From: an uncultured Chloroflexia bacterium
GTDB taxonomy: Bacteria > Chloroflexota > Anaerolineae > B4-G1 > SLSP01
NCBI GenBank assembly: GCA_963751345.1
Contig: CAVVUS010000032.1
Span: 1-64,000, forward strand
Length of the DNA: 64,000 nt
Direction: 5' to 3'
The notes beneath the pieces were generated by a model. The model was not told the origin of the DNA and searched no databases. It saw only the letters and a program-made list of their open reading frames with translations. Position numbers and translations under genes: made by a program. Below are positions 1-64,000 of this stretch, one piece after another. Positions within the stretch are counted from its first letter, which is position 1, and the number at the start of each line of letters is the position of its first letter.

Positions 1-782
1 GATCTGAGATTCGCCGAAACGGTCGCCCGCGACATTAGCACAGCCGTCGAGAGAGCACACCTGGCCCGGATTGCCGCGGAGGTCGATCTACTCCGGGAGA
101 TTGACCGCCTTCGGTCGACATGCTCGCGAACTTCACCCACGATCTCAAATCGCCACTGGGCGTCATCAAGTTCTCCTCTACGACGTTACTGCGCGAGGAT
201 GTAGCCTTTGATCATTAGACCACCAAGGAGCTTCTTGCGGACATTGATGTACAGACCGACCGCCTGACCGGCATCGTCGAGCGGGTCCTGGATCTGGAAC
301 GGCTGGAAAGCCAGGGAGTGCAGCTGCACCGCGAGCGTATCAGCGTCACCCGGATTGCTGAAGGCGTGGCGGCCTCTATGCAGAGGAGCCTGGAGAGACA
401 CCGCATCTTCCTGGACGTTCATCCACAGAATCTGGCGACGTACGCAGATGCAGGACGTATCGAGGAGGTCGTCGCGAATCTCTTGGATAATGCGGTGAAG
501 TACTCGCCCCACGGCGGCGACATCCGGGTGACCGGACGTCGAAGCGGTGGGGAGGTGTTGGTGACCGTCACCGACCAGGGCATTGGGATCCCCGAGGAGG
601 ACCTTGAGCGGATCTTCGAGCGTTTCTACCGGGTTAGTCGCGATCTGGCGCCCGACGTCCACGGCGTCGGCCTGGGCCTGCCCGTATGCCGCGGTATTGT
701 CGAGGCTCACGGAGGCCGGATCTGGGCCGAGAGCCCGGCCGGCGGGGGAGCAGTCATCAGGTTCACGCTGCCCGCTGCCTGA
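1..782 (+). CDS. Sensor histidine kinase, C-terminal part (GAF end + HisKA + HATPase), KdpD-like; frameshift near 117
   Basis: Frame 1 reads ...AAEVDLLREIDRLRS, then frame 3 continues DMLANFTHDLKSPLG (H-box), NLLDNAVKYS, DQGIGI, FERFYR, GVGLGL. 5' end lies outside the window. Confidence 0.9.
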
Positions 783-841
783 GATCTGGGCGGGTCGGCA
801 CCGCCGGCGGTCCGCACGGCCGGCGGTGTGCAAGGAGGAAG

Positions 842-1534
842 ATGATCGACAGTAAGGGCAGAATACTGGTTGTCGACGACGATGATCGCTACATCAGGCT
901 CATCCAGGTGAACCTGGAGGCCAGCGGTTACGAGGTGATCTCTGCCGGCTCGGGTCAGGAGGCCATCGACCTGACCGCGAGTGAGCATCTCGACCTTGTC
1001 TTGCTCGACGTCATGCTCCCCGGCAAGAACGGATACCACACGTGCGAGGAGATCCGCGAGTTTTCCCAGGTCCCCGTCATCATGCTCACGGCGCTGGGGC
1101 GCACCGAGGACGTCGTCAAGGGCCTGGATGCCGGTGCCGACGACTACATCCCCAAGCCCTTCAGTGCTCAGGAGTTGCTCGCGCGCATCCGGGCACTATT
1201 GCGCCGCGCCGAGCTGCGGGACGGGGGACCGCAATCCCGCCTCCAGATCCGCCAGGTCACGCTCGATCTGGCCAGCCGCCGTGTCCACGTCAGGGGAACT
1301 GAGGTCCATCTGACCAACACGGAGTACAAATTGCTGGCCGAGTTGATGACCAATGCCGGCAAGGTGCTCGTTCAGAGCCATCTTCTGGAACGTGTCTGGG
1401 ATGCGGATGAGGATGAGTCCCATCTGCTATGGCAGACGATCCATCGTCTCAGGCAGAAGATCGAGCTGGACCCCTCGGATCCGCAGTACATCCAGACACG
1501 GCCCGGCATCGGCTATATCTTTCTGGTGGAGTAA
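842..1534 (+). CDS. OmpR/KdpE-family response regulator
   Basis: ILVVDDD, LLDVMLP, GADDYIPKPF and a winged-helix end (IQTRPGIGY). AGGAGG precedes ATG 842. Confidence 0.93.
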   Translation: MIDSKGRILVVDDDDRYIRLIQVNLEASGYEVISAGSGQEAIDLTASEHLDLVLLDVMLPGKNGYHTCEEIREFSQVPVIMLTALGRTEDVVKGLDAGADDYIPKPFSAQELLARIRALLRRAELRDGGPQSRLQIRQVTLDLASRRVHVRGTEVHLTNTEYKLLAELMTNAGKVLVQSHLLERVWDADEDESHLLWQTIHRLRQKIELDPSDPQYIQTRPGIGYIFLVE

Positions 1535-1566
1535 GGCTAGAACGTTTCGCCAACGCAGGAGGTACC

Positions 1567-2043
1567 ATGGACACAGAACCGGTGCTTTCGGCCGAGAGCC
1601 TGATCGACGTCAGCTTCGACCAGGCCCGCGCCTGGTTCCTGTCACTATCCAACCATCCGGAGCGCTACGCCTTCGAGAGCCACAAAGGGTTCACCTTCAC
1701 GGAGGGCAGGTTCGGGGAGCCTGGCGCGCGCTTCGAGACTGAGGAGCTCTTCCTCGGGCTGAAGGTGACACTGAAATTCGAGCTTACCGACGTCTCAAAC
1801 GATCAGTTCAGCTTCAGCGTGCTCAGCCCAACCCGCGGCGCGTGGGGATATTTCCGCCTCGAATCCCAAGACAGCGATACCACGCGCTTGATCCTTGCGG
1901 TAGGCAGCGATCAGGCGCCCACGCGGCTTGTCCTGCGGGCGCCTGTAGTCAACGGCGCGATCCGGAGCCAGATCACAAGTGAGGTCGATCACATCAAACG
2001 GTCAATGGAGTCGCTCTACCAGGAGGAAACATGGGCTTCCTAA
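1567..2043 (+). CDS. SRPBCC-like hypothetical protein
   Basis: GGAGG then ATG 1567. Size and pattern (ESLIDVSFDQARAWF... C-terminal helix EVDHIKRSME) fit the START/SRPBCC fold. Confidence 0.55.
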   Translation: MDTEPVLSAESLIDVSFDQARAWFLSLSNHPERYAFESHKGFTFTEGRFGEPGARFETEELFLGLKVTLKFELTDVSNDQFSFSVLSPTRGAWGYFRLESQDSDTTRLILAVGSDQAPTRLVLRAPVVNGAIRSQITSEVDHIKRSMESLYQEETWAS

Positions 2044-2390
2044 GGAAGATCAAGGATGCGCTGTCGCCCGGCTCCCGGCGCGCCGGGGGCCGGGCGCGCG
2101 AGATCCGTGACCCCGCGGGCATCTACCTCTACGTGAAGTGCCACCGGTGCGGTGCGCCGGTCCGTGTGCGCGTTGACCGTAGTCACGATCTACAGAGCGA
2201 CTACGACACCGGTGGGTACGTCCTCCACAAGGAGATTATGGACGGGACGTGCTTCGCCCTGATGCAGACCACCGTGCACTTCGATGGGGGGTACAACATC
2301 ACCGACCAGGAGATCGAGGGCGGCGCGTTCATCACGTGGGACGAGTACGCCGCACTCACCCAGCCAAAGCCGTCAGAACCGGACGCCTGA
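2031..2390 (+). CDS. Small hypothetical protein with CxxC (YVKCHRCG), possible metal binding
   Basis: AGGAGG RBS, 119 aa, overlaps the upstream stop. Confidence 0.7.
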   Translation: MGFLRKIKDALSPGSRRAGGRAREIRDPAGIYLYVKCHRCGAPVRVRVDRSHDLQSDYDTGGYVLHKEIMDGTCFALMQTTVHFDGGYNITDQEIEGGAFITWDEYAALTQPKPSEPDA

Positions 2391-2625
2391 CGCCCAACGG
2401 CAGACCGTTCCCCGTGGATCTGTGATCCGCGATCCCAGGCACAGCGGAAGTGCACGCCCGACGTCGGCCTGTTCCCCGCGGATCTGTGATCCGCGATCCC
2501 CGGCGCAGCGGACACACACGCCCAACGTCGGACCGTTCCCGCGGATCTGTGATCCGCGATCCCAGGCACGCGGAAGTGCACGTCCAATCTCAGGCTTGTT
2601 CCCCGCGGATCTGTGATCCGCGGGC
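2391..2625. repeat. Tandem array of four ~64-bp units, each with the palindrome GCGGATC-TGT-GATCCGC
   Basis: Cores at 2414, 2478, 2541 and 2605, between convergent genes. The same core recurs at 38582/38618 and 62188/62225. Confidence 0.9.
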
Positions 2626-2632
2626 CACCGCG

Positions 2633-3544
2633 TTACTTCTGCACGTCGAGTGTATACCAGAACGCCGTAGCCCCGGAGTCCGTGTACTTCCCGATCATCT
2701 CCCGCAGTGCGTCCAAGGTAACGTCGCTGCCGATCAGGTAATCCTTGCCAACGATCACCGCCGGCGTGTCGAGCCGCCGATCCTGGGGGATCCCGAGCTG
2801 CTCTCCGATCGCCTGCGCCAACGCCTCGTTATCGGCGATGTTTCGCTCGTCGAACGCTAGTTGCGGATAGACCCCCTGCAGATAACGCAGATCGTATCGC
2901 GTGCGATCACACGTGTCGGTGCAACTGGCATCGGTGAAATAGAGAGCGAAGATCGGCTCGGGAGAGGCGCAGACCGCGCTGGCCTCATCGGTCAGACACG
3001 ATGCGGCTCCGCCTCCCGAACTGGCGAATGGCGTGTTCGCAGCGACGGTCGGCACCGGCGTCACCGTGGCGATCTTGTCCAACGCAGGTACGTCGGGCCA
3101 AGCGTTACCGCCTGCACCGAACACGCACTCAAGGTGCGACACGAGCTGCTGGCGAATCGCGGTCTCACCGATCAGGTAGGTCTGCTCGACGACGACCGCA
3201 GGCACCTCAAACCGCCCTGTGTCGCCGATCAGGGCCTGCTCTGTGGCCAGCATCGCCTCGTAGCCCTGCTGCGTGCCGATGTCGACGACCTTCACCTCCA
3301 GGCTCGGACCACACCGCTCCTTCAGGGGCTCGATGACGTCCTGGTAGATCTGATCGCAGTGGTCGCAGTCCGCCGCCGTGAAATAGACCACGCGACCTAC
3401 CGTATTCGCCGGCACGTTGAGGTCCCCCGGTGCAACGGATCCCTGTCCGCCACAGCCCGCCAACAGCAACGCGACGCCCAAGAGGCACATCGCCGCCATA
3501 TACCCGCCCAACCTTGCCCCGAAACCTCTCACATGATCGGTCAT
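2633..3544 (-). CDS. Lipoprotein with two thioredoxin/glutaredoxin-like domains
   Basis: Lipobox LLLAGC, YFTAADCDHC ... EVPAV, and a second domain YFTDASCTDTC ... DTPAVIVG. Confidence 0.75.
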   Translation of the reverse strand: MTDHVRGFGARLGGYMAAMCLLGVALLLAGCGGQGSVAPGDLNVPANTVGRVVYFTAADCDHCDQIYQDVIEPLKERCGPSLEVKVVDIGTQQGYEAMLATEQALIGDTGRFEVPAVVVEQTYLIGETAIRQQLVSHLECVFGAGGNAWPDVPALDKIATVTPVPTVAANTPFASSGGGAASCLTDEASAVCASPEPIFALYFTDASCTDTCDRTRYDLRYLQGVYPQLAFDERNIADNEALAQAIGEQLGIPQDRRLDTPAVIVGKDYLIGSDVTLDALREMIGKYTDSGATAFWYTLDVQK

Positions 3545-4137
3545 TGTTCGTCCCGCCTCGATTTGTTGACCACTGCCCAGAAATTGGGTGGCTCTTCGTA
3601 GATCCTCACCTGCGTCGACGCTGTAGTGAAAAGAGCCTCGTACGCGTCGGGCCGCAGGAAGCGGCTCCTCATCAGCAGAAGACGTTCCGCGAGCGCTATG
3701 AGCTTCACGGCAAACCGCCGGACGTCCGGCTCCTCGATGACCAGTATGCCGCCCGGTGCCAGCACCCGGATGAGCTCAGTCGCTGCGCCGGCCTGTTCTC
3801 CGAAATGATGGAACGTGTCGACTGCCACGATCTTGTCGAATGTGCCGTCGGCGAAGGGCATCGCCTCCGCGACGCCCTGGCACGGCGCCAGTCCGGGCTT
3901 GTCGGCGACCTGTTGCAGCATGCCCGCCGATAGGTCCAGGACACACGTGTCGCGCACCAGAGAACTCAACACCGCCGACACGCGTCCGGTGCCCCCGCCC
4001 GCGTCCAGGAGCCGGTCTCCGGCGTCCAGTTGCGCCAGCGATCTCAGGCGATCGACCGCCGGTGAGTGCACCAGACGGTCGTAGATCGGCGCAAGCAGGC
4101 CGAAGTGATCGAAGGGGATCACACGGCGGTGTGACAT
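3541..4137 (-). CDS. Class I SAM-dependent methyltransferase (UbiE-like)
   Basis: LLDAGGGTG, LDLSAGML, MPFADGTFD, RVLAPGG. Confidence 0.9.
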   Translation of the reverse strand: MSHRRVIPFDHFGLLAPIYDRLVHSPAVDRLRSLAQLDAGDRLLDAGGGTGRVSAVLSSLVRDTCVLDLSAGMLQQVADKPGLAPCQGVAEAMPFADGTFDKIVAVDTFHHFGEQAGAATELIRVLAPGGILVIEEPDVRRFAVKLIALAERLLLMRSRFLRPDAYEALFTTASTQVRIYEEPPNFWAVVNKSRRDEQ

Positions 4138-4346
4138 CGTTCACCCTCCCACCACCCCTTCACCCTCGACCTTTGACGCTGCTCACTGTTCATGTGCGCT
4201 CCAGGCGACAATCGATTCACACTTTGCACCATTGTACCGGCGTCACATCATCCGTCAATGGGCCCTCCCTCACAGGGCCGTATCGCAGGTCCCACTGGCG
4301 GCTTGCCATCCATCCGGACGACAGTAGAATGGTCGCCGAGGTGATC

Positions 4347-5039
4347 ATGGAGTTGACGCGGATCCTGAAGACGGCGGCACGTTGGTGGTGGCTGGGCGCG
4401 ATCCCCGTGGTGGTCGTCGTCGCCTACGTGGCCCTCACCTATCACGCCCCGGCGACGTCCTACAAGGTGGTCCTCCGGTTCACCACCGGAGGTGAGCCCG
4501 CGACGCCGCTATCGGCCGACTACGACCGCTATTACGCCTGGCTGGCCTCTGAGTACATCGCCAACGGCCTCTCTGATTTGGCGCGTACGTCCGTCTTTGC
4601 CCATGATGTCTCTGATCGGCTGGCCGCCGAGGGGCTGGACGTGCCGCCCCAAGCCATCCAGGGCAGTCTCGTCACCGATAACGCCCAATCCATCCTCGTC
4701 GTCGACCTGACATGGTCCGACCCTGACCAGGCGGTAGCCATAGCGACGGCCGTCGGCGATGAGCTCCTCGCCGCCGGGCCGAGCTTCTACCCGCAGATGG
4801 GTGGAATCGGCGAGGTCGCGAAGCTCGCCGATCCCCCCGCCCCGGTGCCGCAGGCGCCGTCTCTGCGGACACAACTCCTGGGCCCCGCGATTCGGGTGTT
4901 GCTGGCGGCTTTCATTGGGGCCGGGCTCATCCTCGCGGCGCACGTCCTTGACCCGGCAATCCGCGAGTCGCGCGATCTGCAGATCTTGGAAGTGCCCGTG
5001 GTGGGCGTGGTTCCCAGAACTCGCGTCCATCGGGAATAA
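4347..5039 (+). CDS. Wzz/CapA(YveK)-like polysaccharide co-polymerase, 2 TM
   Basis: N-terminal RWWW + TM, extracellular domain, PPAP + TM, and a C-terminal LDPAIRES..DL..LEVPVVGVVP motif. Confidence 0.75.
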   Translation: MELTRILKTAARWWWLGAIPVVVVVAYVALTYHAPATSYKVVLRFTTGGEPATPLSADYDRYYAWLASEYIANGLSDLARTSVFAHDVSDRLAAEGLDVPPQAIQGSLVTDNAQSILVVDLTWSDPDQAVAIATAVGDELLAAGPSFYPQMGGIGEVAKLADPPAPVPQAPSLRTQLLGPAIRVLLAAFIGAGLILAAHVLDPAIRESRDLQILEVPVVGVVPRTRVHRE

Positions 5040-5044
5040 AACAA

Positions 5045-5070
5045 AGACGGAGCCGCAAGCGGCTCCGTCT
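5045..5070. terminator. Hairpin between convergent genes (probable bidirectional terminator)
   Basis: AGACGGAGCC-GCAAGC-GGCTCCGTCT. Confidence 0.65.
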
Positions 5071-5092
5071 CTCAATAGCGGTACACGGGGCG

Positions 5093-5356
5093 CTAGTGCA
5101 GCCCCAGCAATTGATCCAGCTTACCCCGGTCAAAGCCCACCACAGGACGCCCGTTGACCGTGATCACCGGTACGCCCTGCTGTCCGCTGATCCGAACCAT
5201 GTCACGGGCTGCTCGCTCGTCTCGCGAGACGTCGACGTCCGTGAAGCGGACACCCTTCTGCTTCAGATAGCTCTTGGCAGTTCGACAATGAGGACACGTT
5301 GGCGTTGAAAACACCACCACTCTAGCCTTGCGCTGCTTCGATTCGGTTGCGGTCAT
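5093..5356 (-). CDS. Glutaredoxin-like protein (NrdH/YruB type)
   Basis: FSTPTCPHC, GVPVI, VGFD. Divergent from nrdR-nrdJ. Confidence 0.9.
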   Translation of the reverse strand: MTATESKQRKARVVVFSTPTCPHCRTAKSYLKQKGVRFTDVDVSRDERAARDMVRISGQQGVPVITVNGRPVVGFDRGKLDQLLGLH

Positions 5357-5398
5357 CAGTCATTACCTCCCACGATATTATATAGATTCACCGGACTT

Positions 5399-5426
5399 AT
5401 TATAGACTTTTTACGACTTCTGTCAA
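5399..5426 (-). promoter_or_regulatory. Sigma70 promoter for the glutaredoxin
   Basis: Minus strand TTGACA-16 nt-TATAAT, perfect consensus. Confidence 0.8.
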
Positions 5427-5489
5427 TCAGATTTACGTAAGAACCGGAACACGAAAGGCGAATCCTCTCTACGCCAGTTTCCGGACCCA

Positions 5490-5498
5490 TGCTATAAT
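5490..5498 (+). promoter_or_regulatory. Extended -10 promoter for nrdR
   Basis: TGcTATAAT about 75 nt before ATG 5573. Confidence 0.55.
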
Positions 5499-5572
5499 GG
5501 CAGAACCCCACGGCGCCCGGTCGGTGCGCACCTGGCAACGTCCCGTTGGGGCACCAGTCCAAGGGAGGCGAC

Positions 5573-6028
5573 ATGAAGTGCCCATTCTGTGGCTCCGACA
5601 ACACGAAAGTGGTGGACACACGCCATGATGCGCAAGGAAATGTACGCCGGCGCCGCGAGTGCGCCGATTGCGATCAGCGCTTCAGCACGGTCGAGCGCGC
5701 AGTGCTCACCAATCCTCTCGTCGTCAAGCGGGATGGACGGCGGGAGGAGTTTGAGCCTGACAAACTGATGTCGGGGCTGCGCATTGCGTGTGCCCGCCGG
5801 CCCATCTCTGCCACAGCCCTCGACCGGGTGGTCGAGCGCGTGGAGTATGCCATCCGTCAGACCGGACGCACGGAAGTTCCCAGCCAGACCATCGGCGACA
5901 TCGTGATCGAGGAGCTTCGCCAGCTCGACGAGGTGGCGTACATCCGCTATGCAATCGTCTATATGGGACTGAAGGACCTCGAGTCGATCAGGGCGGAGAT
6001 CGACCGGCTACGCACTCAGCGCTATTGA
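5573..6028 (+). CDS. nrdR: Transcriptional repressor NrdR
   Basis: MKCPFCG..TKVVDTR..RRRRECADC Zn ribbon plus ATP-cone (VVKRDGRRE, LDEVAYIRYA). Confidence 0.97.
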   Translation: MKCPFCGSDNTKVVDTRHDAQGNVRRRRECADCDQRFSTVERAVLTNPLVVKRDGRREEFEPDKLMSGLRIACARRPISATALDRVVERVEYAIRQTGRTEVPSQTIGDIVIEELRQLDEVAYIRYAIVYMGLKDLESIRAEIDRLRTQRY

Positions 6029-6142
6029 ACGGCCCGTCGCCGTTTCATTTTGGCCCACCCAAGCCTCTCAGTGGGTGGGCCTTATTATGTGTGTCGAGGT
6101 CTTTGTACAACCAATTGGAATCATAGAGTGAGGAGGGTAGAC

Positions 6143-8752
6143 ATGGATGTGACACCCGGATCAGGGCACGGCGACACCTCGGCGGACGAGCGACTGGCGG
6201 CCCGCTTCTCAGCGAATGCCTTGGAAGTCTTGACACGTCGCTATCTGCGCAAGGACAAGGACGGCAACCCGGTCGAGACGATTGCCGGCATGTTCTCGCG
6301 GATCGCTCACCACATCGCCGAGGTCGAGGCGGGCTGGGACGGCGACGCGGAGCAGGCCGAGCAGCTCTTCTACAATCTGCTCACGGACCTGCGCTTCGTG
6401 CCGAACTCGCCAACCTTCACCGGCGCGGGCACCCCCTTGGGCCAGCTCGCGGCCTGCTTCGTATTGCCGATCGAGGACGATATGGGCCGGGACCCGGGTG
6501 GCATCTTCCAATCGCTACGCGACGCGGCCCTGATCCAGCAGACCGGCGGCGGCAACGGATTCAGCTTCTCCCGCCTACGCCCGAAGAACAGCCTGGTCGT
6601 CTCCAGTATGGGCAGGGCGACCGGCCCGATCGGGTTTCTCCGCGTCTATGACAAGGCATTCGGCGAGATCGCCCAGGGAGGCACCCGGCGCGGCGCGAAT
6701 ATGGCCGTCCTGCGGGTAGACCATCCCGATATCGAGTCGTTCATCACCTGCAAGACGTCCGAGGACGCCATCACCAACTTCAACATCTCCGTTGGCATGC
6801 TGGACGCCTTCCTTGAGGCCGTCGAAGCCGACGAGCCTTGGGAACTCCGCTTCCCCGATATCAACGCCCCCGCCTATCGCGACTTCCGCGGCGGTCTTGA
6901 AGCTGCCGTCGAGGCAGGCATACCCCTCAAGAGCTACGGCAAGGTCTCCGCCCGTGAACTCTTCCAGAGCATCGCCCGCCAGGCCTGGGCCAATGGTGAA
7001 CCCGGTATGCTCTTCCTCGATACGGCGCAAGAGGATCATCCGCTGCCGGCGCTGGGACGCTACGAGAGCACGAATCCCTGTGGAGAGCAGTTCCTGATGC
7101 CGTATGAGAACTGCTGTCTCGGCTCCATCAACTTGGTGGAGCACCTCACGACGCTTGGGGACGGCACGCCGGCCATCGATTGGGACCGTATGGCGGAGAC
7201 GGCCCGGCTTGCCGTGCGCTTCCTGGATGACGTGGTCACCGCGAATGCCTACGTGCCCGCGGTCCCGCAGCTCGAGGAAGCCGCGCACCGCGCGCGGCGC
7301 ATCGGTCTGGGGCTGATGGGGTTAGCGGACCTGCTCTACCATCTCCGCATCCGCTACGGCAGCCTCGAGGCCCAACAGGTCTCGGCCCAGATCATGGAAT
7401 ACATCCGCTACCACGCGATGCTGGCCAGCATCGACCTGGCCCAGGAACGCGGCCCTTTCCTCGCCATCACGGGTAGTGTCTATGATCCTGAGGCGTTGAC
7501 ATGGCGACCTCGCCCGTGGCCCGAGTGGCTTGGCGGCGCCCCTACCCAGGAGTGGAATCGGCCCGCGCTGGACTGGGACCGCGTGCTGACCGGTATTGCG
7601 GAACACGGCATCCGCAACTCCACACAACTGACGATCGCCCCCACGGGCACCATCGCGACCGTGGCCGGCATCGAGGGATATGGCTGCGAGCCCGCTTTTG
7701 CCCTGGCCTATACGCGCTACGTCCACGAGGCGGACGCGGACATACCTCTGCGCTACGTCAGCCCCAGTTTCGAGGCCGCCCTACGCGCGACCGGTATGAG
7801 TGAGAGCACCCTCGATCAGGTGCTCGAACGCGTGCAGCTCACCGGAAGCTGCCGGGGCATCGCCGAGGTGCCTGAGGCCATCCGCGACGTCTTCGTCGTC
7901 TCGAGCGACATCGAGGTCGAGGGTCATATCCGGATGCAGGCGGCGCTCCAGCTCTTTGTCGACGCCAGCATCAGCAAGACCGTGAACTTCCCCGCCGACG
8001 CCACGCCCGAGGATGTGGCCGACGCCTTCATGCTGGCCTGGCATCTCGGCTGCAAGGGGCTTACCGTCTACGTCGCGGGCTCGCGGGAGAAAGAGGTCCT
8101 GGAGACCGAAGCCACGCGCCGGCAGAAGACCGGCGACGCCGTGGAGGCCGAAGAGGTCGAGATCGCGTCGCTGGCCAACGCCATACAGCTCGCCGCGCCC
8201 GAACCCGTCCTGGCCGAGGCCCACGCCTACGCGCCCATCCGCCCGCGCCCGAAGTCGCTCATCGGCGTGACATACCAGGCACAGACGCCCCTGGGCACCG
8301 CCTACGTCACCATCAACACCAACGGCGAAGACCAGCCCTTTGAGGTCTTCCTCAACGTCGGGAAAGCCGGCTCCGACACCGCAGCCGTGGCGGAGGCCAT
8401 CGGACGCCTGATCTCGTTGGCCCTGAGACTGCCCTCGCCCATGGCGCCCCGCGACCGGCTGGCGCAGATTGTCGAACAGCTCAGCGGCATCGGCGGACGC
8501 CGGCCGATGGGCTTCGGGCACAACCGCGTGCTCAGCCTGCCTGACGGCGTCGCCAACGTCCTCGAAGAGTACATCAAAGAGACCGAGGAGACGGAGGATG
8601 AGCGCGCTCAGAGGCAGGCGCACCACGAACTCACCCAGCCCAGCCTCGCCCTCTTCCAGGTCGGTGACCTCTGCCCCGCCTGCGGCCAGGCCGCCCTGGT
8701 CAACACCGAGGGCTGTCGCCGGTGCTACGCCTGCGGCCACAGCGAGTGCTGA
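6143..8752 (+). CDS. nrdJ: Class II (adenosylcobalamin-dependent) ribonucleotide reductase with C-terminal TSCPD and Zn-finger domains
   Basis: PNSPT, GQLAACF, QGGTRRGANM, TNPCGE, IAPTGT, SISKTVN and terminal CPAC...EGCRRCYACGHSEC. AGGAGG RBS. Confidence 0.95.
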   Translation: MDVTPGSGHGDTSADERLAARFSANALEVLTRRYLRKDKDGNPVETIAGMFSRIAHHIAEVEAGWDGDAEQAEQLFYNLLTDLRFVPNSPTFTGAGTPLGQLAACFVLPIEDDMGRDPGGIFQSLRDAALIQQTGGGNGFSFSRLRPKNSLVVSSMGRATGPIGFLRVYDKAFGEIAQGGTRRGANMAVLRVDHPDIESFITCKTSEDAITNFNISVGMLDAFLEAVEADEPWELRFPDINAPAYRDFRGGLEAAVEAGIPLKSYGKVSARELFQSIARQAWANGEPGMLFLDTAQEDHPLPALGRYESTNPCGEQFLMPYENCCLGSINLVEHLTTLGDGTPAIDWDRMAETARLAVRFLDDVVTANAYVPAVPQLEEAAHRARRIGLGLMGLADLLYHLRIRYGSLEAQQVSAQIMEYIRYHAMLASIDLAQERGPFLAITGSVYDPEALTWRPRPWPEWLGGAPTQEWNRPALDWDRVLTGIAEHGIRNSTQLTIAPTGTIATVAGIEGYGCEPAFALAYTRYVHEADADIPLRYVSPSFEAALRATGMSESTLDQVLERVQLTGSCRGIAEVPEAIRDVFVVSSDIEVEGHIRMQAALQLFVDASISKTVNFPADATPEDVADAFMLAWHLGCKGLTVYVAGSREKEVLETEATRRQKTGDAVEAEEVEIASLANAIQLAAPEPVLAEAHAYAPIRPRPKSLIGVTYQAQTPLGTAYVTINTNGEDQPFEVFLNVGKAGSDTAAVAEAIGRLISLALRLPSPMAPRDRLAQIVEQLSGIGGRRPMGFGHNRVLSLPDGVANVLEEYIKETEETEDERAQRQAHHELTQPSLALFQVGDLCPACGQAALVNTEGCRRCYACGHSEC

Positions 8753-8858
8753 GGCGCACCCTCGCCGCGGGTGCCGGCGGTTGCTCTGTCGGGTCAGCGC
8801 GATGTCCGGCCATCCCTGCCCGCGCGAGGCTCGCGGCGGATCGGTTCCCAGACGAGAA

Positions 8859-8890
8859 GCGGGGCGGCATCTTCACAGATGCCGCCCCGC
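8859..8890. terminator. Perfect 14-bp-stem hairpin between convergent nrdJ and greA
   Basis: GCGGGGCGGCATCT-TCAC-AGATGCCGCCCCGC. Confidence 0.65.
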
Positions 8891-8918
8891 CTGAAATCAC
8901 CAACGGACCAAGCCGGAC

Positions 8919-9392
8919 TTACGCCACCTTCACGATCTTGAACTGAATCTCTCCGGAAGGCGCCCTTACCGAGACCCGATCGCCGACCATGTGCCCCAGC
9001 AGAGCTTTCCCAAGTGGCGAGACGTGTGAGATCTTGCCCTTGCTTGGGTCCGCCTCCGTCCGGCCAACGAGGTAATACGTCTCCTTCTCGTCGTATCCCT
9101 CCTCGACCACGGTGACCACACTCCCCAGCCCTACATGCCCATCTTCCTGCGCGCCCTTCTCGATCAGCACCACGTTCCGGAGGATCTGCTGCACCTCCAG
9201 AACCCGCCCCTCGAGAAACGCCTGCTCTTCCTTCGCAGCCTGGTAATCCGCATTCTCCGACAGATCGCCCTGCTTGATGGCAAAGTGCAGGCGCTCAGCC
9301 AGCGCCGGGCGCCTCACCTTCACCAGGTCGTCCAACTCCCGTTCCAGCTCGGCCTTACCCTCAGGTGTGAGATACGAAATGTCGTTATCCAT
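8919..9392 (-). CDS. greA: Transcription elongation factor GreA
   Basis: YLTPEG, GDLSENADY, EQAFLEGR, ISHVSPLGKALLG. Confidence 0.97.
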   Translation of the reverse strand: MDNDISYLTPEGKAELERELDDLVKVRRPALAERLHFAIKQGDLSENADYQAAKEEQAFLEGRVLEVQQILRNVVLIEKGAQEDGHVGLGSVVTVVEEGYDEKETYYLVGRTEADPSKGKISHVSPLGKALLGHMVGDRVSVRAPSGEIQFKIVKVA

Positions 9393-9526
9393 GGCCTCTC
9401 CTTAGACTGACCTGAGATTCTACCACAGCGCGGCCAACCGACAACAGCCGCGCGAACCGGTCTGCACCTCACGGTGGAAGCGAGACGACCCGGGATGGAG
9501 CGCGCCACACCCAGCAGAACGGAGCC

Positions 9527-10868
9527 CTAAGGTTCCTCATCGTGAGATGGGAACTTCCGCTCCAGAAAGCGACTGTGGATCAGGAGCCGCTGAGCGTCGT
9601 CCAGCGGCCGGCGCTTGGCCAGGTCGTCGAGCGCGCCGAGGAGCAAGTCGAGCTGATGGTTCAGCTGGGCGCGCGCCGTCTGCCCATCGCGAATCGGCTC
9701 GTGCGTCGCAAAATCGTGAGGAAGCGCGCGGTAGGCCGTCAGTGCCTCCGGCAGATACCCGCGCACGGTCTGGCGCACGAGGTAGGCGTCGGGATCGCCG
9801 CCGGCCAGGTTCTGCATGTGCGGGAGAAGCTCCGCAAGGGCCGCCTCGATCGCACCGAGGCGCTCGACGACGGCGGGCGGCATGTCGGCGCGCGCATCGC
9901 GCACCAGAGCGCGCATCTCGTCTGCCAACTGCGCGCGCAGGGCCTCATCCGGGGTGCCCGGGACGGTCGGCAGCGCGCGCGGCGCGGCGGAGCGTGTGAG
10001 GCGGTAGACGCGCTCTCCCACGAGCCCGGCACCGGCAGCGCCGGCGAGCGACAGGGCCGCGCCGGCAAGCGGACCCAGCAGCGGAAAAGCCACGACCCAG
10101 GCCGCCGCCAGCGCCGCACCCAGCGTGCTCAGCCCGGCAAGTGTCGCAAGCCCGAGCCGTCCCGGCGCTGCTACCTCGGCGTAGAGAACGCCGGTACGCT
10201 GCAGCGAGTCGATCCCGGCGAGCCAGGCCTGGAAGTCCGGGGCTGGGACGTTCCAGCAGGCGTGTGTGGCTGAAATCGAACGCCGCCAGACCGGTGAGGT
10301 TGGTCAGGTCCGCGGGGAGCGGGCCATTGAGGTCATTCTGCGCCAGGTTCAGGCGCACCAGGTGGGTCAGACGGCCCAGCTCAGGCGGGACTTCGCCGCT
10401 GAGGCGGTTGTCGGAGAGGTCAAGGACCTCGAGCGCCGTCAGGTCGTGCAACGCGGCAGGGATCTCCTCGGTCAGGGCATTCCCGTGGAGATCGAGCGTG
10501 CGCAGCCGCTGGAGCAGGCGAAGCCGTGTGGGCAGAGGGCCGTGGAGGTCGTTCTCGGCCAGGTTGAGCGTGACCAGCGCGCGCAGATTGCCGACGGCAG
10601 CGGGAATGCGTCCCGTCAGCCGATTGCCGGAGAGGTCAAGCTCGATGAGGTAGGCAAGCGACCCGATCTGGGTGGGCAGCGTGCCCGTAAGGCCCCTGTG
10701 GGGCAGCGCTAGCCCGGTGACGCGACCGCGCTCACACGTGACACCGGCCCACGTGCACGGGTCGCTTCGCTCCAGCCAGCCTTCACGCCCGGTCCACGTC
10801 TCCCCGCCGGTCTGCCGGTAGAGCGCCTCAAGCGCCCGCTGTTCGGCGGGCGAAATCCAGATGGTCAT
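9527..10868 (-). CDS. LRR - transmembrane hairpin - XpaC-like fusion protein; frameshift near 10245
   Basis: LRR N-cap (WLERSDPCTWAGVTC) and about 7 24-aa LRRs. After a frame change it reads PDFQAWLAGI (LRR C-cap), two hydrophobic helices, then VRQTVRGYLPEALTAY...RFLERKF. Confidence 0.7.
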
Positions 10869-10933
10869 CGTCTCCTGCTTCGGACGCCTGCGCGCCGTCT
10901 CCGCACAGACACCCGCCATCCCCACACCACGTT

Positions 10934-12139
10934 CTACTCAGGCGCCTCGGTCTCCTCAATCGCCAGCAGATCGCCGGTGGTATCCAGCGCCTGCTCGCTC
11001 CGTACGCGGTCGAGATAGGTCGTGGCGCGCTGCACCTGCGCTGAGAGCTGGGCAGTCGTCTGCCTCATCGTCTCCAGCGCAGCCTGCTTGTATGTGGAGA
11101 TACCGTCGAGGGTCTGGAAGACATTGTCGAAGGCGGCTTGCAGCTGCTCCATCCCGACTGTGGCCTCTGTCGACTGGCGATACGTCTGGGTAGATTGCTC
11201 TCTGAGCAATACCGAGGTCGATGCGATCAGGCTCGATGTCGTGTCGTTGAGCGCGGAAATCTGGTCCAGCACGAGTTTCTGGTTGGCCAGTGCCTGAGCG
11301 ACGATGACCGCGGTGCGCAGCGCCGAGATGGTCGTGGTCGTGGCCCGCTCCACGCCCTTGATCAGTTCCAGATCGTTCCTCCGGATCACATCGAGCCCCA
11401 GGTAGCCCTGGACACTCACGGCAAGCTGGGTCAGCAGATCCTGCTCCTTCTGGCGCACATAGAACAGGACTTCCTCGCGCACCACCCGCGCCTTCTCCGG
11501 GTTGTCGACCGCGATCTCGCTGAGACGCTGCTCCAGCGCGCTGTCCAGTTGCCGGCACGCGTGGATGAGCTGCTGAAGGCGCCCCATGATCTCCCACAGG
11601 TTGGCCTTTTCCTGCTCGATGGCGGCAATATCCCGCTCCAGCTCGTCCTGGCTGTGGTGCAAGCTGTTCAATACAGCGTCAATGTGGCTCTGAGCAGACT
11701 CGTACTTGCGAAAGTAATCTGTGACGTGCGTGCCCAGCGGGATGATCCCCAGCAACTTGCGCTCCGAAGCGTCGCGCTCGGAGGGATCCAGCGCCTCGAC
11801 CGTGCGGCGAAGTGCCAGCAGTGCCGTGCCCACGTCGGAGTCGTCACTCAGCCCGCGGACCGGGCGGTTGAGCAGCCGATTGGAGACATTGGCGGCCTCG
11901 CGGATCTCGCGGGTACCCAGGGCGTGGATGGCGTTGATGCGAGACTCGAACTCCTCGCTGTGGACGTCCGCCTCGGTCAGGGCCTCGACAAGCGCCTCGA
12001 CGCGGGCATCAACCCGCGCGAGCGCGTCCGCGTTGGGTTGAGCACCCAGGGGAAGCATCGCCTCGGCCTCAGGTCCCGTGACCGGACCGACCGGCTCGGG
12101 CGGGGTCAGCGGCTCAATCGGTTTCTTCGGTTCGGCCAT
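10934..12139 (-). CDS. telA: Toxic anion resistance protein (TelA/KlaA/YaaN family)
   Basis: KLLGIIP, YFRKYESAQSHI, QDLLTQLAVSVQGYL, TTTISALRTAVIVAQALANQKLVLDQI. Confidence 0.9.
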   Translation of the reverse strand: MAEPKKPIEPLTPPEPVGPVTGPEAEAMLPLGAQPNADALARVDARVEALVEALTEADVHSEEFESRINAIHALGTREIREAANVSNRLLNRPVRGLSDDSDVGTALLALRRTVEALDPSERDASERKLLGIIPLGTHVTDYFRKYESAQSHIDAVLNSLHHSQDELERDIAAIEQEKANLWEIMGRLQQLIHACRQLDSALEQRLSEIAVDNPEKARVVREEVLFYVRQKEQDLLTQLAVSVQGYLGLDVIRRNDLELIKGVERATTTTISALRTAVIVAQALANQKLVLDQISALNDTTSSLIASTSVLLREQSTQTYRQSTEATVGMEQLQAAFDNVFQTLDGISTYKQAALETMRQTTAQLSAQVQRATTYLDRVRSEQALDTTGDLLAIEETEAPE

Positions 12140-12147
12140 CACACACC

Positions 12148-13242
12148 TCACACCGGGATCACAAACGGCGCCCTGCTCAGCTCGCTCAGCGTGATGCACC
12201 CCGAGCCCGAGACCGCGACGTCGTCCTCGATGCGAACGCCGCCAACGCCCTCCAGATAGACTCCCGGCTCGACCGTGAACGTCATACCTGGCTCTAGCTG
12301 CAGCGGATTCCCCGCGACGATGTACGGCGGCTCGTGCTCCTCCAACCCCAGGCCGTGGCCGGTACGATGGAAGAAGAGCGGCCCATACCGGGTCGCGTCG
12401 ATCACAGCCCGCGCGGCCGCGTCCACAGCCCGCGCCTCGATGCCCGGCCCTACTGCAGCCCGCCCCGCCGCGTTGGCCTCGACCACAATGCGGTGGACCC
12501 GCAGAAGCGGCTCCGTTGGCTCTCCCACCGTCAGCATCCGCGTGAGATCCGAGTCATATCCGGCGACCTTCGCCCCCCAATCGACCACCACCCAGTCGCC
12601 CCGCTGGAACAGGCGCTCCCCCGGCACAGCGTGGGGCAACGCGCCCCGTGGTCCGCTCGCGATAATCGGATCGAACGCCAGGCCATCCGCCCCACTGCCC
12701 AGCAGCGCCCCCACCAACTTGGAGGCCGCTTCGCGCTCACTGATCCCCTCGCGAAGCATGGGACCCATGCCAGGAAGGCCTCTTCGGCAACGCGCACCGC
12801 CCGCCGCATCGCATTGAGCTCGTCGGTCGACTTCGTCATCCGGAGGTCGGCATATAGATCGTCTACCGGCACGAGCTCGACGCCAGGGGCAAAACGCTCC
12901 AGGATGCCCGACTCGAGCAACCGCATCCGCAGCGCCTCCACGCCGATGCGGGCATCGGCCAACTCCAACGCGGCGCAGGCCTCGTGGAAGGCCATCCGGT
13001 ACCCGTCCTCGTCGTTGTACGTGAACGTCTCAAAGCCGGCCTCGACGGCCTTCCCGGCCTCCAGCTCCGGCAGCACAATGCACGGAAGGCGCGTCGACCG
13101 CCATCAACGCCACGATCGGCCGTTCGCTCAGAAAGAACGACATCCCCGTGGCGTAGAACAGGTTCGGCCCCGGAACGAGGGCCAGTGCGTCAAGTCCATC
13201 CGTCTCGGCTGCCGCCAGTGCCAGCTCAAGTCGCTCGTGCAA
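12148..13242 (-). CDS. Xaa-Pro aminopeptidase (M24B); frameshifts near 13080 and 12765
   Basis: LRMTKSTDEL, ALPHA, YDSDLTR, HRTGHGLGLEEHE, TVEPGVY, GVRIEDD spread over three frames. Confidence 0.9.
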
Positions 13243-13292
13243 CCTTGCCTCCCTCAGGCTCGTCGTGACCGCCTCACCAGGTCTGCCGGATC

Positions 13293-13493
13293 TTAGTCGG
13301 CGATCAGCCGCAGGACCCCCAAGAAGCCCAACGCGAGCTTCACCGCCGTCCCCGGCGTGGGCGTCTCCAGACTCTCCGTCCCTTCCGAGTCGACCTCGAC
13401 ATTCGAATTGTAGTAGATGAACCCGGCCAACGCGCCCAACAGCAGCCCCACCACCCCACCTACCATAAGTGCCCGCGTCCTCGGACTATCCAT
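13293..13493 (-). CDS. Small membrane protein
   Basis: GGAGG RBS, N-terminal GGVVGLLLGALAG TM helix. Confidence 0.65.
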   Translation of the reverse strand: MDSPRTRALMVGGVVGLLLGALAGFIYYNSNVEVDSEGTESLETPTPGTAVKLALGFLGVLRLIAD

Positions 13494-13499
13494 TGTCAC

Positions 13500-13772
13500 T
13501 CACCTCCCTGTTAGTTTCTTCACCATCGCTGTCGCCTGACTGCCCACGGCGTGCGCCCGGATCACGGGCCGCGCCACCGTCTGACTCGTGCGCTCCACGT
13601 AATCATGCGCCTGCTGGGCATAGCCCTGGGCTTTCTGGAGATACGTCTTGGCCAACCGGTGCAGCCGATAGACACCGTAGGCCAGGCCCGAGAGGATCAC
13701 CAGCGGTACGAGTGCGACCACCAGAGCCTCCAGGCTCAGAAAAATCAGCGCGATGTCGCGTGCAGTTGGCAT
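13500..13772 (-). CDS. Small membrane-anchored helical protein
   Basis: AAGGAGG RBS, one long TM followed by an amphipathic coiled segment. Confidence 0.65.
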   Translation of the reverse strand: MPTARDIALIFLSLEALVVALVPLVILSGLAYGVYRLHRLAKTYLQKAQGYAQQAHDYVERTSQTVARPVIRAHAVGSQATAMVKKLTGR

Positions 13773-14139
13773 GGCTTACCCTCCTTCAATGCTAACTCAC
13801 ACCAAGTATACAAGAGATAGGGATTTGTGAAAAGGGAATGGGGAGAGCGCGTGCATTTCGGGATGGCGGCGGGCTGCTCGGCGATGACGGATCGCGGGCA
13901 GCCTGTCCTGAGCGCAGCCTCAGGATCTCGCCCGCTCCGGGCGCACGTGGAAACCACGACGTGGCGACCACCATCTGCGCACGGTTCCCCGTCGCCAGAG
14001 CGGGCGAGACGCCCGCGGTCCACTGTCGCTGCATGTATCGTCCCCGAAATATAGTACACCCGGGAGGCGCGTTCGCGGATCAACATTCTCCGATCCCTGC
14101 AGGGTCGCCTTTTCCCCAACCTGGGGTACCATTGCCCAC

Positions 14140-16180
14140 GTGAACGCAGGAGCCAAGACACGTGCCTGGTGGGCGGCCGTCATCGTCCTGCTGCTGCTCG
14201 CTTTCGCCGCGCGGGTCTGGGGCCTCGAAAGTGTGCCGCCGGGGCTGACCCACGACGAGGCCAGCAACGGACACGATAGCGCAGCCATTCTCCAGGGGGT
14301 CCACCGGATCTACTTCCCGGTAGGCTACGGGCACGAACCCCTCTATGACTACAGCGTGGCCCTGACGACGCTCGTCTTGGGCCAGGGCATCTTCACGCTC
14401 AGGATCACCACCGTCCTCTGGGGTCTTGCGCAGTGCGTCCTCGTCGCCGCACTTGCCCGCCGCTGGTGGGGTCGTTTCGAGGCTCTCGTGGTCGTCGCGG
14501 CTTACGCCGTCAGTTTTTGGGCGCTGATGCTCTCCCGTGTCGGCCTGCGCGCCCCGGCCCTGCCGGCCCTGCTTGCCGCCTCGATCCTCGCCTACAGCCA
14601 CGCCACCTCCGCGGCTACCACTCGGCGCGCGGCAGGCTGGTATGCCCTCTCGGGCCTCGCGCTTGGCGCGAGCTTCTACACCTATATGGCCAGCCGCGGG
14701 ATGCCGCTGCTCTACGTGGGCGTGCTCGCCGCGGCCCTGCTCTTCGACCGCTTACGTTTTCGCAGGATCTGGCGCGGCACCTTGCTCACGCTTGCGACGG
14801 CGGCGCTGGTGGGTGCGCCGCTCTTCGTCTACCTGCGCGCTCATCCGGACCTCGAGCTGCGACTTGGGCAACTCGGCAGCGCCGTCACCGCCCTGGCCGC
14901 GGGCGACATCGCCCCGCTCTGGCACAATGTCGTCGACAGCCTGCCGATGCTGCTCTGGCACGGTGACCCCTATTGGCTCTACAACGTCGCCGGGCGTCCG
15001 GGCCTCGAGCCTCTCCTGGCCACCAGCTTCGTCATCGGCGTCGTGGCTGCGCTGGCGAAGCTGCGTGATGCTCGCCGGTCTACGCTCCTGATCTGGCTCG
15101 CGGGCGGCGTCGCCCCCGCGCTCATCGCCCCCGTCGCCTACAACCTGCTCCACGCCGTGGCAGCGATGCCCGCGGCCATGCTGCTGGTAGCGCTCGGCGC
15201 CCGGGAGATCAACGCGGGCGTACACAGACTTGCGACAGCCGGCCCCGCGCCTGCTCGCAGCCGCGGCAGCCGTCGCGTGGGCGCTCACCGGCCTCGGGAC
15301 CGTCCGAGCCTACTTCGACACGTGGGCGCAGGAGCGTGACGTACAGGTCGCCTACCACCACCACGTGGTGGCGCTCGGTCGCACGCTCGACCGCTCGTCG
15401 GAGACCACGCCGGTCGTCATCACCAGCCTCTATCCCGGGGAGTTCCACGACCCCTACGTGATGGAGGTAACCCTCCACCGCAGCGATCTGACCCTCCACT
15501 GGGCCGACGGGCGCGCCGCCATCTTCGTCCCTGCGACGCCCGCGCGCCTCTTTGTAGAGCAGCAAACCCAGCTCCCGCCCGGCCTCTGGGACCTCATCAC
15601 GCCCGATCTCACGCCATCGCTCACCCTCACGCTGGGTGAGACTGCGATCCCTTCGTGGGTCAGGGGATACTCCTGGGACGCCGCCGCGTCCTGGCAGACA
15701 CTGACGGCGGGGCTGGCGACCGAGGTGCTCGCGCAGCGCGGCGACCCGCTCCCGTCAGCCGACCACGTCCGGCTTCGGGTTCCCGTGGATTTCGCGGGCG
15801 CCGTCTCGCTGGCCGGATACCGCACGTCGCAGGCGACATCGGATGGCGCCACGACGCTCACCCTGCTCACGGCCTGGACGGTGGAGGAGCCTGTGGCGGA
15901 TGATCTCGCGATCTTCGCCCACGTGCTGGACGCGGGCGGCGGCTTCGTCGCCCAGGACGACCGCCTCGATGCGCCCTCCTGGCAATGGCAGCCCGGCGAT
16001 CGCTTTGTGCAACTACACACCCTCGCCCTGCCCGCGGACACCCCGGCAGGCCGCTACGTCATCGAATTGGGCCTCTACGCCCGCGGCGACCTCGCCCGGC
16101 TGCCCGTTCATATGACCAGCCCAACCGGTGACTGCGTGGCCACCCGCGTGCTGCTGCCTGTTATGGTCACGTCCCCGTGA
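14140..16180 (+). CDS. ArnT/PMT-like GT-C glycosyltransferase with C-terminal Ig-like domain; frameshift near 15235
   Basis: PPGLTHDEA, GHEPLY, FYTYMASR, many TMs, C-terminal FAHVLD..VAQDD..W..GD..G.Y..LGLY. Confidence 0.85.
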
Positions 16181-18251
16181 GCCGTGGTCACGTCCCCGTG
16201 AGCCGTTTGTCGAGAACCGAGCGCATCGGGTTGGTGGTGCTGGTCCTCCTGACGTGGGCGCTGCGGTGGGTCGCGCTCATGCAGACGCCCCCCGGGTGGC
16301 GCGACGATGACCTGATCGAGCTCTACACCTTCTCTCGCCGGATCGTCGAGGAGGGGCCGGTCCTCTATTTCGCGGGCGCATCCGGCCACGAGCCCCTCTA
16401 CCACACGCTCCGCGCACCGCTGATCGCCTTCGCAGGCATCAACCAGGCATCGGCGCGCATGATGTCGGCCTCGGCGGGCACGCTGGTTGTCGTGCTCACC
16501 TGGGCACTCGCTCGCCGCATGTTCGCAGGCTCCCGGCGCCCGTCACCCTCTCAGTATCGCGCACTTTCGACGCCATCCGCGGCGCGAGTGCCCGGCACTT
16601 GGCGTCAAACCCCCACCCTTGCCCTCACGGCCGGAGCCCTCGTCTCGGTCTCCTTCTGGAGCCTTATGTACAGCCGCGTGGCCATTCGCCATATCGGCGT
16701 CCTGCCGTGGACCCTCGTAGCGCTATATTGGGGATGGCGACTCCTCCGCGACGCCACCCCGCCACGGGGTGCTGTGGCCGGCATCGCCGTGGGAACGGCG
16801 GGTGCATTGCTCACCTACTATGCAGGCCGCCTGACGCCGGTCCTGCTCGTCGCCGCCTACCCCCTACTGGCGCCGCGCCGCCGCCGCTGGCGCCGCTACG
16901 TCGCGGCCCTGGCCATCGGTGTCGCCCTCTCGCTGCCGATGTTCTGGACCGCCGCGCACATCCCGGGTGGCAACGCCCGGGTCGGCGAGTTGGCCGTGCC
17001 GATCCACGCACTCCGCCAGGGCGACCCCTTGCCGCTGCTGCGCACCGCCTGGACGACGCTCGGCATGTTCCACGCGCAGGGCGACCCCGAATGGCTCTAC
17101 AACGTCAGTGCGCGCCCGGTCTTTGGTCCGGCAGGTGCGGCCCTCTTCGCCCTCAGTGTTGCCCTCTGTCTCGCCCGTTGGCGGCATCGCTGAGGCACGC
17201 CTGCTCCTGATATGGCTGGCGGTCGGCATCAGCCCCGCCCTGATCAGCTCGCCGCCATCCAGCTTCGGCCACACGATTCTCGCCTTGCCCGCCGTCTATC
17301 TCTGCCTGGCGTCGCTCGCGAGGCAGACGCTTCCCGGAAAAGGTCTCTGCTCGGACGAGCGCGTGGTTCACTGCCACAGTCGCCGTTCTGATCGTCGCGG
17401 TTGTGGGCACGCGCGACGTCACCGGCTACTTCCTCGACTGGCCAAACCACTCGATGGTACGCTTCCTCTACCGGGCCGACTATCGGGCCCTCGCGACCTA
17501 CCTGCGAGCACGGCCCGAGATCGCGGACGCGACGGTGGGCAGCCAGCTCTACGGATCGTGGGACAAGGTAGCCGTGCTCACCGACCTTGACGGCGCAACC
17601 GTGCGGCTGCGTTGGGCCAATCCGGCCCGCGCCCTGGTTTTCGCCAACGGCGAGCCGACGCGGATCTATCTCCAGGAGGTAGGCGAGCGTGAGACGGGGA
17701 TTGAGGCACTGATCGCCCATTCCGAGGGCGTGGATGCCCCGGAGGGAATGCAGGCGTATCGTGTGACACTGCCGGAGCTGCCCGAGGATGCCATCGAGAC
17801 CGGCGATGATGGCACGGCGCTGTCGACGCAGCCCTTTGCGGACGCGATAGCGCTCGATGCCGTGAGCTGGCAGCCACCCGCCGCGCCCGGCGAACCCGCC
17901 AGGCTCCTCACGTGGTGGACGGTTACCGCGCCGCTTCCCCTGCCCGAGGAGGAGCTCATCCCCAACCCCCCGCCGCCCGGCGTCTACAATGGTCCCAGGC
18001 TCAGCGTCTTCGCGCATCTGAGCGTCGATTCACCGGCGAGCGAGGAAGCAACCGCCATCGATGACGGGCTGTGGGTCGACCCCTATACCCTCGTGCCGGG
18101 CGACGCCGTGCTGCAGGTTCACCACTTCGACGTCGACATCCGGCCGGGTGCCGCGGTCACGATCACCTTGGGACTCTACGACCCACTGACGGGTGCCCGC
18201 TGGTCGACCCCGTCCGGCGCGGACCACGTGACGATCGTCCTGGCGAGATAG
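16177..18251 (+). CDS. ArnT/PMT-like GT-C glycosyltransferase; frameshifts near 17185 and 17350
   Basis: PPGWRDDD, GHEPLYH, TYYAGR, GDPEWLYN, C-terminal VFAHL...LGLYDP. Paralog of the preceding gene. Confidence 0.8.
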
Positions 18252-18328
18252 CCCGCCACGTTCCGGCCCCATCAGTGGGCGCGCCGCGTGGTCACCCGGC
18301 GGTTCATCGTCGGGCGGATCAGGCCGGA

Positions 18329-18766
18329 CTACCCCACCCCCAACCGCAACCACAGGGGCGGGCCGAGGACGGCGAGCCCCACCACCACCGACGTCGCGGC
18401 AGCCACCAGCACCGCAGCAGCGGTCAGGTCCTTCACCTGCTTCGCCAGCGGATGGTACTGCGGCGACACCAGGTCAACGAGCGCCTCAGCCGCCGTGTTC
18501 ATGATCTCACTGATCAGCACCCCGCCGATGGTGAGCGCGAGGATCGCCCACGCGAGCGACGAGAGCTGCAGCCACGCGCCGAGCACGCTGGCAGCACACG
18601 CCGCCGCCATATGAACGCGGAAATTCGGCTGCGTCTGAAAGACGTATACCAGCCCCTCGAATGCAAACCGGAAGCTATCCAAGAAGCTACCCCGGAAGGC
18701 CGGCCTTACTCCGGCAGCGGGATATCGACCTGCAGCAAGCGTAGGATTTGGTTCTGTTGAGTCCAC
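18329..18766 (-). CDS. dgkA: Diacylglycerol/undecaprenol kinase (start uncertain)
   Basis: SFRFAFEG, QPNFRVH, SEIMNTAAEALVDL, AKQVKDLTAAAVL. Confidence 0.9.
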   Translation of the reverse strand: MDSTEPNPTLAAGRYPAAGVRPAFRGSFLDSFRFAFEGLVYVFQTQPNFRVHMAAACAASVLGAWLQLSSLAWAILALTIGGVLISEIMNTAAEALVDLVSPQYHPLAKQVKDLTAAAVLVAAATSVVVGLAVLGPPLWLRLGVG

Positions 18767-19185
18767 ATCTTCTCCTTTTCCGCTTCCTCAGCATGGTCAT
18801 AGCCCAGCAGGTGCAGCACACCGTGGACCGTGAGGACGCGCAGCTCGTCCTCCAACGACCCGCCGACCGCCTCCGCCTGCTCTCTGGCGCGGTCGACCGA
18901 GATCACGATATCCCCCAGATACCTGGGGAAACCCGCGGCGCTGCCCGAATACGGCCCGCGCGTGTCATCGGCAAACGACAGCACGTCGGTCGGATAGGGC
19001 TCACCGCGGAAGCGCCGGTTCAAATCGGCCAGAGATTCGTCATCCGAGAGCACCACCACCAACTCGCAGGGCTCTCCCAACTCATGCCGCAGCAGCGTCA
19101 GGAGTGCCGCCTGCTCCACCGGCTCCGTATTCAGCGGACCGACTTGCTCCTCCACCTGAACGTCGATCTGATGGCCTTTGCTCAT
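18706..19185 (-). CDS. ybeY: rRNA maturation endoribonuclease YbeY
   Basis: LNRRFRG..PTDVLSF, LGDIVIS, HGVLHLLGYDH. Confidence 0.96.
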   Translation of the reverse strand: MSKGHQIDVQVEEQVGPLNTEPVEQAALLTLLRHELGEPCELVVVLSDDESLADLNRRFRGEPYPTDVLSFADDTRGPYSGSAAGFPRYLGDIVISVDRAREQAEAVGGSLEDELRVLTVHGVLHLLGYDHAEEAEKEKMWTQQNQILRLLQVDIPLPE

Positions 19186-19225
19186 GCCTCTGTATCCTGC
19201 CCTTCTACGCCCACAACTAACGTGT

Positions 19226-19285
19226 GGCCATTGCCCAAGTCCGCTTGGGCCATTGCCCAAGTCCGCTTGGGCCGTTGCCCGAGTT
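19226..19285. repeat. Two and a half 22-bp tandem units containing a GCCCAAG-TCCG-CTTGGGC hairpin
   Basis: GGCCATTGCCCAAGTCCGCTTG at 19226 and 19248, with a degenerate third copy at 19270. Confidence 0.75.
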
Positions 19286-19455
19286 AGCCCCGAGTCCGTT
19301 GCCTGTATCATCGCGTACCCGCTCTACACTGGTCTCAACGCCACCACGTGACGCACGTTCTTCCGAACCCATATCTCCCGCACCGTTACCGGGCTGAGCC
19401 CCCGAGCTGGCCTCACCAGGCGGTCGCGAGACACCCGGCGCGGCCCCACTCGTAC

Positions 19456-21668
19456 TCAGCGGCCCCGCTCGCTCTGCAGCCGTCTCGCTGTACTCAGCGT
19501 CCCGCTGACTGGGCCACCCTCCTCCGCCTCTCCTTGTCGCCCCTGCGCGCGCAGTTCCTCCCCCTCCTCTGCCTGGTGCCTCGGCGGCGCCTTCAGCGGC
19601 TCAGGATACTGCACACGCGGGTGGAAGGCGCCGCGCAGCAGGTCAACATAGCTTTGCCTGACTTGGTGCAGCTCGGCCATAGTGATCGGCGCCCCATCCA
19701 TCTGCCCATCCTGCATCCGCTGCTGGAAAATGTAGTCGACCACCGCCGCCAGATCCTCGGCAGTGCCCGGACGCCGCGCACGTGTCGCGGCCTCCGACCC
19801 ATCCGCCAGCATCACCAGCAGCGTCTCCCGGCTCTGCGGGACAGGACCGGGATAGCGGAACTGCGCCTCATCCACGAGATCCGCCTCCCCACCCGCGGCT
19901 TCCACAGCCTTCTGGTAAAGGAAACTCACCCGCAGTGTACCATGGTGTTCGGGGATGAAAGCCCGCACCTTAGAGGGAAGATGGTACTGCTTGGCCATCT
20001 CCACGCCGTCCCTAACGTGGCCGGCCAGCACATCGAGGCTCGCATAGGGATCGAGTCGATCGTGTGGGTTGCTCAGCCCCTGCTGATTCTCCACAAAGAA
20101 ATAGGGCCGCGCCAACTTGCCGATATCGTGATAGTAGGCACCCACGCGCGTGAGCAAGGCATTCGCGCCAATGCGCTCGGCCGCCTGCTCGGCCAGGCTG
20201 GCCACCATCATCACGTGATTGAACGTCGCCGGCGCCTCACGCAGCAGGCGCTGCAGCAACGGGTGATTGGGTCGGCTCAGTTCGGTCAGTCGGAATGTCG
20301 TCGTCAGGTCAAAAAGCGGGGTGAGCACAAAGAGGCCCCCAACCGTCAGACCTCCGGCGATCAGTCCACCGACGACACACGCCCCGAGCTTCATCGCCAC
20401 ATCCAGCGGGGCTATCGCCAGCTGCCCACCGAGAAGACGAAGACGACCAGCGCCTGAACCACACCCGCGATCAACCCGGATCGGAAGAGCCGTCCGGTCT
20501 GCTCGTAACGTGGCAGGGTCAGGACGGCATACAGCCCGCCCAGGGCCACCATCGCGGCGATCGCCATCGATCGTGCGCCCACCCACCCGCTCACAACGCC
20601 GAGAACTATGGCTGCAGCGACTGCAGGCAGGGGCCCAACGGTCGTCGCCAATAACATCGCCGCCGCCGCGCCGGGGAAGAGATAGGGCAGCAGCGCGCCC
20701 GACCGGACCAGCAGCCAGCACAGACCGAGGAAGAGCGTGAAAACCGAGGTGATGAGCACCTCTTGCCTTCCGCCGTCCAGGACCTCCGGTTGCACCCGGT
20801 GGACAAACATACCCGAGACAAAGATAGCCACGGCAGCGAAGAGAATAGCCACGCCCGCGCCCGTATCGTCCTGCGTCGCCGCGGTCAGCCCGAACTGCGA
20901 CAGCGCCTCGATGTCGAGGCTTGACACGATCGTGCCCTCGCGCACGATGACCTGACCGCTGCGGTACATCTGGACTGCCGGCCCGACTGCCTGGCGTGCG
21001 GCATCCTGGGCTGCCAACGTCGCGGCCTCGTCGTAGAAGACGTTGGGCCTGACAAAGCGCGTCACCAGGTTCTGCACCACCTCGGCCTCATCCTGGGCAA
21101 GGTCCAGCGGCACCAGCGTGGGGATTCGCTCTCGAACCCTGGCAAGATCGGCGTCACGGATCTCCTCCTGGCGCATCACCTGATCCAGCAGATCCAGAAA
21201 CTCCAACTGCACCCGGCTCCAGCTCGTGTCGGGCAGGGCAAGGATCGACAGCACGGTGTCCTGTGGTAGATCGCTAAGTTCCGGCACGGCGCGGATTGCG
21301 GCGCTTCGCTGCGCCTCCGATCCATACGTATCCGCCCTAACGGCACGCAGAAACGCCAGCACGTCACGGGCTCGCGTATACTGCTGTCGCGCGACGGTGG
21401 GGTCCGGCGGGGTGTAGCGGGATGCCACACGTCGGGCGGCATCATCCTGCGCCTGCCGCGTCAGGATGTCGCTGATGTAGGTCAGATCGCGCGGCGCCTC
21501 GATATTCTGTGAGGCGACATCGCCCGCCGAAAGATCGTACGCCTGCGGAGCCGAGTAGACGAGGACCAGCGACGTGGATGCTACCAACCAGAGCCAGAAT
21601 GCGCCCTGGCGCAGGGCCCATCCCCCTCGCCGTCTGCGAGTTTCGGATCGTCTCTTGGATCTCGCCAT
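19456..21668 (-). CDS. 7TM-HD (HDIG) phosphohydrolase, PgpH-like cyclic-di-AMP phosphodiesterase; frameshift near 20420
   Basis: Extracellular 7TMR-HDED region, TM bundle, APATFNH, YYHDIGK, EHHGT, FRYPGPVP, MLADGSEA. Next to ybeY-dgkA. Confidence 0.88.
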
Positions 21669-21690
21669 GGATTCGTTGCCCGAATAGACA

Positions 21691-21720
21691 AGGAGGGGCT
21701 CCCCGCAGGAGCCCCTCCTT
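21691..21720. terminator. Hairpin downstream of yqeY
   Basis: AGGAGGGGCTCC-CCGCA-GGAGCCCCTCCT. Confidence 0.55.
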
Positions 21721-21746
21721 CACGTCACTAGGTCAGAGACCGGGGG

Positions 21747-22193
21747 TCAGGCAGAGAGCAGGTCGCGGACAACCTGATTGACCATTCGACCATCTGCCCT
21801 CCCCTTCACTTGAGGCATCAGCGCCCCCATCACCCGGCCTATGTCGCGAGCCGAGGTCGCGCCGAGCTCGGCGATGACCGAAACGGCTACTCCACGAACT
21901 TCCGACTCGCTCATCAGCGCAGGAAGGTATGACCCCAGAATCTCCAGCTCGATCTCCTCGTCCGCAACCAGCTCATTGCGGCCCACCTCACGCATCATCT
22001 CGACGGCCTCTTCGCGCCGTTTTACCTCTTTGCGGATCAGGTCAACGATCTCGGGATCCGTCGGCGCGCGCCCCAGTTCGACTTCTGCCAGTTGGATCGA
22101 CGTCAGGACCATGCGTATGGCCGCCTTGCGGTGCGCATCCTGCGCGCGCATCGCGTCCCTCAGGTCACCTCGTAGCTGGTCTTCCAGGCTCAT
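21747..22193 (-). CDS. yqeY: GatB/YqeY domain protein
   Basis: DLRDAMRA, KEVKRREEA, YLPALMSE, GRVMGALM, GRADG. Confidence 0.93.
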   Translation of the reverse strand: MSLEDQLRGDLRDAMRAQDAHRKAAIRMVLTSIQLAEVELGRAPTDPEIVDLIRKEVKRREEAVEMMREVGRNELVADEEIELEILGSYLPALMSESEVRGVAVSVIAELGATSARDIGRVMGALMPQVKGRADGRMVNQVVRDLLSA

Positions 22194-22275
22194 ACAGCCT
22201 CACCACGCTCAACAACCAATACTTGGCACCTTGCCGGTCACTCAAAGCAGGGCGCCGGACGCTTCGTCTTCCCTA

Positions 22276-22482
22276 CTAGAACTGCCGGCGACTGTTCTTC
22301 AGCGTTGTGCGGCGGCTCTTGCGCAACTTGGCCGCTCGTTTCCGCTTCCGAACGATGCTGGGCTGCTCGAAATACCGCCGCTTACGTATCTCTGAGAGAA
22401 TCCGGTCTCGCTGCACCTTTTTCTTAAATCGACGCAGCAAGGAGTCAAATGACTCGCTGTCGTCCGCATAGACGAACGTCAC
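22276..22482 (-). CDS. rpsU: 30S ribosomal protein S21
   Basis: ESFDSLLRRFKKKV, EIRKRRYFEQPS. GTG start after a GGGGG SD. Confidence 0.93.
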   Translation of the reverse strand: MTFVYADDSESFDSLLRRFKKKVQRDRILSEIRKRRYFEQPSIVRKRKRAAKLRKSRRTTLKNSRRQF

Positions 22483-22592
22483 GCAACTCACCCCCTTCTT
22501 GCTCCCGCACCATATCACCGGACTGACACGGCAGCCCGCCTGACATGCTGTCGGCTAGGAGTCGCCTCTCCCAAAGGGAAGATCGCTCAAAC

Positions 22593-22620
22593 ATTATAGC
22601 GCCAGGCGTGTGCATGTCAA
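22593..22620 (-). promoter_or_regulatory. Sigma70 promoter of the rpsU operon
   Basis: Minus strand TTGACA-16 nt-TATAAT, perfect consensus. Confidence 0.8.
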
Positions 22621-22622
22621 GA

Positions 22623-24637
22623 TCACGGTTGATCCACGTCATACACCACCATCAGCAGCCGCCCATCCGGCGCGTGAAGCTCCGTCTGCACCCCTCCGGG
22701 AAAGCGCTGGTGGATCAGCTCCAGGTCGAGGACGCGCTCGGGCATCACGGCAAAGCGAGCCGGGCCGCTGATGGTGATCGGCACCTTGCCCCGGTCGACG
22801 TCCTCGCCGGGGAAGTGGCGAAGCATGAACTCCAGCGTCCCAAAGCCCCAGTACAGAAACGGCGGCCCGACGAAGTAGACGCGTCCGTGACACGCGCCGT
22901 CCGGGCACCGGGTCGCAGACGGGCTCGGGATGCGCCAGGCTGTATCTGGCGAAAGCTGTCGCGCTCTGCGCCGTCGGGTTGCCGTAGACCTGGGAGGGCA
23001 CGTACCGGCCGAAATAGAACGTCGCGTTCACGGTCACGATCATCGTCAGTGCCACCGTGGCCAGCGCCGCGAACGCGACCGTCCGCCGCCCCAGCAGCGA
23101 CCACACCCACTCGACGCCATACGCGACCAGCAGGACCACCGGCACGATCAGCAACAGCCCGCGCTGGCTGCTCGGCGGGTTCTCCGTGATGCCCCACGCC
23201 ATCAGCATCGTCGGCCACAGCCACAGGTGCGCCAAGGCCCTGGACGGCCACCGGACCCGGACGAAGCGCGGCGACCAGCCCGGTCGCCATCATTGCGCCC
23301 GACACGAAATCCACGAGTGGCCGGTCCGGACGGTACCAGAAGGTGGGATCCGGCGTCAGGTGGAACGCCGTAACGCTCTTCCAGAGCTGCAGCAACATCA
23401 ACTGGGTGGCGGAGCGTCCCGTGGTTGTCACCTCGCGCGAGAGCCAGCCCGAGACGAAGATGCTCACGGCACGATAGCGCTCCGTCAGTGAGGATCCGTG
23501 AAGGGTGTACCAGCCCAGGAGGGGAGCGACGGTGACCAGCCACCCGGCAGCAAACAGCACGAGCCCCGCCCGATGGCGCCGGAGCAGCGTCCGGTCGACC
23601 CAGGCACGCCACACCACGACCAGCGCCACGAGCACGACAACCCATCTGGCGCCAAAGTACCCATACCACCCGAGACCCGCGCCGATGCCCGCCAGTCCCC
23701 AGAGCGCCGCGGCAGACCTGTCGTGACCATCTTCACGCCGCAATGGATCCCCGAGCCCATTCCTGTGTTCGCGCCCGAAGCGGTCGCCCCCGGCCACCTG
23801 CCCCAATCCCAAGGCGCGCCAGACCAGCCACAGCGTCACGGTCCCGATCAAGGGATCGCCGATCTGATTCGATGCCAGGCGGCTGAAGTGGATGTGATAG
23901 GCCGCGCCCGCGAGCGCGACAGCCGCTACCCACCCCACACGCCGCCCGCCGACCGACCGCGCCAGCAGAAAGGTCGTCACCACCGTCAGTGTGCCCGCGA
24001 TGACAGACGTCATCCGTCCGCCCGCCACCGTCGCGCCAAAGATCCGCATCCCGACGCCATAGACCAGGAACGACATCGTGGGCACCGAATACCAACCGGT
24101 CGCAAACGGGTTGCCCAGTGGCCGCGTCACGAGATCGAGCGCCGCTGCCAGCTGCGAACCCTCATCGCCACCCAGGTTCGCAGGCGCCCTGCCGACGGCC
24201 ACGCCGCGCAGGAGGCCGGCCCCGATCACAAGGGCCACCAGCCCCCAACGCTCGGGCTTCGTCAGGCGTACTCCCCGCAACGCGTGGCCGCGCAGCGGGA
24301 CGGCGAGCGACAGGGCGAACCCGCCAACGGCTATGAGCCAGACGATCAGTGGTACGGTGAAGTCGTGCCCGTCTGGACGCGCCCGCGTGGCTAACGCCAC
24401 CGCCAGGCTCACGAACAACGCAGCGACGCGGATCCATCCCCCCGCCGAGTGCGGCACAGCCTCGCGCACGTACGTGATGCCCCTCCCGCCAAGGGGATGT
24501 CGACGCAGCCAGATCGCAGTGAGGCAGCCGAGGCCGACGACGAGGTAGAGCGCAGCATCCCAGACATAGACGCTCAGGGACAGGAGATAGGTACCCACCA
24601 ACAGCAGCAGGAGGGCAAGGCTCGTCAGGATGGGCAC
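22623..24637 (-). CDS. ArnT/PMT-like GT-C glycosyltransferase; frameshifts near 23260 and 22880
   Basis: LGGDEG, PFATGW, HIHFSR, YGYFGAR, many TMs. Confidence 0.8.
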
Positions 24638-24672
24638 GGGAACAGGCTCCTAGTCTGCAAGCAGCCCAGCGA

Positions 24673-25614
24673 TCAGTCGGTCGAGCAGAGCTCCGCTATG
24701 CGCTCCCCGGTGGCGCGGGCGCGGAGCCGAAGCAGCCCAAGGGAAGCGGACCCGTCGACGGTGAGGGCCAGAATCGCCTCGAGCACGTTGAGCGCATAGA
24801 GCATATAGCTCCCACCGGTGATGCTCTGCTCGAACCTCACCTGCTCGCGCCCCAGGATCCGCGCCATCTCCGCCGACGTCTGCCGGCTCTGGAGCACAGC
24901 CCGCGAGATCGAGTCAATCTCGGGCTCTTCCAGCGTGCCGACGGCGGTGAGCAGGCCGCTCTCGCTCGTCAGCAGCACGCCGTCGGCGCCCACCTCCCGC
25001 GCCAGATCGCGCATCAGCGCCTCGATAAGCCCCTGGTTGAGCCGGAACGTCTGCCGCGAGAGGGCGGGCTCCAGGCTCGATCCGGCATCTGTCTCCGCTA
25101 TCTCACCCGCTTGGCTCCGAGGCTCCACAGCGGCTTCGGCCCCCACGTCGTGCGCGATGGGCTCCCGGATCTCACCGTCAGCTTCAACCAAGGTCTCCGC
25201 GGCGTGTGGTGCCGGAGCCACCGTGGGCGTCGCATCCTCAATCGGCTCCGCCGGCAGCACGACGGCCGAGAGCGCCGCATCGATACGGTCGGGCAGCTCG
25301 GGCATGAAGAACGGTTTCGGGAGCACGCCCTGGATCGATGGGGCATCTTGGGCTAGCGCAGGCTCCTCCCCAAACATCGGGATCAGCATCAGCCGCGTCG
25401 ATGGGTTCAGCTTGCGCAGATCCCGGGCCAGGGTGATGGCGTCCGGATCCTCCAGCCCCATGTCGATGAGGGCCAGGTCCGTCTCCGTGCGCCGGGCGGA
25501 GGCGTAGGCATCCTCCCCGGAGTAGCACGCCACAACGTCGTGACCCAGGCGCGTGAGCTCCTCGGTCAGCAACGTGGCGAAGGCAACGTTTGGGTCAACC
25601 ACCAGCAGATGCAT
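24673..25614 (-). CDS. Receiver domain + acidic linker + Roadblock/LC7 (MglB-like) domain protein
   Basis: LLVVDPN..LALIDMGL..LPKPF receiver, then LAREVGADGVLLTSESG...SLGLLRL roadblock pattern. Confidence 0.75.
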   Translation of the reverse strand: MHLLVVDPNVAFATLLTEELTRLGHDVVACYSGEDAYASARRTETDLALIDMGLEDPDAITLARDLRKLNPSTRLMLIPMFGEEPALAQDAPSIQGVLPKPFFMPELPDRIDAALSAVVLPAEPIEDATPTVAPAPHAAETLVEADGEIREPIAHDVGAEAAVEPRSQAGEIAETDAGSSLEPALSRQTFRLNQGLIEALMRDLAREVGADGVLLTSESGLLTAVGTLEEPEIDSISRAVLQSRQTSAEMARILGREQVRFEQSITGGSYMLYALNVLEAILALTVDGSASLGLLRLRARATGERIAELCSTD

Positions 25615-25812
25615 AGCGTCTCTCCCGGAAACCTTGCGCAGGTTCGCGATAGGCCCTGCCGACCAGATGCCTGTGAAGGCGCAGATTCCGGCGCAAAGGG
25701 GCGCCGTCCTGACCTTCGCAAGGTTGGTGCGCCTCGACAGTCCCCTACGCCCATTGTAGGCATGCGGCGTAAAAGCGCAAGAATGGTACAATTACAGTAA
25801 GAAAGGAAACTT

Positions 25813-27930
25813 ATGCCGATACATAGGTCAGTGAACGGTTTGAACCGCCTCCTCCTCTCTGTGGCCGTCGGAAGCGCCCTGATCGCCGGCGTCCTCGTCA
25901 TCGCCTCCACGCCGGCGCGCGCCGAAGACGTGCCGCCCCAGCCCGACGTGACCACAACCGCCGGTCTCTTGGGCACGTGCTACGCCAACTACGCCACCGC
26001 GAGACCAGGATCTTGGCCCCCTGGCCTACCGCGCGGGGTCCCGTTGGGATCGCATAGACTTCAGCTGGAGCGTGCTGCAGCCCAGCCGCGACCAGTGGAA
26101 CTTCGAGCCCTACGACGATCTCACCGACCGGCAGCTCGGATACGGACTCGACATGATCGGGATCCTGGGGTCCACACCGACCTGGGCCTCCCCCGACTGC
26201 CGGGCCGTCGCGAAGTCCGGCGCCCTGCCGCCAGCCTTGCAGGGAAACCCCTCGACGGCCATCCGGCCCAACCAGGCCGATGGATGGCAGGCCTGCCCGC
26301 CCCAGGGCCTCTATCTCGACTGGAACGACCCCGGCAATCTGTGGGGCAGCTTCGTCTACACGACCGTGAGCCGCTACGCCGGAAAGGTCAACGTCTGGGA
26401 GATCTGGAACGAGCCCGACCTCTGGAACTGGTTCTGGCAGGGCTCGGTGGATGACTACGCGCAACTTCTGCGCGTCGGCTATCTGGCCACCAAGGCCGCC
26501 GACCCCAACGCCACGGTGCTCTTCGCCGGGCTGGCCTACTGGGCCAACCCCGCCTACTACGTCGCCGTTCTGGACGCGCTCCAGAGCCTGCCGGGCGCCG
26601 CGCAACACGATTACTTCTTTGACGTGATGTCCCTGCACCTCTACAGCAACGTCTACCAGATCCGTCCCATCGCCGCCGAAATCCAGGCCAATATGGCCTC
26701 GCGCGTCGGGCCGCACCCCATCTGGCTGACCGAGACCGGCGTTCCGCTGTGGGACGAATGGACGTCGGGCTTTCCCGAGACCTACAAGATCAACCGCGCG
26801 ACCGCCGAGGAGGCAGCGGCCTATGTGATTGAGGCCTTCTCCGAGGCTCGCTCCATCGGGATCGAGCGCTTCATCGTCTTCAGGACCCACGACGAGGCGA
26901 TGAGCGGGCCCGGCGGCCTGCCGGAGTACTTCGGCCTGGTTCGCAACGACCTGACGCTGCGCCCGGCCTACAGCGCCTTCCAGACCGCGGCGACCTATCT
27001 CTACGGGGAGAACCAGGTCACCGGCCCCTTCTCGAACGAGGGCATTCGCCGGATCACCTTCTGGGGCACCCCGCGCGGGCGCATCGACGTGCTCTGGAAC
27101 ACGACCGGCGCCCCGGTCACCTTTGGCCTCCCCGCCTATCTGCCTGAGGCCACCGCCGTCACCTACCGTGGCATGACCTCGACGCTCTCCGCCGCGAGCG
27201 GCGTCTACACCTTGACGCTCGCGCCGGCTACCGCCAATACCGCCGCGGATGGCAGCTACCTCATCGGCGGGCCGCCCGTCCTCGTGATCCAGGCCGACAC
27301 CCAGCCACCGACGTCGTCGCTCCATCCTCTGCCCTCGGTAACCTTCACGTCCGGCGTCACGCTGAGCTGGGACGTGATCGACGAGGGCACCGGCTACTGG
27401 TACGCCGAGATCGAGCGCGCCTCCGCACCCACGGGGCCGTGGACCACGGCAGCGGGCTGGGGCGACACCGATGACGCCATCACCGCCGTCGTGCCGGTCA
27501 CGACCTCCGGCACCGCCTACTTCCGGCTGCGCGCTCGTGACAATGCGGGCAACTGGGAAGCGTGGCCCACGACGGCTGAGGCATCGACCCGCGCCATGCT
27601 GACCCGCACCGTTGCCCTCTCAGTGACCGCTTCTTATGCCGGACACCATCGGGGAGCATGTTTCCGGGCCTACGCAGTGGAGTTCGTCTGGGCCGACGCG
27701 GCTCGGGACACGTCATCAGCACAAGCCGAGGAACCGTCAGGCCTGGCAGATCACGCAGACCGTTGATGCCGGGCAGCTACCTCGTCACCGCCCGGGCACC
27801 CGGTACGCTTATGGCCGTCCACCGTTTTGACGTCACGCCCGGCATAGCCCCGCTCACCGTCACCGCCACGCTGCCGCTCAAGCTTATCGTCGCCAGCGTC
27901 TATATGCCCATGGTCATGCGTGGTCCCTGA
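25813..27930 (+). CDS. Secreted clan GH-A glycoside hydrolase (GH5/GH39-like) with C-terminal beta domains; frameshifts near 26000 and 27650-27720
   Basis: Signal peptide ending PARA, WEIWNEPD (acid/base), IWLTETG (nucleophile), FN3-like FRLRARDNAGNWE, terminal SVYMPMVMRGP. Confidence 0.78.
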
Positions 27931-28030
27931 GTCGTCGCCCTGATGCACCACGTCCGTCTCGCGGCGCCCAGCCGGGTCCGTAGGTGCGGCCTTCGGTCGT
28001 TCCGCCCACCTGTCCGGAACCGATGAATCG

Positions 28031-29363
28031 GTGACCACGGACCCTCGCCGCGCAGCCCTGGCGCTCATCCTCTCCTCCATCCTCGTCCTCACCGGGTGCG
28101 CAGCAATCGCCCTGCCTGACGCCACTCCTACCGCGACGATCACCGGTACGCTGGACGCGGCTGCCGCGTTTGCCGCCAAGGGCGAATACACCGCCGCGGA
28201 GTCCCTCTACCGGGTGGCCATCGATGCTGCGCCGGACGATCCGACCCCGGCCCTCGTCCTGTCCGATCTCTATCTCGCCTGGGGCCGCCCAACCGACGGG
28301 CTCGCCGCGCTGGACACAGCCACCGCCCGCGGCGCCACTGCCGAAGAGGAAAGCTCCCGCCGCCTGGCGCTGCTGAGCGCCGCAGGCGAATGGCGCCAGG
28401 TCACCGCCCTGGCGGGGAGCATGCTGGAAGCCGACCCGGCCAACGGCGACGCCCTCGCTGCGCTGACCCGGGCTGCCCTTCAGCTTGGAGCGTGCGACGA
28501 GGCCCAGGAGGCAGCGGAGCGCGCCGTCACCGCCCATCCCACGGACGCCCGGGCCATCGAAGCCGCGGCACTGCTCGACGCGGACTACGCTCGGTTAGCG
28601 GACGTCGCGCCCGACCTTGGTCGCGGGGCTGGGAACCTGCTCGGAGGGCTGCGACCGCGCGGTCGGCATGCGGCTCGTCCGCGAGGGACGTTGGGATTAC
28701 GCGGTCTGTCTGCTGCAGCGTGCAGCGGTCGCCGATCCGCAGGACGCGGAGGTCCAGGCCTGGCTTGGGGAGTCCTATAGCCGCCTCGGCCGGCCCAACG
28801 CTGCCTACGTCCATCTGCGCGCCGCGGTCGAGCTGGCGCCCGACCTGCCGCAGGCGTGGCTGCTCCTGGGCAAGCTCACGCTCGTGACGGGCAACTTGGA
28901 CGACGCCCGCGTCGCACTGCTCAACGCCCAGAAGCTCGACCCGGCCAACCCCGCCGCCTGCCTCGCCGTAGCCGAGCTCCAGGCGCGGGCCGGGAAGTAT
29001 GGTGAGGTCGATCGCTGGACCCAAGCTGCGCTTGACCGGGCGCCCGAGGATGCGGAGGTCTGGAAGGCCGTCGCGCGCTTCTACCTCAGCCGCGACCTCG
29101 CCGGCAACGCGGTGGCCCGGGAGGCCACCGCCATGGCCGTGGACCTGGCCCCCGGCGACGCCGAGGCCCACCTGCTAAGCGGCTGGATTCAACTGCTGCA
29201 GGGCCGTCCGGCAGAGGCGCTGGAAGCCCTCGACCGCGCCGTCGCGCTGGATCCCACGCTCGCCGAGGCCTACTACCGCCAGGCGCAGGCCCTCACCGCC
29301 ACCGGCGATCCTGCCCGCGCCGAGCAGGCCCTCACCCGCGCCGCCGACCTCGGCTACCGCTGA
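28031..29363 (+). CDS. TPR-repeat lipoprotein; frameshift near 28620
   Basis: Lipobox VLTGC and repeated TPR helices (ALDRAVALDPTLAEAYY). Confidence 0.8.
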
Positions 29364-29457
29364 GTGTCTCGGCTGCGCCACCGTACGCCATCATAGATTG
29401 GACCAATCTCGGAAGATTGGTGCCAATCTTGTGCATCGCCCGTGTGGCCCGTGGTTC

Positions 29458-32400
29458 TCAGGGCATGACCGTCACCGTGCCCAACACAATCTCATCCGCC
29501 CCCGACGAGGTCGTCAGCCGCACGCCGTCAGCATCGTACAACCCCACCCGCACCTCGTAGGTGCCATCCGCGGCCCCATCGGGGATCGTGACCGCCCGCG
29601 GATCGACGACGACCTCACCGACCGCCCAACCGGTCGTCGGCCGCGTCCAACCCACCGGCTCACCGTCGTCCTGCGCCACCAGCGTGCCATCCGGGCCCAC
29701 CAGATGCAGAAAGACGCGATACGCCACGTCCATCTCCTCCGTCGCCTGCCACGCCAGCGCAACGTCCAGGCGGTCGCCCGGCGCGACTTGCTCGGCGCTC
29801 AACCGGTACCCCGCCAGGCGCACACGCCCGCCCAATACCTCGTCCGTGGCCACGAAGTCGCCCGGCACCGTCCACACCCGCTCCGGCGCCTCGACCTGCA
29901 GCGACCAGCGTCGCAAGCCGGCAGTCACCCAGCATCATCGACAGCGTCGTGTCCCCCGAATCGAGCGACCCAGGCAGCCGCAGCGCCGTCCGGCCTACCC
30001 ACCGGTCGCCCTCCGCCCAGCGGCTCGTCGGCCACCAGCCGACCGGCGCCTGATCCCCCCACCGGTTCAGCGTGACACCATCGGCATCCGCCAGCACAAA
30101 CGTGAGGGTCAGATCCTCGCCCGGCGCCGCCGTAGCCTCCCACGCCGTCGCAACGGTGAGAAGATCGCCCGGCGCGACCTGCCGCGGGCGGACATCCGCC
30201 CCCAGCAGCTTCAGCGCACCGCAGGTCACGCCTTCGGACGTCGCCCCCGCGCCCAACTCGCCCGCCTCCGGGACCACCGAAGGCGGGCGCACCTCGATCT
30301 CGCCGATCGTCAACTCCGGCCCCACAGGATTCCCGTCGGGGCCGATCACCGACGCCGGCACGGCGGTTGCCCGGTCGAACAGAGCCAGCGTCAACGTGAA
30401 ACGCCCGGGCGCCAGACCAGCCGGCAGATCGACGTCGTAGTCCATCCGCGCGTAAGCATCGCTCGCCCACTCCGACAGCGGCGGCGGCGTCCTCGCCCAG
30501 CGGGCGGGCCGCAGCTCGGCGGGCCATCGCGAGCCGTCAGGCGCGATCAGCGTCAGCCCCACGTGCCAATCTGCACTCCCGGGATCCAGCGCACGCCAAT
30601 AGAGCGTGAGTACCGGGCTTGCGTCGGCCTGGACCGCGTCCGGCAGCGGCTCCATCCCCAGCAGCATCGCCCGATTCCCGAAGTCCACGTTCGCAGGCGA
30701 AACGACGCCGCTCAGCGTACCGTCAGGGTCCAGCCGCGTCGCGCGCCACGCCACGCCCAACGGGTCCACCACGCCGACCTTCACGGCGACGACCGCGACG
30801 ACGGCTGCCAGCGCAAACCCGGAGGAGATCCAGGGGAGCGCCGGCCGACTCCGGGCAGACCTTTGGGGTTTTCCTGTCGAGTGGGCGCTGCGCTTGAGAG
30901 GAAAACCCCAAAGGTCTTCTGCGACCGTGACGACCACAAGCAGCGCCCACGCTCAGACACCGACAGCCCATCGCCACCCCACCGGATCGGCGTCTCGCCA
31001 AACCACACCTCGACCGTGTGCTCACCCGCTGGCACCTCAAAGGTCAGCAGCCCCGACCCCGCCTCGGGTGCCACCGCCACCGGTGCACCGTCCACCGTCG
31101 CACGCCAGCCGGGATAGTAGAACGCCAGGTAACGCGCGCGAAACGCCACCGGCGTCTCGATCCCTAGCTCGGCGCTCTGCGCGCCATACCGGGCATCGAC
31201 GATCCGCGCGCCCTCCGGCAGGTCCGCCGGGCTCAGCCGCTCAATAGGCCCCCCTGCAGCATACTGGGCGTCCAGGCTGACGTCCGGGAACTGCTGCACC
31301 CAGATCGGCAGGTACTCGCCCTTGGCCGTCGTCCCGAGCGTGTCGGTCAGCCGCTCCCAGCGAATCATCCCGGCGACCGTCGGATCGGCCCGGCGCGGCG
31401 CAATGGTCGGGGTAGAACCAGCCCAGGTTGGCCAGGATCAGACTGCGAGCGCCACGCACGACCCGCCGTCCCTCCGGCGCGCACCAGCGTGCCGCCCGTC
31501 CTCGCGCCCGCCCATCAGCGCCCCGGCCCCAATCCCTGTCAACAGGGCGATGCAGAAGGCCGCCGGCCCGAGATAGCGCCACGGGAATTGGACAAAGCTC
31601 AGGAGCGGGATGGCGTTCCAGATCGCGCCGGAGGCAGAGAGCGTGAGGAAGGCCGTGCCCAGCGCCGTGACCCACAGCGCGCCCACCTGCCAGCGCGCCG
31701 ATCTCGACAGCCGTCGCCACGCAGCGACGGACAATAGCGCCAGCAGCACGGGCACCAGCCCGAGCGCCTTCTCGGGCCAATCGTTCAGGAGCGCCGGATC
31801 GGCTCGCCGCGGCAGCGCCAGCATGTGACCCACCGAAAGGAAGTTGTAGCGATAGTCGAAGACCCACGTGCCCAGGAGCCGCCCGGTCTGCACGAGCGGT
31901 CGCTCCGCCACGGCGGGCAGCCAGAAGAAGGCCGTGATACCTAGCCCCAGCAAGCCCAGCATCGCGCCCCGCCAGAGGACGGCCCAACTCCGCCGGGCCA
32001 GGGCATTGGCGATCACCCACAGCCCAAAGACGGGTGCGAAGAGGAAGGCAAAGAGGTGGTGGCTGAGCACCATAGCGGCAAACGCCCCGACGCCCAGCAG
32101 GAGGAACCGCCGGTCGCGATCGACCGACCACCGGTGAAGGCCAAGCAGCACCAGCGGCGGAAACGCCCAGGCAAAGGCCTCCCAGAGGCTGCCGCGGTTG
32201 AACACGTCATAGGCCTGGAAGGGCGCGTAGGCATAGGCGACAGCGGCGACCAGCCCCGCTCCCATCGCCCTGCTCCGTCTCCCCGCCTCCGATCGACCGC
32301 GCTGCAACCAGCGTCACCGTCAGCCAGAACATGCCCCCGCACCCGATAACCAACCCCAGGGCGAAGACCACGTTGAGCGCCACCGGCCACGCTGCCCCCA

Positions 32401-32677
32401 GGCGATGGACGAGCGCGACCAACGATGGGGGGAAGGGTGAGGCGAAGACGAAGAGCGGGAAGCCTAGACCCAGCGCCATGTCCGGCGCCCACCGGCTGAA
32501 GAGGATGCCATCGTCCCACAGCCGCGCGATCTGCACCGCCCGGTAGAGGTGAAAGGCGTCGTCGTACCCGCAGGTGAGGTCGCCGCCGGCGAGCGGCTGC
32601 ACCACGGGTACCAATGCAATGGCCAGCGCAACCAGGGTCAGGGCGAGCGCAATCGTCCTCTGCGCTGCGGGTTTCAT
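29458..32677 (-). CDS. GT-C membrane protein (PTPS-related/YfhO-like) with tandem Ig-like C-terminal domains; several frameshifts
   Basis: DAFHLYR..RWAPDMALGLGFPLF, RGSLWE, FFWLPA, QFPWRYL, GEYLP, FYYPGW, repeated YRVFLHL..VAQDDGEP..W..GE domains. Confidence 0.75.
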
Positions 32678-32681
32678 CTGC

Positions 32682-35600
32682 CTACCGGACCGAAATCGTC
32701 GCCACCACGGCGCCATCGTCGCCCTCACCCGTCGCCAGGCGGCTGCCGCCGGGCAGGTAGAGCCCCAGCCGGAGAACGTACGTACCCGGCGCTGTGCCTT
32801 CCGGCACGGTCATCGTGCGCTGCTCCGTGACGACTTCGCCCTCGGCCCATCCCGTCGTCGGTCGCGTCCAGTTTGCCGGCTCGCCGTCGCTCTGGGCCAC
32901 GAGGTTGCCCTCGCTGTCTAGCAGGTGCACGAAGACCCGGTACGACGCATCGACCTCGCCCAGCGCTCGCCACGCCAACTCGACGTCCAACGCGTCGCCG
33001 GAGTCCACCATGGTAGGCGGCCCCACAATCCCCGCGAGCTCGATCGCGTCGCCGAATGTGACCGCCATAGGCGAGAACCGCTCCGGCACGGACCAGGCAC
33101 GGTCTGGCGCCTCCACATCCAGCCACATCTGGGCCAGGTCCTCATCGCACCCCGTGACCCGCATCACCAGCGTATAGGTGCCGCTCGTAAGCCCTCCGGG
33201 GAGGCGGATGATGTGGTGTCCGGCCCAACGATCCCCCTCACGCCAGAGATCCGTGGGCCAACCGTCGGCGACCGGGGGCAACGTCCACGACCGTGCGACG
33301 GTGCCGTATTGGTCCTCGATCGTCACGATCGCAGCCAGGTTCTTCGCCGGCGTTCCCAACGCCTCCCACACCCACGTGATCGCCACGACATCGCCGGGCA
33401 CCCCAACCTGGCGGTCCAGCGACATCGACCACAGGCCCATCTCGCCGCAGTGGGTCAGTGTGGCGCTCGTCGGGACGCCCAGCGCCGCCAGACTCGCCCG
33501 TTGGCTGGGTGGCTTGACCTCGACCGTCCCCACGACGAGATCCGGGCCAAGGGGCTGGCCCTCCCCATCCAGTGCCGAAGCAGGCTGGAGCGTCTTGACG
33601 TCGAAGACGGCGACGACGACGTCGTAGGTGCCGGGCGGCGTGCCGGGTAGCGCCGTCACAAGATGCGGGTCATAGGCATAGTTCCCCGGCTGCCACGCAC
33701 TCGTCGAGATCGGCTGCTCGTAGCCGCGTGGACGCTCGGTCCCTGCCGGGCTCCACGTCCTGCCGTCCGGGTCGCGCAGCAGTACCGTCGTGACATAGTC
33801 CGTGTCCGGCTTCACGTCGGCCGACCAGAGCAAATCCACCGGCAGCTCCCCATCCGCGGCCATCGTCCCGATGTCGAAGGTCATCCCCACAAGCCTAAGT
33901 CCACCCGAGAACGACACATCCATCGCCCGCGAGACCTCGGGCAGCCCGCCATTCGCCAACCGCGACCGCTGCACGGGGGAAGCTACGGTGTCCACCACAG
34001 TGAGACGGACGACGGCCAGCCCCGCGGCGATCGCCAGAAGCACCACGCAGTAAAGCCCCGCTCCCGCCTCTACGATGAGGGCCGGTCGCCGTCTGCTGCG
34101 GCCCCTGCGCCGGCGGCGCGCCCTGCACTGGGCGACGTCGCCTACGCCCCGGCCCCCACAGCGCCCACCCCAGCGTCAGCGCGACGCCCACCAGCGACAG
34201 CGCAGCACCCAGATCACGTATGGGGGTCGAGCCGAAATACACCATAACCAGGTGCTCCCCCGCGGGCACGGCGAATGTGATCAGGCCGGTGTCGTTCTCC
34301 GGCGCCACCGGCACGTCAACCCCGTCGATCTGCGCCCGCCATCCCGGAAAGTAGAGACCCAGCCACCGCGCTCTAAACCCTACCGGCGTGTCGATGGCCA
34401 CGGCAGACGCCAGCGGACGGTACTCCGATCGCACGACCTTCGCCCCCGCGGGGAGCGAGTCCATGTCCATTCGCTCCGGGAGGTAGCCGTCGGCGAAGTC
34501 CGACGCCAGGCCCGTGTCCGACGGATGCGTCTCAACCCAGATGGGGAAATAGCTGCTTTCGGGGTCCATCCCCATCCAGCCATCCTCCTCGCGGGCATAG
34601 AGGTCCGCGAGCGTGGGGTAACGACCTGCCGAGCACATCCCCTTGGGGGGATAGGTGTCGGGCCACGATAGGAGCGTCAGCGCGATCATCACGGACGAAG
34701 TGGCCAGAATGGCCACCCAGGTAGGCACCCGATTCTCACGATCGCGCGCCCGCCCTGTCGGCCCGTCCGACCATAGCGAGGCCGCTTGCCCGGCGAGCAG
34801 GCTGAGCGGAAGCAGCGCCCGACCGACGAGCCGCCAGGGGAACTGCACGAACGAGAGCAAACCCACACGCTCCCAGACCGCCACAGACCCCGGTGTCGCC
34901 ATCCACAGATACGCCCCGGCTGCCGCGACCATCAACAGCGTGATCGACCGTTGCTGGCGGCTCACCCCGCCGCGCAGCCCTACGACCGCCCCGATGACGC
35001 CCAACACCAGTTGGCCGATGCCCACCGAGACGCGCATCGGCGGGTTGAGATAGTCGGGGTCGTGCGCCACGGGCGGCGTGAGGAGCATCTCCTGCCAGGT
35101 GACGAAGTTGTAGTGGAAGTCATTGTTCCGCGTCGCCCGCGAGAGGTCGAGCTGCACCATGCCCCGCTCGGCCAACGCGGGCAGCCAGAACCAGGCCGTG
35201 AGCAATATCGCTGCCCCGACGACCAGAAACGCCGTCATCCAGCCCTTGCGGTCGCGGTAGAGAAACGCCAGCAGGACGACATAGAGGCCCAGGAATGGCG
35301 CCGCCAGCAGCGACGAGATGTTGTGGGTCAGGAAGAGGGCCACCAGCAGAACCAACGTTGCGAACGCCGTCCCGCGACGGCGCCCCAGCACCACGCGCCG
35401 GATCGCCACGAAGAGCCACGGGAGCAGGGCCAGGGCCACCGATTCCGGCAGATTCCCACGTCGCAGCGGATCGAGAAGCACATACGGCCCGAGGCCGTAG
35501 GCGACGCCCGCGATCCACCCCGCATGCTCGCCGAAGAGGTCGCGCGCCAGCACGTAGGCCCCCCAGGCCGCCCCGACCAGGCTTGCAGCGTAGATCAGGC

Positions 35601-35913
35601 CCAGCACCAGCGAGAGCGGCAGCCCGGCCAGGTAACCCGCCTCCCCCACCCAATACGGCAGCGGCTCGCGGTAGTTGAAGAAGGGGTAGCCGTAGCCGAG
35701 TGCCAGATTAGGCACCCATCGAGAGAAGACCCAACCGTGGTCAAGCATGCTGCGCATCGCGACGATGCGATACGCGTGGAACATGTTGTCGTGGGTGCAG
35801 GGAAGCAGGCCGGCCTGCAGGAGGGGTAACAACGCCGGCAGCAGTAACAGCCCCAGGACCACGGGCCCGGTCACCACGCCCAGGACACGTCTCAAGGCTG
35901 TGTTGGGCGGCAA
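32682..35913 (-). CDS. GT-C membrane protein (PTPS-related/YfhO-like), paralog of the downstream gene; frameshift near 34100
   Basis: THDNMFH..RWVPNLALGYGYPFFNY, RGNLPE, WFWLPA, QFPWRL, YFPGW, three Ig-like domains. Confidence 0.8.
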
Positions 35914-35921
35914 GAGGAAGC

Positions 35922-36570
35922 CTACGGATTCCGCCTTGACTCGCGGTAGACGTGAACCATACGCTGCACCACCGTGAACCAGGTGAGGACGGTCAGTCCA
36001 ATGAGCACTTGCACCGGCCACGGCGAGAGCAGGCCTGCGGCCAGCACCACCACGCGCACGGGCCGTGTCAGGAGCCCCACCTTGCACGCGTAGCCCACGC
36101 CTTCGGCTCGCGCCCGCGTGTAGCTCACCATCACCGACGCCTAGCAGCGCAAACGTCGCCATCAGCACGCCGAGGTCAATCCGTTGTCGCAGGAACCAGG
36201 CCAGCAGGCCGAGGAGCACCGCGCCTTCGGAGAGACGGTCCAGCGTCGAATCCAGGAAAGCACCGAACCGGCTCTGCTGTGATGTCTCCCGCGCCAGCGC
36301 GCCGTCCAGCGCGTCCGTCGCAGAGGCCACCAGCATCACAATCCCTCCCACCCCCAGCCGCCCCGTCATAACGATGAAGCCGGCGGCAACATTCAGGATG
36401 AACCCGACGATCGTGATGGTATTGGGGTGAAGCTGCAGCCGCGCGAGGTCTCGGACGATGGGTTTCACAATGCCGACCACCTGCGCCCGCAGCCAGTCGT
36501 CGGTTGTCATGTGCTGCCGGTGTTTGCCGAGGTCCGCTTGGTTCTTGATCACGGCGCTATCGTAGTCCAT
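35922..36570 (-). CDS. CDP-alcohol phosphatidyltransferase; frameshift near 36140 (start 36570 or 36510)
   Basis: HPNTIT, DALDGALAR..SRFGAFLDSTLDR, then SYTRARAEG in the next frame. Confidence 0.88.
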
Positions 36571-36591
36571 TCCACGAAGGAGTCAAACGGA

Positions 36592-36630
36592 GAGCGTTGG
36601 AACGTTCCAACGTGCTAACGTTCCAACGCT
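36592..36630. repeat. Short ACGTT-periodic repeat tract
   Basis: GCGTTGGAACGTTCCAACGTGCTAACGTTCCAACG. A similar tract lies at 56828-56899. Confidence 0.6.
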
Positions 36631-36674
36631 CTTCAGTTGTCCCCACCCACCATCGCACTACAATACACCCCACC

Positions 36675-38511
36675 ATGCCCATTCGACTTCTGCCCGAGAC
36701 CGTCGCATCCCGCATTGCCGCGGGCGAGGTAGTCGAGCGTCCCGCCTCCGTCGTCAAGGAACTCATCGAGAACAGCCTCGACGCCGGAAGCACGCGAATC
36801 GAGATCGAGACCCGCGACGGCGGCGCCACCTTGATCCGCGTCCGGGACAATGGCGTCGGCATCCCCGCTGCCGAGGTGGCGCTCGCCTTCCGCCGGCACG
36901 CCACCAGCAAGCTGGAGACCGCCGCGGACCTCGACCACATCGACACCCTGGGCTTCCGCGGCGAGGCGCTCGCCAGCATAGCGGCGGTGAGCCGGACCAC
37001 GTGCATCACCCGCTGCGTCTCCGAGGCCGTCGGTACCCGCCTGCGTCTCGACGGCGGTGACGTGGTCGCACAGACCTCGGTGGGACGCCCTCCGGGCACC
37101 GAACTCATCATCGAGGACCTCTTCTATAACGTCCCGGCCCGTCGCAAGTTCATGCGCTCCGAACGCACCGAGCGTCGCCACATCGACAGCTTCGTGACAC
37201 GCTATGCCGTCGCCTATCCCGATACAGCTTTCATCGTCACCCACGACGGCCGTGAGATCCTTGCCACGCCCGGCAACGGCGACACCCGCGAGGTGCTGCT
37301 CAGCGTCTACGGCACCGACCTCGGCGCGAGCCTCCTGGAGGTCCCCGCTTCGCTGACCGAGGGCCAGGCCATCCGCGTCGGCGGCTTCGTCGGCCCCACC
37401 ACCGTCCACCGCGCCAACCGCGGTTACCTCACGCTCTTCATCAACGGGCGCTGGATCGAGGACCTGCGCCTCACCTACGCCATCATCCAGGCCTATCACA
37501 CGCTGCTGCCCATCAACCGCTTCCCGGTCGCCTTCGTCATCGTCGAGCTCCCCGCTGAGGACGTGGACGTCAACGTCCACCCGGCCAAGTCCGAGGTCCG
37601 CTTCAGGGACAGCGATGAGGTCTTCCGCGCCATCCAGCGCACGGTCCGCGCCACCGTCGTCAACGAGGCGCCCGCCGCATCGTCGTGGGCACCGGGGGCG
37701 GGGCAGTCCGGCGCTCCGGCCACCCCGGGCGGAGGGGAATCGTTCAGAAGCAGGCTTGCAGCACTCCAGCCGTCTCAGGAGCACATCCGCTTCCCGGAGG
37801 AGGACAGGGGCCGAGGATTCGAGGGTGACGGGCGACGCAGCATCCGCTAATCGTGCCGTGGGACCGGCCGGGACATCGCCCATCGCGCCTGCCGACGTGG
37901 TCCGGCCCGCCGTCGCCGGATCAGGCGCCGAACGGCTCCCGCCGCTGCGCATCGTTGGCCAGTTGGCCACGATGTTCATCATCACCGAAGGGCCCGACGG
38001 CCTCTACCTCATCGACCAGCACGCCGCCCACGAGCGCGTGCTCTACGAGCAGTTGCGCTCCCAGGCCACCCGTGGCCAGGTCCCCCGACAGCCATTGCTG
38101 GAACCACAGATCGTCTCGCTGCCCCCCGACGAGGCGGATCGGCTGGAGGAATTGCTGCCCGCGCTCATCGAGCTGGGGCTCGACGTCGAGGCCTTTGGCC
38201 CCAACACCTTCCTCGTCAGGGCCGTGCCCGTCGCGCTCCGGACCGTCTCACCCGGTGACCTGCTTGCCGACGTCGCCGCCTCCACCGGCACCTCGCCGGT
38301 GCGCCGGGAGCTCGAGGAGCAAATCATCCGCCACATCTGCAAACGCGCCGCGGTGAAAGCCGGCCAGGTGCTCTCCGGCGAGGAGATGGACCGGCTCGTC
38401 AGGGATCTTGAGCGGACGGAGAACCCGCGCACCTGCCCCCACGGACGCCCGACGATCGTCCAGATCTCGACCGAGGCCCTCGCCCGCCAATTCGGCCGCC
38501 CCGGCGCCTGA
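36675..38511 (+). CDS. mutL: DNA mismatch repair protein MutL; frameshift near 37800
   Basis: IAAGEVVERPASVVKELIENSLDAG, GFRGEALASI, DVNVHPAK, DQHAAHER, CPHGRP. Confidence 0.96.
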
Positions 38512-38580
38512 TCCCCAAAGGTCTCGGCCCTAGTGCAAAGTCAGTAGAGCTGTTCGGGAACGGATTTCAACCTCGTTCCA

Positions 38581-38636
38581 GGCGGATCTGTGATCCGCCT
38601 GGTCTCACGTGCAGACGGCGGATCACAGATCCGCCT
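38581..38636. repeat. Inverted pair of GCGGATCTGTGATCCGC elements
   Basis: GGCGGATCTGTGATCCGCC ... GGCGGATCACAGATCCGCC. Confidence 0.8.
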
Positions 38637-38686
38637 GAAACGTATGCCCTGGGAACCTATCACCGAGAAGCTGCTACGCAACTGCC

Positions 38687-38922
38687 CTAGCTCCCCGGCC
38701 CCAGCAGCAGATAGAGCCCGTAGCACACCGCCCCAGCACCACCGGCACCGCCACGATCCCCAGCGCGAAGAGGATCGCCACGAGACTGTAGTGAAAGAAG
38801 TCGACCCGGGTAAAACCCGTCTGCTCGTCCATCACGCGCGGATGGATCCGTGCGCCGCATGCCGGGCAGCGCTCCGTGCCGTCCGCCACCATCGTCCCGC
38901 ACTTCGGACAGAACTCCGGCAT
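38687..38922 (-). CDS. Small zinc-ribbon membrane protein (probable frameshift near 38730)
   Basis: MPEFCPKCG..RCPACG plus C-terminal TM. GGAGG SD. Confidence 0.65.
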
Positions 38923-39010
38923 CCCACCTCCTTCGGGAGAGCCTACTGCTCCCTCCCCTATCCGGTCTGCGAGCGTCTGGAGGGGCGCCCTCACGGTCCA
39001 CCGCTGTTGC

Positions 39011-40021
39011 CTACGCGAAGAGCGCCCCACTCTGGTTTCTCCTCGGCGAGGAAAAACAGAGTGTCCGGCTATGCCCCAGCACCGCCAGCCCCTCCACACG
39101 CCCCGGCGCATTCTTCCCTGCCGCCTCGGTCCCGGCGACGACGTCATGCCCTGCCACGATGTAGGCGTGCGCCAGGTTTGGCGTGTTGTGAGCGAACCCC
39201 ACCCGCCCCTCCCGATCGATGAGGATCACGCCGCCATAGCCGCGGACGCGACCCCAGAGCCGCGCAATGGCCTGGTCGGCGGCCTGCTGCGCCGTCTGTC
39301 CCGCTGACATGAAGTCCACCGCCGTCTTGCTCGTCACGATTCGCATCAGCGACTCACCCGACCCCGTTGCTGCCGCGGCCCCCGCCTCGTCATCCGCGTA
39401 CCCACCGCAGCCCACCAGCGGGGAGTCCCCCACCCGGCCCGGCCACTTATCCGGTGTGCCACCCGTCGAGGTCGCCACCGCGAGGTGCCCGTCGCCGTCC
39501 AGCGCAACCGCACCGACGGTGTCGCCCAGGCGCATCCCGCTTCCCGGCCCCAGACCCGCTGCTGCAGCCGGCGGCGCCCATCCGCCGGTATCGGGCCGCC
39601 CGAGCAGCTCCTCCGGGTCGCACAGCTCCATGCCCAGGTCCACCGCCAGAGCCTCGGCGCCCGGCCCTACGACGAACCGGTGCGCGCAGTGCTCCATCAC
39701 CTGCCGCGCCAACGTGATGGGATGCCGGATTCGCTCGACCGCAGCGACCGCACCGAAGTCGAGCCGGTGCCCGTCCATAATGATGGCGTCGAGCTGCACC
39801 CGCCCCTCTCGGTTCAGATAGCTGCCACGCCCCGCGTCGTAGGCGGGGTTGTCCTCCAAGAGTCTCACCGCCACCTCGACGGCGTCGAGCGCCGATCCGC
39901 CCCTCGCCAGAAGGGCCCATGCCGCCGATGCCGCTTCGCGGCACCCCTCCATGTGAAGCTCTCGCTGCTCCTCGGGGATATACCACGCACCCCCGTGCAC
40001 AATAATGGCCGGTTGTCCCAA
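39011..40021 (-). CDS. Isoaspartyl peptidase/L-asparaginase (Ntn hydrolase)
   Basis: IIVHGGA, DTVGAVA (nucleophile Thr), STGG, GRVGDSP, TGSGE. TTG start after GGAGG. Confidence 0.92.
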   Translation of the reverse strand: MGQPAIIVHGGAWYIPEEQRELHMEGCREAASAAWALLARGGSALDAVEVAVRLLEDNPAYDAGRGSYLNREGRVQLDAIIMDGHRLDFGAVAAVERIRHPITLARQVMEHCAHRFVVGPGAEALAVDLGMELCDPEELLGRPDTGGWAPPAAAAGLGPGSGMRLGDTVGAVALDGDGHLAVATSTGGTPDKWPGRVGDSPLVGCGGYADDEAGAAAATGSGESLMRIVTSKTAVDFMSAGQTAQQAADQAIARLWGRVRGYGGVILIDREGRVGFAHNTPNLAHAYIVAGHDVVAGTEAAGKNAPGRVEGLAVLGHSRTLCFSSPRRNQSGALFA

Positions 40022-40035
40022 GATGACCTCCGAAG

Positions 40036-42169
40036 GTGATGTCGTTGTGTGGCGCCCATTATAACCCATCGGAGTCGACCGCGGCCCGTGCATCTTGCCT
40101 TCTCCTCACCCGATGGCACAATACGCCGCGGGACGGAGCACCCACCGTCGATTCTGCAGAACCACAAAAGGAACCTACCATCAACCGCAGAGCCACAACC
40201 CTGATCGCTGCCCTGATCCTCCTGGTCGCCGCCTTCCTCCGGCTGGGGGCGTTCCAGGAGGCGTTGGTCGGCGCGGATCAGAGCTCGATCCTCGCGTCTG
40301 CCGCCGATATCGCCGCGCTGCGCGATTTTCCCCTCGTGGGTATGAAATCGTCCGTCGGCGTGATGCAGACGGCTGCCGTGGCCTATCTGGCCGCCCTGCC
40401 GCTCCTGCTGGTCCATCGCGTGATCGCGATTCGCTGGTTCTTCTCCGTCATCGACCTGCTCGCCCTCGCCTTCCTCTATCGCGCCGTGGGGCGGACCTTC
40501 GGGCGCCGGGCCGGGCTGATCGCCGCGCTGCTCGTCGCCACGAGCCCGTGGCTGATCGAGTTCAACCGCTGGATCTGGTACCAGACCCTGATCTCGACCT
40601 TCGCCACCATCGCCTTCTCAGCACTCCTCCTGACGCTGCGGAACAGGACGAGCGACCGGCCTGCACTCATCGCCCTTGCGATGTGCGCCGCAACCTTGAT
40701 GGGCTTGGTCCATCTCGCGTCGTTGCCCTGGGCAGCCGTGCTCTGGCTGCTGGCGCTCGCCGTCGTATGGCGACGACGGTGGTGGGGCGCGGCGGCTGCC
40801 GGCGCCCTCGCCAGCCTCACGATCGCGGCCCCCTATGCCAACTTCCTGATCCGCAGCCACTTCACCGACGTGGTCACGATCCTGGCGGATGGCGCTTCGG
40901 AGGGCTCGACCTGGAACTGGTCAACGTACCGTCTGACCCTTGAGCTTCTCACGGGGCGCCAGGTCCTTGAGACACCTCACAACCCGCTGTGGTCCCAGTC
41001 CGTCCTACACGCGGACGCCCTGATGAGCGTGATCCCGGTCCTGCTGATCGCGGCGGTCGTCGTCGCCCTCTGGCAGATCGCGACCGACGCCGGACGCCGC
41101 CGGGCCTATCTCTTCGTCCTCGCCTGGTCGGTGCTCGCGCCAACGCTCTTCCTGAGGAGCGGCGTCCATCTCCAGCACTTCTACCTGCTCTTCGTCTTCC
41201 CCGCGCCCTACGTGCTCATCGCGGCGGCGCTGGGTCGCGGCCTGCGACAGACCTCTGGGGCAAGCCCGAGTCTGCTCGTACCCTTCAGGGCACTCGGGCC
41301 GGAAACCCCAAAGGTCTCAGCTCGCGTGGGCCAGTTCGATCCGGAGGACTCTCTCTCTCGTTGCGCTCGGCGCCGTGCTGTTGCTCTCCGCGTGGTGGAC
41401 GTCGCTCTGGGTCGTGCGCATCGGTTACGAGCAGCAGGGCATGCTGCGCGCGACGACGCGGGCGTGGCTGATGGATGAGACGGTGTCAACCGTCTCGGAT
41501 CTTCTGGCGGCAGACCCCACCCGGCAGGTGATCATCCTGACGCACTTCGGCACCGGCGAGCTCTCCCCCTTCGATTGGGTGCGCAACTTCGTGGGCAGCG
41601 ACCGTGTGCGTGTTGTACCCGGCGAGACCGGGCTGATCGTGCCTGCCGCCGAAACCTGCTACCTCATCGGCGACCGGGCAAGCATCGACGCCCTGGATCC
41701 CGTGGCGATGCGACTCACACCGCGGCCCGATCTCACGATTCCCGCGGAACCGCCATGGCCCTTCTACTGCGTTCCGCCCCGCCCACCCCTGAGCGAACCC
41801 CTGGCAACCTGGCAGAACGGGCTGAGCCTCCTCCAGAGCGACCGGACCGGCGACTTGGTCCCCGGCGGGCACCTTGACCTGGTCTACACGTGGCACTATC
41901 GCGCCCTCCAGAAGCGCGAGTACCACTTCTTCACCCATCTGCTCCTGGATGGCACCCTCGTGGCGCAGATCGACGGCGCCGGCATCCCCACCCGCTACTG
42001 GCGCGACGACGACGTCTTCGTCACGCGCTTCACGCTCGACCTGCCCGCCGATCTGCAGCCGGGCGCCTATCGCCTGGTCGTCGGGGCTTACACCTGGCCC
42101 GACGTCGTCCGCATCCCCCTCGACGATGCCCGCGATGGCTACGACCTCGCCCACTGGGATCTTCCGTAG
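40036..42169 (+). CDS. ArnT/PMT-like GT-C glycosyltransferase (start uncertain); frameshift near 41350
   Basis: GADQS, FPLVG..SS, SPWLIEFNRWIW, many TMs, C-terminal FFTHLL..VAQIDG..W..GAYRLVVGAY. Confidence 0.8.
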
Positions 42170-42229
42170 CTGAGGCGAAGCCCCCTCGAACGCGTGAACC
42201 GCGGTCAGACGAGCTGATCTTTGGGGTTT

Positions 42230-42314
42230 GTAGTAACGACTTCAGTCGTTCCGCTGCCTCAGAAGGCGCGTCCAGCAGACTGGGCGGCGGCAGAACCGAT
42301 GAATCGGTTACTAC
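42230..42314. repeat. GTAG/CTAC-bounded REP-like doublet
   Basis: GTAGTAACGACTTCAGTCGTT ... AACCGATGAATCGGTTACTAC. A degenerate copy lies at 27980-28038. Confidence 0.7.
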
Positions 42315-42360
42315 GAACCAACTTAACCGACCGCTAGCCCCATTAATGGGGCGCTGCATG

Positions 42361-42606
42361 GTAGCCCGGCGACTTCATCGCCGGGCGGGCTCATCCATAT
42401 GACGCCGTCACCGGGCAACCCCATCGCCGGGCGGGTTCATCCACATGACGCCGTCACCGGGCAACCTCATCGCCGGGCGGGTTCATCCACATGACACCGT
42501 CGCCGGGCAACCTCATCGCCCGGCGGGTCCACCCACATAACGCCGTCACCGGGCAACCCCATCGCCGGGCTGACCCCGCCGTCACTGGGCAACCCCATCG
42601 CCGGGT
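42361..42606. repeat. Tandem array of ~46-bp units
   Basis: ATGACGCCGTCACCGGGCAACCCCATCGCCGGGCGGGTTCATCCAC at 42399, 42445, 42491 and 42537 plus a shorter unit. Preceded by GTAGCCCGGCGACTTCATCGCCGGGC. Confidence 0.85.
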
Positions 42607-44143
42607 TGCTTCACCTCGAACGGCTCCGTCACTTGGCGCCTGCATCACCCGACGCCCCGCCGCTGACCGCTGAAAGCTGTACGCGCTCAGCGCCACAAAC
42701 ACGCCGACCACCAGGTTCACGTTGTTCACCAGCAGGTTGTCCACCAGGCTGTGCACGGCCAAATGCGTCCACGCCCCCAGCAGCCCGATCGCCAGCGCAC
42801 GGGACCAACCGTGCGCGCGTCGAAGCGCGACCACCAGGCCGACCACCAGCGTCCCCCACCAGGCGAGATACGCCGTTAGGCCCACCAGCCCCGTCTCCGC
42901 GAGGAAGTTCAGATAGACGTTGTGCGCGTGGCCCAGCGCGATCGGCCAGTTGATCAACCGGTAAGCCGGATAAGCGGGCTCGTAGCAGCCCAACCCCACC
43001 CCCAGCCAGAAGTGCGACCGCCACATCGCCAGCGCCGCCTGCCAGTGCGCCATCCGCTCGACGACCGCGAAATTGGCGTCCGTGATCCCGACGCCGCGCA
43101 CGTCCTGGAACTGAGTGTACGAGAGGAATCCGGTCAGCCGGTTCACAATGGAGGCCGGGAGGCGCCCGGTGGCGTAGAGCCCCCCCACCAGCGCCACGGC
43201 GCCCACGACGAGGATCGCGCCCCAGGCGCTATGCCGCGGCAGGAAGACGGTCATGACCAACATTGCGGCACCGAACCCCATCCACCCGCCGCGCGACCAG
43301 GAGGCCACCAGCGCCGCCACGGCGAGCGCCGCGGGCAGCGCGATCCAACCCGATCCCCGTATCGCGCGCCATCCGCGCTGCCATCCGGTCCCCTCAGCCC
43401 CGCGCCAGGCGTCGACGGCTCTCGCTGCGGTGACCCCCACCAGCAGCGCCCCCGCCATCCCCATGAAGCCGGCGTAAGGATTGGGCTGCTCGAAGGTCCC
43501 ATACGCCCGGAACAGGCGATCGTTGATGGCAAAGTGCTCGGCGACCGTCGTGCTCACGCCGAACTGCCACAGCCCGATCAGCGCCTGCACCACCACCGAT
43601 CCGCTCAGGAAACCCAGCAGCAGCACGACGGCCCGTCGCCCCAGTGCCTGCAGCCGGTCGTAGGCGATGATCGCCACAACGAGGATCTCGGCCCACTTCA
43701 CCCATTCCTGGAAGCCGACCCAGACGTCGACAGGGGACCACAGCGTGAGGAGTCCCACGCCCAGGAAGATCCATAGTGGCGCAGCAAGGGGAACCCACGG
43801 CAGTCTGAGGTCGCGCCGCCAGAGGCCACGCGCGAGCCAGGCTGCCACCGTCAGCGCGAAGACGGCCTGGCCTGCCTGGGAGGCAGGTCCCGGCGCCGTA
43901 CTCGCCAGGTACGCTCGGGAGGGGCCCACGATGAGCGCAATGCCGACCCCGGCCAGCGGCTCGACAAAGGTCACGCACGGCGACCCCCAGCCCGCCCACC
44001 GCGACGACCAGCAGCGTCAGCGGCGCCCGCGCGATGAGCAGCCCCAGCGCCAGCCCCACCAGCGCCAGGCCGCCGGGCAGCACCCAGGCGCCGGGGGCCC
44101 TACGAATAGTCGACCCAGTCCACCAGGGCAAGGTCGGCGTCAT
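42454..44143 (-). CDS. O-antigen ligase/Wzy_C family membrane protein; frameshift near 43980, true stop uncertain
   Basis: RAYGTFEQPNPYAG, SWSRGGW, ERMAHW, GVGLG, HAHNVYL..AETGLVG. Confidence 0.88.
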
Positions 44144-44568
44144 AGACAAACTTGGCCGTGAACATACCGCCCGCGGCGTCCAAGACGCGCGGCGCGAAGA
44201 TCCGGTCGGCCTGCGGGATCTCCAATCGGTGGAAGTAGTCGTCCAGCGGCACCCACGCCAGCATTCCCTCACGCAGATCGGGACGCAAGCTACCCTCGAA
44301 GTCGTGAGTCACGTAGACAAAGAGCATCCACTGCCAGTCAGGCAGCGGAGACACCTCGGTGCAGAACCCACGCCAGACCAGGTCGTGCACCTCCAACCCC
44401 GTCTCCTCGGCCATCTCCCGTCGTGCCGCATCGTGCGGCGACTCGTCGAGCTCGATCTTACCGCCGGGCGCGATCCACAGCCCGAGGTTGGGCTCCTTGT
44501 TCCGGTGCATCAGCAGGACCTGCGAGCCTCTGCAGGGCGTAGACCAGCACGGTGGGGATGCGGGGCAT
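44100..44568 (-). CDS. NUDIX hydrolase (MutT/8-oxo-dGTPase-like); frameshift near 44530
   Basis: GGKIELDESPHDAARREMAEETGL Nudix box. Confidence 0.9.
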
Positions 44569-45518
44569 CAGTCGAGCCCCAGCCGCCTGCGGAAGTAGTC
44601 GGTCGTCCGCCCCAGGCCGTCGCGAAGCGCGACCTGCGGCTCCCACCCCAGCGCCTCCCGCGCGATCGTGATGTCGGGGCAGCGCTGCTTCGGGTCGTCC
44701 CGCGTGCGTTCGTCCTCCGGCACGATGAAGGTAAGCGTCGAGGCGCTCCCCGCGACGTCGATCACCAGCTTCGCAAAGTCCACGATCGTGATCTCCGTGG
44801 GGTTGCCGATGTTCACCGGCCCGTCGACCTCAGCCTCCATCAGCCGCACGATCCCGTCGACCAGGTCGGATACGTAGCAGAATGCCCGCGTCCGACGTCC
44901 GTGATCGTAGACCGTCAGCGGCTCGCCTCGCAGCGCCTGCCCGATGAAGTTGGGGACCACGCGGCCATCGTCGGCCCGCATACGAGGGCCGTAGGTGTTG
45001 AAGATGCGCACGATCCGCGAGTCCACGCCGTGGTACCGGTGGTAGGCCATCGTCAGCGCCTCCGCAAAGCGCTTGCTCTCATCGTAGACGCCCCGCGGGC
45101 CTACGGGGTTCACGTTGCCCCAGTAGCTCTCGTCCTGCGGGTGCACCAGCGGGTCGCCGTAGACTTCCGAGGTGGACGCCAGCAGAAATCGGGCGCCCTT
45201 GGCCAGCGCCAACCCCAGCGTGTTGTGCGTCCCCAGCGCGCCAACCTTCAGCGTCTGGATCGGGAAGTTGAGATAGTCGACCGGGCTGGGCAGCGACGCC
45301 AGGTGTAGCACCATATCCAGCTCACCCGCCACGTAGATGTAGTGCGTCACGTCGTGGTTGATGAATAGGAACCGCGGGTGTCCGGCGAGATGCGCGATGT
45401 TGTCGGTGCTCCCGGTCTTCAGGTTATCCATCGCGATGACGGTGTGCCCGTCCGCCAGGTACCGGTCGCACAGATGCGAGCCGATGAACCCCGCCCCGCC
45501 GGTGATCAGAATGCGCAT
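44568..45518 (-). CDS. UDP-glucuronic acid decarboxylase (UDP-xylose synthase) family SDR
   Basis: [50 protein letters not shown]. Confidence 0.93.
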
Positions 45519-45664
45519 AGGGTTGATCCCTCCTTGTAACTGCGGATGGGGCGATTATACTCCATCCGTTAGGTTGGACGAACCTTCTGAATTCGCCAAT
45601 TCGGAAGATTGGTCCAATCTGGCACGGAGGAACCTTCGAAGGTTGAGAACCGTATGGAGACACC

Positions 45665-46195
45665 ATGGGAAAATCGCTACTATTGACGGGCTATCCCGGC
45701 ATCGGGAAGACCACGATCATCCGGAAGGTCATCGAGGCCCTCGGGGACCGCGCGGGTGGTTTCTACACCGAGGAGATCAAGGGGCCCGGCGGGCGCCACG
45801 GTTTCAAGCTGATCACGTTGGCCGGCAGGGAGGCCGTTATGTCCCACAAGGACCTCGACGATCCCAAGATACCGAAGGTTGGGCGTTACGGTGTCGATGT
45901 CGGTGTCATCGATCGCATCGGCGTCAAGGCACTCCAACGTGCGATGGAGCAGGACAAGATCCTCATCGTCGACGAGATCGGCATGATGGAGCTCTTCTCA
46001 CAGGCGTTCCAGGAGACGCTGATGCAGGCCTTCATGGGCCCCCACCACGTCATCGGCACGATCATGAGCAAGTCCTATCCCGAGGCTGACGCCTTCAAGC
46101 ACCTCGCCCAAGTGGAGATCCGCGAGATCGACCGCCGCAACCGCGACGGCATGCCCGACCGCATCCTCAAGTGGGTCGCGGCGAACATCGGCTAG
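45665..46195 (+). CDS. NTPase (THEP1/NTPase_1 family)
   Basis: [31 protein letters not shown]. Confidence 0.92.
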
Positions 46196-46390
46196 TCCCG
46201 GGCCCCTCTGCCCGTGCAGTGCCTGGCACTTCCGCGCCGTCCGCGGCGCGAGTGCCTGGCACTTGGTCCCCAGATCCCCATCGCCCCATCCGTGTGATCC
46301 GTGACTATCCACTGTCTCCCACCGCCACGTGCAACCGCTGGGTGGTCGGCAGCGTATATACTGTCAGCGTATATCCGAAATCCGACCGAT

Positions 46391-46419
46391 TTCACAGTCA
46401 CGCGAATCTATGCTACAAT
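46391..46419 (+). promoter_or_regulatory. Sigma70-type promoter of the SPFH operon
   Basis: TTCACA-17 nt-TACAAT with a TG extension. Confidence 0.6.
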
Positions 46420-46464
46420 CATAGGTGAATCAGGTCCAGCTAGGTACACCGCAGGAGGGATAGG

Positions 46465-46986
46465 ATGAGTCTGCTCGATAACGTCAAGGGCGAGATGTCC
46501 GGCTTTGAACAGCTGGTTGCCAAGATCCCCGGCTACAAGGGCTACAAGGAGAAGGAACAGCGGCGCGATGCGGACAAGATGCTGCGCGACCATATCGCGG
46601 CCCAGATGCGTACCGCCAAGCGGCAGCTCGATGCACTCCAGACGGATCTGATCTCCGCCGGAAAGCTCGACCTGCTGGATGAGACAGGCAGCGCGGCGAC
46701 CCAGATCCAGACCTTCATCGACCGGGTCAGGACCGCCCCCTACGGCTACGGCGGTCTCTTTGATGCCAGCCGCATCAAGGAGGACGACCTCGATCGAGTC
46801 TACGAGTTCGATGCAGCGTTGGTGAGCTACGCCGACCGCATTGAAGGAGCGATCTCCCGCGCACAAGAGGGCCTCGAAGGCGAGGACGTGCGCTCCCTGG
46901 TCTTGATGATCCGTGATCTCGGGCGAGAGGCGAACGCGACGTTTGATGAGCGCGCCGACGTCCTACGTGGTACGACGTCCCAGTAA
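46465..46986 (+). CDS. Conserved all-helical hypothetical protein
   Basis: KIPGYKGYKEKEQRRDADK, GYGGLFD..I.EDDL.RVYEFD. AGGAGG RBS. Confidence 0.8.
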   Translation: MSLLDNVKGEMSGFEQLVAKIPGYKGYKEKEQRRDADKMLRDHIAAQMRTAKRQLDALQTDLISAGKLDLLDETGSAATQIQTFIDRVRTAPYGYGGLFDASRIKEDDLDRVYEFDAALVSYADRIEGAISRAQEGLEGEDVRSLVLMIRDLGREANATFDERADVLRGTTSQ

Positions 46987-47002
46987 ATGGAGGTAATGAG
47001 CG

Positions 47003-48124
47003 ATGACACGTGTTTTTGACATCATTGAGTACGTAGACGAGGGCCAGGACGAGATCGTTCACCGCTTTCCCGAGCGTGGGTCCGGCGACTTCCGTATCGG
47101 TAGCCAGTTGATCGTCCGGGAGTCCCAGGCCGCGGTCTTCTTCCGCGATGGCAAGGCCCTCGACACTTTCGGTGCCGGGCGTCACACCATCACCACCGCC
47201 AACGTCCCGCTGCTGGCCGACCTCATCGGCAAGGCCTTCTCGGGCCAGACGCCCTTCAAGGCCGAGGTCGATTTCGTGACCACGCGCGAGCTCACGGACA
47301 TGAAGTGGGGCACGCCGCAGCCGATCACGATCATGGACCCGATCCTGCGGATGGCGCGCGTCACGGGCTACGGCACCTACGCGATCCAGGTCACCGACCC
47401 GCAGCTCTTCGTCGCCAAGATCGTCGGCACCCAGAACCTCTACCGCACGCGGGACATCCAGGGCTTCTTCCGCAGCATCATCCTGACCAAGATGATCGAT
47501 CTCATCGGTGAGATGGGCAAGTCGATCATCCAGATGGCCGGCTTCGTCGAGGAGCTTGCGGCGGGCGTGCGCGCCAAGGCCGCCGAGGAGTTCGCCTCGC
47601 GTGGCGTGACGCTCAACTCGCTCTACATTGAGTCGCTCTCGCCCACCGAGGAGACCGCCAAGGCGATCGACACCGCGGCATCGATGGGGGCCATCGGCGA
47701 TATGGGCGCCTACATGCAGTACCAGGGGGCCCAGGCTATGGTCGAGGCCGCCAAGAATCCCGGCAGTGCAGCCAGCACGGGCGTAGGCTTGGGCGCCGGC
47801 GTGGGTTTGGGCGCGGCCATGGGCCAGATGTTCGGCCAGGCGGCGCAGCAGGGGCAGCAACAGCAGCAGGGCGGCGGTCAGGCCCAGAGCCAGTCCGGCG
47901 GCCCGCCTCCGCTCCCCCAGGCCCCGTCCTTCTACGTGGCCGCTGACGGCCAGCAGACCGGGCCGTTCGATGCAGCAGCGCTGCAGCAGAAGATTCAGTC
48001 CGGCGAGATCACCCGCGACACCCTCGTGTGGAAGGCAGGCATGGCGGCCTGGACCAAGGCCGGCGATGTCGCTGACCTCAGCAGCCTCTTCACGGCCACC
48101 CCGCCTCCGCTCCCGCCGATGTAG
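47003..48124 (+). CDS. SPFH (YdjI-like) protein with C-terminal GYF_2 domain
   Basis: GSQLIVRESQAAVFFRDGKALD, KWGTPQP, GLGAGVG, QTGPF..TLVWKAGMAAW, terminal PPPLPP. Confidence 0.88.
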   Translation: MTRVFDIIEYVDEGQDEIVHRFPERGSGDFRIGSQLIVRESQAAVFFRDGKALDTFGAGRHTITTANVPLLADLIGKAFSGQTPFKAEVDFVTTRELTDMKWGTPQPITIMDPILRMARVTGYGTYAIQVTDPQLFVAKIVGTQNLYRTRDIQGFFRSIILTKMIDLIGEMGKSIIQMAGFVEELAAGVRAKAAEEFASRGVTLNSLYIESLSPTEETAKAIDTAASMGAIGDMGAYMQYQGAQAMVEAAKNPGSAASTGVGLGAGVGLGAAMGQMFGQAAQQGQQQQQGGGQAQSQSGGPPPLPQAPSFYVAADGQQTGPFDAAALQQKIQSGEITRDTLVWKAGMAAWTKAGDVADLSSLFTATPPPLPPM

Positions 48125-48162
48125 GCAGTGAGCTAACAGCGGTCAGCGATCAGCAGGAATAA

Positions 48163-48220
48163 GAAACACGGAGTAGGGAGTAAGCCCGCCAAGGGCTTCT
48201 CTCTACTCCGTGTTTGTTTG
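48163..48220 (+). terminator. Rho-independent terminator
   Basis: AAACACGGAGTAG ... CTACTCCGTGTTT stem followed by GTTTG. Confidence 0.7.
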
Positions 48221-48237
48221 TCTGATCAAGAAGCTGC

Positions 48238-48361
48238 GTAGAGACGGCCGGTGGCACGTCTTCTGGCGGCGACATTGTCGGACCCGGCTGCTCTTCGTCG
48301 TGAGTACCCTAGCGTCGGCGATGCCGCTGCTACTCCGTAGACGTGCCGGCGGCCCGTCTCT
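48238..48361. repeat. Degenerate GTAG-type REP doublet
   Basis: GTAGAGACGGCCGGTGGCACGTCT ... AGACGTGCCGGCGGCCCGTCTCT. Confidence 0.6.
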
Positions 48362-48419
48362 CCACAGCGCTGCGGAGCAATCAGCTAGACAGCTACCCTA
48401 TCCCTGATCCTCTTCTCCC

Positions 48420-49436
48420 TTACGGCAGAAACCGCTCCGCATAATGACACGCCACAGTGTGCCCCGGTCGCAGTTCCCGCAGCAGGGGGATGTCGACCGA
48501 GCAGTTCGGCTGCGCGATCGGGCACCGCGGATGAAAGCGGCACCCGCTCGGCGGATTGATCGGATTCGGGATCTCCCCCTCGGGCATGGCCTCTGTCCGC
48601 CGCTCGTGCGGATTCGGCACCGGCACCGCCGCCAGCAGCGCCTGGCTGTACGGGTGGAGCGGATACGTGTACAGCTCGCGCAGCTCCGCGATCTCCGCCA
48701 TGAACCCCAGATACATGATTCCCACCCGATCACAGATGTACTTGGCCGTCGCCAGGTCGTGCGTGATGAAGAGATAGGTGAGATTCAGATCGCGCTTCAG
48801 CTCGTTCATCAGGTCGAGCAGCAGCGCCCGCACGCTCACGTCCGCCATCGCGATCGGCTCATCGGCCAGCACCAGGTCGGGCCGCGTCACCAACGCCCGT
48901 GCGATAACTGCGCGCTGCCGCTGGCCACCGCTGGTCTGGTGGGGAAACTTGTTGTAGAAGTAGTTGGCGGGGGCGAGGCCGACCTTCTCCAGCATCTCCG
49001 TCACCGTATCCCGCCGCTCGTCACTGCTCATGTCCGGGAAGTGGATCTCCAGCCCGTAGCCGATCGACCGCCCCAGCGACATCCGCGGGTTGAGCGAGGC
49101 CATCGGGTCCTGGAAGATCACCTGCATGCGGCTGCGCAGCCGGCGCAGATCCCGCGCGCCTAGCTTGGTCAGGTTGATGCCGTCGAAGATGACATCCCCT
49201 TCAGTCGCCTTCGTGAGCCCCAGGGCCACCCGTCCCGTCGTCGTCTTCCCGCTGCCGCTCTCGCCGGCAAGGCCGAAGACCTCCCCGCGGCGGACGTTGA
49301 AACTCACCCCATCCACGGCACGCACAAAGCGCTGGCTGCCGCCCGTGAGCTGTCCCAGCAGCCCCTGCTGAACCGGAAACCACTTCTTGACGTCGCGGAT
49401 CTCCAGGAGATTGTCCGTCGTTGGTGATTCGCTCAT
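48420..49436 (-). CDS. oppF: Oligopeptide ABC transporter ATPase (OppF/DppF)
   Basis: GESGSGKTT, SGGQRQR, ADEP, HPYS, PSGCRFHPRC, VACH. Confidence 0.92.
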   Translation of the reverse strand: MSESPTTDNLLEIRDVKKWFPVQQGLLGQLTGGSQRFVRAVDGVSFNVRRGEVFGLAGESGSGKTTTGRVALGLTKATEGDVIFDGINLTKLGARDLRRLRSRMQVIFQDPMASLNPRMSLGRSIGYGLEIHFPDMSSDERRDTVTEMLEKVGLAPANYFYNKFPHQTSGGQRQRAVIARALVTRPDLVLADEPIAMADVSVRALLLDLMNELKRDLNLTYLFITHDLATAKYICDRVGIMYLGFMAEIAELRELYTYPLHPYSQALLAAVPVPNPHERRTEAMPEGEIPNPINPPSGCRFHPRCPIAQPNCSVDIPLLRELRPGHTVACHYAERFLP

Positions 49437-50454
49437 CGTCTCTCCTCCCACCCCTCCGGGGGCTCTTGATGGAGCCAGCAGTGCACCAGGTGCCCGGTCT
49501 CACCCTCGGCCGGCAGCAGCGTTGGCTCGATCTCACTGCATATCGGCATCACCTTCGGGCACCGCGGATGGAAACGGCAGCCCGTGGGCGGGTGCGTCAG
49601 GTTGGGCGGCTCGCCGCCCATCTTGTAGAGTTCCTCGCGCTCGTCGAGCTTGATGTTGGGCACGGACCTCAGAAGCCCGTCGGTATACGGGTGCAGCGGG
49701 TTGTCGAACACCGTCGACCACGTCCCCGATCTCGGCCATCTGGCCCGGCGTACATCACGGCGATCCGGTCCGCGATCTGGGCCACCAGCGCGATGTTGTG
49801 CGTGATCAGCAGGATCGTCAGGTTGAACTCATCGCGCAGCCGCTTGAACTCGTCGAGCAGCTTCGCCTCGACGATCACGTCTAGCGACGTGGTCGCCTCG
49901 TCGGCGACGATCAGATCGGCGTTGAGCACCAGGCCCAGGCCCACCATCACCCGCTGGCGCATCCCGCCCGAAAGTTGGTGCGGGTAGTCTCTGAGGCGGT
50001 TCTGCCGGATGCCCAGCACCTCGATCAGGGTCCGCACGCGCTCCAGCGCGGCCTGCACCGGCGTCTTCTCGTGCACCTCGATCGCCTCGACCATATGCTC
50101 GTCGACGCGCTGCACCGGGTTGAGCGACGTCAGCGGATCCTGGAAGATCATGCTCACCCTCCGCCCACGGAAATCGCGCATCTGATCCTCGTCGTAGGCC
50201 ATAATGTCCTCGCCGTCGAAGACAATCTGCCCGCCGCTGATCTCGCCGGGCGGCGCGATCATCCGCATCAACGCCTTGCCCATCGTGCTCTTGCCACAAC
50301 CGCTCTCGCCGACCAGGCCCAGGATCTCGCCTTTGAAGATGTCGAACGAGACCTCCTCGACGGCGCTCAGCGACCCCAGTCGCGTGTGATACGTGACCGA
50401 AAGATCGCGAACCTGGACGAGAACATCCTTCTCTTCCGTTGAGTCTGTCGCCAT
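49433..50454 (-). CDS. oppD: Oligopeptide ABC transporter ATPase (OppD/DppD); frameshifts near 49745 and 49715
   Basis: GESGCGKS, LSGGMRQR, ADEATTSLD, HPYT, GCRFHPRC. Confidence 0.9.
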
Positions 50455-50455
50455 C

Positions 50456-51739
50456 TCAGACCTCCGATAGGCGCGGATTGAGAATCTCTGAGAGGCTCTC
50501 ACCCAGCATACTGAAAGCAAATGTCACCAGCGTCACCATGGCGCCGGGGAACGTGATCAGCCACCACGCGCGACGCAGATAGTCCTGACCACGGGCCAGG
50601 TCGATACCCCAGTCGGGCGTGTCCGGCGGAATGCCGAAGCCCAGGAAGCTCAGGCCGGCCTCGGTCAGGATCGCGTCGGCCACGTTGACCGAGAAGATGA
50701 TCACCACCGACGGGATGACGTTCGGCAGGATAAAGTCCTTCATGATCCTGAGCGCCGTGGCACCCAGACTCCGGGCGGCCTCGACGTAGAGCTCCTCCTT
50801 GACCGCCAGCGTCTGTCCCCGCACGATGCGGTAGTACGTCGGCACATAGAGCACCGCGATCGCCACGATGATGTTGCCGATGCCCGCGCCCAGCACCGCC
50901 GCGATGGCGATGGCAAGGATCAGGCCCGGGAAGGAGTAGAGGCTGTCCATCAGCAGCGTGAGCACGCGATCCAGCGGGCCGCCGACGTAGCCGCTGATCA
51001 GACCCAACGGCACGCCCAGCACGAGCGCCGCGATCGCCGAGCTCAGGCCCACGATCAGCGCAATGCGCGTGCCCCAGATGATCCGGCTCAGGACGTCCTG
51101 GCCGATCTGGTTCGTTCCCATCACGAACCCGCGCCCTGTCGACTCGCGCAGCCCTGCCGCGATCTGCAGATCCGGGTAATTCGGGAGCAGAGGCTGGAGG
51201 TTGTCCGGCGTGGCCACGACCGCGTTGATGTCCCCCGCCTCCAACGCGCTCAGCGCCTCGTCCAGCGTGCTGTACCGCTCCGGACGAGGCTGGTACCTTA
51301 CGTTCTGACCCTCTGCGCTCGCCTGTGCATTCAGGTCGTCCAGCGCCTCCCGGAGTGCCTGGGCCGCAGCCGTCCCCAACACGTAGCCGATCCTATCGGT
51401 GCTCGCGGCTACGTCCGCCAGCGACGTCACATCCGCGTCCGTTCGCGTCACCAGCACGTAGTCGGAGGGCGCCTCACCCGGTGCCAACAGCGAGGGGCCT
51501 ACCTCGGCGCGTGGGTCATACGGCGAGAAGAGGCCGGGGAAGACCCCCACCGCGATGATGAAGAGCAGCAGCAGCGCGCTCATCAGCACGAACCACCAGT
51601 CACCACCATACCACTTCCGCGCCAGCAGTAGCCTGCGCACAAACCCAACGCGGTCCAGCTCCAATTGCCATTCAGGTACCTCGACGTCGATGTCGCGCGT
51701 GGCGTCCGTCTGCGCTCGATTGCGTAGTTGCCGTGCCAT
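50456..51739 (-). CDS. oppC: Oligopeptide ABC permease (OppC/DppC) with ~115-aa extracytoplasmic insertion
   Basis: GTNQIGQDVLSRIIWGTR, EAA motif YVEAARSLGA, LSFLGFG, PDWG. Confidence 0.9.
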   Translation of the reverse strand: MARQLRNRAQTDATRDIDVEVPEWQLELDRVGFVRRLLLARKWYGGDWWFVLMSALLLLFIIAVGVFPGLFSPYDPRAEVGPSLLAPGEAPSDYVLVTRTDADVTSLADVAASTDRIGYVLGTAAAQALREALDDLNAQASAEGQNVRYQPRPERYSTLDEALSALEAGDINAVVATPDNLQPLLPNYPDLQIAAGLRESTGRGFVMGTNQIGQDVLSRIIWGTRIALIVGLSSAIAALVLGVPLGLISGYVGGPLDRVLTLLMDSLYSFPGLILAIAIAAVLGAGIGNIIVAIAVLYVPTYYRIVRGQTLAVKEELYVEAARSLGATALRIMKDFILPNVIPSVVIIFSVNVADAILTEAGLSFLGFGIPPDTPDWGIDLARGQDYLRRAWWLITFPGAMVTLVTFAFSMLGESLSEILNPRLSEV

Positions 51740-51747
51740 ATCTCCTC

Positions 51748-52770
51748 CTAATACCGGATGCGCGGATCGACGAACGCGTACAGGATGTCGACCATAACAC
51801 TGATGAGACCCACAAAGAGCGCGAAGACTGCGATCACTGACTGCACCGCGTTATAGTCGCGCAGCTGGATCCGGGTCACCAGGTACCGTCCCATACCGGG
51901 CCACGAGAACGTGGTCTCGGTCAGCACCGCCCCTGCCAGCAGCAGCGCAAACTGCAGCCCGATCAGCGTGAGGATAGGGATGAAGGTGTTGCGCAGCGCG
52001 TGCCGGTAGACCAACCGCCGCTCGGGCAGACCTCGCGCACGGCCTGCGACGATGAAGTCCGTCTGGAGCGCCTCGATCATGTTCACGCGCGTCAAGCGAA
52101 TAAAGGGACCGGTCAAGATGAGGCCCAGCGTGACCGACGGCATGATCAGGTGAATCAGCAGCGACTTCAGTGCGGGCCAGTTCCGTCCGAGGATGGCATC
52201 GATGATGTAGAAGTTCGTGATGGAATGGAAATCTCGCAGGAGCAGCGTGTCCATTCGCCCGGCCAGGGGCAGCAGCGGAATCCGCACAGAGAAGAGGATC
52301 TGGAATAACAGCCCCATGAAGAAGACCGGAATGGCGTAGACGATGATGCTGAAAACGCGGATGCCGTAGTCCACAGGCTTCTTGCGGTGTTTCGCTGCAA
52401 AGGCTCCTCCATAGATGCCCACAATGACGGTGAAGGCCATAGCCGGCACCGTTAGCTCGATGGTGGCAGGCAGCCGTTCGCCCAACTCATCACGGATGGG
52501 CCGCTCCCCCTGGGTCAGCGCGTTCCCGAAGTCCAGGCGCACCATCCGCCAGAGAAAGTCGAAGTACTGCACCACGAGGGGTCGGTTGAGCCCCAGACGC
52601 TCCCGGATCGCTTGCGCTTGCTCCTCGCTGACCTTGGGTCCGAGCTGTGAACGGATAGGGTCTCCCGGCAGGATTCGCATGACGAAGAACACCATGCTTA
52701 CCAGGATAATGATCATGGGGATGGTGAGGAGGATCCGGGTAATGATGAAGTTACGGAATGATACGGACAT
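51748..52770 (-). CDS. oppB: Oligopeptide ABC permease (OppB/DppB)
   Basis: LPGDP, LGLNRPL, RLPATIEL, ARGLP, ETTFSWPGMG, DPRIRY. Confidence 0.93.
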   Translation of the reverse strand: MSVSFRNFIITRILLTIPMIIILVSMVFFVMRILPGDPIRSQLGPKVSEEQAQAIRERLGLNRPLVVQYFDFLWRMVRLDFGNALTQGERPIRDELGERLPATIELTVPAMAFTVIVGIYGGAFAAKHRKKPVDYGIRVFSIIVYAIPVFFMGLLFQILFSVRIPLLPLAGRMDTLLLRDFHSITNFYIIDAILGRNWPALKSLLIHLIMPSVTLGLILTGPFIRLTRVNMIEALQTDFIVAGRARGLPERRLVYRHALRNTFIPILTLIGLQFALLLAGAVLTETTFSWPGMGRYLVTRIQLRDYNAVQSVIAVFALFVGLISVMVDILYAFVDPRIRY

Positions 52771-52920
52771 AGTGAAACTCCAATCCTGAATTGCTTCCTC
52801 TGTCGCTCAACTCTGCGAAGGCTAGCGGGGACCCGAGCGTACGGGTCCCTGGTGCCTCGCTAGCCTTCGCAGGGTTGCTGGTGAAGGTAGACTGGTAGCG
52901 AATCCATTATACTCAAGAAA

Positions 52921-52951
52921 CCGGGGCGGGAGAGTAACTCTCCCGCCCCGG
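52921..52951. terminator. Perfect hairpin after oppA (terminator or mRNA-stabilising stem); second long stem at 52812-52871
   Basis: CCGGGGCGGGAGAG-TAA-CTCTCCCGCCCCGG. Confidence 0.7.
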
Positions 52952-52975
52952 GTGAGCAACTACCAAGGTCCGCGA

Positions 52976-54703
52976 CTACTGACCGCCTGTCATGTAGTTC
53001 ATGTTGAAGACGAGGTAGCGGAGTGCCGGGGCGTTGATCTCTTCGACCGTCAGACCCGAGACGCTCTGCAACCGGACCGACTCCACAGGGCCTAGCGTGC
53101 GCCAGGCGATGTCGATTTCACCGGTCTCGACAGCATTGCCCATCGTTGTAGGATCGGCGAAGTAGCGGATGATCACGTTCGGGATCATCGGCTTATCGTC
53201 ACCGAAGTAGTTGGGGTTCGCCTCGAGCACCATCTGCTCGCCCGGCGTGTAGTTCACCATGCGATACGGGCCGATCCCGTCGACCTTGTCGGGGAACTGC
53301 ACGATCTGGTCGGTCGGGAAGATGTTGGGGTTCGCCGGCACGAACGGGGCCGTCGCCGCCAACGCATCGAAGAAGCCGTACGAGTCGTTCAGCGTGAAGA
53401 CCACGGTCGACTCATCGGGTGCCTCGACACCCGCGACGTACGCCTGGACCAGGCCGGAGACCTGACCCTCAAGACCGAAACGATCCCACATCCGGACGTA
53501 GTCGGCCGAGGTGACCGGCGTGCCGTCCGCATACATCAGGTTGTCGCGCAGCGTGAACGTGTAGGTCTTGCCATCGTCGCTGACGGTGGGGAAGTCCACT
53601 GCCGCGCCGGGTACCAGCGTGGACGTGCCGGGCTCGTACCGCAGCAGCGGCACGCCGGTGTTCTTGATGATCTCCCAGTCGTGGGTCGCGTAGGCATCCT
53701 GCGGATCGAGGCTGTTCACCTCATCGGTCGTGCCGATGATGATCGTGTCGGATGTGCCCGCCGCGGGTGAAGCATCAGCCGTGAAGTTCAGGACGTTGTA
53801 GTTGAACTCGAACGGCGCGCCGATCTTGACACCCTCGACGCCATCGCGATACGTGACGTACTCGGGTTCCCAGAAGAGCGGGAGGGTGGGAACCTGCTCG
53901 GCATAGTAGTCGCCGATTTCCTGGTAGAGCGAAGCGCGCTCGTCAGGATTCGTGGAAGCCGCAGCCCGCTTGAGCAGGTCGTCCATCTTCGGATCGCAGT
54001 AGTTCACGCCGTTGTCGGGCGACTGGATACAGGACGCGAAGGGCGTCAGCCAGTTGTCGGGATCCGCGAAGTCAGGGAACCAACCCAGAATGAAGACGGG
54101 GAAGGCATCGCCGGCCACAAAGCTGTCGACGTACTCCGCCCAGTTCTGGCTCTTCAGGTTCACCGTCATCAGACCGGTTTCCTCGAGCTGCTCCTTGAGC
54201 ACCTGCATGACGTCAGCTGTCGTCGTGCCGTAGTGCTCGGGGGGATACCAGAGATCGAACGTGAACTTGTTATCGGTCGTGTAGCCCAGGTCCTCGAGGA
54301 GGCTGATCGCCATAGGCAGATCGCGGGTACCATACTTGTCCAGGAACGGCTCGGTCGCGTATGGATAGCCCGGGGGCACCATGGAGTAGGCCGGAATGTT
54401 CCGTCCTTCAAAGACACGATCGACGAGGACCTCGCGGTCGATAGCCGCCGCAAAGGCCTGCTTCAACTCGGGAGTCCACAGCGGTTGGGCACTGGCCATA
54501 GTGGGCTCAGCGGTGGGCGTCGCCTCAGCCGCTGCGCTTGTCGTCGCCGTCGGTTCCGCCGTAGCTGCCGCCATGGTCGGTTCCGACGTGGCCGCAGCCA
54601 TCGTCGGCTCCGATGTCGTGGCGGCCGGTGTGCCACACCCGGCCAGCGCGAGAGCTAACAGCACCACGGCTGTCAGCAAACTGTAGAGTGACTTACGGGA
54701 CAT
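52976..54703 (-). CDS. Family-5 ABC substrate-binding lipoprotein, circularly permuted
   Basis: Lipobox LALAGC. All SBP_bac_5 motifs are present (SLDP, SDDGKTYTFTLR, GIGPY, AAAIDR, GWFPDFADPD) but in rotated order. Confidence 0.88.
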   Translation of the reverse strand: MSRKSLYSLLTAVVLLALALAGCGTPAATTSEPTMAAATSEPTMAAATAEPTATTSAAAEATPTAEPTMASAQPLWTPELKQAFAAAIDREVLVDRVFEGRNIPAYSMVPPGYPYATEPFLDKYGTRDLPMAISLLEDLGYTTDNKFTFDLWYPPEHYGTTTADVMQVLKEQLEETGLMTVNLKSQNWAEYVDSFVAGDAFPVFILGWFPDFADPDNWLTPFASCIQSPDNGVNYCDPKMDDLLKRAAASTNPDERASLYQEIGDYYAEQVPTLPLFWEPEYVTYRDGVEGVKIGAPFEFNYNVLNFTADASPAAGTSDTIIIGTTDEVNSLDPQDAYATHDWEIIKNTGVPLLRYEPGTSTLVPGAAVDFPTVSDDGKTYTFTLRDNLMYADGTPVTSADYVRMWDRFGLEGQVSGLVQAYVAGVEAPDESTVVFTLNDSYGFFDALAATAPFVPANPNIFPTDQIVQFPDKVDGIGPYRMVNYTPGEQMVLEANPNYFGDDKPMIPNVIIRYFADPTTMGNAVETGEIDIAWRTLGPVESVRLQSVSGLTVEEINAPALRYLVFNMNYMTGGQ

Positions 54704-54999
54704 TTCTCTTCTCCTTCACTTCTTTTGGGTCCTGCACTTTCGAAATGGGTCCTGCTAATGCTGCTACCTGCTTAGGGTAAGACGCCAATCACGACCTCCT
54801 TTGTTAGCTGGTGGGAAGAGGCCATAACAAGACGGCCCAACCCCCGCCTTGGGAATGGTTGGGCCAGCGATGATCCACGTAGAGCCTCCCCCCGGCTTCT
54901 TTGCAGTATACCGCATTTCTGCACAAATGCACTCCGACCAAAGGAGTAGGTCGGAAGCCGCCCGGTGGTCTAGGGCGGATCCTGGCCGAGTGGTGAGGC

Positions 55000-55713
55000 T
55001 TACTCCTCGCTTGTCTCCCCCTTCAGACCTAGCGCGTCCACCAACACCGCCTGCGTATCATCCGGCAACACCGGTCGGAGAGGATTCCGACGCAGCCAGC
55101 GCTTGAGCTCCGCCACCCTCAGCGAGGGAACGGGAACGGTCTCTTCATCCACGTGGAGCACGACGTCGGGGTTGGTGAACAACAGGATCCCCCGCACCGG
55201 GACCTCGACGCCCTCGGGGAGGACCTTCTTCAGCCGGTCCTCTACCACTTGCTTCTCCGTCTCGGCGATGCGATGCGGCCGGCCCAACGTCTCCTGGCCG
55301 GCGAACCGCCGGAGGATACCCAGTTTCTGCTTCTGTTGCCAACGCCCATCCGCATAGGTGATGTCCCCGCCCTGTGACTTCACGGTGATCACGGTCAGCC
55401 CGCCGGGCTCCAAGAGCGCAAAGGCCACCGGAAGCTGGTACATCAGCAGTGTATAGCCGTTGTCCAGACCCTTGAGCGCATCCGGCACGCGCTTGTAGTG
55501 CGCATTCGGACCCACAAAGCGCTCGCCCAGAAAGCTTCCCATCAGCGAGATCAGGAAACCCACCCACACCAGCGCCATCGTGCCCCAAATCCACTCAGGC
55601 TTGAGGAAAATCAGGACGGTCGAGATGCCCAGGCAGATCAGTCCGGCAAACGGAGCCCGTTCCCCGATCTTCTTCCGCATCTGGATGTGTGACTCGTTGG
55701 TAATAACCTTCAT
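55000..55713 (-). CDS. Membrane-anchored hypothetical protein (2 TM + possible NERD-like domain)
   Basis: MKVITNE start after a GGGGG SD, two TMs, ALKGLDNGYTL..LEPGGL.VI..K..GG.I. Confidence 0.7.
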   Translation of the reverse strand: MKVITNESHIQMRKKIGERAPFAGLICLGISTVLIFLKPEWIWGTMALVWVGFLISLMGSFLGERFVGPNAHYKRVPDALKGLDNGYTLLMYQLPVAFALLEPGGLTVITVKSQGGDITYADGRWQQKQKLGILRRFAGQETLGRPHRIAETEKQVVEDRLKKVLPEGVEVPVRGILLFTNPDVVLHVDEETVPVPSLRVAELKRWLRRNPLRPVLPDDTQAVLVDALGLKGETSEE

Positions 55714-55757
55714 CGATACCCCCTGGAGTAACAGAACAAGCCCCGGTGACCGCGCCC

Positions 55758-56795
55758 CTACTTGCTGCTGCCGGCGGCAAACCCCGCTGCGATCGTCGGG
55801 ACCACGTCGCCCGCGACGGCCTCGCGCGCCCGCAGCACGGCATACTTCACGGCCTTGGCATTGGAGCGCCCGTGGCCCACGATCACGACCCCGTTGACCC
55901 CCAAGAGCAGCCCGCCGCCCACCTCGGCATAGTCCAGCCGGCTGACCAGCTTCCGCAGCCCGGGCAGCAGCAGCAACAGCCCCGGCAGTGCCAGGATCAG
56001 TCCGGGGATCATCAACACGAGGCCGACCTTGGAGAGCGTCGGACCCAGCACATCGTGCGTGATCATCCGCTTCAAGAACGACGCGACGGCCTCGGCCGTC
56101 TTGATGTGGATGTTTCCGGTGAAACCGTCGGTCACCACCACGTCCGCCTCGCCCTTGACCACTTCTTTCGGCTCGACGTTGCCGACGAAATTGAGACCGC
56201 TCGACTTGAAGAGCCCGAATGCCTCCCGGAGGACCATCGTCCCCTTCTCCTCTTCCTCGCCGTTCGCAAGCAGGCCCACGCGCGGTGACGCGATGCCCAG
56301 CACCTTCTCCGCGTAGATCGTGCCCATCCGGCCCGATTGCAGCAGGATCTCGGGCGTCGGGTCTGCCGTGGCGCCCATGTCCAGGAAGAGCATCGGCTGG
56401 AACGAGATCGGATAGACCGTGCACAGCGCGGGCCGGCGAATGCCCCGGATCCGGCGCAGGTCGAAGATCGCCGAGGCCAGGCACGCGATCGTGTTGCCCG
56501 CCGAGACAAAGGCGTCGGCCTCACCATCCCGAACCAGACGCATCCCCACCCGGATAGAGGAATCCTCCTTCCGGCGCACTTCCTCCGAATGGTCCTGCAT
56601 CGTCAGCACCTCAGGCGCGTGCACGATGCGAATGGACAGCCCCTCGGTGTTGTGCTTCGCCAGCTCCTCCCGGGTCCGCTGCTCCGGGCCGACGAGGATG
56701 ATCTCGTCTCCCCAGGCGCGGGCGGCCATGACAGCGCCCTCGACATCCGGGCCGGGGCAGTTATCCGAGCCAAAGGCATCTACGACGATGCGCAT
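55758..56795 (-). CDS. plsX: Phosphate acyltransferase PlsX
   Basis: IVVDAFGSD, SAGNT, RRPAL, LDMGA, GEEEEKG, DGFTGN, GGGLLLG, HGRS. Confidence 0.95.
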   Translation of the reverse strand: MRIVVDAFGSDNCPGPDVEGAVMAARAWGDEIILVGPEQRTREELAKHNTEGLSIRIVHAPEVLTMQDHSEEVRRKEDSSIRVGMRLVRDGEADAFVSAGNTIACLASAIFDLRRIRGIRRPALCTVYPISFQPMLFLDMGATADPTPEILLQSGRMGTIYAEKVLGIASPRVGLLANGEEEEKGTMVLREAFGLFKSSGLNFVGNVEPKEVVKGEADVVVTDGFTGNIHIKTAEAVASFLKRMITHDVLGPTLSKVGLVLMIPGLILALPGLLLLLPGLRKLVSRLDYAEVGGGLLLGVNGVVIVGHGRSNAKAVKYAVLRAREAVAGDVVPTIAAGFAAGSSK

Positions 56796-56827
56796 AAGTC
56801 CTCCAGTGAACAAGTCAACGAATCAGT

Positions 56828-56899
56828 GTTAGCGCGTTAGCGCGTAGAACGTTATCACGTTGACACGTTCAAACGTGCACACGTGATAACGTTCCAACG
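56828..56899. repeat. 8-nt periodic ACGTT/GCGTT tract
   Basis: GTTAGCGCGTTAGCGCGTAGAACGTTATCACGTTGACACGTTCAAACGTGCACACGTGATAACGTTCCAACG. Confidence 0.65.
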
Positions 56900-56909
56900 A
56901 TCTCTTTCT

Positions 56910-59831
56910 TCACGCCCCCCAGAACCACGACGGCTCCTCGTCCTCGTCGCCGTCGGGAGACCCGAGCCAATCATCGTCTTCCGACATCCCGCCCATACCC
57001 AGCGAGGCGACCGACTGCCCGGCCAACCACCGCGCCGCCACCTGCGGGAGGGCGGCCCGCCCGCCGAGATGGATCCGCGGGTCGGGCAGCGAGTCAAGGA
57101 ATCGGTGCCCGTACGACTTCGTGAGCAGCCGCCGGTCCAGCGCCACGGCGATGCCCTGGTCGGCTGCCGTGCGGATCAGGCGACCGAATCCCTGCAGGAA
57201 GCGCAGTACGGCCTCCGGCACCATGAAGTCGTTGAACGGGTCGGCGTATAGCCCCGCCCGCGCGGACACGATCGGGTCGTCCGGGACGTCAAACGGCAGC
57301 TTGACGATCACCAGGCACGAGAGGGCCTCGCCGGCCACATCGACCCCCTCCCAGAAGGAGCGGGTGCCCAACAGCACGACGCGCTCGCCGGTCCGGAAGC
57401 TCTCCAATAGCTGCGCGCGCGACGTGCCCGTGCCCTGTGCCAGGACCGTGATCCCCTCGCGCGCCAGCGGGGTTGTGATGGCCTCTGTGGTCGCCCGCAG
57501 TTGGCTGTACGACGTGAACAGCGCCAACGCCCGCCCCTTCGTCGCCCGGAACAGATCGATCATCGTGTCGTCTACGGTCCTCTGGTAGCCGGGCGTACTC
57601 GGCTCCGGCACGTCCGTGACCACGTAGAGCAGCGCGACCGATGGGTAATCGAACGGCGAGCCAAGCGCCAGCTCCGCAGCCTCCGGGTCGACGCCGAGCC
57701 GCTCGCGCATGTAGTCGAAACTGCCCTCAATCCGCAGCGTCGCCGACGTGAGGATGACCGACCGCTTCTTGGCGAAGAGGTTCTCCTGGATGAGCGGTCC
57801 TACCTGCAGGGGCACGACGTTCAGCATCAGCGGGCCGCGGTTCCGGATCTCGAACCAACTGATGGCGTTGGCATTCGGCTCCGCAATCAGTTGCTTGAGT
57901 TGTCCGTGCGCTTCCGATAGAAGCCGCGTGATCCCCAGCAGCCGCACCCGCGCGCGCTCCAGTTCGGGCAGCTCGACGTCGACCGCGGCCTCCAGCCCGT
58001 CGCCCAACTGCCCAAGCCCATCGACCAGGGTCGCGAAATGCGGCGCGGTCTGCGACCAGAGGAGCAGCAGGTTGTCCCACACGGCATCCTGGCGCAGATC
58101 GTCCCCCACCCTCAGCCGGGCGCTGTACGCGCCGCCCCGCCCGACGCGTGACTCCACCAGTGACTCGATCTCGGTGAAGAGCGTTTCGAGGTCCCGCTGG
58201 GTGCGCTCGGCTGCCACCGCCAACTGGACCAGCACCTCGCGCACGCGCATCGCGCCGTTCCTCGGCAGCGCATCCACGGAGCCGGCGATCTCATCGAGCA
58301 GGCCTGAATAGTTGCGGCTGGGCCGGAGCAGGCTGTCGAAGGCGCCCGCCAGGTCTTGCCAGGCCAGGGCATATCGCAAAGACTCCGTCGCGGCCCGTTC
58401 CAGGTGATGCGCCTCGTCCACGATCAGCAGATCGTAATCCGGGAGCACCCGGTTCTGCGTCGCAACGTCGGCCAGCAGCAGCGCGTGGTTGACGACGACG
58501 ACGTGTGCGCCCTCGGCCTTTGCCCGCGCCCGGAAGAAGAAGCACGTGTCATTCATGAAGAAGGGGCAGTTGTCGGGATCGCATGCCTCGGTCGCCGCGG
58601 AGATCGACTGCCACACCTGGCGTTCGCCCGGCGTCGGGATAAAGAGCTCATCCCCGTCGCCATCGAGGGTGTTGGGCAGCCAGAGCAGGACCTTCGCCAG
58701 AACCCGCATCTCGTCGTCGGTCACGGGCCCTCGCCGGCGGAGCGTCTCGAACTGCTGGCGGCAGAGATAGTGCGCGCGGCCCTTGAGGATCTGCGAGCGA
58801 AACTCGTAGAGCGTCTCGGCCAACTGCGGGATGTCCTTGTGGGCGAGCTGCTCCTGCAGGTTGATCGTGTTTGTCGAGATCACCACCCGCTGCTGGTTCA
58901 TCACGGCCCACTCGACGGCAGGCAACAGATAGGCCAGCGACTTGCCCGTCCCCGTGCCTGCCTCCACCAGAAGATGCTCCCCACGATTGAAGGCCTCGCC
59001 AACCGCCTGCATCATCTCGACCTGCTGATCCCGGTACTCATACGTCGGATACGCAAGGGCGATGTCGCCGTCAGGTTCGAGCAGCGACGTCAGCGCTACC
59101 ATATCAATCGGATGCGGATCCTGCCGAGGACGAAGCGGCGGCGGAATCTCCTCCTCCTGCACAAAGAGAGGGCCCGCCGCGTCCACGCCCATCCGTGCCG
59201 CGAGCTGCGCGCCGATCGCTCCCTGGAATCCCTGGCGTTGGCGCGCATAGAGCGCATCGCTGAAGAACTGCACCGGACCCCAATTCACGCGTCGGCCCAG
59301 CCGGATCAGCTCCTGCAGCGTATCCTGGGGCAACTGCACCGCCCGGTCCATCAGCGTCCTGAAAAGCGCGTGGGTCATCACCGCGTCATCCAGCGCGCGG
59401 TGTGTCTGCTCGGGCAAATCGATCCCCAGCTCATCGACGAGGTTGGCCAGGCTGTAGCGCGTCGCGTGAGGCACCAGGATGCCCGCGATCTCAAACGTGT
59501 CGACCGCTACATTGCTCCCAAGGACCCGGTAGCGCCGCAGAAACCCGAGATCGAACCCCACGTTGTGGCCGACGACGGGGTCGCGTCCGACGAAATTGGC
59601 CACCTGCCGGCTCGCCGTGTGCCCGTCGATCGCGGCTGCGACATCTTCGTCGCGGATGCCGGTCAGCTCCGTGATGAATGGGGGGATCTTGCGCCCGGGG
59701 TTGACGAACGTCGAGAAACGCTCAAGCACGCGGTCCTGATCGAAGCGCACCGCGCCGATCTCGATGATCGCGTCACGGGTGGCGTCCAGGCCGGTGGTCT
59801 CCAAGTCCAGGGCAACGTACGTCTTCGGCAT
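56910..59831 (-). CDS. dinG: DnaQ-like 3'-5' exonuclease fused to DinG helicase
   Basis: ALDLETTG, GHNVGFD, HRALDD; EAGTGTGKS, DEAH, TSATL, SFWEGVD, QGFGRLIR; four Fe-S Cys. Confidence 0.94.
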   Translation of the reverse strand: MPKTYVALDLETTGLDATRDAIIEIGAVRFDQDRVLERFSTFVNPGRKIPPFITELTGIRDEDVAAAIDGHTASRQVANFVGRDPVVGHNVGFDLGFLRRYRVLGSNVAVDTFEIAGILVPHATRYSLANLVDELGIDLPEQTHRALDDAVMTHALFRTLMDRAVQLPQDTLQELIRLGRRVNWGPVQFFSDALYARQRQGFQGAIGAQLAARMGVDAAGPLFVQEEEIPPPLRPRQDPHPIDMVALTSLLEPDGDIALAYPTYEYRDQQVEMMQAVGEAFNRGEHLLVEAGTGTGKSLAYLLPAVEWAVMNQQRVVISTNTINLQEQLAHKDIPQLAETLYEFRSQILKGRAHYLCRQQFETLRRRGPVTDDEMRVLAKVLLWLPNTLDGDGDELFIPTPGERQVWQSISAATEACDPDNCPFFMNDTCFFFRARAKAEGAHVVVVNHALLLADVATQNRVLPDYDLLIVDEAHHLERAATESLRYALAWQDLAGAFDSLLRPSRNYSGLLDEIAGSVDALPRNGAMRVREVLVQLAVAAERTQRDLETLFTEIESLVESRVGRGGAYSARLRVGDDLRQDAVWDNLLLLWSQTAPHFATLVDGLGQLGDGLEAAVDVELPELERARVRLLGITRLLSEAHGQLKQLIAEPNANAISWFEIRNRGPLMLNVVPLQVGPLIQENLFAKKRSVILTSATLRIEGSFDYMRERLGVDPEAAELALGSPFDYPSVALLYVVTDVPEPSTPGYQRTVDDTMIDLFRATKGRALALFTSYSQLRATTEAITTPLAREGITVLAQGTGTSRAQLLESFRTGERVVLLGTRSFWEGVDVAGEALSCLVIVKLPFDVPDDPIVSARAGLYADPFNDFMVPEAVLRFLQGFGRLIRTAADQGIAVALDRRLLTKSYGHRFLDSLPDPRIHLGGRAALPQVAARWLAGQSVASLGMGGMSEDDDWLGSPDGDEDEEPSWFWGA

Positions 59832-60080
59832 GCAGGTCCTTTCCGAAATGAGCAGCCGCCATTATACATTACTTGCACCGAAAACGGCATTTTCCCACTT
59901 GACACAAGTGTGTGCCGGCCTGGGGGCAACGACAGCAGTTTTGGCCCGGACATGCGCGCAAGGCAAGCCACCGACAGGGCCAAAACTGCCAGGGCGTATT
60001 TCAGAACGGGCAATGTCTATGAGGTTGCGACCAACAACACCCTCTCCCAATAGCTTTGCCTCCGTTCTGAAATACGCACC

Positions 60081-60127
60081 TTGACACATCGCCCACACCG
60101 TGGCATTATTGCGACCAGTTGCAATAA
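60081..60127 (+). promoter_or_regulatory. Promoter with an overlapping palindromic operator for the metal transporter
   Basis: TTGACA(60081)-17 nt-CATTAT(60104) and TTATTGC-GACCAGTT-GCAATAA (60106-60127). Confidence 0.7.
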
Positions 60128-60146
60128 CAACAGGAGGCTCTCGTCG

Positions 60147-61098
60147 ATGCTGCTTTCGCCCGTCGCCATGCATATTCCCGATGGATTCCTCTCCGTCCTC
60201 GTCGCCATCATCGCGTGGATGATCTCGCTCCTCGTCGTGGGGTACGCACTCAAGCGCGTCAGCGCGGATCTGGGCGAGCGCCAGGTGCCGCTGATGGGCG
60301 TCCTCGCCGCCGCGGTCTTCGCGGGCCAGATGCTCAACTTCACCGTCACGGGTGGCACGTCAGGTCACCTCATCGGCGCCGCGCTCGTCACGGCGCTGCT
60401 CGGTCCCTGGGCCGGCATCCTCGTGATGACCTGCGTCGTCGGCGTCCAGGCCCTCATCTTCCAGGATGGCGGCTTGCTGACCCTCGGCGCAAACCTCTTG
60501 AATATGGCCGTCATCAGCGTCGCCGTCGCGTACTTCACCTACCGCTCGTTGAGGCGTTTGGCCGGGAACAGGTCCTGGGGCACCGCCGTGGCCGGATTTG
60601 GCGCGGGTTGGCTCTCGGTCTTCATCGCCGCGCTGGCGTGTGCCCTTGAGCTTGCGCTCTCCGCGCACCTCGCCCGCGAACGTCGCGGTTCCGGCTATGG
60701 CCGGGATCCACGCGTTGATCGGCATCGGTGAGGGGCTGATCACCGCCGGCGCGCTCGCCTTCGTGCGGACCGCCAGGCCGGAGCTGCTGGCGGAGGGCTC
60801 GAAGGCCGCCGCCGGCAAAGCCGTCTGGATCGGAGGACTCGCCATCGCCGTGCTGCTGGCCGTCCTCTCGCCGCTGGCCTCCGCCCATCCCGACGGGCTC
60901 GAATGGGTCGCCGAGCAGCAGGGGTTCCTGGACCTGGCCCGCGGTCCGCTCTACGGCATCATCCCGGACTACGCGGTGCCCGGCCTCTCCAACGAGGCGC
61001 TGGCCACCGTCCTCGCGGGTATTGTCGGCGTCGCCATCGTCTTCGGGGCTGCCCTCGGGGTTGCCTACCTACGCAAGCGCCGCACCCCGGCGCTGTAG
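60147..61098 (+). CDS. cbiM: ECF Ni/Co transporter S component with fused PDGLE (NikN-like) domain; frameshift near 60665
   Basis: [44 protein letters not shown]. Confidence 0.9.
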
Positions 61099-61118
61099 CG
61101 TGCAAAATGCACTTTCCG

Positions 61119-61169
61119 AGACCTTTGGGGCCAAGCCCGAGTCTGCTCGGGCCGAAACCCCAAAGGTCT
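61119..61169. repeat. Palindromic element AGACCTTTGGGG...CCCCAAAGGTCT
   Basis: Inverted arms 61119-61130 and 61158-61169. Related copies at 30857-30917 and 41249-41317, half copy at 38513. Confidence 0.85.
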
Positions 61170-61184
61170 TCCGCGGTTTGCCCC

Positions 61185-61982
61185 ATGACCTACGCCAACC
61201 TTGACCCATACCTCGCCGGTTCGAGCCTGATTCACGGGCTCGACGCTCGCCCCAAGGTGGTCGTCACGCTGGCCTACATCCTCACGACCGCGCTGGTGCC
61301 GTTCGGCGCGTGGCCGATCCTCATCCTACTGCTGGCCCTTGCCGTGAGTGCAGCGGTGATGGCCGAGCTACCGGCCCGCCGCGTCTTGGCCCGCGTCGCG
61401 CTCGCCATCCCCTTCGCGCTCGCTGCCGTCCCTCTGGCCTTCACGACGCCGGGCGCGCCGCTCTGGCGGCTGCCGTGGGGATGGACGATCACGGCGCAAG
61501 GGCTCTCCAACGCCGCGTCCATCGCCGTGAAATCCGCGCTCTCCGTCCAGGCCTCGGTCGTGTTGACGGCGACCACGCCGATGGCCCGCATGCTCGTCGC
61601 CCTGCGCAGCCTGGGCGTCCCGCGCCTCATCGTCTCGACCCTCGGCCTGATGTGGCGCTATCTCTTCGTCCTCGTCGACGAGGCGCGTCGGCTCATACGG
61701 GCTCGAGCAGCGCGCAGCGGCCTGGATCCCGCGGTCAGGGCCAGGCCAGGGGGCAGCCTCCGTTGGCGCGCCGCCGTGACCGGCGGCATGGCCGGCAACC
61801 TCTTCCTGCGTGGGCTGGAGCGTGCCGACCGCACCTACGCCGCCATGTGTGCGCGCGGCTATGACGGCGAGCCCCGCACCCTCCCGGTGCCCCCACTCAA
61901 GCCGTCCCTGCGCGTCGCGACCGTGATCGCCTGCGTTGGCCTTGCCCTGCTCGCTGTAGCGGGAGGGCTTCTGTGGGGATGA
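61185..61982 (+). CDS. cbiQ: ECF transporter T component
   Basis: SLIHGLDARPK, LTATTP, MWRYLFVL.DE, ARAARS, AMCARGYDG. Confidence 0.92.
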   Translation: MTYANLDPYLAGSSLIHGLDARPKVVVTLAYILTTALVPFGAWPILILLLALAVSAAVMAELPARRVLARVALAIPFALAAVPLAFTTPGAPLWRLPWGWTITAQGLSNAASIAVKSALSVQASVVLTATTPMARMLVALRSLGVPRLIVSTLGLMWRYLFVLVDEARRLIRARAARSGLDPAVRARPGGSLRWRAAVTGGMAGNLFLRGLERADRTYAAMCARGYDGEPRTLPVPPLKPSLRVATVIACVGLALLAVAGGLLWG

Positions 61983-62055
61983 GAAACCCGGCATGTGTGG
62001 CGCACCATTTCCGGCGGATACACCCCTATTCTCAGTAAACCTGATTCTTGGAAGC

Positions 62056-62146
62056 TGTCATCCTGAACGTGCCCCACGCTGCGTGGGGACGTGAAGGATC
62101 TGTGCCTTGCGGGACTGAGATCCCTCGCCTGCGGCTGAAGATGACA
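62056..62146. repeat. TGTCATC...GATGACA palindromic miniature element
   Basis: TGTCATCCTGAAC...GAAGGATCT ... GAGATCCCTCG...GAAGATGACA. A related fragment CTGTCCTGAGCGCAGC lies near 13903. Confidence 0.6.
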
Positions 62147-62187
62147 ATTGCAGCCTTCAGCTTAACGAAGCACTATACCAGTTCCGA

Positions 62188-62241
62188 GCGGATCTGTGAT
62201 CCGCGGGCTAGACGAATGGCCCCTGCGGATCACAGATCCGC
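62188..62241. repeat. Inverted pair of GCGGATCTGTGATCCGC elements
   Basis: GCGGATCTGTGATCCGC ... GCGGATCACAGATCCGC. Confidence 0.8.
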
Positions 62242-62286
62242 CTGCTACCCATCCACAAGGAAGTCTGTCGCCAGAGGCGTCGCTAC

Positions 62287-62998
62287 ATGCACCATAACAC
62301 CATAGAGATCACCGGTCTTAGCTACAACTACCCGGATGGCCGCCAAGCCCTCACGGACATCTCCCTCAAGATCGAGGCCGGCGAGAAAGTCGCCCTGATC
62401 GGCCCCAACGGTGCCGGCAAGTCCACCCTGCTTCTCCACCTCAACGGCCTGCTGCTGTCGCAGCGAGGTCAGGTCGACGCCTGTGGGTTGGCCGTCGACG
62501 AGAAGCACCTGGGCGCCGTCCGCGCCGCCGTCGGCCTCGTCTTCCAGGATCCCAATGACCAACTCTTCTCCCCCACCGTCTTCGACGACGTCGCCTTTGG
62601 CCCCATCTACCAGGGCCACCCGGCCGATGAGGTGCAGCGCCGTGTCGACCGAGGCCCTCACAGCGGTAGGGATGGAGGACTACGTCTCCCGCGCGAGCTA
62701 CCACCTCAGCCTGGGCGAGAAAAAGCGCATCGCCATCGCCACCGTGCTCACCATGCTGCCCGAGATCCTGGTGCTCGACGAGCCCTCCGCGGGTCTCGAC
62801 CCCCGCGCCCGCCGCGAGCTCATCGAGCTGCTCCACAGCCTCCAGCCGACCGAGCTCATCGCCACCCACGACCTCGCCCTCGTCCGCGATCTCTGCACCC
62901 GTACGATCATCATGGACCGGGGTCGTATCGTCGCCGATGGCCCCACAGACGAGCTGCTCGTCGACGAGGCGCTGCTCCTGGCCCACGGGTTGGCGTGA
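62287..62998 (+). CDS. cbiO: ECF transporter ATPase; frameshift near 62650
   Basis: GPNGAGKST, FQDPNDQLF, LSLGEKKR, LDEP, ATHD. Confidence 0.92.
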
Positions 62999-63109
62999 CC
63001 GGGTGGTGCTGCTTTGCCCCCTCCGGGGGCAGACGGCAACGGGGCTCTGCTACCCAACCACCCAGCATCTCCTATAATCAGCGCATAAGTCGTATCCCAG
63101 GAGGCTCGA

Positions 63110-64000
63110 ATGGACCGTGACACACTCTCCCATCTCCTGGCCGTCGCCCGGGGCGACGAGCCGGCCGACCTATTGCTCGCTGGCGGGCGCATTGTCAACG
63201 TCTTCACCGGCGAGGTCCTCGACGTTCAGGTCGCCATTGCGGGCGACACGATCGCAGCCGTCGGGAACGGCTACACCGGCAAACAGACGATCGACCTCGA
63301 CGGCGCGATCGTCGTCCCCGGCCTGATCGACGCCCACGTCCACGTCGAGTCCTCGATGTGCAGCCCGGTAGAGTTCGCCCGCGCGGTGCTGCCCCACGGC
63401 GTCACCACCGTCGTCACCGACCCCCACGAGATTGCCAACGTCGCCGGGGCCGCGGGCATCCGTTTCATGCTCGACGCCTCGCGCGGCCTCCCGCTCACGA
63501 TCTTCGTCAACCTCCCCTCGTGCGTTCCCGCAACACACATGGGCACCGCCGGCGCCGCCCTCGAGGCCGAGGACCTGATCGAGCTGAAGGATCTGGACCG
63601 GGTGATCGGGCTGGCCGAGTTCATGAATGTACCCGGCGCCGTTCTCGGTCTGCCCGGTGCCATCGACAAGCTTCTGGCCTTCCAGGATCGCCACATCGAC
63701 GGGCACGCGCCGGGGATCACCGGGAGTTGGCTGCAAGCCTACGTCGCAGCCGGCCCCTCGACCGACCACGAGAGCACCACCCCCGAGGAAGCGCTGGAGA
63801 AGGTGCGACTCGGGATGACCGTGCTGATGCGGGAAGCCACCTCCGCGCGCAACCTGCTCGATCTGCTGCCCGCGGTCACGCCCCAGAACGCCCGGCGCTT
63901 CGCCTTTGCCACCGACGACCGCCACCCGGCCGACCTGATCGACCATGGTAGCATCGACCACCACATCCGCCTGACCGTGGCCGCCGGACTCGACCCGCTG
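63110..64000 (+). CDS. ade: Adenine deaminase (runs off the window)
   Basis: AVARGDEPADL, PGLIDAHVHVESSM, DPHEIANV, PSCVPAT, GLAEFMN, DGHAP, TDHE, TDDRH. Confidence 0.94.
   Translation, partial: MDRDTLSHLLAVARGDEPADLLLAGGRIVNVFTGEVLDVQVAIAGDTIAAVGNGYTGKQTIDLDGAIVVPGLIDAHVHVESSMCSPVEFARAVLPHGVTTVVTDPHEIANVAGAAGIRFMLDASRGLPLTIFVNLPSCVPATHMGTAGAALEAEDLIELKDLDRVIGLAEFMNVPGAVLGLPGAIDKLLAFQDRHIDGHAPGITGSWLQAYVAAGPSTDHESTTPEEALEKVRLGMTVLMREATSARNLLDLLPAVTPQNARRFAFATDDRHPADLIDHGSIDHHIRLTVAAGLDPL

Follow-up and report, generated by a model that had tools for sequence, protein, structure and literature searches.

In the window (the whole 64-kb stretch of DNA that was analysed), telA is followed on the minus strand by a gene that, without one extra base in the assembly, would encode a protein of ~447 aa, joining a plant-type LRR to a two-helix membrane hairpin and a helical domain of ~140 aa. 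Taken as a whole, our results are best explained by a two-gene module, telA plus the LRR-hairpin-helical gene, in which the fused protein would be coupled to TelA, and we give this reading a probability of about 0.6.

The telA gene lies at 10934..12139 on the minus strand. Its ORF covers 10934-12199, with the ATG at 12139 as the probable start and the stop codon at 10934-10936, giving a protein of 401 aa. This protein matches PF05816 (TelA) over profile positions 2-332 of 332, with an E-value of 5.8e-87 and 292.3 bits against a cut-off of 30, and a six-frame search of the genome returned a single TelA match, of 293 bits. The TelA of the window is 89% identical to its orthologue in the congener G002. 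TelA proteins are widespread, and have been linked to tellurite, nisin and daptomycin tolerance.

The fused gene runs from a probable ATG at 10868 (MTIWISPAEQ), with AGGAG a few bases 5' of it, to a stop codon at 9527..9529 on the minus strand. Its first frame (10244..10868, minus strand) encodes an N-cap, DPCTWAGVTC, six 24-residue plant-type LRRs and the start of a capping repeat. The LRR C-cap motif PDFQAWLAGI is found by translation in the second frame, at 10211..10240 on the minus strand, and its Q, W and L are invariant across 11 orthologues. A reading of this DNA made from the letters alone (the sequence-only reading) had listed telA, an LRR cap, repeats, a C-cap, a hairpin and a helical domain, and all of these are present, on the minus strand; its count of about seven repeats resolves, by orthologue alignment and structure model, into six complete repeats of 24 residues, followed by a seventh that caps them.

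Against Pfam, the LRR ORF (9945-10925) scores 68 bits to LRR_1, 60 to LRR_8, 60 to LRR_4 and 56 to LRR_14, all above cut-offs. Both these family models and the 24-residue period indicate the plant type, with the N-cap model in the window slightly below threshold (LRRNT_2, 18.5 bits against 20.7); the same model exceeds its cut-off in family members P0001 (24.9 bits) and P0003 (21.5 bits). In the predicted structure of the G002 orthologue the LRR blocks are mostly at pLDDT >90, and the best-ranked Foldseek matches listed for the LRR are plant LRR proteins throughout. The likeness to plant LRR ectodomains (SERK1, SRF6, ERL1, FLS2, MIK2, PGIP) consists in the 24-residue repeats and the LRRNT_2-like cap, with Foldseek E-values down to 1e-15 and, for SERK1 and SRF6, TM-scores of 0.84-0.88 on the target at 30-38% identity. 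Unlike these ectodomains, the fused protein is bacterial, has neither signal peptide nor kinase, carries a membrane hairpin after the LRR, and probably holds its LRR inside the cell. Identity with Xop-type effectors or internalins was rejected, as the NCBIfam matches stay at 23-61 bits where the cut-offs are 450-1600, and stem from LRR similarity alone.

The fused architecture is not due to chance, because it is conserved in every orthologous locus examined. We found 14 such loci with open frames of 440-513 aa and examined 11. In all 11, the LRR, hairpin and helical domain share a single open frame of 441-479 aa, the architecture is kept at 53-60% identity, and telA lies directly upstream. Thus the LRR and the membrane-helical part belong to one gene, as had been proposed, and the search for LRR-carrying neighbours of telA in other genomes, suggested as a check, yielded them. 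In the database, 13 clusters (447-479 aa) match over 97% of the query or more. The LRR fusion occurs, as far as found, in one Chloroflexota family, and the literature accessible to search contains no description of this architecture, in agreement with the sequence-only reading, which knew of none.

We infer from this arrangement the following mechanism. The hairpin would place both soluble parts of the protein at the cytoplasmic face of the membrane, where the helical domain would couple to soluble TelA, and the LRR would form an extra cytoplasmic binding surface, serving as an input or as a scaffold. The LRR may in this way stand in for what other lineages have as a separate protein, the exported binding-protein/vWA lipoprotein, or as a PspC, histidine-kinase or vWA part within the fusion. 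It is also conceivable, if unlikely, that the fused protein is an intracellular receptor of the pattern-recognition kind, whose LRR binds a specific cytoplasmic protein or peptide (candidates being phage products, toxins and misfolded envelope precursors) and whose helical domain releases or assembles TelA at the inner membrane face. If so, the helical domain would be a general TelA-coupling module wired to LRR, PspC, histidine-kinase or vWA inputs, and would offer a direct handle on the role of TelA.

The topology on which the coupling mechanism depends is that of the hydrophobic hairpin at 10013..10156 on the minus strand, delimited by Kyte-Doolittle hydropathy as residues 15-62 of the second-frame piece and consisting of two TM helices around a P-x-x-G-P turn, of which P39, G42 and P43 are invariant. 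The loop of the hairpin is uncharged while its C-flank carries 2-7 K/R, and because the positive charges sit on this flank, both ends of the protein are most likely cytoplasmic. Such a topology would put the LRR on the cytoplasmic side. Further support for that side comes from the kinases of congeners G003 and G010 and from P0012, in which the helical domain is C-terminal to a HisKA_3-HATPase_c core, and from the G002 orthologue, in which the first cysteine of the LRR cap is replaced by Gly. Both the lack of a signal peptide and the two cytoplasmic ends had been anticipated from the letters; the former holds in all orthologues checked (11/11), and the charge distribution favours the latter.

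The alternative is a single spanning helix with the N-terminus outside, so that an extracytoplasmic LRR would sense external conditions and signal to TelA within, as the exported binding-protein/vWA partners in other lineages may do. In its favour, the repeats are of the kind seen in plant ectodomains and their N-cap contains Cys, exported sensors occur in other members of the module, and the second hydrophobic helix is Gly/Ala-rich and only weakly hydrophobic. The structure models are uncertain over the membrane part, one giving pLDDT 29-39 and another a single long helix. However, none of the 11 orthologues has a signal peptide to bring ~220 folded N-terminal residues across the membrane. 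Short members of the helical-domain family clearly show two helices forming a hairpin, with a basic tail N-terminal to it, the PxxGP turn does not vary, and G002 has lost the cap cysteine. We therefore regard an external LRR as quite unlikely.

The break in the reading frame lies at 10243/10244 on the minus strand. Past FDFSHTRLLERP the first frame continues into an Arg-rich tail that is apparently out of frame, while the +1 frame (open 9530-10303) reads through PDFQAWLAGIDSLQRTGVLYAE into a hydrophobic stretch of ~48 residues that has PLLGP in its middle, and continues with the helical domain, which ends in RFLERKF. Compared with the 80%-identical G002 orthologue, the window has exactly one extra base (CCCAGCCCC vs TCCA-CGCC), and the alignment is otherwise interrupted only by a gap of 6 bases ahead of the probable ATG and by two gaps, of 9 and 6 bases, at the extreme 3' end. 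Since this single base maps to 10243/10244, the earlier placing of a frameshift near 10245 was right. Comparison with the congener reveals 21 frame-break sites in the 64-kb window, striking genes for MutL, M24 peptidase, CDP-alcohol phosphatidyltransferase, ABC ATPases and CbiM. Because breaks of this kind recur, mutL and ABC ATPase genes included, the one at 10243/10244 is most likely an assembly error, and, as judged from these alignments, is without biological meaning. Programmed frameshifting was rejected as an explanation, since similar breaks are found in unrelated genes, at 20 further sites. More generally, the assembly is rich in indel errors and its frameshifts are not to be taken as biology.

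Were the frameshift real in the strain, the gene would be a pseudogene, or would yield two products, a truncated LRR protein with a junk tail and a protein of 188 aa starting from GTG at 10093. The extra base does stand in the assembly as given, the site is outside any long homopolymer, and the 188-aa ORF was picked up by the gene caller (P0002). Yet the GTG at 10093 falls in the middle of the hairpin and would cut it, the base is missing in close relatives, and the breaks across the window affect housekeeping genes too, which argues for assembly error; a real frameshift is thus very unlikely. The base is also missing from two ~96-97%-identical contigs (run X1), which come from a relative and each reach past the site, in one direction, by fewer than 31 bases. 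None of the sequencing runs searched contained more than 0.15 of the sampled words of the stretch.

A further alternative is a defence system against phage or toxins, with the LRR recognising a protein of the invader and TelA acting as effector. LRRs serve as recognition modules of innate immune receptors in plants and animals. It has also been suggested that TelA and Ter genes block the entry of phage or xenobiotics (PMC7824862). Against this, none of five proteins matched PADLOC: searching PADLOC-DB 2.0 at E<=0.01 gave 0 families for TelA, the full-length G002 orthologue and the C-terminal piece from the window, and 0 families for a short family member and its vWA partner. Moreover, telA and the fused gene lie between housekeeping genes (an M24 peptidase gene and greA), in an order that the congener keeps, rather than in a variable island, and the genome carries just one further LRR locus. 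We give a defence role correspondingly little credence; the ligand-sensing LRR and the anti-phage or toxin response put forward in the sequence-only reading are thereby conjectural.

The helical domain, putatively cytoplasmic, lies at 9554..9952 on the minus strand and carries the motifs YLPxxLxxYxxLP, G-x-TA...QL and RFLxxKF. A profile search with this domain retrieved 1,235 representative clusters at 50% identity, most of them ~200-aa 2-TM proteins with the domain at approximately residues 65-205. It matches no Pfam or NCBIfam family. Its structure is predicted with pLDDT >90 over most of its length and, as no solved relative is significant (the best, at E 0.032 by sequence and 0.23 by fold, are generic helical bundles), the domain can be tied to no mechanism by homology. 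In a locus search of the wider family, seeded by a 10-sequence alignment, 22 of the 40 loci had TelA no more than 5 kb away, these being spread over Chloroflexota, Actinomycetota, Pseudomonadota, Acidobacteriota, Dormiibacterota, Deinococcota and Bacillota. The remaining 18 loci have no TelA, 12 of them with at least 3 kb of upstream flank, and so the domain is not an obligate partner of TelA. Complex prediction for TelA (residues 41-401) with the soluble helical domain (residues 64-223) gave a score of 0.24, below the mark of 0.32 needed for a verdict, and thus weighs neither way on binding. That the telA adjacency is functionally meaningless, with the fused protein serving some unrelated process, would suit the 18 loci lacking a nearby TelA and the deduced nature of the interaction between the products, but is extremely improbable when a single-copy telA nonetheless lies directly upstream in 11/11 orthologues and TelA accompanies the domain gene in 22/40 loci from seven phyla.

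XpaC proteins begin with a membrane hairpin of two helices, to which a cytoplasmic helical domain is joined, and in Firmicutes are paired with TelA (YaaN), as in xpaC-yaaN of B. subtilis, lmo1966-lmo1967 of L. monocytogenes and xpaC-telA of E. faecium. As in those pairs, the TelA gene here adjoins a gene for a membrane protein with a two-helix hairpin and a helical domain. In contrast to them, the window locus is ordered with telA first, the protein has ~225 LRR residues ahead of the hairpin, and the threshold of PF10112 (XpaC / Halogen_Hydrol; gathering score 29.8 bits) is not reached. The 258-aa window frame gave no PF10112 match at E<=0.1, a six-frame search gave nothing on the telA/fused-gene locus at E<=1, and none of 78 family representatives matched at E<=0.01; nor is PF10112 among the 25 families listed for 72 members of family alignment A3. 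Of 26 family members, 3 gave sub-threshold matches, of 12-14.6 bits and E 0.033-0.2, which cover the helical part and run colinearly along profile positions 77-184. The homologues found for a weakly matching member are all 'hypothetical protein' entries without Pfam domains. The Atlas gives language-model leads, scoring 0.93 for a cluster with an automatic name taken from XpaC and 0.75-0.82 for PF10112 clusters, which are the nearest named clusters to the helical domain. A canonical PF10112 gene was found in none of 201 genomes of the phylum. Nor did canonical XpaC turn up in the genome that carries the window, in G261 and 151 genomes of its phylum, in a Bacillus record, or among plasmids searched with TelA.

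The description of the C-terminal domain as XpaC-like in the sequence-only reading therefore stands in part. The build is of the XpaC type by hydropathy, charge, structure model and the short ~200-aa members (a 2-TM hairpin and a helical domain of ~140 aa), and so is the telA adjacency, in 11/11 orthologues and 22/40 loci of the wider family; what fails is the match to PF10112. From sequence comparison we consider the family XpaC-like in build and context, its members being possibly remote homologues of XpaC. One study reports that the phenotype of an xpaC deletion in E. faecium depends on intact telA (PMC6811118), and lmo1966-lmo1967 is a published XpaC-TelA pair of Listeria (PMC12791056); both studies link XpaC-TelA to envelope-acting antibiotics. 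Outside Firmicutes, the usual membrane partner of TelA is a large family that has no Pfam model.

The helical domain is also joined to other partners. Among 78 representatives scanned, it is fused to PspC in 12 and to an LRR in 8, with single fusions to a histidine kinase, Laminin_G_3 and VWA. The PspC proteins carry the same helical domain, single or in tandem, behind PspC, and the HisKA_3 kinases (P0012, and those of G003 and G010 from the same genus) carry it behind the kinase core; the fused protein has neither a PspC nor a kinase domain, and PspC (PF04024) found no match in the window proteins. In a Rosetta-stone-like reading, such diverse fusions would mark the domain as a coupling module and tie TelA to envelope stress systems of the phage-shock type. 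The LRR fusion would be a compact, two-gene version of this module, usable for tests of TelA recruitment and for a ligand search.

Elsewhere in the family, an exported binding-protein/vWA lipoprotein often accompanies TelA. These modules of TelA, lipoprotein and 2-TM protein, found in several phyla, share the C-terminal domain family (E to 1e-35 and below), and their TelA is 48-60% identical to that described here. In them the exported SBP_bac_11-VWA protein is encoded by a gene of its own and the 2-TM protein is short (~200-275 aa), whereas the LRR family has no such gene between telA and the anchor, and has instead a fused, apparently cytoplasmic LRR. In 4/4 loci scanned, telA and the domain gene are separated by the SBP_bac_11-VWA lipoprotein gene, and the same telA / SBP_bac_11-VWA / domain-gene arrangement can be read from the annotation of a Sphaerotilus plasmid.

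In the window, whose G+C content is 61-72%, two minus-strand genes lie at positions 12199-9527. The first is telA (ORF 10934-12199, minus strand, probable ATG at 12139), whose product matches the Pfam TelA model from end to end with 292 bits. A genome search found no second TelA in the whole 5.4-Mb genome, and by its sequence the protein has neither a signal peptide nor a hydrophobic segment. The fused gene begins at a probable ATG at 10868 on the same strand, with AGGAG ahead of it, 65 bases 3' of telA. Its frame opens with MTIWISPAEQRALEALYRQTGGETW...DPCTWAGVTC and continues into six plant-type repeats of 24 residues, over which LRR_1, LRR_8, LRR_4 and LRR_14 exceed their Pfam cut-offs, while the cap model LRRNT_2 falls below its own (18.5 vs 20.7 bits). 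Beyond '...FDFSHTRLLERP' this frame decays to an Arg-rich tail, and the +1 frame picks up with PDFQAWLAGIDSLQRTGVLYAE, followed by about 48 hydrophobic residues around PLLGP, a helical domain and the C-terminal RFLERKF. Every element that the sequence-only reading had named was found where it had been placed. A promoter and terminator scan returned a single sigma-70-like site, before the downstream greA (9444-9417), and no terminator; nothing visible separates telA from the fused gene. None of the components matched a PADLOC model; in PHROGs, TelA matched a family named 'tellurite resistance', and the other matches were LRR families with no assigned function.

The change of frame, which had been proposed to lie near 10245, was placed at 10243/10244 by alignment to the intact orthologue of a congener, G002 (80% identical), against which the window gene carries one surplus base. 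Elsewhere this alignment is gapped only ahead of the probable ATG (6 bases) and at the extreme 3' end (9 and 6 bases). None of the public sequencing runs contains more than 0.15 of the sampled words of the stretch. Two run X1 contigs, from a relative about 96-97% identical, span the break site and both are one base shorter there, with a short side of only 19 or 14 bases, below the 31-base bridging criterion. Comparing the intact G002 frames of the syntenic 75 kb with the window by tblastn gave 21 distinct frame-change junctions in 64 kb, at 118, 4249, 10236, 12753, 13087, 15230, 17189, 17316, 20425, 22915, 26002, 26084, 29912, 30925, 34060, 36139, 37839, 41251, 49749, 60646 and 62647. By their G002 counterparts, the genes hit include MutL, a CDP-alcohol phosphatidyltransferase, ABC ATPases, CbiM and a histidine kinase. 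The simplest account of the break is an assembly with one indel per 3 kb, housekeeping genes included; judging from these sequence comparisons, we put the probability that the break is artefactual and the fused gene whole at about 0.85. As the assembly is apparently rich in indel errors, the same caution applies to other 'frameshifts' from this genome.

Two further observations concern this region. The gene adjoining telA upstream, for an M24 (Xaa-Pro type) peptidase (12148-13242, minus strand), is divided into three frames by the breaks at 12753 and 13087; in G002 the orthologue is one uninterrupted frame that encodes Creatinase_N and Peptidase_M24 domains. In place of the hairpin-coding 10047-10111, one contig of run X2 has 32 different letters; it probably comes from a relative that is more distant and whose hairpin loop differs.

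The sequence-only reading had suggested looking for LRR and partner-domain fusions beside telA elsewhere, and such proteins were found. In a six-frame search, the C-terminal frame was matched in 17 of 61 related genomes, the window's own counted, with matches confined to the window's own family (16/36, vs 0/12 and 0/12 in two sister families). In 14 genomes besides the window's own, the open frame that contains the match is 440-513 aa long. We inspected 11 of these 14 orthologues: all have cap, LRRs, hairpin and helical domain in a single frame (53-60% identity to G002), none has a hydrophobic N-terminal signal, and in all telA lies immediately upstream on the same strand, although two of the loci (L010 and L011) hold just the last 36 and 62 telA residues. 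Thirteen clusters in the protein database, of 447-479 aa and with a query coverage of at least 97%, are called 'hypothetical protein' where they have a name, one of them from an 'Anaerolineae bacterium' MAG. Across an even sample of the phylum, the helical domain is present in 18 of 201 genomes, a count that includes the genome G098, marked unpublished, on which no result depends; in genomes other than the window's own, the domain lies in open frames of 116-374 aa, too short for the LRR fusion. We conclude that the fused LRR-hairpin-helical protein is genuine and represents a lineage-restricted variant of the TelA/XpaC-like pair. In the open-access literature searched, neither an LRR-XpaC nor an LRR-TelA fusion was described.

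The description of the LRR as 'plant-type' is correct, given the plant LRR proteins at the top of the Foldseek matches listed. The model of the G002 orthologue has pLDDT above 90 in most 10-residue LRR blocks and gave 451 matches at E≤0.001. Among these, the top-ranked ones listed are all plant LRR proteins: MIK2, PSKR, FLS2, ERL1, SERK1, SRF6, PGIP and an ice-binding protein, with SERK1 and SRF6 at a TM-score on target of 0.84-0.88 and 30-38% identity. The sole other LRR locus of the genome (G000:C40:68338-69153, minus strand) lies in an 858-aa open frame and is 38-46% identical to the window LRR.

Neither Pfam nor NCBIfam has a family for the helical domain. A 12-sequence profile of hairpin and domain retrieved 1,235 clusters (50% identity) at E≤0.001 and 604 at E≤1e-10. 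The typical member is about 190-235 aa, with a two-helix hairpin and then the domain at roughly residues 65-205, and the motifs YLPxxLxxYLxLP, GKTAxxxLxEQLxLL and DxxxLxxxGRFLxxKF recur family-wide. AlphaFold, given 72 sequences, predicts a helical bundle (mean pLDDT 86, above 90 over most of the domain). Searching for solved relatives, neither Foldseek against the PDB (best E 0.23) nor a profile search (best E 0.032) returned anything at E≤0.001 or any relative, respectively. A Pfam scan covered 78 of the 150 representatives listed, drawn from the top entries and from the longer proteins lower down. In these 78, the domain is fused to LRRs in 8, to an N-terminal PspC in 12, several with the domain twice, and in single cases to a HisKA_3-HATPase_c kinase, Laminin_G_3 and VWA. 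The main value of these results is that the unnamed domain and its alternative fusions offer a route into TelA function.

The PspC fusions (P0014, P0096, P0013, P0034, P0042 and 7 others of the 78; about 280-465 aa) consist of PspC followed by one or two helical-domain copies, which may connect the phage-shock system with the family of TelA partners. In two further congeners, G003 and G010, a histidine kinase (HAMP/HisKA_3/HATPase_c, 730-941 aa) ends in the helical domain (L077 303-3128, G003:C101, plus strand; L078 90-2282, G010:C63, minus strand); the query used found no kinase-fused copy in the window's own genome.

The C-terminal domain had been called XpaC-like. Its build and telA context bear this out, but the Pfam XpaC threshold is not reached: even with the limit relaxed to E≤1, PF10112 did not match the window locus; the 201 genomes from the phylum gave no match at E≤0.001, and the 78 scanned representatives none; nor does PF10112 appear in the list of 25 families for the 72 sequences of the family alignment. 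Matches of 12-15 bits occur in 3 of 26 family members, all colinear (protein residues ~80-197 vs profile positions 77-184). As leads only, the nearest ESM Atlas cluster (score 0.93) is auto-named '5-bromo-4-chloroindolyl phosphate hydrolase' and has no common Pfam family, and the nearest named clusters (0.82 and 0.75) are all PF10112. We class the protein as XpaC-like and not as a PF10112 member, and somewhat favour the domain being a remote XpaC homologue.

The hairpin comprises about 48 hydrophobic residues with an invariant, uncharged P-x-x-G-P centre and 2-7 K/R directly after; short family members have a basic N-tail and then two clear helices. Because a signal peptide is absent and about 220 folded residues precede the hairpin, the LRR and helical domain should both be cytoplasmic. 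The helical domain of the kinase fusions lies C-terminal to a cytoplasmic catalytic core, and the loss of one of the two LRR cap cysteines in G002 fits a reducing compartment. Most likely, the helical domain would link the membrane with soluble TelA; the LRR would contribute a cytoplasmic binding surface for a protein or ligand. In a study in E. faecium, xpaC deletion alters daptomycin binding and lipid domains solely with intact telA (PMC6811118), which fits an anchor restraining or positioning TelA. The intracellular sensor role suggested for the fused protein we regard as conjecture.

When GTDB species genomes were scanned for the pattern of a 10-sequence alignment, 40 loci were confirmed; they belong to Chloroflexota, Actinomycetota, Pseudomonadota, Acidobacteriota, Dormiibacterota, Deinococcota and Bacillota. 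TelA, 48-60% identical to that of the window, is on 22 of these, immediately upstream in 10, upstream across one gene in 11 and downstream in 1. The domain is thus a recurrent, non-obligate TelA partner. Of the 18 loci that show no TelA, 6 have too short a flank to judge and 12 have at least 3 kb upstream. Ten of the 11 intervening genes encode a lipoprotein of ~520-550 aa (the ORF picked at the remaining locus, L053, was off-frame), and all four scanned are SBP_bac_11-VWA fusions. In the TelA-free clade L020-L026, the scanned L026 has a divergent SBP-VWA lipoprotein gene upstream, and three further loci inspected have a comparable lipoprotein frame of ~600 aa there. The helical domain is thus often one of three parts of a module that includes an exported binding-protein/vWA protein. 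The Sphaerotilus plasmid NZ_CP035710.1 (L061, 289749-293279) is annotated likewise, with TelA, then a vWA protein, then a 226-aa hypothetical protein.

The trio of telA, SBP_bac_11-VWA lipoprotein and two-TM helical gene is seen in L028, L031, L045, L047, L051, L061 and others, and recurs across Pseudomonadota, Actinomycetota and Chloroflexota. In Bacillus sp. N5-665 (L060, 3842-5863 of NZ_CP093325.1, a 5.5-Mb record filed as a plasmid with merely 25 annotated features and no PF10112 match), TelA is followed by a 277-aa DUF3974 membrane protein (253 bits) and not by XpaC; the DUF3974 protein is a different type of TelA neighbour.

Follow-up and report, generated by a model that had tools for sequence, protein, structure and literature searches.

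Canonical substrate-binding proteins (SBPs) of cluster C, among them OppA, DppA, NikA and GsiB (YliB) of E. coli and AppA of B. subtilis, share their Pfam family and operon type with the protein described here. Permuted binding proteins have been reported outside this cluster. The glucose-binding lipoprotein Tp0684 (TpMglB-2) of Treponema pallidum has been described as 'Type Ic / Cluster Bc', and its authors raised tethering as a possible reason for the permutation in the excerpts of the paper available to us (PMC4990184). Permutants of periplasmic binding proteins have furthermore been engineered for biosensors, including permuted ribose-binding protein halves (excerpts of e.g. PMC6335823, PMC9815098). 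Our literature search retrieved no description in print of a permuted family-5 SBP. The stretch of 64,000 nucleotides analyzed here (the window) encodes what is very probably a genuine and functional circularly permuted family-5 SBP of the OppA/DppA/NikA/GsiB type, for which we infer a receptor role as well as an origin from a canonical protein.

Lobe order and predicted fold of the window protein

The features of the locus are collected in Table 1. The open reading frame of 575 codons is uninterrupted upon translation. A hydrophobic N-terminus and an LAGC lipobox, read from the sequence by eye, point at export and surface anchoring; the lipobox cysteine is invariant in our alignment A1. The tether that follows differs among homologues in both length and sequence, while the connector between the old termini is conserved within the clade as F(T/G)xxAxPASGS.

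Table 1. Features of the permuted SBP gene and of the adjoining importer genes in the window
Feature	Position	Strand	Description and basis
Permuted family-5 (cluster C) substrate-binding lipoprotein, whole gene	52976..54703	-	575 aa plus stop; ORF, Pfam SBP_bac_5
Signal peptide with lipobox	54635..54703	-	Residues 1-23, ...LALAGC, Cys23; translation, by eye, no predictor
Low-complexity T/S/E/P/A tether	54488..54634	-	Residues 24-72, TSEPTMAAA repeats; translation
Normally C-terminal half	53789..54487	-	Residues 73-305, old C-terminal tail ...FEFNYNVL; OppA 288-484, Pfam profile 210-364, segment HMMs
Segment C1	within 53789..54487	-	Residues 73-143, hinge helix AAAIDRE onward
Segment C2	within 53789..54487	-	Residues 144-305, remainder of C-terminal lobe
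Junction of old termini	53753..53788	-	Residues 306-317, NFTADASPAAGT; segment mapping
Normally N-terminal half	52997..53752	-	Residues 318-569, SDTIIIGTTDE ... RYLVFN; OppA 12-251, Pfam profile 2-209, structural superposition
New C-terminal tail and stop codon	52976..52996	-	MNYMTGGQ region, at the cut first hinge crossover; translation
DppB/OppB-like permease	51748..52770	-	340 aa; Pfam BPD_transp_1 and BPD_transp_1_N
DppC/OppC-like permease	50456..51739	-	427 aa; Pfam BPD_transp_1 at residues 242-425 only
OppD/DppD-like ATPase gene	49451..50520	-	Two frame changes near 49700-49760
OppF/DppF-like ATPase	48420..49451	-	343 aa

The collinear order of family 5 (N-terminal lobe, C-terminal lobe, C-terminal tail) is absent from the window protein. 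The original prediction, made from the sequence, had placed the C-terminal half first and had listed motifs for both halves; order and motifs are found as stated in the translation and in the Pfam and OppA matches. The match to Pfam SBP_bac_5 (PF00496) reaches 244 bits (cut-off 32.4) and is split in two stretches, profile positions 2-209 falling on residues 363-569 and positions 210-364 on the N-terminal half of the protein. In the genome scan the two SBP_bac_5 stretches reach 153 and 95.8 bits, each above the cut-off. A sequence search of the PDB aligned residues 79-278 with positions 288-484 of OppA (1b05; E 1.1e-14) and residues 318-541 with positions 12-251 (E 1.6e-12), so that the two matches in swapped order that had been predicted were obtained with HMMs (Pfam, NCBIfam) and with PDB sequences alike. 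Among the 60 solved sequences listed, there was none with a collinear match over both halves. The prediction had named a full-length, collinear alignment with canonical SBPs as evidence to the contrary; none was found, while a canonical sister protein, serving as control, does align over its full length. The conserved aspartate of the GW..D motif aligns with that of the OppA motif gwcaDy, which we take to contact the peptide N-terminus in OppA.

The canonical sister is encoded in genome G330 of the same taxonomic order and reads ...APALRYICFQHQLEPSNNILVRQAMAAAIDRE... without a break exactly where the window protein has both its termini, the C-terminus of the latter being ...RYLVFNMNYMTGGQ. This confirms the cut site proposed earlier, and the linker, expected around 53750-53783, was located by segment mapping in the nearly identical interval of Table 1. 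From its N-terminus the chain runs through a lipoprotein signal, a flexible tether and the normally C-terminal lobe plus tail; a connector of 12 residues then leads into the normally N-terminal lobe. Of the two hinge crossovers, it is the first that is cut, at the point where the RYLVFN strand would otherwise continue into the VRqAiaaAiDR helix. With such a cut, a single covalent crossover would remain between the lobes in place of two, and the membrane tether would begin at the hinge and not on the N-terminal lobe. The extra domain of the window protein belongs to the N-terminal lobe (residues 318-569).

An AlphaFold2 model of the window protein is confident (mean pLDDT 92.9, pTM 0.89), with pLDDT values of 97 over the connector and 69 in the six residues at the C-terminal end. 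Residues 248-493 of the model can be superposed on approximately residues 1-290 of YliB, OppA, DppA and NikZ, with Z scores of 22-24 in all 50 matches listed, i.e. the C-terminal half of the chain takes the place of the N-terminal lobe of solved SBPs, as anticipated. In Foldseek searches, only 214-270 columns of the permuted model were aligned (TMq 0.35-0.42), as opposed to 489-530 columns (TMq 0.72-0.88, full length) for the model of the canonical sister. The secondary-structure elements of the two models (17 + 14) correspond one-to-one in cyclic order. The model predicts a bilobed fold with the full set of secondary-structure elements, and the pTM together with the matching element order suggests that the lobes are packed as in canonical SBPs. 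All sequence and fold matches listed belong to cluster C; an MglB-like fold of cluster B (type I), as in TpMglB-2, was not found.

Conservation and recurrence of the swapped order

The swapped lobe order is conserved in many Anaerolineae. Segment HMMs returned the order C1-C2-N, with N standing for the N-terminal half, for 121 of the 121 sequences of a first homologue set that includes the window protein. All 80 kept loci from species genomes are collinear with the mature protein, the matches starting at residues 1-7, ending at residues 498-506 and showing 69-83% identity, and 12 of the 21 other genomes of the same genus contain one open collinear match. Homologues of the same order, the existence of which had been predicted, are thus numerous, and carriers include the cultured Longilinea arvoryzae, Ornatilinea apprima and Pelolinea submarina, the last with a complete genome. 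Mean column identity amounts to 76% in alignment A1 and to 63% in alignment A2. When 300 other genomes, sampled evenly across the phylum, were searched with only four candidates scored for each, no match at E <= 1e-100 was obtained. Either the distribution is patchy or the search was insensitive; since the result does not fit the many named carriers among the Anaerolineae, we treat it as uninformative on distribution.

The same order occurs elsewhere in the family. At least five lineages carry it (type A), and five changes are forced by branches with SH-aLRT values of at least 95 in the concatenated, the N-half and the C-half trees, which were calculated as 'quick' LG+G4 trees without mixture model or bootstraps and are unrooted, such that gains are not formally separable from reversions. 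A single type-A clade is rejected by constrained search and AU test in IQ-TREE (delta lnL 1069, p-AU 1e-44). It would be conceivable that the order arose only once or twice and that its scatter is due to reversions or to gene conversion by canonical paralogues instead of at least five gains. Unrooted trees indeed count changes and not gains, three of the five type-A lineages consist of one representative each (P0132, which is without its N-terminus, P0196 and P0202), and the half-trees of the type B permutation force only one or two changes. We nevertheless consider so few origins unlikely. Apart from the rejected single clade, both halves yield the same five placements, which argues against partial conversion, and the connectors are non-homologous between lineages: the junction sequences are lineage-specific, and each is flanked by, and matches, the tail and the mature N-terminus of its own canonical sister. 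The P0173 lineage, for which a second member stems from another data source, is nested among 22 relatives of 55-68% identity, 21 of which were mapped as canonical, and the order is canonical in every solved structure seen. Judged from these sequences, the C1-C2-N order has apparently evolved several times independently.

A second permutation with a different cut point makes up a large family, one member of which is encoded in the same genome as the window protein. Natural cuts fall either on the N|C1 hinge or on the boundary between C1 and C2. Fused or doubled forms also exist in the family (P0077, the nested P0124 and the tandem P0259). The interpretation as a circular permutation is supported and was incomplete rather than wrong, as it did not extend to the conserved clade, to the recurrence in other lineages and to the second cut type. 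The finding that is new is the rejection of a single origin of the C1-C2-N order along with a second permutation with another cut point.

Operon context, role and descent

The SBP gene adjoins the genes of an Opp/Dpp-type importer, with two permeases and two oligo_HPY ATPases. In Pelolinea, this five-gene operon is intact. The DppC/OppC-like permease carries about 130 extra amino acids ahead of its conserved core, its NCBIfam matches beginning at about residue 200. A connection of this insert with the permutation was rejected because the ortholog in G330 (70% identical) also contains it, while the SBP encoded there is canonical. None of the NCBIfam equivalog cut-offs was reached by the window protein, the best match being OppA with 117 bits as compared to 947, and assignment of a substrate on this basis was rejected since all matches lie far below the cut-offs.

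Most likely, the window protein serves the adjacent Opp/Dpp-type importer as an ordinary receptor: anchored at the cell surface, it would close on its ligand and deliver it to the permeases encoded immediately downstream. It could be argued that the transport role has been lost, the gene being in decay or the protein recruited elsewhere, e.g. for signalling. In this assembly, two frame changes interrupt the OppD-like gene, and the window copy might not function for this reason; moreover, fusion to other modules occurs among family-5 domains, P0146 with its long N-terminal extension being an example. Comparable breaks in further genes of this assembly suggest, however, that those in the OppD-like gene are assembly indels, and the corresponding ATPase of Pelolinea submarina is intact with 334 aa. 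The SBP reading frame itself is intact, it is highly conserved across the clade and heads a complete importer operon at a conserved position, and the canonical sister holds the same position. Loss of the transport role is therefore very unlikely.

The sister in G330 is a lipoprotein of 544 aa, encoded directly upstream of a permease that is 69% identical to that of the window, and shares 62% and 64% identity with the two window halves. A mosaic, in which the halves stem from two different SBP genes that became fused, could be imagined in view of the fusions and doubled forms mentioned above. The probability of such an origin is very slight: the sister matches both halves (62% and 64% identity), separate trees for the N and the C half both show P0123 as the canonical protein closest to the window clade (path 0.75 and 0.64, respectively), and in the models the two halves add up to exactly one complete set of secondary-structure elements. 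Descent of the permuted gene from a canonical ancestor, the form of which related bacteria would still carry at that position of the operon, is the reading that we prefer. In the simplest route, tandem duplication and in-frame fusion would have been followed by loss of the outer halves. A tblastn search of the flanks (52771-52975 and 54704-55000) for relics of the lost duplicate half gave a best E value of 0.1, i.e. noise.

Public reads were inspected at the junction by way of short Logan contigs of low depth, none of which spans it fully; in no run were as many as half of the sampled words present, and the reads carry little information on the junction in either direction. One such contig (X2) covers 53627-53777; another one, from a different study (X3), matches up to 53749 and continues, as judged by eye, with the permuted-type connector of a relative, in frame and next to DTIII. 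The explanation that the single ORF is an artefact, made up of two SBP gene fragments or of a wrongly joined contig, can practically be dismissed, despite the indel-type breaks in the assembly and the incomplete coverage of the junction, because order, connector and termini are the same in all 80 kept loci of independent assemblies, including isolates and a complete genome, in all sequences of the first homologue set and in the 12 genomes of the same genus, and because the connector of the relative lies in frame, as judged by eye, in the contig of the other study.

Implications and comparison with described binding proteins

Classifications of SBPs and the Pfam model assume a single connectivity for family 5, while large natural clades exhibit a second and a third one. 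For annotation, this means that permuted SBPs yield two half-domain matches and miss the equivalog models. The natural cut sites and the doubled forms P0259 and P0124 record routes of circular permutation, and the cut sites also indicate tolerated positions for engineered permuted biosensors. The same transporter is paired with a canonical SBP in one bacterium and with a permuted counterpart in a relative, which amounts to a natural experiment, in which effects of hinge connectivity and tether position on dynamics and docking are directly measurable with a canonical/permuted pair. One may speculate, though we regard it as doubtful, that the lobe swap at the hinge is recurrent and selected in surface-anchored family-5 SBPs of organisms without outer membrane (Chloroflexota, Thermoplasmatota and others). 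If true, the shift of the tether to the hinge and the single remaining crossover would change docking geometry or open-close kinetics relative to the canonical ortholog of the same transporter, and family 5 would comprise at least three natural topologies, each of repeated origin: C1-C2-N, C2-N-C1 and one in which only some 55 N-terminal residues have moved.

With canonical cluster C SBPs, the window protein shares the architecture of the lobes, as seen from the Z scores of 22-24 for the N-terminal lobe and from the sequence match of the C-terminal lobe (E 1e-14). It differs from them in its connectivity: the C-terminal lobe precedes the N-terminal one, about 12 residues bridge the old termini, and the first crossover is open. 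With Tp0684, it has in common that a binding protein of an ABC transporter is naturally permuted and is a membrane-tethered lipoprotein. According to the available excerpts, however, Tp0684 belongs to cluster B (type I) and not to cluster C, about 70-100 residues (three strands of the N-lobe) have been moved and a fourth crossover was added, whereas in the window protein entire lobes have changed places and a crossover has been lost; the moved part of Tp0684 exhibits poor sequence similarity and is of uncertain origin, whereas the window halves share 62-64% identity with a canonical ortholog (PMC4990184). The engineered permutants resemble the window protein in that SBP folds tolerate new termini (PMC6335823, PMC9815098). 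As far as the excerpts of these sources reach, they are laboratory constructs, mostly of maltose-, ribose- and glucose-binding proteins, whereas the form encoded in the window is natural, conserved and recurrent in family 5.

Swapped halves in the window protein and its canonical sister

The open frame of 575 codons encodes a protein with a hydrophobic signal at its start, then a lipobox (...LALAGC, Cys23) and a tether of low complexity in which TSEPTMAAA is repeated. Behind this tether the motifs of the original prediction are present in the order it had given, and the intact reading frame with signal peptide was read as it had stated. The Pfam profile SBP_bac_5 is matched with 244 bits (cut-off 32.4), split over two stretches: profile positions 2-209 of 368 fall on residues 363-569, while a genome scan placed positions 210-364 upstream of that stretch in the same frame. 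A search of solved structures returned OppA twice, with OppA 288-484 matched by residues 79-278 (E 1.1e-14) and OppA 12-251 by residues 318-541 (E 1.6e-12), and NCBIfam models likewise gave the two swapped matches that had been predicted. A collinear match spanning both halves, named beforehand as counter-evidence, occurred in none of the 60 solved-structure sequences listed. The swapped order is correct, far beyond chance.

A canonical ortholog of the window protein occupies the same locus in G330, a genome from another family of the same order. This 544-aa lipoprotein shares 62% identity with the window protein in the N half and 64% in the C half. Immediately downstream of its gene lies that of a 340-aa DppB-like permease, 69% identical without gaps to its counterpart in the window (Table). 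The sister reads ...APALRYICFQHQLEPSNNILVRQAMAAAIDRE... unbroken at the point that corresponds to the C-terminus (...APALRYLVFNMNYMTGGQ) and the mature N-terminus (...QPLWTPELKQAFAAAIDRE) of the window protein, which bears out the claimed cut site. The sister's mature N-terminus (...TTIIIGTTDEVNSLD) and C-terminus (...GPPFEFLYANLTLE), in turn, flank the connector (...GAPFEFNYNVLNFTADASPAAGTSDTIIIGTTDEVNSLD) that joins the old termini in the permuted chain. Serving as a control, the sister gave single collinear matches to GsiB, NikA and OppA models (e.g. residues 59-536 to GsiB 30-504). Both forms together were seen in neither genome: in the window's own genome the next-best match is a paralogue with 25% identity, and G330 contains the canonical gene only.

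An AlphaFold2 model of residues 70-575, based on a 57-sequence alignment, is confident (mean pLDDT 92.9, pTM 0.89), with pLDDT 97 in the connector blocks and low values (69) only for the last six residues; the predicted mutual packing of the lobes rests on pTM. Foldseek aligned only 214-270 columns of this model with PDB entries (TMq 0.35-0.42, best E 2.3e-17), because model positions ~248-493 superpose on chain residues ~1-290, the N-terminal part, of YliB, OppA, DppA, NikZ, AccA and others (VIA-align, all 50 rows shown; Z 22.1-24.2, rmsd 1.9-2.7 Å, 229-249 residues). The sister, folded likewise (pLDDT 95.6, pTM 0.91), aligned over 489-530 columns (TMq 0.72-0.88, E down to 1.3e-44), and the half-length matches of the window protein therefore reflect connectivity, not divergence. 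The DSSP elements of both models correspond one to one in cyclic order, sister elements 2-250 appearing at 251-497 of the permuted model (17 elements) and 260-466 at 9-217 (14 elements). Sequence matches, homologues, canonical sister and predicted fold agree that the interpretation as a circular permutation was right.

Features of the window locus and of related genes
Feature	Location	Strand	Length	Remark
Permuted SBP_bac_5 lipoprotein	window 52976-54703	(-)	575 aa	
Connector of the permuted protein	window 53753-53788			residues 306-317
DppB-like permease	window 51748-52770	(-)		
DppC-like permease	window 50456-51739	(-)	427 aa	extra stretch at residues ~85-200
OppD/DppD-like ATPase	window 49451-50520	(-)		breaks near 49700-49760
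OppF-like ATPase		(-)		
Second permuted family-5 SBP	contig C33, L002:1156-2898	(-)	580 aa	window's own genome
Family-5 SBP gene	C11:135600-136695			window's own genome
Family-5 SBP gene	C10:75054-76194			window's own genome
Family-5 SBP gene	C26:33119-34301			window's own genome
Permuted SBP in two ORFs	G302:C15:507231-508930	(-)		residues 1-262 and 295-575

Conservation and apparent recurrence of the permuted order

The permuted order is a conserved feature of many Anaerolineae. In 5.8 billion proteins, a word-indexed search scored 8000 candidates and gave 1078 matches; the best 120 are 66-81% identical to the window protein, most of them aligning locally in one piece over 99-100% of the query. 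Segment HMMs were cut from an alignment of homologues for the normally N-terminal half (N, residues 318-569) and for two parts of the normally C-terminal half (C1, 72-143; C2, 144-305), the canonical order being N-C1-C2. They found C1-C2-N in 121/121 sequences of the first homologue set, window protein included. Across prokaryotic species, each represented by one genome, a scan revealed 192 relative-encoding stretches. All of the best 80, which were assessed, have a single collinear match from mature residues 1-7 to 498-506 at 69-83% identity and are labelled Anaerolineae or Chloroflexota; the other 112 were left out of the count because canonical relatives may be among them. Homologues with the same order, proposed as a check, are thus numerous and include cultured Anaerolineae (Longilinea arvoryzae KOME-1, Ornatilinea apprima P3M-1 and, with a complete genome, Pelolinea submarina MO-CFX1).

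Of the 21 further genomes in the window's genus, 14 yield a match with E <= 1e-30; 12 of them feature one open collinear match (67-79% identity), and in G316 the match is interrupted by a contig end. In G302 the permuted protein is split in two ORFs with 84-89% identity, the result of a frameshift, a gap or a real break. In 300 further genomes sampled evenly across the phylum, with four candidates scored per genome, no match reached E <= 1e-100; against the many carriers in the species scan, this points to either patchy distribution or low sensitivity and was given no weight. Public reads for the window gene are weakly informative as to a misassembly, which the original prediction had argued against, and retention of the order in the 121 homologues, the best 80 of the 192 loci and the 12 genomes of the genus upholds its view.

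When 1.84 billion cluster representatives were searched exhaustively with HMMER, 40,237 matched at E <= 1e-3, 366 of them at E <= 1e-30. Among the best 150, for which the architecture was classified, 99 are N-C1-C2, six N-N-C1-C2 (canonical with a split N match) and four N-C2 (canonical, C1 missed). The order C1-C2-N, here termed type A and cut at the first hinge crossover, occurs in 11 and additionally in P0188 (split N; P numbers denote homologous proteins from the searches), and C2-N-C1, termed type B, in five and in P0262 (split N). Single cases are N(48-249)-C1-C2-N(4-57) in P0198, a tandem double in P0259 and a nested double in P0124; the remaining 20 are mostly fragments. P0227, noted alongside type B, carries the C1 motif in its C-terminus.

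Trees (quick LG+G4, unrooted) were built from sequences that showed three segments, no more and no fewer, each with 75% coverage or better of the respective HMM (92 rows from 155 candidate ids, with P0188, P0206 and P0256, among others, left out), to which the two copies of P0124 and P0198 were added (95 rows, 474 columns). In the concatenated tree (three type-A lineages being single representatives) the type-A label changes five times, each change forced by branches with SH-aLRT >= 95. The lineages are the window clade of 10 (sister to P0123, then P0127), P0132 (with P0146 and P0148), P0202 (with P0204), P0196 (with P0231) and P0173 (with P0170). The same five changes are forced in N-half-only and C-half-only trees, and forcing the 14 type-A rows into a single clade lowers the log-likelihood by 1069 units (p-AU 1e-44). 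The window protein itself is closer to P0123, its nearest canonical representative (61%, aligned columns), than to type-A P0125 (52%). Gains are the simpler reading of these unrooted trees because every solved structure seen is canonical.

All type-A lineages share the same structural cut and have lineage-specific connectors, flanked by sequences resembling the C-terminal tail and mature N-terminus of each lineage's own canonical sister; a separate signal peptide, lipobox or TM anchor is present in every one except for N-terminally truncated P0132. The P0173 lineage has a second collinear member from a different data source (P0392, 82% identity). Its next 22 relatives, two labelled Thermoplasmatota archaeon, are 55-68% identical, and any one alignment to them covers only 46-49% of the query; all 21 that were classified (not P0170) are canonical. 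The window protein is one case of an apparently recurrent permutation that includes a second cut type.

A second cut type and further architectures

Several other family-5 genes of the window's own genome are canonical, and one on contig C33 is permuted in a different way. Pfam profile positions 2-285 lie at its residues 283-573, and its residues 240-573 and 76-205 match AppA (1xoc) 22-350 and 370-494, respectively. On account of these swapped matches the protein is permuted with a cut ~70-80 residues further into the C-terminal lobe (type B). Its family is large and conserved: a homologue search gave 2116 matches among 8000 scored, and the 120 listed (58-88% identity over 86-100% of the query) all have the order C2-N-C1. 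The N-terminal ~60 residues of the C33 protein, after a signal-like start, look like an out-of-frame tether; some homologues are named TAT-signal proteins. Type B changes three times on the concatenated tree, and only two and one changes are forced in the half trees; the evidence for several putative origins is weaker than for type A.

P0259 (1202 aa) is a tandem N-C1-C2-N-C1-C2. P0124 (1036 aa) has the nested form N-C1-[N-C1-C2]-C2, in which the inner copy sits precisely where type B is cut. The two copies in P0124 are each other's closest relatives (SH-aLRT 100), and both proteins are possible intermediates of permutation by duplication. In a third architecture (P0198, 580 aa; also P0450 and P0459) only the first ~55 N-lobe residues are moved to the C-terminus; P0198 additionally has a TM anchor with basic tail at its very end. 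The permuted proteins P0177, P0198, P0206 and P0227 terminate in a hydrophobic stretch with K/R residues behind it, which we take to be membrane anchors like those of archaeal binding proteins. P0077 (807 aa, Chloroflexota MAG) combines two different binding proteins in one chain, a complete SBP_bac_3 domain (62-295) being fused ahead of a permuted family-5 protein of the window's clade. P0146 (901 aa) has a canonical family-5 domain at 413-896, preceded by ~400 residues with protein-kinase-like motifs seen by eye (...HRDVKPANILFD...) and a TM segment; it may be a kinase with a binding-protein sensor domain.

Transport locus, connectivity and precedent

Genes for DppB- and DppC-like permeases and OppD- and OppF-like ATPases follow downstream of the window gene on the same strand. 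The OppD-like gene has two frame changes within ~45 nt (...AVMYAG / QMAEIGDVV / TVFDNPLHPYTDGLL...), probably assembly indels since other family-5 genes of the assembly are also broken: three (on C11, C10 and C26) are spread over more than one frame or have a TGA codon in frame, which agrees with assembly indel errors. In the complete genome of Pelolinea submarina all five genes are adjacent and intact (557, 340, 418, 334 and 338 aa), and their Pfam domains are those expected. From this context, which supports the assignment well, we infer that the window protein is the lipid-anchored receptor of the adjacent importer.

No NCBIfam equivalog comes near its cut-off for the window protein. The window clade hardly varies in its signature blocks WYPPEHYGTTTADV and GWFPDF.DPD.WL, of which the canonical sister has close variants; judged by these blocks, the window protein and the sister therefore probably bind the same ligand. 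The DppC-like permease contains an extra ~130 aa ahead of its conserved core without Pfam match, in which an ALEAGDINAVV-like motif, noted by eye, appears reminiscent of family-3 binding proteins. The long form is also present in G330 (425 aa, with the canonical binding protein) and Pelolinea (418 aa); the ortholog in another genome, G326, has 303 aa.

In established OppA-type structures the chain crosses twice between the N-terminal and the C-terminal lobe, and its C-terminal tail runs back to the former. With the first of these crossovers cut and the old termini linked, the order would become C-lobe, tail, connector, N-lobe. Such a protein would keep one covalent crossover between the lobes and have its new termini at the hinge, and the tether would sit on the hinge side, not on the N-terminal lobe.

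By sequence and predicted fold the window protein is a member of family 5 but without the family's collinearity, and is best classed as a topologically new variant within family 5. No description of a natural permuted family-5 protein was found in full-text literature whose coverage leaves out most subscription journals, and the passage of PMC8694067 on circular permutation is only generic. The nearest precedent in this literature is TpMglB-2 from T. pallidum, which is permuted in part and has gained a hinge crossover (PMC4990184); it is a cluster B glucose-binding lipoprotein, whereas the window protein belongs to family 5.
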